Below are positions 1-64,000 of a DNA stretch of 64,000 nt, piece after piece (the stretch's first letter is position 1; each line of letters starts with the position of its first letter). Source of the stretch: Phallusia mammillata (taxonomy: Eukaryota); contig OZ281499.1 of the NCBI GenBank assembly GCA_965637545.1, positions 15,624,001 through 15,688,000 of the forward strand, read 5' to 3'. The translations under genes were made by a program, and so were the position numbers. The notes under the pieces were generated by a model. The model saw only the letters and a list, made by a program, of their open reading frames with translations. It ran no database searches and was not told the DNA's origin.

Positions 1-12000: not shown

Positions 12001-15000
12001 ACAAATCTGTTTATCAGTTCATTTGAGTTCAGTTTTATTATACTTTTTTGCCAATTGTATACGGGACCTCATTGTAATAGATTTTGCATTAGCCTACAGT
12101 TGTTCCCAACCAGGGAGTAATTCTAAGCAAGGGAAGAATTTTAAAACCTGAGGTAAAGAATTTACTTCAAATTTTACATGTGGTTTGTAAATAGACACTT
12201 TAGCTTTGGAAATATAACCTGTAAAGTTGGTAAAAGACCCAATTTTAATGGACATTTGTATGGTTTAGTATTTACTTTGTAGTCTATTGGGGAGGAATGA
12301 GAAAGTTTTGAGTTGTTAAGTGAGGAATTCACCGAAAAAGGTTGAGAACCACTGGCCTAGTAAAACAAGGTTGTACCTGGACGATTGGCCGAGGAATTGG
12401 CACTTGGAAGTCTGTTTTCGGGTCTTGGTGGGTTTCTGGAAATGGGTTGACCCGGTCCGTGGCCCAAATCTCCAAACTCGGCGAAATTTGGGTGCAAAGT
12501 TGGGTGTACAAGTCCCTGCAGAAAAACGATACATTAGAAGTCATGTCAAGACATGATGCCCGGTACTTCTACATCATAGATTAGCCGTTTATGCTTCTGC
12601 ATCTTTGAGTTGGCTTTTTTATGCTTCTACATTTTAGAATTTTTACATTTTAATATTTTTCAAATACTTTACATAAAATTGTGAAAGGATGAAAAAAAGG
12701 AAATTTACTGTGCACCACAACAACAGTTTTTAGCAAGTCAATGTTTTACCTGAGGTAGATCGGTTGGTAACGAGTCGTCGGTTTTGCTTCGTTTTGACTC
12801 GCTTGGTGCAAGTTCATCAACGTCCTGCAAAAAATATGTAAAGTTTTTAAAAACGAAATCTCAGCAGGCAATTTAATACAAAACAAGAAAAAAAGTAGCA
12901 AATCAGAAAAAAAAACAAATTCAATAATTTTAAAGCAACAGCACAACAGTTCAAATCGTATTTTGATCCGTTACAACACGGAAATCTGTTGCAACAAACG
13001 CGAGAACCGCTGGAAACAGAACCTTGTAGTGTCGGTTGTTATGGCAACAACAAGAGAAAGTCAACTACCCTGCGCTGCAAATGTGCGTCGTTCGACCTTT
13101 TCACCTTCGTAGTTAATATTTGACAAGAACACATTTGGAAACAGGATGATTTTGAAAGCACGCATTATGTTATTTGTTGCACACAATACTTTTGATGTAA
13201 GTTGAACAACTGTAATTGTTATGGCAGTGTAAAATGCATTTTTGGTAACATTTGACATACATTCTGAAAAATTCGGTTGTTTGTTTTGCTTAATTTAAAC
13301 TCATTCACGGCGATTTACTGCACTAATCTCGTTGAAAAAGCCGCCTCGCCTTAATCGTGCAAAGTCGTTTCTATAAGCATTTCCACCAAAAAACAATACA
13401 TAGAAATAAACAAAATTGCAAGATTAGTTCAGCTTTAAATTAGAGTAAATCGCACTTAATGTTCTGTATGTAAGCATTTACAGTAGAAGCTACATTATTG
13501 TTCAAATTACACAGGGTTGTTACAGGTTTAGCGTACGCAAATACCAGGTACTACTAGTAACCGACACAGCTGCCGCCCGCTGATAATCGATGACGGGTGT
13601 CACGTGAGCCGCTTCAACACGACTGACGTAGGAAACCGAACAAAGGGTACGCTCCGTTAGCTGTGCTTGAATTGTGCGCTTTGACTGGGCGTTCCCATGC
13701 AAACTTCAACGGACCTTGTGTAACACGAGGGCTCCATAACAAAGCCACGCCACGAAGTGAGCACTTTCAGTTACCAATGTTGAATTTGGTTTTAGTGGGA
13801 TTTTATGAAAATAGTTAAGGTAGGAAATTAGTATGTTTTTTTTATTTCTGAGGTTAAAGTTCAACCTTAAAATGTGATGTGAGTTTGTAATTAGTTCTTA
13901 CACTTATTTCAAACTTGTCATTTTAATTTTTTTTACAGAACTTTCAGTTTCAGTATTTTTGTAAAAAGAAATCTTAAATTTACATTGCGCATGAGTAAAT
14001 TTTTAATTTGCATGTATTTACTGAAATTATATTTTATGATTTACTATTTATTGTTTCTATGGAGCGGACGGTTATAAGACCTCCACAGCTGATTACAACT
14101 AATCAGTAATTACAACCATCGAAGGGGATTTTTTTCTGCGACGCCATTCTCTTTAGTCCACATAAACAAATTTAAAATGAAATACTATACGCGTTTGTGA
14201 GACAAATAAAATCATGTAATTTTTAAATACCGGGTAAAAATAGCATTAAAAATTGTATTTGTTTAAATTTTGATCATTTTAAATGTTTTCATTTTTGTTT
14301 TCAAATATCTGTTTTTATGTAACTTAACAAGTGGATACATTTAGCATTTAGGCAATAAACTTTTTGCATAAATACTCATAACAAAAGATAGACACAATAT
14401 CACAAAGAAGTAAAGAACCAACTATCTGCAAAATTCAAACAAACAAAAAACTATAAAAGTAATGTCATTAAATAATTTTCAAAAACCTACCTGACATTAC
14501 AACAAATTAACAAAGTAAAATAATCTCAAGAAGTCTTTGAGGCACATTTGAACAAATAAATTTGATATGCTGCATCAAACAAAAGCCTGACTGTCGCTGA
14601 GTTGGGTACAAAGCATAAGCAAACTAAACAAATATATAAAAACCTAAAGAAAAGTCCACACCTTTAAAAAAATGTCACATTACTCATAAGGGTAAATGTT
14701 TTATAAACACACACCACCTTTTAGCGACCAACATGTATCTGACAACAAGTGCGAGCAACTCATGTATGTCTGACTGTTCATGAAGCTCAGTGACTGGTAA
14801 AAAAAATCAGTGACTGGTAAAAAGCATAGCAAGTAATGTTTTAAAGCCGCGAAGTGTGTTGTGCAGCTTAGCGTCAGTACTATGCATTTGGCAGGATATC
14901 CTTCTGGCAACACACATCCACTAAGCGCAACAACAGTGCACGGCAAGCTGGTTTGTTCATGCAAACGCGTTCTTCTTCTACTAGCATGACTGCCCGTACT

Positions 15001-18000
15001 TAGCATGTATATTGCAACAATCGATGCACGGTCCGCGCACAGCATTAACTCTACACTTGTACTGCATATAGGACAATATTTCCATTTGCCATAGAACTGG
15101 TTTTGATAATCCCAGCAAACTGCGTTCAACAAAAAACTAGCCTAGGGCTATGACTACAACGTACAAACTCTATAAGCTAAGGCTAGTACTGAGAGCGCAC
15201 GCACACAAAAAAGTCTCGTTATTCAAGCCCCTTTACCGTTTCGGCTAACAGCATACACCGGGAAACTAAACCGCAGATGCGAACGAGGCATCTGTCCTAT
15301 GGCGACATACAATCGATAGCCTCTACTCCCAGGAAGTGAAACGAGAGAGCTATACGCGAAGAAGGACGTTGCTGAGCGTCATGCACGTACAGTTACGAGG
15401 GAGAACTCGTTTTTGTGTTCGTTGGAGTATTACGACAGGTCTGTGTTCAAACAGGCGTATCAACCATGCCAAGTTACAATGGGTTGGTGTTGGTGTAGCG
15501 TAACGGTTCTCGGCCCTGCCAAGTATTTGAACAACGTCCGAATAACGCTTCGATTTGTTTGCGTGACCCACATAATGTCATGGTTTTTGTTACCGCTCTT
15601 GTTAGTGTTACTGAATAAATACAGGTACATCGGATGTTTCGATACATTTGACATACACTGCGACAAAAATTACATCGACATAATAATATTAGAAAACATA
15701 AGGTAATTTAAGGGCTCAAAATTATTTTTAATTCGTGAAAAAAATATTGACTTTTTGCGTATCGATAACAAAGAAAGCTACACTTTTAATATCGATTGCC
15801 AGTACACAAATATCTTATCTCCCAAGACGAATAAATACCAAGTTGACATGCGTCTAATTAATCGACTCTATGGCGCCACCTCGCGGTTAAAGAAACACAG
15901 TCAATGCTGCCACTATATCGCGACTGAGATATAAATATCACTACGCTTAACTTTTCCAAGGAAGTAATTAATTGATTTAATATCCCGCGTACACAAAACA
16001 TCACGGACTAATGGGAAAACACCATTAGCTATTTCTATGTTACTCATAACGCTAATTTGCATGCAATATTTCCTACTATAGACCCGAAGCAAAAATAAAA
16101 AGGCGTAGAAATAGCATGTCAGACTTGGCGACGCAAAATAATACATTGCGTGACATTGCAATATTAACATGTACTTTAGAGATGACCTATTTTGACAAGA
16201 GAAACTTGAAGCTGGGAATTTTAAATTTAACTCTCGTTATGACCATCAACTGGGATTAAGGGCACTATAGGTCAAACACTTTGACATGACTTAACCCCAT
16301 CGGCAAATATTTGCAACGGGTGAACCATAACCGAGGTTAGGGCACTATTATCTAAATCAACATGATATCTTGTCAGATAGCTTGATAACCGAAAAAAAAT
16401 ACAAAAAATGCATTTAACGAGGTTTTGATCTAATTTTACACTCAAAAATTTAAATTATGTTTTTTTTAAGGTAGACTAAAAACAGGCCGATATATAACAG
16501 GGAAGTTTCAACTGCCCAAAATGTATTAGCCTACTAAAAAAGACCCTTCTTGATTTTTGAAATAAAACGTAATTCTATTGAATTATTCTATTCGAATAAG
16601 GTTTAGTGGAAGTGTTTTCCTTACTCAAGCCACTATTTATCACAATAAAACCCCTCTATTATGAAAACACATAAGTTACAACTGTCACAAGCGCCGTTGC
16701 CTAAACTCGTAAAATATCCAACACGGTCAAAAAAACTCAAAAATCTCGTATTGCGTAATTGACAGACGGGCAAGGAATTATCTTGATGCAGTGTCTTTCT
16801 AATCCGTATACAAATCGGCGCTTTTCGTGCCTCGTACAGTCCATGGCAATGTGTTTGCATTTACAACGCCCGGCTGTGTGCATGTTTAGACGTTGAACGC
16901 CGAAATTAGATTGAGGCCGTAAACAGTGGGCAAAAATTACAGCGTTAAGCCATATTCCTTTGTACATGAGTGTTGATGTGACAGATAAGAGATGCGGGTA
17001 CTGAAGAACGCCTATTAAAGCAATTCGACAATGCGTGGGGTTTTGCTAGTACAGGGTACATACAGGCAATTAAAAAACAATTAAAAACAACCAATATTGT
17101 AGGTAAAAATGTGGTTATTTTTTAACCTAAACTTTAAACACTTATAGTTTTGTCGAAACTTAACAGTACCAAATGACTACGTTTGTGGCACCTTACTGGC
17201 AAATTTATTTGTAACAACAAACCAATGTATATATTGACAACAAAATTGACATAACGTAGCTAAAAAAGTGGTAATTTTGTCAACTAAATCCCAACACTTG
17301 AATTTGTCGAAACCACAGTGCTAAATGGCTACGTATATGGTACCTTTTTGTTTGTAGCAACAAAATATATATATATTTACGTTGGAAGACAAAATTGCCA
17401 TATTGTACTTTTTATAAACTAAATTTCAAACACTTAGTTTTGTCGAAAACAAACAGCACTAAAAGAACTACCATAAATAAGCCGTTTATCACTGCGTTTT
17501 TGAGTGTATTTTATCGCCTTTATTGCTTTATAACAACTTCGTGTTTTAATTTATGTCATTACCCAGATGTATGGGACGTCGAAACGTCGGCTTATTATAA
17601 CAAAAAACTGCTGTAAGAGCTACATATGCACCTTTTTAGGCAAATTCATTTATAACAAAGCAAGCACGTCCTATCTATGCATTTACAAAACTTTTAAAGA
17701 CCGTTGGAGTTTAGCATTAAGTTCGTGTTTTTGTTTGTGAATTCGACCGAGAGCTTTTTGCATACAGTGGTTTTGCATGAAGTTTATAACTCCACATGCA
17801 GCGAGACGACGCTACGCAGAATAACATGCTTAATTTGAGACAATCATTTGCGTACAGACTCTTAATTGCCGAAAAAGCGTTCCAAGATTTCACCAACAAG
17901 ATTCGAGCTATGCTGTAGTCCTAAACAGGATAAACAATGCAAAAATATGGTACTAATAATAGATACTGTGTTTGGACGTGATTTGTGCACAAAACAACGA

Positions 18001-21000
18001 GTAGCATAAAAGTTACAGACAGATTGAAAAAAAAATAGGATTCAAGCTATACTGTAGTCCCTACCTGGCTAAACCATACACAAATATAATACTATTAATA
18101 GATATAGTTTCAGGGCGTGAATGTGTACGAAAATTTTTGGTGACTGATTAAAAATCCCTTGACTTTCAAATGGAAGTGACAGACTAGTTTAATTTCCGCT
18201 GGCCTGATGTAAGCCCAATACCATGTGGTTTTCTTGGAAAAACAACGCAAAATTGCCCGGGTCAAGTTGTAGTTAAGTTTGTTTTCAAAGTGTGCTTTGA
18301 AAGCCGCTTGCCTATCAATCATATCAGGTTACGTCAGAAAGGTAATGACTTACGTTTTGTTTTGACCTCCAAATAGAACTGAGCGCGGTAATTGACATGA
18401 GTGTTTGTTGTGTAAATATAAAAACGCGCCTTGAGCCAAATGCGCTGTCACAATTAAGGAAAAACAAAATCGGTCCGCAAACGGCCGTTTAGGATCGAAA
18501 GTCCTTGTCGAATATAAACCACAAACACCTACCTTTCGTTTTTCTTGCTTCGGAGCGGGTTCCGCTGATGGGATGTAAGGGGTTGTTCCAGGCTGTTGAC
18601 AAAAACACAAACAGTTAATTAGTTGCAAAACTATATGCGCCCAATATGAAGATTTGACATGATGACCAAGGCGAGTTGAACAGCTCTTTAATCGTATGTG
18701 GTCAAGCAGGGCATATAAATTAAGAATAAAAACACATACAGTTACTTAGTTCCAACATTGTATGCGACCAAACACCATTAACGAGCCACACGAAGATATA
18801 TGTTTCGATTTGACATGATGAAACCTTACCAAGGCAATTTGAACACCACTTTTACCGTATGTGGTCGCGCAGGCCATTAAAAATTAATATGTGCCTCATA
18901 AAACTGACTCACGATGGTCGATTTTTAAATAATTACTGCAATGGGATTAGCCCAATACAGGAGCCTGTGATCAGTATTTGCGGGCAATGGGAGTTTTAAG
19001 AATCGATAGATATTTCGTTGAAATATTTATGACAGATGAAAGCAGAAATTTGCGTTTGTAAGGAGCGCTGAATTTATTAGGTACTTTATTGCACTGACAA
19101 TGCTTCAACGCCTCATACCTCTACACCTCATTGTTTTGGTAAAAGTTAGTCCCAAAGTATTTTTACAATAGTTAAAACACAAAAGTACGTATGGCCTGTT
19201 TTGCGGATCAATGCGTTTTTGTAAACCAGCTTAAAAAATGCGAAGTCAAAATCGTAAAATGGCTGATACATTGAAAATTCTGTATTTAGCATTTAGCCTA
19301 CTTCAACACTTTGTAAAAGCGGTGGGTATTGTTAAAAGTTTCTTTTGCAAGTCTACCACAAAGAGCTGGGAAGCCAACTGTAACGTTAAAAAGGGTCCAA
19401 TCAAGTCATTTTGGGAGGCAACAATAAAAGTGCAAAGTCACGCTGAGTCAAGTTTCCCGTTACGTTGATACAACAGCAATAAAAATGCAAAAGTGACATA
19501 TTTTGTTGAAAGATGAGTACTTTAGTATTTAAAAGCATACAAGATTTATGGAACCTAAAAAATGCCATTTTCAAAGTCTTAGAACCACCAGACTGGTTTC
19601 AAAAGGTCAACGGTTTTGAAGGCCGGATGCCTAAAATATCGCTCTTTCGCAAGTATAATCTCCTCTTGATCGAAAAAAAGGTGGTGGTTTGCCTAATTTA
19701 CATTTTAGTCTGCAATGCAACGGCAAGATAGGATCTCGCGGCATGATAACAAAGTCAACAGCAAGTCACATACGCCTGATGCCACAGTTGTACACAATTT
19801 TGCGGTGAAATTAGGTTGTGTAAGTTTATTTGACGAAAAAATGGTAAAATTTCATGAGAAAAAATCTCAGCACACACAAGGCGCTGACTGGTTTAATTAA
19901 AAATCTCTAACCCGCCGGCCATTATGCCTTTTGTGTGCTCGCGTGTCAATCACACCCAGAGTGAATGGAAAGGTAAACAGTCATCTCGAAAGGCTGAATA
20001 GAAGACTTGCTCTCATTTGAATCAACGTTATTCGCCCGTAGCGCAATAAATAACGGACAAATGTTACAATTACAAAACTGGCAAACGGTGTTTAAACACC
20101 AAAGAGGGAACTAAGCGAAACGACTGGGCTCAGGGCGTGGTCAAAACGGCCTGATGCAGACATTTTATGTGTCCCAAAATCATATATGCTGTATAAACAC
20201 AGGAAAATCAAACAAATACATATTAAGGCTACTACATTTTACAAATACACATAGAAAATGTTTAACATGGGCAACAAAAACATTTATTGTTTACTGATAC
20301 ACGTTGTTTTAAAAGGAGAATATTTCGGGGTTTAAGGGGTAAAAATGGGTAAATTCTGTTAAAAGTTAGACAATTCTTTAGAAAACCTCACATTGCACCA
20401 ACCAACAGAGCACATAACTCCTAGATGATGTACTTTAGTCAGTACAGCCGTTTTCAAATTTTTACGTTTTGGGGGCCTGCGGGTGAACTGCTGGGTCATT
20501 CGGGGTCAAACTCCAGGAGGATCAAATTTGGATTAATATGTAACATCAGTCCAAATTTTAATAAATTTGGAGCACCCTTTCTTGACCAAACGCGTTTAAC
20601 AAACTAGCGTTAGACAGAAAAAAGAAAAAAAGAAAAAAAAAATACGGACAAAAACAATATGCGTCCCCTTCATAGAAGGGGACCCATAAATACACATAGA
20701 AAATGTTTAACATAGGCAACAAAAACATTTATTGTTTACTGATACACGTTGTTTTAAAAGGAGAAAATTGAACCTTTTCGAAAACAAAACATGTTAACGC
20801 CGTAAATGAATGCAAGATACCGAAGTAAAATGACCGCATTTCAGTTCAAAACACGAAACTTAAATCAAAATGTTAACGGCTAGTCACAGTTTAAGATTGC
20901 CTGCCTAGATATACCGTAATCGTCACGTTTATTCGAGAATTCGAAATTGCCCGTGTAACGTACGATTTCAAAGAACCGCCCAAATCAACGTTTTCATCAA

Positions 21001-24000
21001 CACACAAAAGTACAAACAAAATTGGCAGAAAGGGTGTAAGAGTTTGTCCGCAAATGATTCAGATTCAGACCCTATACTATCAACAGACAACAGCACAAAC
21101 GATACAAAAGTCGGCTTGGATTCGTTACACTTTCAAATTGCGAATGAAGCGAGAAGCCCAGTAACCCGAAACGGGCCCACCTGAGAAAAATTCAAAGGCC
21201 CATTATACAGTGACAGATCGGTTTTTAGTTACAATGGGTCTCGTGGCAATGTGAAATACATGTTCGGTCGCAAACCAGAAAGTGTCTGAAAGTTTCAGAG
21301 CCGGTCAGACACGGCTTGTCCGGTCTACAGGGAAACAAAAACATGGCTTTGGTCTATGTACCTCGCAATTGAGGCGTGTAATTAAAACAACCGCATTCGG
21401 TATGCCTCAACTCCCGGGGCGCATTAATAACACGCTTTTACTGATTCGTAACATCGATACCTTGTCAATTTGACCACAAAAAAGTAAAGGAAATCGCTTG
21501 TCATTTTTATCGATTTTGATATAGTTGACGTTTTTTACCCTTGACATGCTCCCAGTAAGCATCATAGCTATTTCGCAATGGCATATTTAAACTACATACT
21601 GTGACCTAGTAGGAGAAATTAGAACATGCAAGGACTAATTGCAGGCGTTCCCAAGGGGTAACAACAGCCACTGTGATTTAAATCCAGCGGCCTGTTATCA
21701 AGTTCAGGCATTGTGCATTCGAATACGTTAGCGACCTATATATGCTGCGACCAAACCAAAAAGGCCGCAATGATAGCATCTATATCAGATGACCGAAATC
21801 TTGCAAACGAGTGACACATGATACCAGTCTTGTTAAATGACTGCAGCATCGCTAAAAAGAAGTTTCTAGAAATCTCACCAGGGGCGCTGCATTAGACCTG
21901 ATTAACGGGTCAATTCCATATCGCTAGAATATACTTGAAATGTTATAACTTATATTTTTTTGGTGGACATGTAGACGTCAAATCATTATTTTACCCAATG
22001 TTTTGCCACATCGATATTTCAACTAAATTAAAACAACACTTTAGTCTTGTCTGATTAATTGAACATTGCACAGTTTTTTAATCGCTACATAGATTTTAAA
22101 TACCAAAAGTATTATTTTCCAACAGTTAAGATAATGATTCCTACCATTATTTTATATTCAAACCGCATTAATTGGTCCATTTTGGTCGTTACATGGATAA
22201 AAACATTAGTAAGGTAAACTTTACATAAGAACAAGTCAATTATGCTAACGGCTGTTTTTCCAGGGCGTGGAGCAAGGCACTACTATGATGGATTTTTTTA
22301 CAATACAACTTCAACGCTCGAAAGTCCAGTGTACACAAACCAATTCGCCACAAAACAATACATCACTGCGGTTGGAATTACACATACGCACACTTACACA
22401 CATACACATTCACGCAAACTCGCCACAACAGCATGGGCAGATAAATTAATCATGAAGGCTGCACGACTGGGTGAGTGGCTGATGAGAGAACCATTGAAAT
22501 AAGGCTCTATTTACACAAAATAAATTTCCTGTTGTTCGCTGACACAAATTTCAATTGGACCGAGTGGCTTGGAGTGTTGTTTGCACGGCTCTATCTCTCA
22601 GGAGGAGCGCCCTTTCTCGTTTTCCTCCCACTCCTCCCAACATTCACAAGCAAGGAGCCAACGATTCGGCGTTCCAAAACGATTTATCATTACAGTATTG
22701 TTTTTTCAAAGGGATAAATATGGGCTTTTATGTCGAAGTGGCGCGCTCATAGCCCACTTAAAGAACATTTTCCCAGTCTTAATTTGAAACCGCGTTTATT
22801 CGATGTAAGGGCATGCACACCAAAACCGGTAGGACACATTTCTTGGTCTTGTACTACGCCACTTTCGCAAGAACTTAAGTAAATCTGCTGTTGTACAAAA
22901 TTTTAAAAAATTACCTAAAATAAAATCCTAAACTACTGCGTACTGAGGTTACCCCAAATCCCAAAGTCCACCCGCAAGTGAAATGTTAATTTGGGTAATA
23001 ATTAAACTGCAAGCATAATTCAATGTCCAAAAACTGTTGTCATGGCACGAAAAAAGGCGTCACATCTCCATTTTCAACAGCTAAACGCGACGCGTGCTGA
23101 GCATGGCGCGTACGGCGGTAATTAATTGAAATGTACGCAGAATAATCACGCGGCCTAGCACTTAATTGTGGCCCAAATTGTAAGGTTGGTTTTTGTATTG
23201 ACCACAACCAGCTCGTGGCAGGGCCATCAAAGTCACCACAAAATTGTGTGGCCTGTGAAAATGGCCGAGGAACTTATTCATCACTGATGCCGCGTGCCAC
23301 TTTCAACGAATTTTAATTGCTGGACATTTTAACGACGGCGCTATTTTTACCGACAACCTAGTAATATTACGCATGATAACAGGTCGGTCAAGGGAAATTT
23401 TTGTCCATTTCAAGCTGGTTTTACTAGACGTTCATCTATATCCAGACACGGAAATGAAAAGCGAGTGTATGTGGTGCGTTCAGGTAATATTAACACACAA
23501 TTGATCAAACTGATCGTGCCTTCGGGCAATAGACACATTCACAATATAACCAACATAAACTAATTCCAATATGAATTGTGTTTACACGCAAATAAAGCGG
23601 TCCACTTGCATAAACTTATCACCTTGTTTCCGCGAAAACGTAATCGGCTTGCAAGAAAGGGGGTCCAGTCGGTAATTAATTAACGTAAAATGGAAACAGC
23701 AGCTATCCTATATGCTCAAACATGCGTTGTAAAGGCGAGAAAAGCCAAGTAACATTAAGTGTTGAAATTCTATCCCTCGCTGAAGTGAATGTGGTAATGT
23801 TGGCAAAAGAGACAAAGCAAACAACACAACATGCTCTAAGTGGCCGTGAGAAAGCAGACCGATTCGACTGTTTTTGGTGCAACAACACTGTTTTTCCATA
23901 AAAGCTAATGGGGTCAAATAGGGTACTCGACGTGAATGGGCTACTTCAACTGAATCGTGGTGTATTAGAGCTACACTGGCGCCCCACAAAGCGAAAGATA

Positions 24001-27000
24001 ATTTTCCAGCGGGGTTATTACAATAAAAGCAGTTTGTAGTTATGCGTGCAATATTTGACTGGAATTTTGAATGTCAACATTAGAGCTACGTCAGTTTTGG
24101 AATTGCCTAACAATGTCAAACTTTTAATCGATATTGTAGTTTTGTCAACGAACTAAGTGACTGCCGTCCAAACATTAAAACACACATTATGACTGAAAAC
24201 TGAATCGCTTTTCTACTTCATTTAAATAACGCAAAAAAATTACAAAAAAACTAATATATTTCAGAAGTTTTAACGTTATCGTTTTACAAGGCAATTGACA
24301 ATACTTTGCTGAGTTGACCTAAAACGAAACACCGACAAATCAATCAAAACCTCATGACCAATAAACACAAAACAAACCGAGTATTGATTTTGTCCTGCTG
24401 TCTAGGTCAACTGGCAATGTCGAAATGCTGCCACAGCATCGAACAAATTGAAAAGGATTAAAATGATTAAAATCAATCACATAAAAAGGCTCCCTAGGAC
24501 AGGTGAGGGGAATTCCCATGATGTAATTGCATTTAGATATGTCCAAAAGCAATCAGTGACAAAAAATAATTGCAAAAATGTAACAAAGCAATTTGTCACA
24601 TAGAAGGCTAAAATTCTATTTTTATTCAGAAAGCTAAGATTACTATTTGACCCATAATGTTTTGGCAAAGAAAAATGCCATCTGACAACATTTTGATTGA
24701 TGCCTGTTATTTTTTTGGTGGACTCATATTTACTGACTATGACCCGTAAGTTGACCTTTCTTGCCCTCAAGCATAGAAACAGTAGACCAGGAAATTCCAA
24801 TTACATGCCCAAGTTGCTTTCTTTTAAAAATGTCATGACTTTTGAGTTGGATGTATTTGGCACAATTTGTTTTTAAACTATAATTTTGAAGACAAAATTT
24901 GTTTTGCTGAATTTTTTGAGTAAACTTTTAACCAAATTTTAATGAAAAAAACATTACTTCAAACATTTTCCGACAAACATTTAAATTAACAGCACAACAT
25001 TGACCTATTTACAACTTTAAAATGTTGTATTGATATGGGGAGCATTTGGAACAACAAGGAAGCTTAACACAACAAACAAGTAAGACTATGTTTGCAAAAG
25101 ACCACAGATAAACGTTTGATTATTCTTGGATGGGCAAGAAAGGGACAGTGAAAACAAATCTATTGATATACAAGAACTCAATCTGTCAACATAATAGAGC
25201 TTTGCGGCACACAGCATGGCAAAGCAATAATGCCCCGAATTCAACAACAACCTTTATTACTTGACTTCCTGTGTTAAACAAAGAAGCCATCAACAGATAA
25301 ATGGCACAGACTCTTTTGTCATAAAGGTTGTTTTTCCACACAAAGGATCAGAATTCGGTTAAGTCCTTTTTATCACAATAAAGATAGAGGAAAATCTTTT
25401 CAAAAAACTAAACAGAACATTTTGTTTGAAACAAAACAAGTTACTTTTTTTAAATTACCCAGAAATGTATCTTAGTTACAGGTATACTTTTGGATAATAG
25501 CATAGTGGAGTAGCCCACCATAATTTGACAGTGATTAAAGGGCCATCCACCCATCTACACTTGTAATCTTCTACTCTGCACAGGTCATTAATCCTCTGCT
25601 TAGCAACAAATGTCAGTGGATAATCATGATTGTAATCACTAGTTTAGCTCTTGCCTTTCAAAATTGGGACACGGTTACTAGGTCAAAACTTAGTCAAACA
25701 AAAAAACTGTTATTTGCGAGTGAAGTGCAAAATAACCCTAGTAGTATTGTTTTGTGCAATATATATATAAATTAACAACCATGAAATTCATTTGGGAACA
25801 AATTTGATGTTAACAGTACTTGTAAATCTCGCTTTAAGTGACAATGTTTGCCTTAGCCAAACAAGACATGGAGCGTAGACAATTACCTTCTTTTTCAAAA
25901 TTTCACATTTTCGGTGAATGCATATTTGCTTTCCTTTGGCACGATTGATGCAGTTCATACATGATCCACAATTCTCCTTACGCTGACATGGTCCACAATG
26001 CCCACATGCTTTTCGCTTCTTTCGAGAGTTCTGCAAAATATTGAATATATTTTCATAAGAAATGACTTAATATTAAATTTATGTACATCACCATCTGAGA
26101 TGAACTTACTTTTTATCCTTTATAAAACATTAATTATTCATAAGCAACATTCTATTAAACTCCCTGAATGTTTGCACACTGAACTAAATATAAAAGTGCA
26201 GATAAATCTGATAACATTACCACTGAACATCACATATATTAGCATCACACAGAAGCTTGACACATCAATTAGTTATGGTGCCTCTTTAGTTTGACAGCAA
26301 GGAAAATTTACCGAACATAATAATGCTAAAAATAGAATAAAAATGTTTTGGATGTTACCAATTTAAGAAAACACGTACATTTATATCTCCACGAGGGTCC
26401 ATGTCTGATCCATTGCTTGGATTAGTGGCTGGAGATGGGACAAGACCTTTTCGATCTGTAAATAACATGAATTAATTAACTAAGTTAAAATACTGTATTT
26501 TACATAAAATACTGTATTTTTCAACAAAGTTAGTATATTGAAGAAGTATTACCTGTGTGCCCTGACAATAGCGATGGAAATGGTGGCCTTAACGACGCAT
26601 CAGAACCCATGCCGTACCCAGCAAGTGGTGAACTTCCACGATGATGCAATCCCGGAAACCTACATGACAAACCAAAGTTTGGTCACAAAAGTTCACAGCA
26701 AAAAACAGTTTTACAAGGCAATTGACATTTGAATTCAACAGGCGTATTAACAGCCCGAAAATTAATCACAAGGAAATCTAGTCAAACATCATGCCTCATT
26801 AAGGAAACACAATTGAAATGTAATGCCAAGTAAGAAGACCAGAATGCTTGGAAACAAAATTGTACATCAAGGGTTAAAAAGTATTTTAAGTAGTTGAGAG
26901 TACACAACAAATGGCACTGTAAGCAGAATGTCATTACAGCTGAGAAAGCAACACTTAACATTTTATAGAATACTTTTAGTCCAGTTGGTTTTGAATAATT

Positions 27001-27801
27001 GATAAGATTGTCAGTTGTGAGCCACTGAAATGGGAAAGCAAATCTAGTTATAACACATGAGGGCTTCTATAGCTTTAAAGCACAATGCATTATGGCATCA
27101 AAGCTTTTGCAGAACACACAACTACATTTTGTAATGCAAACAAGGGCATTCATTCCAATTGTCCATGCATGAGCATAAAATTGACACCGAAGTATTTGAG
27201 TGTTACTAGGTAACGTATAAAGTGTAACAAAACATTGTTTGTGCTGTACAAAAGTTTACCTTGTCATCATGTGTGGATTAAATAGAAGGTTTCTGTCGGT
27301 CATGGATTGGCTTGGTGGTAAATGCATGGGCAAAGGGTTGGAAAATCCAGGATAGGAAGGCGACGGGAATAGAGGAGACTGCGTCTGGGGTTGAATGCCG
27401 GATTGCCCGTAGTTCAAAAGGCCGGGATTCGTCCTTGGTGTTATGTGCAAAGGGTGGGTTGCAGCATGGTAGGGATGCGACCCTAGCATGCCTGATCCAA
27501 AGAGAGACTGGCCGATATCGTTGATCCCGCCAAACGGAAGGGACGATGCACTACTTGTTGGATTTGGGAACATACTGTCACGATTGTAGGGGTTTCCGAG
27601 GCCTGAACTGCCATCGTAAGGTGGCACATAGGACTGTGGGTACAAAGATTGCGTGGCTGCAGAGCCGGGATCAGCACCATGCGTGGATGGCGAGTAACCA
27701 ACAGCTGGTACAGGTGGTACACTTTGCATGGTACCAGATAAATGGTCGGATAACTTACGACCTGCGTCTTTCATTACAGATACATTGTTATTTAAGTTCA
27801 T
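1..27801 (-). CDS. TET: TET-family methylcytosine dioxygenase with N-terminal CXXC, 19 coding exons, 3' end runs off the window
   Basis: Join (minus): 27260-27801, 26553-26659, 26379-26455, 25887-26030, 18533-18592, 12750-12824, 12377-12515, 9352-11862, 7414-8064, 6791-6918, 6663-6719, 5956-6164, 4955-5198, 4083-4229, 3297-3449, 2215-2426, 1061-1712, 197-370, <1-83. All introns are GT-AG, phases are consistent and the frame stays open. TET motifs: [106 protein letters not shown]. Confidence 0.95.
197..370 (-). CDS. TET: TET coding exon 18 (third Fe ligand His and 2-oxoglutarate-binding Arg)
   Basis: [43 protein letters not shown]...IEK. Confidence 0.96.
1061..1712 (-). CDS. TET: TET coding exon 17 (Pro-rich insert and return to DSBH)
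   Basis: Includes the 219-aa ORF; ends [24 protein letters not shown]|GTAAGA. Confidence 0.92.
2215..2426 (-). CDS. TET: TET coding exon 16 (start of DSBH insert, basic NLS-like motif)
   Basis: [43 protein letters not shown]...ENT(W); phase 0 to 2, matches exon 17. Confidence 0.85.
2600..2777. mobile_element. Degenerate hAT-like fragment with ccgactcc repeats
   Basis: Repeated gactccga/gacttc motifs ending ccgacttcacaaccc; only one terminus recognisable. Confidence 0.4.
3297..3449 (-). CDS. TET: TET coding exon 15
   Basis: [51 protein letters not shown]. Confidence 0.95.
3476..3640. mobile_element. MITE family A (pogo/Tigger-like), degenerate copy
   Basis: TA|cactaaacctcggt ... gcgaggtttact; internal ccgaattagg and tacaaatcatttg shared with the other copies. 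Confidence 0.7.
4083..4229 (-). CDS. TET: TET coding exon 14 (DSBH, Fe-binding HxD)
   Basis: [49 protein letters not shown]; 147 nt, phase 0-0. Confidence 0.96.
4692..4878. mobile_element. MITE family A (pogo/Tigger-like), 187 bp
   Basis: TIR CAGTAAACC(G/T)CGGT at both ends, flanked by TA on both sides. Confidence 0.85.
4955..5198 (-). CDS. TET: TET coding exon 13
   Basis: [35 protein letters not shown]...APDAHKNQ. Confidence 0.96.
5956..6164 (-). CDS. TET: TET coding exon 12
   Basis: [38 protein letters not shown]...RRCATNE; not in the ORF track; ttttag| and |GTAAGT. Confidence 0.95.
6663..6719 (-). CDS. TET: TET coding exon 11
   Basis: [19 protein letters not shown]; 57 nt, phase 0-0. 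Confidence 0.95.
6791..6918 (-). CDS. TET: TET coding exon 10 (Cys-rich domain)
   Basis: [43 protein letters not shown]. Confidence 0.93.
7414..8064 (-). CDS. TET: TET coding exon 9 (ends at the start of the Cys-rich domain, FPPCACIP)
   Basis: Extends the 211-aa ORF; ttgttcag| and CAG|GTAAGG; phase 1-1. Confidence 0.9.
8192..8530. mobile_element. MITE family A, inverted copy with internal 85-bp tandem amplification
   Basis: TA flanks; 3' end accgaggtttactg; gacattggtt recurs at 8281, 8366 and 8451. Confidence 0.85.
8881..9167. mobile_element. MITE with 14-bp TIR CAGTGGCGGATCTA
   Basis: Perfect inverted termini; ATACC directly on both flanks. Confidence 0.8.
9352..11862 (-). CDS. TET: TET coding exon 8 (2511 nt; Pro/Gln/Ser/His-rich low-complexity region)
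   Basis: Contains the 739-aa ORF; the frame is open upstream to the ctttttag| acceptor at 11863; donor GAAG|GTGAGA; phase 1-1. Confidence 0.9.
12097..12354. mobile_element. hAT/Charlie-like MITE
   Basis: cagttgttcccaacc ... ggttgagaaccactg; TSD degenerate. Confidence 0.7.
12377..12515 (-). CDS. TET: TET coding exon 7
   Basis: tttctgcag| and CAG|GTACAA; 139 nt, phase 0 to 1, the shift needed to enter exon 8; [46 protein letters not shown]. Confidence 0.82.
12750..12824 (-). CDS. TET: TET coding exon 6
   Basis: ttttgcag| and CAG|GTAAAA; 75 nt, phase 0-0; [25 protein letters not shown]. Confidence 0.8.
13035..13048. promoter_or_regulatory. RFX X-box-like motif GTTGTTATGGCAAC
   Basis: Fits the X-box consensus RTHNYY-WT-RRNRAC; 210 bp upstream of TET exon 6. 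Confidence 0.4.
15873..15886 (-). promoter_or_regulatory. CTCF-like motif CCGCGAGGTGGCGC
   Basis: Close match to the CTCF core consensus; similar motifs at 47956-47969 (-) and 54484-54497 (+). Confidence 0.4.
17130..17480 (+). repeat. Degenerate tandem repeat, about 140-150 bp, about 2.5 copies
   Basis: aacactt..tttgtcgaaac recurs three times, followed by similar acag..aaatg.ctac and tttgt..caacaaa blocks. Confidence 0.65.
18533..18592 (-). CDS. TET: TET coding exon 5 (60 nt, [20 protein letters not shown])
   Basis: Acceptor tgtgtttttgtcaacag| and donor AAG|GTAGGT; phase 0-0; continues CXXC KKK with PGT..PSAE, as recalled for CXXC4. Confidence 0.7.
20243..20765 (+). repeat. 78-bp direct repeat pair (20243-20320 and 20688-20765)
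   Basis: aaatacacatagaaaatgtttaacat(g/a)ggcaac...aaaaggagaa; one mismatch. Confidence 0.92.
20321..20687 (+). mobile_element. Helentron/HINE-like non-autonomous element between 78-bp direct repeats
   Basis: A-rich/AGAAAAA tract, ggacaaaaacaatatg, then terminal hairpin GTCCCCTT-catag-AAGGGGAC (20663-20683); related fragment at about 495-560. Confidence 0.5.
25887..26030 (-). CDS. TET: TET coding exon 4: CXXC zinc finger
   Basis: [48 protein letters not shown]: eight Cys in CXXC spacing; ttttgcag| and |GTAATT; 144 nt, phase 0-0. Confidence 0.93.
26379..26455 (-). CDS. TET: TET coding exon 3
   Basis: tttacag| acceptor and |GTACGT donor; phase 1 in, phase 0 out; (D)[25 protein letters not shown]. 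Confidence 0.75.
26553..26659 (-). CDS. TET: TET coding exon 2
   Basis: catgtag| acceptor and |GTAATA donor; phase 2 in, phase 1 out; (R)[35 protein letters not shown]. Confidence 0.75.
27260..27801 (-). CDS. TET: TET coding exon 1 (putative start; Pro/Ser/Gly-rich N-terminus)
   Basis: 181-aa [17 protein letters not shown]...HMMTR; donor AG|GTAAAC at 27259, phase 2, matches the next exon. Confidence 0.75.
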
Positions 27802-27972
27802 GTGCTTTCATCGTTTACGAAAATATTTGAAGCGCTTGTTTTGACCGTCTACTGTTGAAAATCAGTGAAGCGATTCTGGTGCCTTGACGTCGATAATAAT
27901 ACGTGTATGACGGGCTGTCAGCAACGTAATCCATCAGTTACGATCACAAACTGACAATTCATTGTGCACGAG
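27802..27972 (-). other. Putative TET 5' UTR portion of coding exon 1
   Basis: Polypyrimidine tract plus tgtag| acceptor at 27973; alternative acceptor ttttcaacag| at 27852. Confidence 0.45.
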
Positions 27973-30356
27973 CTACAGTGTTCAGAAAAATAAATAAAAC
28001 CCCTAACCTTTAATAAGTAAAATAAATATCAATAAGATTACCAGAATAAAACCTTATCTTTACGTTTTACTTTGAATTTCGTACTTGTGTTTGCACCACA
28101 AAACATCTGTTACAGAGAGAAACACACTGCAGCGAACTAGAGCTAATGCATGTTTAATGCTTCTGTGCTATTTGCAATGAGTACTTGTTTTCTCACGTGC
28201 TTGTCAGGCTTTTCAACAAATTACTGTCCTTTTCCATTGACTTCATTTAGCTCACTTCCAGTGACACCTCACAATACAAACTGTTCTGGGCTGCCAATAC
28301 AGGTAACGGTAAAAGCGGGGAAAAGTTCCCATCATAACCACACCTATCCGTTGCGCGCTTGTTTTAGTGTTAACATCGCATTGTAGTTCCTAACGTGCGA
28401 CCATCTCAATTTCAACAGGCACAAGTCAGTTATAACAACAAAACAATGTCAAACGTCACCCAATCGCCGATACTCCAATGATTTGCCAAGTTGGTCATTC
28501 AATGAGCACAGCGAACCGCTTGGCCAAACAAAACATTGGCCAAGTTTGTTGTCAGTCAACCTTCTAAATCTGATTATCCCTGCCACAGAGCAAATAAGAT
28601 AACTCGACAACTTTTCTCAATGACGACAAGTTCGGCGAAAGTGCCAGCGGTGTGGCACGATTGGACAGTGGGGGAAAAAATCGAAGATGACAATAATAGC
28701 TTAACGCAACCTTTAGCATACACCAAAACAAACTAACAAAATTGCGCGCTTTTGGTTAATGTTTAACTGGGTCCAGCTACAAACAAAACTCGTTCTTTAT
28801 ATTTCGTGTTTAGCAATGTTGACTTTTGCCATGCAACTAACCGAAAAGGCAATAAAGCCACACAGATCAATGATGCTACAACAAACAATCGGGTCTTAGA
28901 CTTGTTTCAAGCCCACAACTCAGCAAAGAGGCCAATCTTTTAATGACACGAGCAAATAAATGATTGTAGAACTGGCTCGTTTGCTCTTAACCATACAACT
29001 GTTCTGTAACACGGCCGCAATGAATAAGATTATAAACAGTGGGCCACTCCTTTGAGCAAAGCTTTACAGTGAAACCTAATCACTGGTTAATGCTTATACG
29101 TGAACAGGCAAAAGAGAAAACGCGAGATTGAGTTGCGAATCAAACCTTTATTGATTTTGCTGTTGTTTTTCACAAGCTCTCTGTGTACACAGCACTCACT
29201 GCGCCTTTGTGACAAAAAGCACTTAAAACAGGCCTAGAAGAAAAGGTCGAGCTCTAGCAAAAAGGCAATTCAACTCACTACAACACTGATGCCTTAATGC
29301 GGAAAATGTCTGACACGCAAAAACCTCATTGTGTTGACAGAAAAGCGATGGACATTTGCAGTTAATCATCCCTAGAAAACAGCATGTGCCATATGTCACA
29401 TCACATAGCTCCATTGAATGGGGTTCCTCTCCCTGCCCTGCAAGTCTGCTTTTTCCCACGGACAATCGATTGCGACATGATCTATACACTGCAGCTACGA
29501 GCTACGCAACATTGTGGTTTTAAATGTCGTTGCCAATCCTAATTAGGCGACGTAGTTTGATACATTTCTTTCCAATTTCGAAGGGTTCAAAGATCACTAC
29601 GTTTCTAGTAAACAAACGGTATTTTAACTTACACTGTAGTATTCTTGGCCAATTTTTACGCAGCGTCACTATAGAAACAAACTAAACAAGTCTAAATACT
29701 AACTGTATATTTATAAACCAAAAAAGTGCTAAATATATCCTCTATCACATGGCGTAATCCTATATAGAGCACGCAAAATACTGTGAAAACGACGCAATAC
29801 GCATTTTGGATGCCGCGTGAGTTATATCAGTGGCGTCCCCCAACTCTCTGACGCAATCACGTTCGTCATCAAGTATCTTCCGCTGCGTGACCGAATTGGA
29901 CACGTACGGAAATAAGCAGTTGCCAACACAGATTGGCGGCCCTGACTCACTGAGAAAGCAACTGCGCAGAAGGTAAGTCATAAGACATGTACAAACATAC
30001 CAAATTATCAGGAACTGGGCTCTATTCGGGAAAATTTGAATGGTCATAAATATCAAAACGTTATTTTATGCTGATTCATACTGATATATACAATTTCAGT
30101 TTAAAGCCGAATTCCTTAACACTGAATGGTCTGAAACTTAGAACTGTTTATTTTAAGAATACCAAGCCCTTGAACTAAGATTCTACTTGCATTCTCTGCC
30201 TTGCCGTTTTCGTCTAATGACATACCTGTTTTGTTTTCTTATCAAGCAGCACGACTGCTCGCTCAGGTACTTTTTCCAAACTTGCAACACTAGCTTTTTT
30301 GACCACTAATTGCGGCCTTCACATCCAAATCTATGCTTGAAATCTCAAATGAGCAC

Positions 30357-30650
30357 ACTCACTTACAATAGGGTCAACATGAAAACCAGGTCTCCATAAC
30401 CGCTTCCCGCTGGGGGCTACATCTATGCTCAAGCATTTGCCCCCGGGGCGCAGTTAGCCATTTTCTGTAGCCATTGTGTTGACATGCCGTGACCCAGTTA
30501 TCGAGTACTAACAATGGCATGCAACTACTATTTGGCAATTGACTGCACAATAGACACAATAGAGAATTTGAACACCCAATCGAGAGGCACTGCAGCCATT
30601 TTGACGAAACAATGGCAGACTCTCGCCGAAGGCTACAGCGAAAAAGGCAA
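30357..30650 (-). promoter_or_regulatory. Candidate TET promoter / non-coding first exon
   Basis: GC/CpG-enriched block; two YY1-type AAAATGGC motifs on the minus strand (30457-30464, 30595-30602); overlapping donors GTAAGT/GTGAGT at 30366/30362. Confidence 0.35.
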
Positions 30651-31678
30651 TGCAAATGGAAAACAACAAGATTGTTATGTTGTTGTTTGTGTGCAAAGGA
30701 AGTGCGAAAAATATTTACAAAAACAAAATATGTACACGTATATACCGCGCACCTACTTTTTGTCTAAATATTTTCGAAAATATGCTAATCGGATTTAATA
30801 AAAACCTCAATAGGTTTGAACCCATTTGCCATCTGGAACAGAAAATCTGATGAGTCAGCACGTTTCCGTCATACGAAACATAGCACAGTATATGAAACAA
30901 ACACACGTTTCGTACACGCTTGTGTGATGTATAACATTAAGCTACATAGTATGATTAAAGACATGTATTTTGGATCATATCCTCATCAAGCCTTTTTCAC
31001 AGGATATATTGCTGGATAATTTCCGCAAATAAAGCCATCAGAGAATTTAGAACAATTGTAGCAGATATTTTTGACGTTTCTTGAAGTTAAAAAATGCACA
31101 AATCCATTTACATCGGCTAGAACAACAAACCTAAGCCCACAAGATCTTGTCAAACCAGTAAGAAGTTACACCGTAGGTTTTGACATATTGTACCGTTTGT
31201 CGTATTCACATCGCTCACATCCGGGTCACTTCGAAACATAAACACAAGTCATGGAAATAGCCTGGATAGCGTGCAGTGATACCGAGCCAGATACTTCCGA
31301 CAAACTAAGTGCGCCAATGGACATACGTGCACAGGCAAACGGAAATGCGTCCATAAATGTCCTGTTATTGGTAAACAACCTGTGTATTCCTCTCAAGACT
31401 TTTACAACTGAAAAATACAAATAACATAGAAATTGATGCCTTCAAACACTACAGTTGGTTTGCATAGATGATTTCAATTTTTGGGATTGTTTGGTATGAC
31501 ATTTCTGCGTATCTGTAAGTCCTACTGTATCACTGATGTCAACTGTAGGTTTTATAAAACTCCCAATGCCAGGTGTATATCAAGCAACGTACAAAGAACA
31601 ACATACATAAAAGTTCTCTTTCACTTACAAAACATTTTTAGGGACAGTGTGTAATTTTAATCAGAAAGAACTTTTAAG

Positions 31679-32144
31679 TAGTGATGTACCGAATCGGCGA
31701 AATTTCGATTCGGCCGAAACCGAATATTCGGCGGTTTTGCCGAATAAATTCGGCCGAATCAACCGAATCATTTATGACGTCACGCGAAGTCGAACGCTGC
31801 GCATTTGACATGAAAACATAAGTTTTTCCACCAGGCAATTAGTGTAGAATGGTTGTGTTTCGTCCTAATTTTAGTTCTGTGGGGTTTAACATTGCCTCAA
31901 GCATGATTTCCAAACAGACAATGAATTACTGATTTTTGCCTGCAGTGGCAAAAACGTTACTGTGTTAAAAATATAGTAATTGAGGCAATTTTCGTTGGTA
32001 ATGCCCCCAAAAAAACACGTTTAACGCTTTAAATGTGGGTTTGTAAAAGATTCGGTTTCGGCCGAATCGCAACAAATTATTCGGCCGAAACCGAATCTTT
32101 GGAAAAGTGGCCGATTCGCAAACCGAATATTCGGTACAACTCTA
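31679..32144. mobile_element. hAT (Ac-like) MITE with perfect 8-bp TSD
   Basis: CTTTTAAG at 31671-31678 and 32145-32152; TIR tagtgatgtaccgaat / attcggtacaactcta; many subterminal ccgaa/ttcgg motifs. Confidence 0.9.
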
Positions 32145-35100
32145 CTTTTAAGTGACCGCTGAGCAACGATTTTTAATTAATCCGTTTGCGAAAACGTATA
32201 ATTAAACTCAATCAAGTCAATTAAACAACTTTATTTAAATTGAAAACAAGAAATAGCAAGGATAGAATTTTCGTATTTTATTTCCAGGAAGAGCAAAAAA
32301 ACTTAAATATTACCACTCTGAGAGAAGTCTGACACAAATCAAAAGAATGAGGGCAAGGCCAGTTATTGTACAAGATTTCATAACCAGAGGTTTACCACAT
32401 CTCACTGACAGCTCTTCGGCGAAAGAACGATTTCCGAAGTGCAGAAAGTCGTTTCACTGTTTTCCACGAAATTGACGTTTCTCATTATCTCAAGAGTAGT
32501 TCAATTCGAGCTTAACATTTTAGTCCTTGTGCTTGTGCACAACACGACAAAATGCAAACGTAAACAAATTCACAAGATGTATTTTGACTGACTGACAGTA
32601 CATCAACAGACACCGCAAATTAGCATTTGATTTAGCATACAGCCGAATACCGATAAATAAACTCTTTTTTGAAATCCATGTGACATCATGAAGTTGTTTT
32701 GTTTGCAAGAACGTTAATTTCAACACAATACTTACATTATCTCAGTTGTTTTTATCTTTTTTTATTTAGAAATATCGATTCAAAACGTTGCATACCAGCT
32801 TTGAAAATATGACACACAGAATTGCAAGCACCATAAACTTGACTGTCGTTTTTTACAGAAACGGACAAGACCTTCTGCTCTATGTCATCTGTGATAACGC
32901 ACAATCAGTTACGAAATTACAAAGAGCATTTAATTTCTGCTGATGCTGTATGATAAAAAAGAATAAGTTTTGCTGATGTCGCAAAATTATAGCCTACCAA
33001 CAAGGAGGTATTCGTTTTACAGTATACCGAATTTACCAAACTAGCGGTCAAATATTGGCTGAAAAATAAACGGCGATGCGAAGTGTTGTGACGTCTGTGG
33101 CTGTGTGAAATAGTGAGACGGAACTACAAACGTTTGAGATACAATGTGGGATAAAATAATAGCGGTTTCTGTTAGCGGTTACAAAGCCTATGATAAAATT
33201 TCAAACAAATAGAATCTATTTGAATAAGTAATCGAAGATGTCATTTAGGCAAAATTTATATCTTTTAATTATCTTTACTGACTGATTGTGTTTCGCGGAG
33301 ATTATTTTTCATTATCGGTTGTTCATTATCATACATGAAATCGATACTAGCTTTATACATCCCTATCGACATAATCGAAAAAAATGCTAAGCTAATATCC
33401 CCCATGCGGAGATTGACGCAACAAAATGCACATCTTTTTAAACTTTGATTTAATTTAAGCAAAAAGTAAAAACGGCACACCAAATCTTTCAGTGCTAGAA
33501 GCGCTACAAGAATGTTTTCAACATGCAGGTTTTACAAAACGGAATAACTTTTTAAAAAAATAAAAAATAAAAAGCATTTTTTTACAAAAAAACGTCACCT
33601 TAAACATGTTTAGGGTCATAGTTCAAGCGGTAACATACATAAGACGACTATCTTCGTTATCGCGCATGGCCCAACCTTAGCAAACAGGTAAAACGTTTGA
33701 TTACATTTGATTTTAGCGCGCCCTGTATAGTAAGATTGATTTTCACGCGCTCTGTGGGAAAAAGACAATCGATTTGTCTGTTTTTGTCTGGAAATAACTA
33801 AATGTCGGGATTACACCCTCATTGCGAAGCATGAATTATCGTAATGTGGGAATGGCTCCAAAAAATCAATGCAAATTCTTGACATAATGGAAACAAAACC
33901 GATGGCATCCACACCAAGACATTTGCTAATTGCGTTAGTTTGTCATGCAATTTCCTTGCTAGCGAAGATGAATGACTGGGACCTCGTAAGACGTCATTTC
34001 TTAAGCTAAGTTTGCTGCAGTTTGTTGTTGTTACTATGTTAAAGTCCACAAATCGATTTGTTGAAACAATTCTGCTGATAAATAAAGAAACGTGGCCCGA
34101 TTACCTATTCAAAAAAACCTTTAAATGTCACCTTTTTTTAAAATAATAAACAACATAGTTTACGTTTATTAAACTTTTAAAGTGTTTGATGACCAAACCA
34201 AATCCACTAAAAATGTTTAGCAAAAACTTTTTTTTTAAATACCTTCCTAATCAATGCTCGCTAGATTGACATATTCACGGAAATGAATATAATCATACAA
34301 TGCTTCATTCTAAAATGACTGCAATAACTGCAACTCACCTTTGTTTGGCATTTTTTGGTCTCCCAGTGCTCTACATAGCACGATCTGAAAAACTGCCAAA
34401 CGTTGCCAAAATCAAAAAGTCATCCATTCCCTGTTGGTATATTTGGCTGTTGACTAACGCTTTTTCTTTTGTTTTTTCCCACACCTTAACTGCTCTGCAC
34501 GGGACATGTACTTACAACAGTTTGCAGTAATTGTTGCTGCATCGTTTGAAGTGGTGTGTAATATCCTGTCACTTGCAAACACTGCCCAGTGCACTACCGG
34601 TCCTGGTGACTCATACAAAGTGATTAGCTTTCATAACGCGTACTGTCACATCTGTAACCTAAGCACACCGAATGTTTATACAGTATGACTGGCATAAAAC
34701 AGGCCGCGTATAGGTACTATAGGATTCAATTTGCTTTGTTCTTAGCATTTTGCGTCCTCAAACCTTACTTAGACGAGTCACATCACTGCATACTGGCCAA
34801 GCCATAGTGCAAATGTAGAGCGCATTGCATACACAATACAGGAAACGCATCACAGGAAAATATTGGAGCAATTAACAAGACGCTTTGCTGGTGCGGCTCG
34901 CCACTCAGTCGGCCAAGCACGGGCCATAGAAATAGCGAGCCAGAAAGATCGGAATTCGCAAATTTGATTCTGGGCAGCGTGGGAATTGATTCCACTGGTG
35001 CGAGTGCCACCATATTTGATATGTTTTCATCACAGTAATTCGGTCACAGTCAAACAGAACACTAGCGAAATTGGAGATTTCGTTGCTAAAGAGCGACAGG

Positions 35101-35880
35101 GCTATGAAAGATTCATGTCCTGATAAGATTTAAGTATGTGTTTTGTTTATTATCATTCAAACCTGCAGTATTGTAAAACTTGTCACTGAGGGTGGCTCAG
35201 TCATTTCAATAGCTCCGACCTTTCAAACAAAGTAAAAGGTCGCACAATATGCAAATAAGGTGATTTTCATACCAGCCGTTGGCAGTGACTTTGGATTTGC
35301 GCATGCAGGCAATGCGATGTATGATAACAAAATAATACCAGGTTCTTGTATTGCCAAAAATATATATTTTGTATTCAGTTTACACATAACTGCATTTACT
35401 AAACTCCATGTCGTTTTAATTTATATAGTTTGTATTACAATGAATTTGAGTCCAATACGGCTGTATGTAGGCAACTAACAAGAAAGGAAACAAACTATTG
35501 GAGTTGCCCAGTGGATATATGAAGACACCTGTGCATGTTGCAATTGTGCACCTTGCAAGGCAATTTAATGACAAACTCATCCAGATTAGTAACGGCGACC
35601 CGCTCGTGTGAGAGTGACAAGTGATGGGATATTTTCCTCAGATGCCATTTTACGATAATAAGGTATCCATTACAGCGGAATTCAGCCCCTCGGGCCTGTA
35701 GGCAATTGAAATCTAATGAAAATTGGCCAGCTACTATAATTAGCAGGAGCCTCTGCAGGCGAAGTGTTGCCGGATAACGATCAAAAAGTGAATGTTGCTT
35801 TGTCATTTTTTCAATAGATCTTGCCGCGGCCACGTCGAGCACCGTCTGTCAATCAAAAGGCGAGAAAATATACCAGCCTC

Positions 35881-35918
35881 GTTTGAAGGTGTTTGAAGGT
35901 GTTTGAAGGTGTTTGAAG
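35881..35918 (+). repeat. (GTTTGAAGGT)x~4 microsatellite
   Basis: Read directly. Confidence 0.9.
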
Positions 35919-38900
35919 ACTGAAAGCAAATGTATGTGCTTGCTAATTTCTTTCATTACATAACGCCACAAATTCAAACGTTTTCGTGGTCAAGGAACCT
36001 GCTGTGTGAGTGTGTGGTTAGACATTCGCTATTTGTTTCTGCAAAGGCGCCAATGGTAAACGATTGCAATGCTATAATTATGTCAGATTTGAAAAGGATT
36101 ATGTGAAAAATATACTTGTCACAAATTTGCCAGATCAAACTAGCCATGCACAATTTTCCGCAAACGACCTCATGTACATAACGCTTATTAGGCATGTTTA
36201 AAACAAAACAACTAATGCTAAATCACCAAAATCTGCGCTTACTTTGTGAACAACTGTTTAAAACTAATAACTTCTCAAAATAAACATTTCTCATTGAAGG
36301 TTAAAAAGTCCCAAAATCCCTGTTTTTAATAACCTTACTTAAAGACGGCCTGAAAATGCATTTTTAGTCAAAGCTACAAAAGCTTGTGTCAATTGTGAAA
36401 TCATCTATTACATGCATTTCTATTAACATTGAGAAAAAATGTGTCTTATAACGGCAAAATTGATGTATCGTTTATTGTGGTGATGCACAGATTTAAACGG
36501 CGTTAGTAATCTGACATTTCAACAAAGAAATTGAAACAAGTTGTATCACAATTTCTCGTTTTGACAACGATCTTTTTACATGCTGAAAAAATGCATTAGT
36601 TTGTGTACACCGAAATAACAATCTTCATTCGATAAAAACTAAATCCAAAACAGATCATACCTAAAATCGATTGTTTACATTTAAAAGCAACTTTAAGAAA
36701 ACCGCTTTTCGCAAAATGACATACAACATCAAACTATGAACGCAACGTTATATTAATGTTGTTCAGTGTATGCATTCCAGCATCTACTTTACCTGTTTCC
36801 TTGATCTGCAATATCTCACATAAGTGAATTAACTCCATTGCAAAAAATGCCACTATCAATACGATAAACATTAGACCAATCAAAATATTCAGTCCAAACT
36901 GTCATTTAAACAGCTACTACAAAAACAAATACGTTTCGCTGACCTAAATATTTAATCACAGGTGAAAAAGCGTACACTTGTCAGAAAGGAAGTCTTTCAT
37001 CACTTGAGCCACTGACGCATATCCAGCAAAAAAGCCATAAAAACGCATTAAAAGCGATAAGATTGTGACTAATGTTAACATGGCGTTATCACAAAGGGAA
37101 AATTCTCTTTCATGCCCGAGGGCTATTTATTTAATGGCCCTTAATGACATGTCGCCCAGGCTGGGAAAGAAACAACCCAGCAAGTTTGGGCGAAAAAGGG
37201 CCACATACATATTGCTATACACGAGCAATCATGCCTATGTTGAGTGATGTCTTGTTGGTTGTGAAATGACATAGAGCTGGCATTTGCGCAGGTGTTTCGT
37301 GTGTTTTCCGAACAAACAATCGATCTTTATATCCGCTCAAACGACTTAATTTCACAAATCTTGGATTTTCATTTGGCGCCAGTGTATATATGGTCATGCA
37401 ATCTTTGTGTATTTTCGGATGTACATTTCATTGACAATAAACGTGTGGTGAGCCAAATTCACACAACGGTTCATGTGCTCTGCGCTGTGTGAAAACGAAA
37501 ATTTTTCAGCATCGGGCTCTAAACATACGTTTGCAGTCAAATCATGAGGTGAAACCGCATGTCATAAATGTTTGTTCAGATTTCACAGAGTTTCAGTGCG
37601 TGTTGATTTACGATGGTTTACAAAACAAAATATTAGGAAATGCAAACATGTGCACATAGACGACTATAGTGGTCGGGTTCCTCCCTGAACTTTTCTGTGT
37701 TAAAGGGCAATTTAATTAAACGCATTATACACAGCAAAAACTAAAATCATTGGTTGGGAAAATAACAACACCATTACATTTTCAAAGAATTGTTTTTCCA
37801 ACTATAATTTCCAATTCCCAGCACATAAAATACTTTTTGTCATTCAAAATAACAGGGTATTTATTTTAACATAGCCCAATATAAGGGGACCGAGCAAATA
37901 CCTTTTGTTTGCCTCTCCGGCCTTTTTAAGAGGGGACATAAATATGCATAATAGTAAAAACTTCGCAATGCCAACAATAATTCAGCAAATTTTAACAACT
38001 GAATAAACGAATTTAAAACGGCGTTCCTCTTTAAACAGGTGAAAGCAACGCTTTAATTTCATTTTATTTTAATATAAACCAACATAAAAACATTACACAA
38101 AACCATGCAAAATCCTAATCGAAAAATGGACGTTATAAACTTCAATGGGACGCCTATGGCCTTATAATTTAACTCGTGACAATCTGCTAATTAAATTGCT
38201 GCTATTAAGTACTTCAAGTTATGTAAAATTAAGCGTCTGTACTTTGTATATGCTTGTATTTCGTGGTGGGTCATTGGCGGCGATGCAGGGGTCAAATGCT
38301 GAACAAGAGCTTTTTGGAAAAAAAGATGTAAGATGTAATAGTTTTTCGTTCCCACAATAATTAATGTATTGAAAGGTTACAACATTGGGCGTTTTAGTCC
38401 ATACAATTTCTTAATACTGTTATAGATTCCAGCCAACGTCCAATTAACATCCACTAAAACTGTATGCTAAACAAGTTTAAAAATCATCTAATACATTTTT
38501 GACAATTTAAAAGTTTTCGCCATCAGCGCTTAGCAAACACTAAACACATTTTAAGCAGTTTACCAGTAAATTCAAGCTTGAGCAACAGTGGCTTCAGCCA
38601 AAAAGTTGTGTATAAAGTAATGCAACACAAAAGAGTTATGATAAAGAAAACGTCTTTGATGTAACCAAAGATGCGATTCTTATCGTTTACCATGTTGTCG
38701 TCTGCCTTCCATAAACAAAAGCTAAAAAGTTTTGCAAAGCAAAGTAAACACAATACTGGTAGTTTAAATTGACATTATATGCGCAGTTATAGCATTGGAA
38801 TGCAAACAACTACCGACAAGACCTAAATGTTTTGACCCACGCGTTGTAAAGATATGTCAGAATCGAATGCGAAATACACGCAAAAAAGGTTAGGCAAATA

Positions 38901-41900
38901 CAGCGAAAGGGCAGACATTATCATGTTTTCAGTTGAACAACGCACTGCTTCAATTTGCATTGGAAGTATATGTACCACTGGCGATTTTCGCGTAGTGCTG
39001 TACCCGACAGCTGGTACTGATAAACACATGTTAACACAAAAATGCGGTCGTCAGTTTTCTCGTAAACAGTCTTAGTTTATAAACAAACATCAATGTAATA
39101 CACAAAGTACGTAGTCTGTTACAGGAGTTGGTAATTTTCATATTGCAGGATCGTACCATGTTGCGCATTCAGAACTTGTTGGGAAATACCCTCTGATTTT
39201 ACCACTTATAATTGTACCTCTTGAGTTCGACCGTGACATTACAGTGTGTAGTTATAATCGGATTAAATTTATCAGCAAAAAGTTATATGTTTTGAACGTA
39301 CAAATAGCCCGCAGAGGAAAGCAAAATTTCCTAATTTGACATTCCTCAGAAAACACAACACTTCAAAATTTTACCTGAAAAGGTAACTTTAATAATATTT
39401 ATGGATAAACAAAGATGCGGCGGAAACTTTACAAAAATGTTAGCGCCTAGTTCGTGCAGTAGTGGTTTCAAAAATGCTCAAATTTAACCGCATCCGTCTT
39501 TTTAACATTTTTGAGTGCATGTTATCCGTGCCACACGTTATTGAACCAGAAATCATTATATTTTACCTACTTCAACATAAGGTAGTTCATCTTTAATACC
39601 TTTAATTCCCGACAGTTCAATGCCTAAACTTAAAACTTTACATGCACAAACAACACATCGGCGCATACTTGTACTTATTTTCCTGCACAAACAATTTTCC
39701 TTGTACTATTACATCAAGAGCTTTGTGCATAAAATCATAAGTTACAATATTTGCTTTGTCACTACTGGTGGGTTTTGCGTGGCATCAAACGTTTTCACGT
39801 GCTTAGCTGCGGTAAACAACATGAAACGTTAAAAGCAAAAGCCTCAATCGCATTTGAAGCAGTATTTCTGCCTTACACAGTGATTACCTCCCCCTTGGCA
39901 AAACCAAAAGACCACAAGAAGCGTTGCGTTTGGATAAGAAGTTTACTATCAAATCGTAAATATATATTGTTTGTCTCATGTCCACATTGAACTCGCCACT
40001 CCATAACAACTCGGCCAAAAAGTTCTAAAAAATCGAATCTATATTTCGCACAAGACATGTGAAAACAATTCTAACAAAGACATTATTTTTTATACCTATT
40101 CGAATTGATTTTTTTTTTGGTCTGTTTACTTGCAACCTGATCTCAGACACAACAACATAAAAAGTATAGCCTATCCCTTATTTAGCCCTAGCAAGTTTAA
40201 ATAGTCTTATCTAAACCAACCCTGTCAGCCTGTTTTGGCATATCAGCACACAAAATCGTAAATACCTGGTTAAGAGAACGCCAAACAACGACTTGTCGCT
40301 TTTCAAGAGTTTTCATTAGGCAACCTCATGTCCTCGAATGTGACTCATTCATTCGCATACTATTGTGGCTCTTTTTACTTGATTTCTCTATGACTAACTC
40401 ACGTGGGGACTTTGCCGCGCGCCTTTGTTTGCTGAAAAGGCCCAAAGCCGCGTCAATAACCGCTGTCAATATCCATGCTCTGTTGCGCAATCACACTGCA
40501 AACACCCGAAGATACGAAAACTGTACGCTGTTACACGGCACATGTGTTTTTGTGCAAATATATGCGCAAACAAGCCAATATAACTAAACTGTGCCAACAG
40601 GTGACAAATATTTAAAGAGACAATCCAAACCGATGACGTCACACACCTATGACGTCAGAAAAGGCATTGTCATCTTTCTGACTAGGCTTGCTCAGAGAAA
40701 GCTAGTTTTCGAATAAAATTTTACAATCATCTAAATACCTACAAACACAGGTAAAATGCTGAAATGTGGGTGGTCTGGTTAGTATTTGTGGCGACAAGAA
40801 CCGCCTGGTACGAGGTTTTTCATAAAATTTAATATCTTTAATATCTGAGTTTTCCTGTGCAATGAGATAAGCAACATTGTTAGCGCTTCGGCATGTATCA
40901 ATTAACTTCGCTTGCCATCAAACAAAGATTACCTAAAACCAACAGCACTGACTTGAAACAACCTTTGACTAATTGCTCTAGACACGATACGTCGAAGAAT
41001 ACAACCACACTACTCGAAAAACACACTTTTCATGACGGACGACAGTTAAACATGTGTTCAGTTTTTCATAACTATGTAACCTGCGGTTTTCGACTATTTC
41101 GTGTTAATATTGGAATATAATTACTTATCCATCATTCGTGAACAAAGGCCAAAACTGGATTGTAGGTTAAGCTCGTCTTGTTTACTCCCTAAACATCAAA
41201 TTATCCTTGTCTGGTTGCCATGACCGTTGTACAGATCTTGATTAATGGAGCAGTAAATGAAAGGTGTTTTTTTTTCTTGCCTAAGATAAGTGGGTTGCTG
41301 AACGACACGCATCACTGAATACTATGCTGCTAAGTGCATTTTCTTCGACTTTCAAGGGCGCCTTGAATTTTCAGTGACGTAGAACCTAAATGTTAAGTCC
41401 TGATGCTGTAATGCGTTAAAAACTGCAGCTGAACTTTCCTTTTGGCACTTTCAGTTCGGATATTCCGTCAAATGGCATTTTTAAAGGCTTTCCATGTTCT
41501 CGTATTTTTTGTGATAGATTTCAGTGCTGCACTACTATAGTTAAACTGACAAAAATATTGTTTTTATACAGACGTACTCATATTTCGTAACAAACTGGAA
41601 ATACACCAATCAGTTTAAATGCAAATCGTCAAAAAATTAGCAAAAAAACTGAATGCCTAAAAATTGCCATTAACACGACAATCAGGGAAAAAATTGTAGT
41701 CTTAGGTATTTGAGTATATTCGCCTAATGCGCTGTAGTCTTTCGTTGAAAGAACGTTTAAGCCAAGCGATTTTCATTCCTACTGGCAGTGTGTGCGAAAT
41801 CTTTACCTGACCTTAAAATCTGTGAATGTTTTGATAAGGATCTTTTGACTTGTGACAAAAATGTTTTACCCTTTATACGGGCATCTTTTGAACGTTTGAA

Positions 41901-43878
41901 GTATTTTATCAATCTTTCCATCGCTATTCGCATTTTGGGGCTACGCAAATATTTCATTGCGTGTTTGTGACGCATCAATGACGTCAGCGCGATCACGTGC
42001 ACGTTTGCCAAAACAAAAAGGCTGTAGCGAATCTATAACAAGCGTAACCGCAAAGATTAATTTGTATTTTCTTTTTGGTAAAAATATGTCCGTTATCACT
42101 GACATGCGAAAAAGGAAAGTCCAAGGTCTAAAAATAGTAACATTCTTTAGGTGATTTTGGTGGGCTTAATGCTATTGTAGTCGAATATTACACATTAACG
42201 CAACGTGTTCAGTTTAAAGACAAGGCGATTGAAAACAATTGCAACACTTAAAATATTACCTTTCATTGCACTGTTACAAAAATGAGTGGTGCAGTTAACA
42301 TAAGAAAAATTTTCTTTCAATTTGCGCAAAACTGTTGGATTTGTTGACCTACTCTGGTTTATGACGCAGGGATTGGAGACGTTTAAGTCAGCAATTTAGG
42401 CAATTTTAACAATCGAGTGAAATTAGTGAGCGTACAAAACCGAGTCAGCTTACTCTGTTGGCTGTGATTGACAACTATAATCCTGCAACTCAAAACACGG
42501 GTTTGTTGACATAGTGAGACAATTGATGAGTGGTGTGGGTGAGATTCCTGCGCAATCGTTTACCATGAAACTAACTGTTTGTTGTACAATGTTGCTTGCA
42601 AAATACATTTCTTACATTTGCGCAATAATTATAAACCAAAAAAATTCGTGAATTTTATTTCTTGCCTGTGAAAACGCCTTCTTGTTCGATTTCGTTTACT
42701 GGTTTTGCTATAGGATTAGCGAAAAGATTTTAAACATGTTTTACAAAAGAGTAACATGAATTTTTTCTAAGACCCTAAATTCGTAAGGTTATAAGCTTAA
42801 ACTTTTGGTTATCTGCACTAAGCTCAGTAAATTCCTTTGCAAAATAGCTTTCATAAAGATTCACTGTTGTTTGCTCTTACTATAGATTAAGAAAATATTG
42901 CAATCAATTAAATTAAACCTTTTTTATCTATTGTAACTTTCACTATCTCCTAATTTGCTTTTATTGCATTCACGTGAAACAAACATCGCCTATGATACGA
43001 GAGCGACGGTCACGACATTTTTTTCGCAAATTGCAGAGTTTTGGGACCAACCTTTATTGCGCTCAATTTCAAGTACGCTCTACTGGGGCCAGTCGGACAA
43101 ACGACATTGACCTACTGACGCTCAACAGGAAATCAACACACCACCATTAAGCGCCTTGCGACATTTCTTCAAACTCTTGTTTGTTTTTGCGCCAGAGTCA
43201 TACGCTTTAAAGCGACTTCCTTCCTGTTTCAACCTGACTTTCGCCTCACATTAGCCACGCTCTCAATGGGACACAATCTTTTTCAAATTCTCGCTCGTTT
43301 TTTACAAGTCGCGATGCCCATTGCGGAACAATGAAAATACATTTGTAGCAAACGAAGCATGGGATACTATTTCATGCCTTTAATAAGCTCTTAAATACAA
43401 CTACTATACAGAAGCATGCAAGCGGGGCGAACCGAGTCCCAGGGCCCTGGTTAATTTGCTATGACTGTTAGCCCTAAAGCAAGTGACCATGTCTGACAGC
43501 GATTTGAGAAGTCAAATGTTTCCTGTCTGTTGAGACAAGCTAAAAGACGCCACGCCCCAATAGGCATTATGAAATACCTGGCGAGCGCAACCGAAGTTAA
43601 ACAAACTGTAATAACAGTGATTTGAAAGGCAAACCAGAAATAGTAGTGCATATCAAACAGAGCAGCCAAGCAATAAACTTTCTCCAAACACTAACTGAGG
43701 CAATAATGTTACATTGTGAATTTTCAACAGTTTCACATATTGCCATGTCTAACCTTAACCAATGTTCATTAAAATTATTCCATAAACCTTTTTTAACATT
43801 TTGCTATAGGAAGTGAAAAGTCTACCGCAAACGACAACTGAAACATGATACACTTACCCTTACAATAGAGTTTTATGC

Positions 43879-46406
43879 TTTATTTAGAATAGTTTTTGTC
43901 ATTAGTATGTTATATTGTCAATATTTGTGCTGTAAACATGGATGAAATAAGTAGGACTTTTTGTAGCAAAGTTAAACTTTTTTACCAAATAAAAATTAAA
44001 AATGAAATTACAACAATCATTACCGACCTGAATTAATTTAGTAAAACATAACAAATAAAAATTACATCCCAGTTGCTAAGCTGTGCATACCTCACTTTGA
44101 CACACAAGCTTATACAAACTATTTGGGCCAAATACTTTTCAGTCATTTCGATTAAAATTGAGTCTGGAGAAAGTTTGGCCCTTTAGGTCCCCTAATCATG
44201 TCCATGCTTTGACACACAACTAAACAAAAACATAGTTACTCACATACATTATATCGCAAGGTAAAGACTAACCAAATTATGTCAACACAAAGGCAATTTC
44301 ATTATTTTATATGCTAACAGACAAAAAAACATTAGCATAAATAATAAATGTCATTCTATTACAATATTAAATCATAGACCACTTCCTGAAACAAACATAT
44401 GGCGGCAATGCATAAACATTCAACACAAGTTGTATTATTAGTTTAGCCAGGAATTTGGCTTTAAAGCCATCATCCACAGCAATCATTTGACAAACAATTC
44501 ACATTGCTTAAGGAAATGAGTAAATACAATGAGTCATGCAAAGAACTACAAACATCAGTGTGTGAAATCACCGTTCTGTTGTATTTGGATGTAAAATGTT
44601 CAGGTTACATAACATGATAATCCTTATCTGATTACCAAGAAGCAGTCAAGTGAAAGATGTTAAAATGTCAATCAAAACTTTATGTGGGCATAATTTTACA
44701 TGACACTAATGACTAATTGTATGTATATTTAATATTCCAAGATAAAAGGCAAGATTGGTTGTTTGGGCAAATCAAGATAAAACCGAAAATCTATGTCATA
44801 TCATACAAATGTTATGTCAGCTTTTAAAATGTATGTAAACTTTATTGCAAATTATGAGATATATGTGTAAATGATTTAATATGCAATTTTAAACACTTAC
44901 CACCATAAACAGGGTGACTCTGGCAGCCCAACTGCCGCCTCATAAAAACAGAGTGATGAAAATGTATTTGCATTCTCATGAAATGCTCCACAACAAACCA
45001 AGCTTGCTGCATCATTAAGTTCGTAATCATCGCTATTTCGCGCCCATACACCATGACGCAGTCAACGTCATAATAATGGAACTTTGTCGTCATCTTGTGG
45101 CAGTAAAATTATGTCAAATAGTACACTAGTGTAGTGGCTCCCAATCTATGAAATGGCTATTTTATGTTTGTTTTTTACCTCTGCAACAAGATCGATTTGA
45201 GATGGTGTTTTCCAGAAATTCCAACAAATCCAATTAACAACAAGTTCGTCATATAGATTAGCTCAGTGGTTCTCAACCTTCTACGGATTGCGTACCACCG
45301 ACTACTTTTTCTGTCGCTGAGTACCACCTAAATCCTGTTTGAACGGGTTGCCAGGAAATGGGACTATTTTCTCGACCAGTCTAGCATATTTAAAACCAAC
45401 AAGGATAGCAATTTCAAAAACGTTTCCAAGACAAGAGTTTTGCCCAAAACCAGAGCTATTCAGTTGGATCAGTTAAGTTTTCTGTTATGATCTCACTTGA
45501 ATTAGGTATTGCAGAAAGCTACTCGCGTACTACCTCAGAAGCTCAGGTGTAACACAGGTTGAAAACCACTGGCCAGCTAAATACAGTTTCAAGCAAATGT
45601 TTTTTGGTTGAATTCATTTATTGCGTGATGAATGCTGTAGCATTGAATTAGTAATAGCAATTTAAAGTAGCGGCAAAAGGCGCAAAAGCTTGGAGGTTCC
45701 GGAAAGTTCTCATAGCCATTTGTAATAGGTGGCATGATCATATATAACCATTGTACACTGTAGGACCGTTTGTACGCATTTGCCCAGTGCATGAAATCTA
45801 GTTTAGATGTCAAGACCTGTTCAATATAGTTGCTATATCTCTTATTTTTATCTATTTCATATTGGGAACAAAAGTCAAACGTGACAACTGTGTAAAATGT
45901 GAAAATCACAAGTGAGAAAAAAATCGGTGTGTGAAAATCCTAGGAAGCACATAACAGCAAAAGTGACAAACAGTAAAAAATTGGGATAAAAAAAAACGTT
46001 CGGCCAAAGTAAAACATGGCGTATATACGTCAATCCCCGCGAAATATAAACAACATAAAAAGCATAGGTGAAAACACAAACGACCACCGCACGATTAACA
46101 CGCGCCAGCGCGGCCGTACGGCTTGTATAAAGATTTCAGCTAAAAGGTGACGGCAAAGATATATTTGCAGACGTGACCAATACAAAATCTATGCTTTTTT
46201 TTAAATCAAATCAGTGTTCAAAGTTATGTGCTTTAACCGCAAAATCTGATCTTATCAAAAAAGACCTGTGTTCATATTGTTCTTAAAAATGCGAATCACT
46301 ACTTAGTAGTTGATAAGTGGGCATGAAACTTGTACGAAGGCCAGATTTGACCATCACGTTCTGGGCAGTGGTTATGTGGATTGCTATAGCAAAGTATTGG
46401 TCATCG
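43879..46406 (-). other. Putative Tolloid 3' UTR (end uncertain)
   Basis: AT-rich sequence after the stop, with minus-strand AATAAA at 45617-45622, 44841-44846 and 43879-43884; which signal is used cannot be told. Confidence 0.35.
45264..45571. mobile_element. hAT/Charlie-like MITE
   Basis: cagtggttctcaacct ... aggttgaaaaccactg. Confidence 0.8.
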
Positions 46407-46547
46407 TTATGCAGTGTTCACTTCGACACGTGGGTCCCGCAATCTGGTGCTCCTGTAAGATGCGCGAAATCCCTTTTTGTTGATCGTGTCGTCGGAGTGG
46501 AATCGGATGAGCAGTGAGTCGCTGGATGAGAGAAGCGTTGACGGTGC
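46407..46547 (-). CDS. BMP1/TLL: Tolloid last coding exon: CUB5 end and stop
   Basis: [46 protein letters not shown]. Confidence 0.93.
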   Translation of the reverse strand, partial: APSTLLSSSDSLLIRFHSDDTINKKGFRASYRSTRLRDPRVEVNTA

Positions 46548-49500
46548 CTGCCGGTGTGAAATGTAAATAGTTAAGTGGCAGCTAAGAAAAAATAACCAAC
46601 TGGTCTTAAGGTTGTTCTAAAGTAGTAGTTCTTAACCTTTTTGGTGTAGTTTCCAATTGAAATCAATCACGCTCAAATTCCCCCCGTTATTACCTTTATC
46701 ATGATTTTTTGTACAGTACATACAATAATGTTTTTTATTCGATTAAATATACTTAACTTTATGACTAAACAATTAAATTTATAAGCTTAAATATTTGAGT
46801 AAAACATGAAACAAATAATTATCTGCCATTGTATTATACAATATCCCTCTGCAATTACGTAATTACCCACAGGTCAAGAACCACTGGTCTAAACGTTTAT
46901 AGTCAGGGACACTAAACTATTTGTTTAATCAAGCACAAAACAAACGCAGAGTGCTTTTTTACATAAATTACATTTCATAACAATTATACGGTGCAGCTTG
47001 TTTTTGATTTTTTACACACAGCAATCTTAATTGGCCTCAGTAATATTTGCATAAGATTTCTTAAATTTCAAATTGCCCAAAAAATGCAAACACAAAGACG
47101 GGGCTTAAAAATATACTCACTCGTTGGCCACAAAAACGTCCAAACCGGACAGCGCTATCAGAGTTTCCATCATAAACTTCAACAAAATCATAACTGCAGT
47201 CACTTTCGTCTTCCACTTCAAAAGCGGGAAATACAAGTTCGACTCCATAGCCCCGCTGTGCGGTAACAACCCAGTCACATTCCCTGCCACTTATGTAGTT
47301 GGTGTCTCCATATTGTGGGTGCGAAAACAATTCACGCCTTCGCGAAGCTGCGCTGAGGTTTCCTCCACATACTAAACAAAATTTTGTAAGAGATTTAATC
47401 AAGTGCATAATCAAGTAAGTAACTTCATAAATAAATATTATTGTTACATTTTTACTGACAAAAATTGTATATTAAAAACAAAAATTAAAAATACACGATT
47501 AAATTCATAATAAAGTCATTTGTTTCATATGGAAATTTTGTCTTCACATATTTTGTGTCATTATTTTTGGTTGACAGCAGGACACTTTACTCGATAACCC
47601 ATGTTTTTATCGACATCCTTGCTGTTTTATCTAACCGTTTGTGTACTAGTCCCAAATGCCTGACCAAGCTTTTCGGACAGGGTTTGGGCTTATGTTTGAA
47701 TAAATTGGCTTGAGTTGAGCCTCACTGTACACTTTGTGTAGTATGGTGCTTCGGTTCCGGGATTTTCCGGGATTGGTTCATTTTCGGGCTTGTATTTTTT
47801 GGGCAATGGGTACTGAGTAAAGCTAGGGCTATTAGGACTGGGCTGACGTTTCATAACATTAATAACAACATCAACTCAAAAACGCAGTTCCTTATGTTAA
47901 ATTTAGTCCCTAACCCTATTCCAGCCTCACTGTTAATTTAAATAACAGCTCTCTGTCGCCATCTATCGGTATTTAGCAAACTTTTGTACTGTGAGTACCT
48001 GTGAGTACCTAACTCTACCTTAACAATGTGCCTTAATATGTAAAAAACAACATAGCAATTTTTTTACCTGTAGTGTGTGAAGCTTGAAATCCACGCTTTT
48101 GCACAGAAGCATCAGAAAAGAATTTTACGAACATGATGTTGCCACTGGCAATGATCGGTACAGGTTTCTTTGTGCCACAATAACGACCAAGCATAGAAGC
48201 TGTGCCGTTTTCACCATCAAACACTTCAAGGTGGTCGTAGGTACATTCAGGTTGATTCTCAAGCTCGAATTCAGCAAAAACCTGAAAATATTATTGACTG
48301 TTAGTCAATACATATCATTCGCAAATCATGCGAAAAAATCATATGATTTTGATTAATTACATTCCGGATAATCACACGTTCCGTTTTGTAGCAAATTGAA
48401 CAAACGGTAAACAAGGGGTCGATTTTTCCTGGTTTTAGTTTGTTTTAAATTATTTTAACTTTTATAATATTCAATAACGAGGCGATATTATTTCACGTTT
48501 AGATACATAAAAAGTTTTACTTGATTCAATCAGTGGGAGAGCAATATATTAAAGCGCCACTGCTTACGATTCTTGCTCATAAATAGGTAAAAAGGAGCGT
48601 TTTATCCGCCAATCACTTGAAGTTGAACAAAAAAATAAAAAAATGGTATTTAACACAACTACAAACTTACGAGTTTCACACGATGACCAGCTGTTGTTGA
48701 AATATGCCAGGTGCATTCCTTTCTGCCCGGGTACTTGTTGGGGTAATTAGGACTGGTGATTTCGCCGACATGGGATGTAATCGTATGTTCACAACCAGCT
48801 GAATAAAAATATAAATTTAAATATAAAACAAATTCAAGTTCGAAAACTCATTGTCAAAGTCATACACGTTTTGCGCTTTCTTGAACAGACCACTTTTTAT
48901 CAGTTAATAATCTTTAGATTTTTAGAACTCGTTGAGGGTAACAATTGGTTTAGTGTTTCAATCGCAATGCTATAATTTAGATTTTTAAATTAATACGAAT
49001 ATAGATGTAAAGTGATATAACAGACTCATATTTCACATCAAACAGAACACTGTTACAAACAATGTAAGGATCTTATTATATTGGAATATTTGGAAAAGCA
49101 CGCTTACTAAAAAATCTACAATAAACTAACAAATAAAATTTAGACCAGTGTTTTCAATAGTAAATCCGCGCGAACAAAGCAACCCCAGCAACAATGCTCT
49201 AAGTTTGAGAAACGCTGATTACAAAAAACAAACATAAAAAGCACCTTCTTTGCAGTCCCTGGCATTGTCGTGAAGTACAAATCCGTTCCGACAAGAGCAA
49301 GTGAAGCTTCCTACAGTGTTATGGCACATGTGCATGCAACCTCCGTTATCTTCAGCGCATTCGTTTCTGTCCGACGTAAAACGGATCCTGAACCCTGAAA
49401 AAGCAAAAATCGAAATTATAATGGCCGCTTGGTGACACCAAAGAGTTTACAATTTGCTATGAGGATTTTGTGTTACCTCTTTTGGCGACTGTGTCGTCTG

Positions 49501-52500
49501 ATGAGAACTTAATTCTCATTTGATTGGAAGTGGAAGTGATTATTGGAGGAAGCTCAGCTCCACAAAATTTCCCGTTCAGTTTTGATGACTCGGATAAACC
49601 GCTTCTGACTTCAACGTAATCGTATTTGCACACCTAAAGAAGTGTGTTTTTAGTTTAGATTACTTATTCAGGTCCAAAGTCTACGAGAAACACAAGTTAT
49701 CCAACCCATTGTTACACGATAGATCCCCATGGACGCCGTCAAAGTAATACATCACGCAGAGGGGAAAACACCTAAATTGTCTTGTTTGTACTGGAGAGCT
49801 TAAACAATACGGAAAATATGCCGGGAAATTTGCATGAAAAATAGCAGTTTAACTTGCAATATTACGCTCAAATTATGCAAACCAAAAGATTTGTTCAGTT
49901 TCGCTTATCAAAGTTGCATTAAACCTCTCCAGTTTGAAAAAATAGACAATTTGTGTGTCATTTGCTAATTTGGACACAAACGCCAGGAGGGTCTATCACG
50001 TAACATTGGTAGGGACAACTTGTGTTTTGTGCGGACTTTAATTGGATCCAATTAGCAGTCTTGGGACACCAATCGTATAGCTTTAGTTTTCAAATGGGCA
50101 CTATGTTATCATCTTCCCACGTTACTGACGCAAAATCAGTAATCAATCTAACCCATAAACAAACAACAATTTTCAACGGGAAACCACAATAAAAACATAT
50201 ACTCAAATGCGTTGGTAACCCAAAACCCCAACTGTTTACACATAACAAACACTTGATCAGCCGATGTAAAGCTAGCGCACAATATTTGTGTTTCCCGATG
50301 GTTACGACAAAGCTTACCTCATTGCCCTCCAATTCGAACTTGTCAAACTGTATCGTGATTTTGTGCTGGGGCGGGGCGACGATTTGCCATGTACACTGCT
50401 TATTTGTTGGGTAATCCTGAGGCCAGTTCGGTGATGTTATTTCACCATCCAGTGTGGTTACAAATCCACCGCACGCAGCTTCACAGGTCCTGTAATGCCG
50501 ATGTTATTTGTACATGTCCTAATTCTTAATTGACAAAATAGGCTATTAGTTAATATTTTAAGCATTCCTAACGAAATAAATTTGTGCTCAATTTTTAAAC
50601 ATGGAAGGATTCAAAAATAAAGACTTAAATTTATTTTGTCCTGATGACCAAAGAAAAGTAATTTGTTCTGAAAAAAAGTAATAACGAATGGTCACCTATG
50701 CTAGTTTTGTGACAAACTATATTGTGTACTTCTTGGATATAATTGTTTATTACAGTGACGTATGCAGTACAAAATTTGAACTCGAAAATGTAAAAGGGGT
50801 AAAAAATGTTATGACTTGATAAGTTAGAATAACATAATTTTGGCCCTGGTTTACCCAGTAGTCCTTATCTATTTGAATTGCTAAATTGATACAAAACAAA
50901 AAACACTTTCATGTTGATTTAAAGGTTTTGACCTAAACTAACCTTCCATCCCTGCGAAGTTCGAAACCGGGAAAACAAGAGCATTTGTAGCTGCCCAAAG
51001 TGTTGATGCAGTTTTGCTGGCAACCGCCATTGTTGGCTGTCGAACACTCATTTCTTTCTTTGAAGAAGGACGCAGCGAACCCAGCCTTGTTCACCGAAGC
51101 TACGATGCCAAAAAAAACAACGATGAATTAGATTCATAAAGAAAAATATTGGGAGAAAAATATGTGCGATTATCGAGGTGCAACTGTTAATATTCAGTTA
51201 TTAAACTGTGTGTCAAGCTGAAATGGCTTTTTATATTTGAAACAAACATATCTTTTCACGCGCATAAAATTGACACACCCGAATAATATAGTCAAAAAAG
51301 GGTAGGGTTTTAAAAATTATAGATCGTTTTTTTTGTAAAAACCTATTTAAATATGAAAAGTAAGCTGCCGACTGTGCACACTGTTCCGACCTATAAGCCC
51401 TCATCAGTGTAGCTGGTAGCAAGAGATAGGCCGTATTGGCTAGTGTAGCCACTCAACGCACTTTGTTGGTTTGGGGCAACAGGCAGAAATGCCAAAAAAG
51501 AAATGCCAAAAGATCAATTCTGTTCAAAACTTACTTATGTCTTCATGCTCTTATATTCAAACATGCATGTAAACGTATACCTTTGTGTTCATGCAAGCTT
51601 AAACGCAATTACCTTATTTAGTACTGCATTGTACTTACCATCGGAAACAAATTTAATCCATAGCGTGTTCCCTGTAGACTTGATGTCATCAGGCCTATCG
51701 TAACCACAAAATCGTCCGATCAGTTCTGAATCTTCGGTCGATCCATCACGTACTTCAAGGTAATCATATGAACATGTATCGTGTCGTTCCACCTGCATAA
51801 AAGGTATCTTGTTACATGTTTAAACGTGTTTTAATTGATCTGTGGTAACATGAAATTTTAAAACATTCGTTTGTACGTTTTGAAGGGTCGATAATGAAAA
51901 ATTCATCTAGAATGAAACAGTATAACTATAGGCGATGTTCTTACGCAACAATGGAAGTTAGTGACGTCAAATTAGAGGGCCAGCAAAAGTAACGTCGCAA
52001 TTCACAAATACTTTGGCAATATTTTTTTTAACTCAAAACTACCCTACTTAATTATTGTTAATTTTATTGTTAGTCAAAAGTTGGCAAGCAAATTAGATCA
52101 ACTAAACAAGTCATTTTACAGCCGTACTAATGGAGTTTAGGGTTCCAGCATAAAACATAATTTAGATCAGGGGTTCTTAACCAGGGGTGCGAGAACTGTT
52201 CCTAGGGGGTGCGGGAATGCTGATTTATTAAGGTTGGTTAGGTCTATTATATATAAATACAAAAATTCATGGGGGGTGCGAAAATTGGTTGGTGATTTGA
52301 AAGGGGTGCAGCAAGGACAAAAGGTTAAGAACCACTATATAGATTTTCAGCGTAAAACATTGTAATTAGCTCAAGCAAAGTTGCAAAAAAACAAATTCAA
52401 AACGCAAACCTTGAAGGATTGAAAGGACAAGCCAACTTGAAATCCTTCATCAACGTTAACTGTCCAAACACATTCTTTGTCGGGTCGGTAATCGTCCGGA

Positions 52501-55500
52501 TAGTTGGGACTTTGAATTTGTCCTGAATTTTTGAAGATATCACCTCCGCAGACTGCTTCATACTGTGACAACAATTTCCAAAATTAAACAAAGCACACCT
52601 TAAACCTGTAACCAAAGTGGCACTCGACATGTTGCTAAAAAATGACCTTTTAAACAAAATCACTCATTACAGCTAACCTAGCTTTCAAGTCTAAGAAAAC
52701 AGAAGTAACAAAGGACATAAGTGATGAAACTAACCCAAATAGACGTAAAAAGCGACATGATTTATTGTTTAAACGTTTCGGCAAACGCTCATGCCATCGT
52801 CAGCGATATAAAGGGCCACATCAGTTACACCCGTTTATATCCACATGAGTCATGTAAAAGATTTGGGCCGTTATTTTCATCAATAAACTTATGAACAGAT
52901 CCGTACGTAGTGTTCCAAATAACACATGTTTTTGGAAAAGAAGAATTGCATTTTTGAAGTTGTCAATAAACGTAACGTAATGTGGATATAAGAGCTGTAT
53001 TGTAGTATTGGCTATGACAATTATGTACTGTATGTGAAGAAACAATATTTGTAAAGCATTATTCTCTGCAATGATAATGTAAGGATAGTCTTTGCTAAAA
53101 CATTTAAGACTGTTTCAGATTGCAAGTATTTTTCTCTGAACAAAGTGTGGACGAGAAACAGCAAAATCGATAAAGTGGTTTCAGCCTTGAAAGGGTAACC
53201 TGCAATTAATATTTAATATAATCCCCTTACCGTCAATCGGAAACCGCTTCCTTGATAATTACTCGAGCTACTGAACTTCATCCATATTCTGCTGTCAGTG
53301 GAGATTATCTGGCTTGGAAGTTCGTTGCCACAATATCGACCTGCAATGTAATTTCCTAATATAATGCATTTGAATAAAAAATGTGAGGCAATGTAGCGAA
53401 AAAATAACGTTTTATTATTTATTGTTTCGTTTTGGAAAATCATTTAAAATCATTTTAAAGATAAATTTTATTGCGACCTAATTGGCAGAATGTTGGCAGA
53501 ATTGTCCCGTATTTAAACAGCTTGTAGTAAATGCCGAATAACTGTATGCATTTATGCGTGAGAAACGATCACTGAAAAACACTATATCTGGGGTCTGTGT
53601 TCTAGGGTTTAAAGTTACTGCAGGTAAAAATAGGATTATCTGGGGTTAGTTAGATCAGTGCAAGTACGCCTTGTGGGCATTTGCACGTATAAAAGTCCTG
53701 GTTTGACCTTAGGTTTGACCTTAGGTTAGTGCATGTGAAACAAATCGATTGTATCTTATAATTACATCCCATGTGGGTACATACAAATACATGCGTGCAT
53801 TTTTTCGCCTTGTATTTTGTCGTCTGAAGATGGTTTTCAGTAACCTTTAATTATTTCAATATTTTACCTATCAGGTTGGATTGTTCCCAGTGTCCGTCTC
53901 GAATTTCCACGTAATCATACCAGCAACCGCGACTGCAAATTAAAAAATATGATATCCAAAGTTTTTCAGTCAAGTCACGGCAAAAGATGCAAACTTTAAA
54001 CACTCCGAAACTAAAAATCAGCAAACCAATTATATTATCCATTTTATGTAGTCAAATCGCGACCACATATACACATATAAAACACTCTTTGAGCAAAAAA
54101 TAGCCAACAAAACAATAATATCGATTTTTTTAGTCAAGTTGTAGCAAAATGCACAAAGTTCCAAATAATGCTAAATAAAAATGAGCCTAATTTGTATTTA
54201 AAAAATGTCCAACCTGCTGTAAATATCCATGTGGGTAAAATCCATGACGATCTTCTCTCCCGGGGTTACACTTATTCTCCATTCACAATTTGAGTATGAG
54301 GGATATGCCTGAGGGTAATTGGGTGACGTCACATTCCCAGTGGTGTTTTGAAGGGTACATCCGCAAGCTAAAAAATATGTTTTATTCAGTAAGATTTTAT
54401 ATTTAACTTCTGTGCAGCACTTTGTTTTGAAATAATTAGAAAATAGCACACCTTGAACTCACATTAGACAAGTTTGCTAATTACCGTTAGGTGGCGCAAA
54501 GAGCATTCGCGAATGTTACAAATGCACTTTAAGTGAAAATGCTGACGGTTAGGGCTATTAGGGTTGAGGTAAGGTTTCATAAAATAGAAGCAATAAAATC
54601 AACCTATTGAGTGCCTAACCCTCTACCCACTTTATACACAGCTATTACATTTACAGTATGCATAAGCAAAGTCGCAAGCGTGCCCAAAATTAGGGTCAAA
54701 ACCCGACCATAACTAATAGTTCAGTCCCAAACCCGATTTTGTTACACAAGGCTAAAAAAAAGCCCAAAAGTTGACAAAACCTCGTCTGAAATAATGCCAA
54801 ATGCTAATTTAAGCTCGAATCAAGTGCGATTTGTTCATACCTGAGCCCAAACCCGACTCGAAGTAAGGCCTTATTTACAACTAAAAGTGTCTCATATAGT
54901 TCGTTTTTGGAAGGAAAACAAATACGAAAACGACAAGTCCATTTGAAACAGAAACATTTCTTGATGTGAAATGTCGCAACAGCTTTGGCACTTACTCGGA
55001 CAACTGTACAGCTTCTTTGCTTGTGCCACGTCACCATCACTCAAACGTAATCGTTGTCCGATGCTTGGACGGACGCCAGTGTTCTGGTCGACCATTGGCC
55101 TTATTGTGTCCAAAAACATACCTAAAATGGAAAAATAACCGTTTTACTTAACCGACTGTTCGTGTAAATGAGAGTAATTCAAGAAAAATCGAGTTTAAAC
55201 TACTTCTTGTTGAGCGTATACGTACAAAACGTACAGTTACACTAAAAACAACAACAAAAAAGAAAACACAAATGTACAAGTGTGGGTTAACGAAAACACA
55301 AAAAAAACGTGTTTTGAATTGAATAAAACATGAGGAGAACATTTAATCCCGATCTAATAACAAAAGCGGGCTCGACTGACCACGGCTAATGAACAGTAGC
55401 CAGGGAAACATTAATGGGGACAAATCGCTACCCCTCAAATGGCCAAAGAGGGGCATAAATTATTGACGTTCAACCGCTTAGTAGGGCAAATGCACTGGCA

Positions 55501-58500
55501 AAGCGAAGTCGACCTAATGGAAATCGACGTGTTGTGAAGGTAGGGTTAGCCACAAACTTTCAGCCTGTGAAGCTGGATCCAGTTTTGTTGCAAACAAATT
55601 ATGCAGCCAACATTTCAGGTCATACATTATAAATGAGTCAGTATATTTCCCAACAATAAATGACTGCTGGAGTTACGCCAATTTTAACAACTATAAAAGG
55701 AATGCAAGTGCCCATATTATCTTTCCGAAATTTTAAAGTGGGCTTGTCTAACGACTAGATTATTAGGTGAACAAATTTAAGAAAGCATAAAGAGATATCC
55801 CATTCAGAAAGAAAACCCAAAATAATTTGACAACAAAATATCTTTCATGTTATGTACAGAAGAAAACGTTTTTAAGGCCCAAAAATGTACCTTTACTGAA
55901 CGTGTTTCGGGCGTAGTGCATGATGCTGTAATAATCGTATTTTTCACCCAACGAATTGATTTCACTTGGATTCATCTGCTCAAAGTTATATTCTTGACCT
56001 GAAAAATGGTAATAAAAGAAAATTTATTCCATAATACACAACGCCAACTGAAACTATAGATCCAATGTAGCTTACCAGCTTGAATATTCTTGTATATGAT
56101 TTCTATGTGCCTATCCCGGTCTGGGCGAGTGTGTTCATGCCAAAAGCCGATAACATGGCCTAACTCATGCACAACTATACCAAATTTGTCGCAATTCTTT
56201 CCGATTGAGATTGCCTGGGGACCGCCTCCCCTCCTTCCAACGTATGAACAGCAGCTGGTAAAAAAAATCGGATATCAGTTGCGTCTAAATTGCCGGTTGT
56301 AATGCTTTTATGGGGTAAAATTGCTTGTTGTTAGGGCCTGGACTTTGTCGTGTGGTCGCTAATGTTCCGGTGCTATCATGCAGGTATGTGCGATCGTGTG
56401 TTGAAAATAGGTGTAGTTTTGTACATTCCCCAAATAAGTCTTTTCAATGCCGTTACTTGTACAGATTGTTGGTATACATTTACATGCAGCGTGACAGTAT
56501 CAGACTAGCGAAACAGCAACAAAAATGTAACATTAGGGCTAAGGCGGTGTTTCTTAACGCTTATAGTCTGAGACTATATTTGCCCTAGCATAACCATTAG
56601 TGAACTTACTGAAAATATTAAACAATAAATTAAAATAAAAGCTTTTTTAGTATGTTAAAGGTTTCTTTTGCGAAAGTCCGCAGATTTAGGATTTAGAAAC
56701 ACTTGACAATTAAATAGGGATAATTTAAATTAGGAGTTATAGGTTTCAGAACTGTTTTAGCCTTTTCAATAAGAAAAAAGACGACGACTTTAAATGTGTG
56801 ATAAATGGTCGTTTATTGCAGCTTATCATGTGTTGGCTTGATGTTTTTATGTTGGTCGTTTATTGTTTAGCGTTTCCAGTGTACTTACCCACAAGGCCGG
56901 TAGGTAAACTTAATGTAAGAAACTTCGTTGGTTCTTTCGATGAAGGTAATGCATGTGCGGCTTTCCCAATGTCTCATCGCTTGTTTGAACATAGCGCGTT
57001 GTGAACCTGAGAATGAAAGAAAACGCCCATTAACCAAAGGTAACGTCGCTCTATACTTAATAGTTGGTCATAATTGTTACGCAGTTAAAAGACTCTCACA
57101 AAGACATATCAAACTTTTGCTAGTGTCGAATTTAGAAATAATACTCCGAATGCTTACATAGACTTTGATTTTCTTCCATTAATGAAGGATAATAATTCTT
57201 AAAACGCACTTTTAGTGCATGTGTTTTGTACCAACTGACATATCACCATAAAATATGGAGACATTATAAGACAAGCGAACTGCCTTTCAGGCCAATGTCT
57301 GGTCAAAAGCTACAGTTGCAGTCTACGGGGTACAGCACACTAAGTCTGGAGCATGATATGATTTTATTTTGCAACACGTGGGCTCCTACGAGGTGGGTAA
57401 GTATGGGACCTAATTACAAATGAAAAAGGAAAATCCCAAATTCTACTAGCCACAGTTAATCACCAATGACAAGCCGGGAACGTTTCTTATCATGACACAT
57501 CGCTTTATCAGCCAAATAACAATCGACAAGCAAACAAATCAAACACGTGAAGGCGATAGGTCCACCAAATCAGCTCCTGTTTGTTGTGAATAGGCTTTGT
57601 GTGAAAAATTCAACCACACAAGGAACTGGCTTGTTTTGTGCTTTTTATTAGCACCAGTTACACCACACCATAACTTAGAGTAAACATTGGCCCACTGACA
57701 TGCGAAAAAATAACGACAGTCACTAAATCCCAACACAGAACTGTTGTCTCTTTTCGGAACCCAGTAAGAAAGGCAAACACCCCTAAAGGGTTGGTGTGTT
57801 TCGATAGTGACGCTTATTGGAGGCAAACAACGGTGGGACGATTCCAGGGTTATAAATCATGACACGGTTTTTGGCAGGAAAGGTGACGTAAAACAAGTGG
57901 TATGTTTGAACACTACTTGAGGCGTCAAAACTATTTAATGTTGATGTGCTTGTAGATGTCACCTGTCGTGTGTTGTTACATTCAAGTATAAGTTTGTATT
58001 AAAACATACGTTTTATTTGTTGTTTATAAAACACAACACATCACACAAACACAATACACACAAATTACATGTTTATGTGAATATTATGTAACTAATGTTC
58101 TTGCAATCAACGCTACTTTTTGCCATTTGGGAAATGACTTTTTTTCTTTTATCTACAATGCTATTTTTATCTAAAATCCGCTGTTTCTTGCCAATTTTTT
58201 AAAGGAAAAGGGACAGAAATGCTGACCTAATTAAGTTTTTGCTTTAGTGCATTTAGTTGTCCCAAATTTATGCTGGTTTATGTAAACTAAATTCGTTTTT
58301 GATCCTAAGACTGCAAGCAAAACGACAAAAAAGAAACGGTTCCAAAAACTTGACTGGTTAAGATGCAAGGACAATTTATCGAAAATTTGGTTGGTATTCC
58401 TTAAGCCTTATGGATTACTTGGTCAGTTAGAGTTGCCTGCCATTAGCAGTACTTAAACATTCCCAGGTTTAGCTAAAGCCAACCGTCTAAGCAGTTCAAG

Positions 58501-61500
58501 GTGAAATATATGGGAACCAGTTAACTAGTGATCGCTAAAACAAACAAGGACTTCTCTTACAGCAACTATCAATGCCCATTATGACGTCACAATCGGCTGG
58601 CATAGTGCTTGAACAAGGCGCATCAATCAAATATAAAGAGAACTATAAAGGCACAGGACCAGGCGGTAAAAAGGCCGTTAACTTTGTGTGGCGATTTTGA
58701 TATCATGTTACACTAAGGTTAAGCCGAAACCTATCAGTACTGTGTCTGATCTTTGATGTCCAGACTACTTCGACGAATAACAGGGTCAATTTCTACTGAA
58801 AGCACACACTAAAATAGCAGTTTTTTATTTTACCAGTGATTGTTGAAACAACCGGGCTTTTGACATTTTAACTGGAAATTGCAAGTTTGGAAACATCTAT
58901 TTCCAGGCTAAAATCAGCTTGCTATCGTATATAGAACATATATATATCGCTTATGCAAGCATCTTCATTGGTTTGTTCAAATAGAATCCAAATAAACCTT
59001 TCCAAACTTGTGATCCTACAATATGAAAGGTGAAAATCGTAACAAAATGGTAGCAGAATAAAGTTTGATTTTTCACAATTTACTGCTGATTTCCACAATT
59101 TATTATGTGGAAATTGCACAAAATAAACTTTAAAGCTGGCTACTTAAATGCGACTCTAATTTTCAGGCAAGATCAAGCGTTTTTTGCTGGTAGATCGCAA
59201 GAAACAGCTGGTCGGATATAACTTAGCCTTTGAATTCCAGTAACCGTGTCGTGCAATATTATACACCCTTTTCCGCCACGCGACCGTTTAACGGACGCAC
59301 TTTTCCGAAGCGAGTAGAGATGCAAGCTACCGAAACGCACATCAAAAGGCATTTTTGAGATGTGATTAAACTCTGCGGAACCTGTGGCGGTAGCAACGCG
59401 GCCTCGAGAGTCGTTACTTAGCAACGGGAACTTGACAGCCATAATTTTGATTTGCCGCTTACAGGCTGTAAGATGTTGGTTTGTTAAACCCATCGTGGAT
59501 TCTAACATTCGGCGTATAACTGAAGCAAGTTTGTTTAAGTGCTTTTTCTGTTGTTTGGATCATAAATCTAAGTGTAACGGACAGTTGACAACTGAGGAGT
59601 GACGACGCCATTTGTCAGTCATGCCAGACTAGCGTATGTCTGTGTGGTGATTTATTGCAATATTTCTAGCGTGTACAGGGACTTTTCTACCAGCAAAAGT
59701 CGCTTTACAAACTAGTACGACTGATCCATAATGGGTTTTCTACGATACTGAATGAACATGATTTAAATAAAAGTTTTAAAGTTTTGCATATACAGTAAAC
59801 CGGATCTTCGCCTAATTCGGACAATACTTAAGGTACATATGATTTGTAATGTGGTAAGGGTTTAACTAATTGACATAGGTTAATACCGATCTTCGCCTAA
59901 TCCGGAGAAAATGTTTACATTCCCTTTAGTGAGGTTTACTGTACATTCCCTTTAGTGAACACGTTTTGGATAAATTTGACTGCCCATTTTATATTGTTTA
60001 GGTTAAGTTAAACTTTAGGGTAAAAAGTATTTGCTGGTACGATTTGAAGCAAATGCCTGCAGCGCTGTCTGCCATAGTTTCCTGTTCACGGTATTCATTC
60101 AAGTTGTGTCGCCTAAGTATGGTAATTCACACTAAGTTATTAATACCACATTGATAGAGAACACAAGGGGATATCTATGTACGTCATATGTTCAAACCAA
60201 TACATTGAATTTGATGTAACATCACACGCCGTCTAGCATATATACAAATAGCCTAAGAACATATGAAATATCCCAGCAAAACAACCTGCTAGACACAACA
60301 CACTAGGGATAAACTTGTGCCAAAAACAAATGGATTTGATGTTTTTATGTCGCCAAAGGGGGCTGTTTGAAGCCTAATTGCTTATTTCCTGCTTACCGGC
60401 AAAAGCAATTGAACTCGGTTTTGGCAGCCAAATTGGCACCGAAGCCTTCTCAGTTAACCGCGAACAACAGCGGTAATAACAAAGTCCAGCAATTAAATCT
60501 TAACCGCAAAGGTCCCTGGATTCGGAACTAAAAACCGCAGCCTCTTTTATGACGTTAATTTGGATCTCAATTTTGTCAAAAGCGGGTATTTTTGGATGCG
60601 CAACTACTATGTAAAGGAATAATAGCCCCACTTTGGAACGAATATCCAATAAATACATTAAATTTTGTTTACGGAGTCAATCCAGTTTAAGTTTTGAAAG
60701 AAAACAATTATTGAGCAACCATGAACATCAAAATTTCCCAAAACTTGCCAAATATCTTTTCGCGTGTTTTCAAAATTCAGTAGTGTGTGGGAAACCTTTT
60801 TGCAAAATTTTACCACGGTGAAACAACGTTTTATATAGTGCAAAGTGAAAACCTTTTGGACAGATTAACTGAACATTTAAGAGATAAAAAGCAAAGATTT
60901 GACGTTACACAATAAGAAAAATCGATTTTTTTTTGCTTGCTGGTTAAGGCAATTTGGTGGGAATCTAACAATTGGGTTGTTAAGATTGTATTTCAGATTT
61001 TAATCAAGCCATAAGACGTAAAAACATTTGTTGTTTGATTTCGATGATAATAAACTTAAACACCGAAATTATACTTTTGTGCATTTTTAAACCAAGTTGT
61101 AGAGCAGCGGTTTTCTTTTTGGGGGGACCGCGAAAAGATAGAAGTACTTTTATAATCTTATTTGGCATCAGTTTGTGCAACTGAATAAGTTTAAATCAAA
61201 GTAGAATTGAGAATCGACTGTTGATAAAAACAATAGCATATTGCATGAAAATTAACAAAAAAGCAATTGTTCGCGCACAATCGTAAAGTTTTTTGTCTTG
61301 TCTGTGATGTCACAAGCTGTCTTTGGATCATTGTTATGCGCAATTTTGCATAACTAGCTAAAATCCTGCAATCAACCTTCGTTTTTCTAAAATACACATT
61401 CAGGCTTCAGGGCCGCGAGCTCTCAAAATAATGGCAAAGGAACCGTTTAAAAAAATAATGAAAAAGTTTGAGCCACTGTTGTAGAGCATAGTTGTATAAA

Positions 61501-63730
61501 AGAACAAAAAATACATTATACACAATCTTACATGGCTTTCTTAAAATTAAATACCTGTAAAGTTTGCACTGATGTAATACGGGATGACTCCTTTTGGCCA
61601 GATTCGTTCAGGTCGGGCAGTGGCCGCTCTCCGCATTCTTTTGTGAATATCTTCTGCACGCTGATTTCTTGTACGATATTTGGTTCTTTTCCCTTTTCGC
61701 CTTTTACGCCGATCTATAAAAGCAAAAAATTTAAATCTTTAAGGTTTTATTAAATGAGTAATTTTGAAATGTTTTCAGCTTTGGTGATATATTGACCCAG
61801 AGTTGTAAGCGGGCCCGAAATTCGAGCCCAAACCCAGCCCGATTCGAAAGTAGAAGCCTGAAGCACAGTTGCAAGTCGGGCCGGGCTTTTCGGGCCGGGT
61901 TCGGGTTCGGGCCGGGTTCGGGCTTAGGTATTTGTCAGAAAACGGGCTCAAAACGGGCCTGACTTTACGTTCCGTTTCCGCCATTTTTTAGTAACAATTT
62001 TCTGGCTTTGACTTAATGCCCACCCTACTCCAAAACGTATTGTTTACCCCATTGTCTACTGTTGTTCATTGTGTTTGTTGTCTTTTCTCTTTTTTTCTTT
62101 CTCATACTTTGTTGCAAGGCTTTCGCGGATTGGCCTGTCAATCAAAGTTTCGGGCCTAAACGGGCTTCCCAAAAACGTTTCGGGTTCGGGCTGGGCTTCG
62201 GGCTTATACTTTCGGGTTCGGGCCGGGTTCGGGCCGGGTTCGGGCCGGGTTCGGGCCGGGTTCGGGCCGGGTTCGGGTTCGGGCCGGGTTCGGGCCGGGT
62301 TCGGGCTCAGAATTCGGGCCCGCTAGCAACTCTGGCCTGAAGCTTCGCCAGAACCTGAATCGCTTTTATGAATCCCGATTGGGCCCAAAAGTTTGATTGG
62401 CAGGTCGTTTTAGGAGTTAGGACACAGCCACAAGTCCGACCCGAATCAAGCCGGTTTGTTAAAACATACTAAGCCCGAACCCGGCCCGACTTACAACTCA
62501 GTATTGACGCGACATCGCAAAATTGTTTTATGCCCCAGCAAAGCGATTTTCATCCAATTTATTTACAATGTGGACTTTATAAGCTGAGTTGAGCGCACTT
62601 CCAACATTGTAACTCGGAGCCAGTAATTTTCAGAAGCAGGACAAATGATTTTATCCGTGTGCTAGCTAGCATTAAATATTATATTATACTTGTTCTTACT
62701 TCTTTTTCGTTTCCTCCTTCTCATTCTGTTTTTCTTGGATTTTCGGCCTTTTTTCAGTATTCTTCTTTGCGATTCACTCCCAATTCCATCTGAGGTCGGC
62801 TGAACATTGGACAATGTTCGAGGGTCGAGAAAGCTGTTAAGAAAATCCGCGTCACTCACTGCTGCGTCATCATTTGATCCCTGAATCAATAAATATCATG
62901 ATTAGTCAAAAAAAAAAAAACGTTTAAGAATTCCCAAACCGCTGCACGTTTTTTTTTAGATACTGGTGACGCTCAGCTATTTGGCCCTAAGTATTCAATT
63001 GGGAGTTTTAGGAATTAAATATGAATTACATTTTTGGCAAATATAAGTGAGCACATTTTTTGATTATTATGCAAGTGTTTATGAAACTTAGGGTAAATTT
63101 ATCAATCAGGCATAGAATATGGGTTGAAGGCAGTGGTGGGATTCAAATTTTTTGTCAGCCGGTTCTATCACAAAAGTCATATTTTTCAGTCGGTTCTGTT
63201 GCAAAACGTCCATTGACAGTAACCACTAATGCTAACCGGTTCGCTGATCTCATAAAATTTCGCGAGACGGTTCTATAGAACCGGTGTGAACCGGCTGAAT
63301 CCCACCACTGGTTAAAGGTAAAAGGTTGATTTAGTTTGAACATGAATATCTTGACAAACTGGAGTTTAATTGCAAATCATAATTGGTTTACCGAAACAAC
63401 TTTTGATTTTTTTTCTTATGTTAAATCCTACACAACGTAATTGAAACTAAAAAATTGTACATACCACAGCAAGAGTCCCATTTCTATTTGCTCTTCTGTT
63501 ATCTGGGTAGCGATCACGGAGCATGGCCGGTGGAAGATCAGCATCCGTATCAGTCTGTGATGCTCGATTGCGACTCCCTCTTCTTGATCCCCTGCGTCTT
63601 TGAGGAGGCTGAGATGTGGGAGTAGAGTCTTTCGACAAATGTCCAACATTTGAAATGAACTCGTCGGCGGTTTCACCGAATATGTCTTGCACGTCTTGTT
63701 CGTCAAGTGCAATGTCCCCAAGAAACATTC
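46407..63730 (-). CDS. BMP1/TLL: BMP1/Tolloid-like astacin metalloprotease (5' end outside the window)
   Basis: Join (minus): 63465-63730, 62700-62880, 61555-61713, 56889-57006, 56076-56254, 55891-55998, 54996-55121, 54214-54367, 53868-53932, 53231-53340, 52410-52562, 51639-51792, 50943-51099, 50318-50489, 49477-49633, 49245-49394, 48671-48798, 48068-48281, 47121-47371, 46407-46547. Motifs: [12 protein letters not shown]^[28 protein letters not shown]; domain order CUB-CUB-EGF-CUB-EGF-CUB-CUB; TAA at 46407-46409. Confidence 0.96.
46623..46886. mobile_element. hAT/Charlie-like MITE
   Basis: tagtagttcttaacct ... aggtcaagaaccactg; flanks ttctaaag / gtctaaac resemble the NTCTAGAN target. Confidence 0.7.
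47121..47371 (-). CDS. BMP1/TLL: Tolloid exon: CUB5 part a
   Basis: [26 protein letters not shown]...FGRFCGQR. Confidence 0.95.
47823..47985. repeat. Repeat with tagggctattagg / ccctaaccct arms and a CTCF-like terminus
   Basis: Arms match 54550-54625 directly; 47941-47985 matches 54467-54510 as reverse complement. Confidence 0.6.
48068..48281 (-). CDS. BMP1/TLL: Tolloid exon: CUB4 part b
   Basis: [36 protein letters not shown]...[13 protein letters not shown]. Confidence 0.95.
48671..48798 (-). CDS. BMP1/TLL: Tolloid exon: CUB4 part a
   Basis: [43 protein letters not shown]. Confidence 0.95.
49245..49394 (-). CDS. BMP1/TLL: Tolloid exon: CUB3 end plus EGF2
   Basis: [50 protein letters not shown]. 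Confidence 0.95.
49477..49633 (-). CDS. BMP1/TLL: Tolloid exon: CUB3 part b
   Basis: [52 protein letters not shown]. Confidence 0.95.
50318..50489 (-). CDS. BMP1/TLL: Tolloid exon: CUB3 part a
   Basis: [57 protein letters not shown]. Confidence 0.95.
50943..51099 (-). CDS. BMP1/TLL: Tolloid exon: CUB2 end plus EGF1
   Basis: [51 protein letters not shown]; not in the ORF track. Confidence 0.94.
51639..51792 (-). CDS. BMP1/TLL: Tolloid exon: CUB2 part b
   Basis: [51 protein letters not shown]. Confidence 0.95.
52168..52337. mobile_element. hAT/Charlie-like MITE
   Basis: caggggttcttaacc ... ggttaagaaccact; flanks atttagat / atatagat; internal ggggtgc repeats. Confidence 0.75.
52410..52562 (-). 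CDS. BMP1/TLL: Tolloid exon: CUB2 part a
   Basis: [51 protein letters not shown]. Confidence 0.95.
53231..53340 (-). CDS. BMP1/TLL: Tolloid exon: CUB1 part c
   Basis: [37 protein letters not shown]. Confidence 0.94.
53868..53932 (-). CDS. BMP1/TLL: Tolloid exon: CUB1 part b
   Basis: [21 protein letters not shown]. Confidence 0.94.
54214..54367 (-). CDS. BMP1/TLL: Tolloid exon: CUB1 part a
   Basis: [50 protein letters not shown]. Confidence 0.94.
54467..54625. repeat. Second copy of the CTCF-motif-bearing repeat
   Basis: aagtttgctaattaccgttaggtggcgcaaagagc followed by tagggctattaggg...cctaaccct. Confidence 0.6.
54996..55121 (-). CDS. BMP1/TLL: Tolloid exon: astacin C-terminus
   Basis: [42 protein letters not shown]. 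Confidence 0.95.
55891..55998 (-). CDS. BMP1/TLL: Tolloid exon: astacin Met-turn
   Basis: [36 protein letters not shown]. Confidence 0.96.
56076..56254 (-). CDS. BMP1/TLL: Tolloid exon: astacin Zn-binding motif
   Basis: [47 protein letters not shown]. Confidence 0.97.
56889..57006 (-). CDS. BMP1/TLL: Tolloid exon: astacin
   Basis: [40 protein letters not shown]. Confidence 0.95.
59793..59941. mobile_element. MITE family A copy in a Tolloid intron
   Basis: TA|cagtaaacc ... gaggtttactg|TA; gatcttcgcctaat twice; 17-bp duplication at 59916-59932 and 59942-59958. Confidence 0.8.
61105..61478. mobile_element. hAT-like MITE with perfect 8-bp TSD
   Basis: TTGTAGAG at 61097-61104 and 61479-61486; termini cagcggtt / gagccactg. 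Confidence 0.8.
61555..61713 (-). CDS. BMP1/TLL: Tolloid exon: furin site and mature astacin N-terminus
   Basis: (N)[28 protein letters not shown]^[24 protein letters not shown]. Confidence 0.95.
61798..62501. mobile_element. Composite hAT-like element with GGGCCGGGTTC subterminal repeats
   Basis: TIR pair cagagttg..gcgggcccgaa at 61798 and 62334; second pair agttgcaagtcgggccggg (from 61864) and cccggcccgacttacaact (62480-62501). Confidence 0.75.
62211..62306 (+). repeat. 11-bp minisatellite (GGGCCGGGTTC)n
   Basis: About seven full units plus partial units, read directly. Confidence 0.9.
62700..62880 (-). CDS. BMP1/TLL: Tolloid exon: prodomain, basic tract part 1
   Basis: gattcag|[10 protein letters not shown]...[22 protein letters not shown]|GTAAGA; phase 0 to 1. 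Confidence 0.82.
63131..63310. mobile_element. hAT-like MITE
   Basis: Perfect TIR CAGTGGTGGGATTCA; TSD gttgaagg / gttaaagg (7 of 8). Confidence 0.88.
63465..63730 (-). CDS. BMP1/TLL: Tolloid exon: prodomain with FLGDIALD
   Basis: [14 protein letters not shown]...GTLAV|GTATGT; phase 1 in, phase 0 out. Confidence 0.88.
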
Positions 63731-64000
63731 CTAAAAATTTAAAGATATAAAGTTGTGAGTTAGTCCGAAAAGAAAATAGTTCATTAACTGCGTTAAGTTG
63801 TGTTGATGCCAGTTTAGCCAATTGTAATTACAAGTATCAATCAATTTTTAGTAGTTTATCGATTTGCTGACTGTAATGAAAGAATTTTAATAGATTGACA
63901 AGAAGTATCTTCAAGCAAAGCATTGCAACAGACGATATCGAACAAATGTGCACAATTAATATTTACGAATCTTTGCAAACAGATGTCTTGTCTTAACACG

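What the first reader, a model, noticed from the sequence alone, without database searches (positions are those of the whole stretch)
18533..18592. Hidden 60-nt exon makes the TET N-terminus look like CXXC4/IDAX
Midway through the 13-kb gap between the CXXC exon and the rest of TET is an exon with strong splice sites. It extends the finger to CEILKKK|[11 protein letters not shown]. Human CXXC4/IDAX, as I recall it, ends CEELKKKPGTSLERTPVPSAEAFRWFF. The layout also resembles free-standing CXXC4/5 proteins: about 242 aa of low-complexity sequence, then the CXXC, then this peptide. It is established that IDAX is thought to derive from an inversion that split ancestral TET2. This locus may preserve the unsplit state, including the post-CXXC peptide and a long intron where such a break could occur.
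Basis: partly seen in the sequence, partly recalled or inferred. Interest (0 to 1): 0.75.

Follow-up and report, generated by a model that had tools for sequence, protein, structure and literature searches.

The report
Conserved microexon after TET's CXXC finger
The 60-base exon is real and is spliced into the sea-squirt TET messenger RNA, but it is best read as the local copy of an old small exon that follows the CXXC finger in TET genes of acorn worms, amphioxus and fish, not as a preserved CXXC4/IDAX tail.

Summary
Observation confirmed. On the minus strand, 18592-18533 is a 60-nt phase-0/0 exon encoding [20 protein letters not shown]. Spliced contigs from 4 of 4 runs (4 studies) join it to exon 12824-12750. 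The same contigs run on into the end of the CXXC exon (25887). The closest relatives are Ciona. A C. intestinalis RefSeq protein and a metatranscriptome cDNA from a third tunicate carry the homologous 21-22-aa exon.

Interpretation only partly supported. The recalled CXXC4 tail is correct (KKKPGTSLERTPVPSAEAFRWFF). The window peptide beats shuffles against it (8-10 per 4000-5000). The signal falls away when an ortholog is used on either side: other tunicates read PPTD or PPNE, other CXXC4s read SSGE or TSGE, and there is no AFRWFF. In CXXC4 the two matched blocks lie in different exons.

What explains the exon better is a deuterostome-wide layout. The CXXC exon ends at KKK in phase 0. A 51-66-nt phase-0/0 microexon with a basic end follows, inside a long intron, and then the body of TET. 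I found this in amphioxus (57 nt), Saccoglossus (57 nt) and eel TET1 (51 nt, a cassette exon). Vertebrate CXXC exons, including those of CXXC4/5, carry 6-8 extra codons before the intron. The "unsplit" arrangement is already the accepted ancestral state.

The parts
18533..18592 (-). 60-nt phase-0/0 coding microexon, [20 protein letters not shown]
   Evidence: Sequence and splice sites. Spliced contigs in 4/4 runs. Homologous exon in C. intestinalis P0151 and in cDNA L001.
25887..26030 (-). CXXC exon, [48 protein letters not shown], which ends in phase 0 directly after KKK
   Evidence: Pfam zf-CXXC 35.4 bits against a cut-off of 26.5. Best PDB matches are the TET3, CXXC4, CXXC5 and TET1 fingers. 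The loose end of the spliced contigs maps to 25889-25918.
18593..25886 (-). 7,294-nt intron between the CXXC exon and the microexon
   Evidence: Follows from the junction shown by the loose ends. Its contents were not examined with reads.
12825..18532 (-). 5,708-nt intron between the microexon and the next exon
   Evidence: Joint skipping 5,708 nt with GT..AG ends in 4/4 runs.
12750..12824 (-). 75-nt phase-0/0 exon, [25 protein letters not shown]. With the KRK at the end of the microexon it gives RK-x10-KRSK, which resembles a bipartite nuclear import signal.
   Evidence: Sequence. Contig pieces 12749-12823 joined to the microexon. Homolog EPSDSFPGNESKRSKSD...TDLPQ in L001. The import-signal reading is inference.
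12377..12515 (-). Further exon, [24 protein letters not shown]..., that follows 12750. The start is shown; the end at 12377 is inferred from the donor cag|gtacaa.
   Evidence: The loose end before 12749 in 4/4 runs maps uniquely to 12485-12514. Homolog [16 protein letters not shown] on the other arm of L001.
26379..27801 (-). N-terminal low-complexity coding exons (about 27801-27265, about 26661-26551, about 26459-26379), collinear with C. intestinalis P0151
   Evidence: tblastn of P0151 on the window: 59% identity over the first exon and 57-67% over the next two. The exon ends are approximate.
4886..5260 (-). Part of the TET catalytic region (Cys-rich region and start of the double-stranded beta-helix)
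   Evidence: Pfam Tet_JBP, 44 bits against a cut-off of 34.9.

Best explanation
Window 18592-18533 (minus strand) is a genuine coding microexon of the single TET gene of a Ciona-like ascidian, included in every spliced contig sampled. It adds 20 residues directly after the last helix of the CXXC finger (...RKCEILKKK|[20 protein letters not shown]|DVDEL...). It is the tunicate counterpart of a positionally conserved post-CXXC microexon of deuterostome TET genes. In that layout the CXXC exon ends in phase 0 at KKK. A 51-66-nt phase-0/0 exon follows, with a Pro/Val-Gly start and a Lys/Arg cluster at its end, isolated in the long intron that separates the finger from the body of the gene. Shown here: the splicing, the conservation in three tunicates, and the same layout in amphioxus, Saccoglossus and eel TET1. 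Inferred: the peptide is a flexible linker whose basic end, together with KRSK in the next exon, acts as a nuclear import signal or as an added contact with the DNA backbone. Its likeness to mammalian CXXC4/IDAX (PGT, PSAE) is mostly coincidence specific to this species. At most it reflects a shared helix-ending x-G-T after KKK. It is not a preserved IDAX tail.
For: Splicing: (joint in 4/4 runs from 4 studies, GT..AG ends) (the loose ends map uniquely to the flanking exons). Tunicate conservation: P0151 ends ...KKKPGTSPYLPPTDSAPSKQEKRK; the L001 cDNA reads KKK|PGSTPYIPPNEQMQMLKQEKRK|EPSD...; collinearity. Same layout elsewhere, each with canonical AG/GT sites: amphioxus KKK|gtgagt, 57-nt exon VGTTSSGMEQRTKKAQTKT 8 kb downstream, next exon 17.7 kb further on; Saccoglossus KKK|gtaaga, 57-nt exon VHGNPLDPVRVMKRPVLKK, next exon 13 kb further on; eel TET1, 51-nt exon LGCEDIAKPRKKKRVSK 13 kb after the CXXC exon, present in isoform X1 and absent in X2; mammal-type TET1, PLE|VIKENKRPQREKKPKVLK| bounded by isoforms P0088 and P0079 and by read-through models. 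Against IDAX specificity: the ortholog-swap shuffle tests and the exon boundary after SLE/ALE/PLE/LKE/FTE in the vertebrate paralogs.
Against: Sequence similarity among the microexons of different phyla does not exceed composition-preserving shuffles, so their orthology rests on position, phase, size and the basic tail only. The window peptide matches mammal-type CXXC4 better (p about 0.002) than it matches any TET microexon. An x-G-T directly after KKK recurs in CXXC4 (PGTS), in one TET3 (SGTLNE, P0029), in amphioxus (VGTT) and in tunicates (PGTT). That recurrence could reflect real continuity at the protein level despite the different intron positions. No function was tested. Inclusion in all tissues is not shown, because contigs hide rare isoforms.
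Confidence: 0.78

Rival explanations
1. One reading: both blocks of the peptide (PGT and PSAE) are homologous to the CXXC4/IDAX tail, so this locus preserves the pre-split TET2/IDAX state, including the peptide after the finger.
For: The exact pair scores 34 with only 8-10 of 4000-5000 shuffles as good. Both peptides start directly after KKK. [quoted passage not shown]
Against: PSAE is not conserved in two other tunicates or in non-mammalian CXXC4. There is no AFRWFF. The two blocks lie in different exons of CXXC4, and the PGTSLE block belongs to an extension of the CXXC exon found in all vertebrate paralogs and absent from three invertebrate deuterostome lineages. Homology of both blocks would need loss of one intron and gain of another.
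Confidence: 0.06
2. Partial homology: the last exon of CXXC4/5 ([RK]xx(x)P[ST][GA][EA]AFRWF[FQ]) descends from the ancestral TET microexon, whose slot it occupies. TP-x-IPSAE in this species would then be a faint relic, and PGT would be coincidental.
For: The CXXC4/5 terminal exon is the first exon after the CXXC exon, the same slot as the microexon. Window versus the CXXC4 last exon alone: 27/4000 shuffles.
Against: The other tunicates score at chance against that exon (2727/4000 and 704/4000). CXXC4/5 lack the basic cluster that is the one trait common to all the microexons. TET1 and shark TET3 keep a basic microexon in that slot.
Confidence: 0.1
3. Only the start is ancestral: a KKK-x-G-[TS] cap of the CXXC C-terminal helix is old and kept at the protein level in tunicates, amphioxus, CXXC4 and some TET3s, whichever exon encodes it.
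For: PGT[TS] or PGST in three tunicates, VGTT in amphioxus, PG[TS]S in CXXC4, SGTLNE in P0029 TET3, PGEFTE in shark TET3.
Against: Saccoglossus has VHGN. TET1 and CXXC5 have PS, and mammalian TET3 has VGLL. Three residues are too few for statistics. Pro and Gly are common in linkers, and they terminate helices, so convergence is plausible.
Confidence: 0.3
4. The exon is a rare or artefactual inclusion (cryptic exon, assembly chimera) and is not part of the main protein.
For: Only assembled contigs were available, not raw reads.
Against: The same joint occurs in four runs from four studies at the highest contig depths. A conserved homolog exists in a RefSeq protein and in an independent cDNA. 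The reading frame is preserved and both ends of the peptide are conserved.
Confidence: 0.02

Closest known systems
Vertebrate TET1 small exon after the CXXC exon (exon 3 in the numbering of PMC5737541). Mammal-type: VIKENKRPQREKKPKVLK. Eel: LGCEDIAKPRKKKRVSK.
   Same: It is the first exon after the CXXC exon, 51-54 nt, phase 0/0, ends in a basic cluster, and is isolated by a long upstream intron. In human TET1 that upstream intron holds the alternative promoter of the CXXC-less isoform, which splices into exon 3 (PMC5737541).
   Different: Vertebrate CXXC exons run 6-8 codons past KKK before the intron; here the intron is directly after KKK. Sequence similarity is not above chance. In eel the exon is a cassette; here it is included in all sampled contigs.
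Amphioxus and Saccoglossus TET post-CXXC microexons
   Same: The donor position is the same (KKK|gt, phase 0). Both are 57 nt against 60 nt here, both are phase 0/0, both sit inside a 16-26-kb gap, and both have a basic end. Amphioxus begins VGTT against PGTT here.
   Different: The interior sequences are unrelated, and the tunicate version is Pro-rich with PY[IL]P.
CXXC4/IDAX and CXXC5 C-terminal tails (KKKPGTSLERTPVPSAEAFRWFF and KKKPSAALEKVMLPTGAAFRWFQ)
   Same: They follow the same ...RKCE.LKKK helix of a TET-type CXXC finger. PGT and PSAE are identical to mammal-type CXXC4 in this one species.
   Different: There is no AFRWF motif and no stop codon; the protein continues into TET. The exon boundaries differ. 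The finger here has KGKQ, not TGHQ. The match is not conserved in orthologs on either side.
Mouse Tet3 CXXC isoforms L and S (PMC3653909)
   Same: The CXXC exon is spliced either to a small intervening exon or directly to the large exon. This is the same three-part layout, with the CXXC exon about 13 kb upstream.
   Different: The size and sequence of that mouse exon were not checked here, and in mouse it is alternative.

Membership tests
TET dioxygenase with an N-terminal TET-type CXXC finger | zf-CXXC domain most similar to the TET1/TET3/CXXC4/CXXC5 subgroup | tested here: met
   Pfam PF02008, 35.4 bits. Top PDB matches: TET3 2.9e-13, CXXC4 7.5e-11, CXXC5 1.6e-10, TET1 3.8e-10.
TET dioxygenase with an N-terminal TET-type CXXC finger | Tet_JBP oxygenase domain in the same gene | tested here: met
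   PF12851, 44 bits, on 5260-4886, same strand and downstream. Spliced contigs of 3.8 kb link the CXXC exon through the microexon into the downstream exons.
CXXC4/IDAX-CXXC5 free-standing CXXC proteins | Protein ends about 20 residues after the finger with ...AFRWF[FQ] | tested here: not met
   The exon ends KQEKRK and is spliced onward. The motif is absent from all three tunicate peptides.
CXXC4/IDAX-CXXC5 free-standing CXXC proteins | CXXC exon extends 6 codons past KKK (P[GS]xxLE) before a phase-0 intron | tested here: not met
   Here the donor is directly after KKK. The vertebrate boundary is inferred from models that diverge after SLE or ALE and was seen in DNA for eel TET1.
CXXC4/IDAX-CXXC5 free-standing CXXC proteins | TGHQ motif in the finger | tested here: not met
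   The window has AKGKQ.
CXXC4/IDAX-CXXC5 free-standing CXXC proteins | No catalytic domain in the same transcription unit | tested here: not met
   See the Tet_JBP row above.
Deuterostome TET post-CXXC microexon (a grouping proposed here) | First exon after the CXXC exon, entered in phase 0 | tested here: met
   compare.
Deuterostome TET post-CXXC microexon (a grouping proposed here) | 51-66 nt, a multiple of three, isolated within a long intron | tested here: met
   60 nt with flanking introns of 7,294 and 5,708 nt. The others are 57, 57, 51 and 66 nt.
Deuterostome TET post-CXXC microexon (a grouping proposed here) | Lys/Arg cluster at the 3' end | tested here: met
   KQEKRK here; KKAQTKT, KRPVLKK, KPRKKKRVSK and REKKPKVLK in the others.
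Deuterostome TET post-CXXC microexon (a grouping proposed here) | Sequence similarity above chance between phyla | tested here: inconclusive
   Between 459 and 3970 of 4000 shuffles score as well. The peptides are too short and too biased in composition.

The most novel reading that the evidence does not exclude
The C-terminal exon of CXXC4/5 sits in the slot of an ancient deuterostome TET microexon. The TET2/IDAX split would then have cut the gene in the intron next to that microexon, and this tunicate's TP-x-IPSAE would be a surviving trace of the shared ancestor. More broadly, the layout of CXXC exon, long intron, basic microexon and gene body would be a roughly 500-million-year-old module, and its long intron would be the recurrent site of alternative promoters and of gene splitting.
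Probability: 0.12. Interest if true: 0.6.

Novelty: new member of a known kind. Interest (0 to 1): 0.35.

Why it matters
The practical gain is a correct gene model. The TET protein of this ascidian contains a 20-residue linker, and a further 139-nt exon, that a scan of the raw sequence would easily miss. For TET evolution, the useful result is not an IDAX relic. It is that the finger and the body of the gene are separated in hemichordate, cephalochordate, tunicate and vertebrate TETs by the same small basic exon, stranded in a long intron. That long intron is where mammals placed the promoter of CXXC-less TET1. It is also the kind of place where an inversion could have freed CXXC4 from TET2. 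This gives a concrete, testable landmark for locating the breakpoint. The IDAX-specific reading that gave the finding its high first-stage score is weak.

Tried and rejected
2. The search for homologous proteins was not used. Its length filter makes a 48-aa or 20-aa query uninformative, so the representative search was used instead.
3. Fetching DNA failed for a CXXC4 (P0114: file too large; P0073: not on record), a TET3 (P0029: gene 275 kb), C. intestinalis P0151 (not on record) and two likely non-deuterostome TETs (P0103, P0146: not on record). The CXXC4/5 and TET3 exon boundaries therefore rest on divergent or read-through protein models, and nothing can be said about protostomes or cnidarians.
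4. Paper searches for the tail motif, for Ciona with CXXC4, and for a TET microexon found nothing relevant.
5. I considered that the RefSeq 301-aa C. intestinalis protein, which ends exactly at the microexon, marks a free-standing CXXC isoform. The only alternative joint seen here (18533->17920, one run, low depth) reads on for 58 more codons, so this gives no support for a stop at that point.
6. I considered DNA contamination as the source of the contigs. This is rejected because they skip 5.7 kb at GT..AG ends.
No contig taken to be human was fetched, and mammal-type CXXC4 proteins were used only as the protein sequences returned.
Full report
**The sequence**

On the minus strand the claimed exon is exactly as described. 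It has a pyrimidine-rich acceptor (tgtttgtgtttttgtcaacag), 60 nt with no stop, and a donor AAG|gtaggt. It translates to [20 protein letters not shown].

The CXXC exon is 26030-25887, 48 codons, and ends ...[10 protein letters not shown] in phase 0 with donor AAG|gtaatt. The next exon begins at 12824 after ttttgcag. It is 75 nt and encodes [25 protein letters not shown].

Pfam finds zf-CXXC on the finger exon and Tet_JBP on 5260-4886. By sequence the finger is closest to the solved TET3, CXXC4, CXXC5 and TET1 fingers. All of these share the ...RKCE.LKKK ending.

**RNA evidence**

A run search with the N-terminal exons found 20 holders labelled as one organism, from 6 studies. I laid four of them, from four studies, on 12700-18650.

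- Each run has one contig that joins 12823 to 18532 and skips 5,708 nt, with CT..AC ends. These are GT..AG on the coding strand.
- The depth of these contigs is 21-293. The intronic contigs have depth of about 4-15.
- In all four runs the contig continues beyond 18594 with a 30-mer that occurs once in the window, at 25889-25918, the end of the CXXC exon.
- On the other side it continues before 12749 with a 30-mer unique to 12485-12514.

Both predicted junctions are therefore supported. The second loose end also reveals a further exon starting at 12515. No exon-skipping contig was listed, but contigs do not report rare forms. The runs are only guessed to be RNA, yet a 5.7-kb GT..AG skip is not something genomic DNA would give.

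**Which organism, and is the exon conserved?**

The representative search with the finger exon gave its best hits in Ciona intestinalis.

- P0001, a Ciona intestinalis protein, is 98% identical over the finger.
- Its cluster mate P0151 is XP_026692788.1, annotated "methylcytosine dioxygenase TET1", 301 aa. It ends ...CEVLKKKPGTSPYLPPTDSAPSKQEKRK, exactly at the end of the homologous exon.
- P0002 comes from a 2,395-nt metatranscriptome contig, L001. Its cDNA reads KKK|PGSTPYIPPNEQMQMLKQEKRK|EPSDSFPGNESKRSKSD...TDLPQ.
- tblastn shows that both proteins are collinear with the window exons: 59% identity in the N-terminal exon, 92-96% in the finger and about 52-54% in the microexon.

The window is therefore a Ciona-like ascidian that is not C. 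intestinalis itself. The exon is 60-66 nt in three tunicates. Its start PG[TS][TS]PY[IL]P and its end KQEKRK are conserved, and the middle is variable. The exon is already present in a public annotation of a relative. It is "hidden" only to someone reading the raw sequence.

**The CXXC4 comparison**

P0081 and P0129 end ...CEELKKKPGTSLERTPVPSAEAFRWFF, and CXXC5 ends ...KKKPSAALEKVMLPTGAAFRWFQ.

The window peptide aligned locally to the P0081 tail scores 34. Only 10 of 5000 shuffles and 8 of 4000 shuffles do as well.

The signal does not survive replacing either partner with an ortholog (shuffle counts):

| Comparison | Shuffles scoring as well |
|---|---|
| Window vs other CXXC4s (PGSSLERTPVSSGE..., PGSSPERVIVPGGGE..., PGGGGGVLERPPSVPTGE...) | 8-32% |
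| Window vs CXXC5 | about 33% |
| C. intestinalis vs P0081 | 2% |
| Third tunicate vs P0081 | 16-17% |
| Window vs the CXXC4 last exon alone | 0.7% |
| The other two tunicates vs the CXXC4 last exon alone | 68% and 18% |

PSAE reads PPTD and PPNE in the other tunicates. In other vertebrates it reads SSGE, TSGE, PAGE, PTGE or GGGE. No tunicate has AFRWF.

**Exon boundaries**

Among the 150 hits, many vertebrate gene models diverge from one another immediately after a fixed point:

- KKKPG[TS]SLE in CXXC4
- KKKPSAALE in CXXC5
- KKKPS..PLE in TET1
- KKKVGLLKE in mammalian TET3
- KKKPGEFTE in shark TET3
- KKKPTSFAE in hagfish

Several continue with V, as expected when a GT donor is read through. 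All vertebrate paralogs therefore carry 6-8 extra codons on the CXXC exon before a phase-0 intron. In CXXC4, PGTSLE lies in the CXXC exon and RTPVPSAEAFRWFF in the last exon. In the window the intron lies directly after KKK.

**The same layout in other deuterostomes**

I fetched three TET loci and placed their exons by tblastn and by reading the splice sites.

| Species and locus | End of CXXC exon | Microexon | Distance from CXXC exon | Next exon |
|---|---|---|---|---|
| Amphioxus, L002 | ...CTELKKK\|gtgagt | 57 nt, VGTTSSGMEQRTKKAQTKT (cag\|...\|gtattg) | 8 kb | starts DWTAELPG, 17.7 kb further |
| Saccoglossus, L003 | ...CTELKKK\|gtaaga | 57 nt, VHGNPLDPVRVMKRPVLKK | 2.9 kb | 13 kb further |
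| Eel TET1, L004 | ...RRKPSALSLAE\|gtaagg | 51 nt, LGCEDIAKPRKKKRVSK | 13 kb | 3 kb further |

RefSeq isoforms X1 and X2 of eel TET1 differ by exactly these 17 residues. In mammal-type TET1, VIKENKRPQREKKPKVLK is bounded upstream by the PLE boundary. Downstream, two isoforms continue differently after KVLK (P0088 and P0079).

Two published observations fit this layout. Mouse Tet3 splices its CXXC exon either to a small intervening exon or directly to the large exon (PMC3653909). Human TET1 has its CXXC-less promoter in intron 2, just upstream of exon 3 (PMC5737541).

The window's 60-nt exon thus fits a layout shared across deuterostomes:

1. The CXXC exon ends at KKK in phase 0.
2. A short phase-0/0 exon with a basic end sits in a long intron.
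3. The body of the gene follows.

Three invertebrate lineages, including an ambulacrarian (Saccoglossus), splice directly after KKK. That is the likely ancestral state, and the vertebrate 6-8-codon extension is derived.

**Limits of this reading**

The microexons of different phyla are not similar above shuffles, so orthology rests on position, phase, size and the basic tail.

An x-G-T directly after KKK recurs in several places: PGTT in tunicates, VGTT in amphioxus, PGTS in CXXC4 and SGTLNE in one TET3. This may be an old helix-capping motif kept at the protein level. I give that about 30%.

**Mechanism (inferred, not tested)**

The peptide is a Pro/Thr-rich linker followed by KQEKRK. With the next exon it reads [17 protein letters not shown] in the window and RK-EPSDSFPGNES-KRSKS in L001. 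Both fit the classical bipartite nuclear import pattern of two basic residues, a spacer of 10-12 residues, and then three basic residues out of five.

A basic end is the one trait shared by all the microexons. The likely role is nuclear import or added contact with the DNA backbone next to the finger, on a flexible tether.

**Novelty and score**

The exon is a new member of a known kind. It is already modelled in C. intestinalis and corresponds to the small exon after the CXXC exon in TET1. The "unsplit" CXXC-TET arrangement in invertebrates is the published view (PMC3653909), and Ciona is reported to have a single tet gene (PMC6976628).

The cross-phylum conservation of the microexon layout was not mentioned in the papers I could search. 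It is a modest new observation.

I saw the same residues: AKGKQ here and in the closest hits.

Noticed in passing
window 12377-12515 (-): An additional coding exon ([24 protein letters not shown]...) lies between exon 12824-12750 and the large low-complexity exon. Its start is shown by contig loose ends in 4/4 runs. Its end at 12377, and its join to about 11862, are inferred from splice sites and from homology to L001.
   Followed up: partly
window 17401-17920 (-): In run X1 only, a low-depth contig (12.8) joins the microexon donor (18533) to an acceptor at 17920 (tcctgtttag|gac) and then runs unspliced for about 520 nt. After KRK the frame reads on for 58 codons to a stop. This may be a minor alternative 3' end or splicing noise.
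   Followed up: partly
protein P0151 (C. intestinalis XP_026692788.1): The RefSeq model named TET1 is only 301 aa and stops exactly at the end of the homologous microexon. Either the model is truncated at the long intron or there is a real short CXXC-only isoform. The locus could not be fetched.
   Followed up: partly
L001:1-2395: The metatranscriptome contig is a hairpin chimera: bases about 1-1240 are the reverse complement of the later part. The two arms differ after ...TDLPQ. One arm carries the [11 protein letters not shown]... exon and the other an unrelated 100-nt stretch containing a stop, so two splice forms or an intron fragment were fused.
   Followed up: no
window 25887-26030 (-): The finger has AKGKQIC where vertebrate TET, CXXC4 and CXXC5 have TGHQIC. 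The same KQ is present in all the closest hits (P0001-P0005), in a group of short fish proteins and in arthropod-type TETs.
   Followed up: partly
window 9338-11862 (-): A large Q/P/N/S-rich low-complexity exon (open for more than 739 codons) gives a local GC of 0.52 and strong GC and AT skew, against about 0.37 GC elsewhere.
   Followed up: no
L004:14904-14954 and proteins P0191/P0136: Eel TET1 isoforms X1 and X2 differ only by the 17-residue microexon, so in at least one vertebrate the post-CXXC microexon is annotated as a cassette exon.
   Followed up: yes
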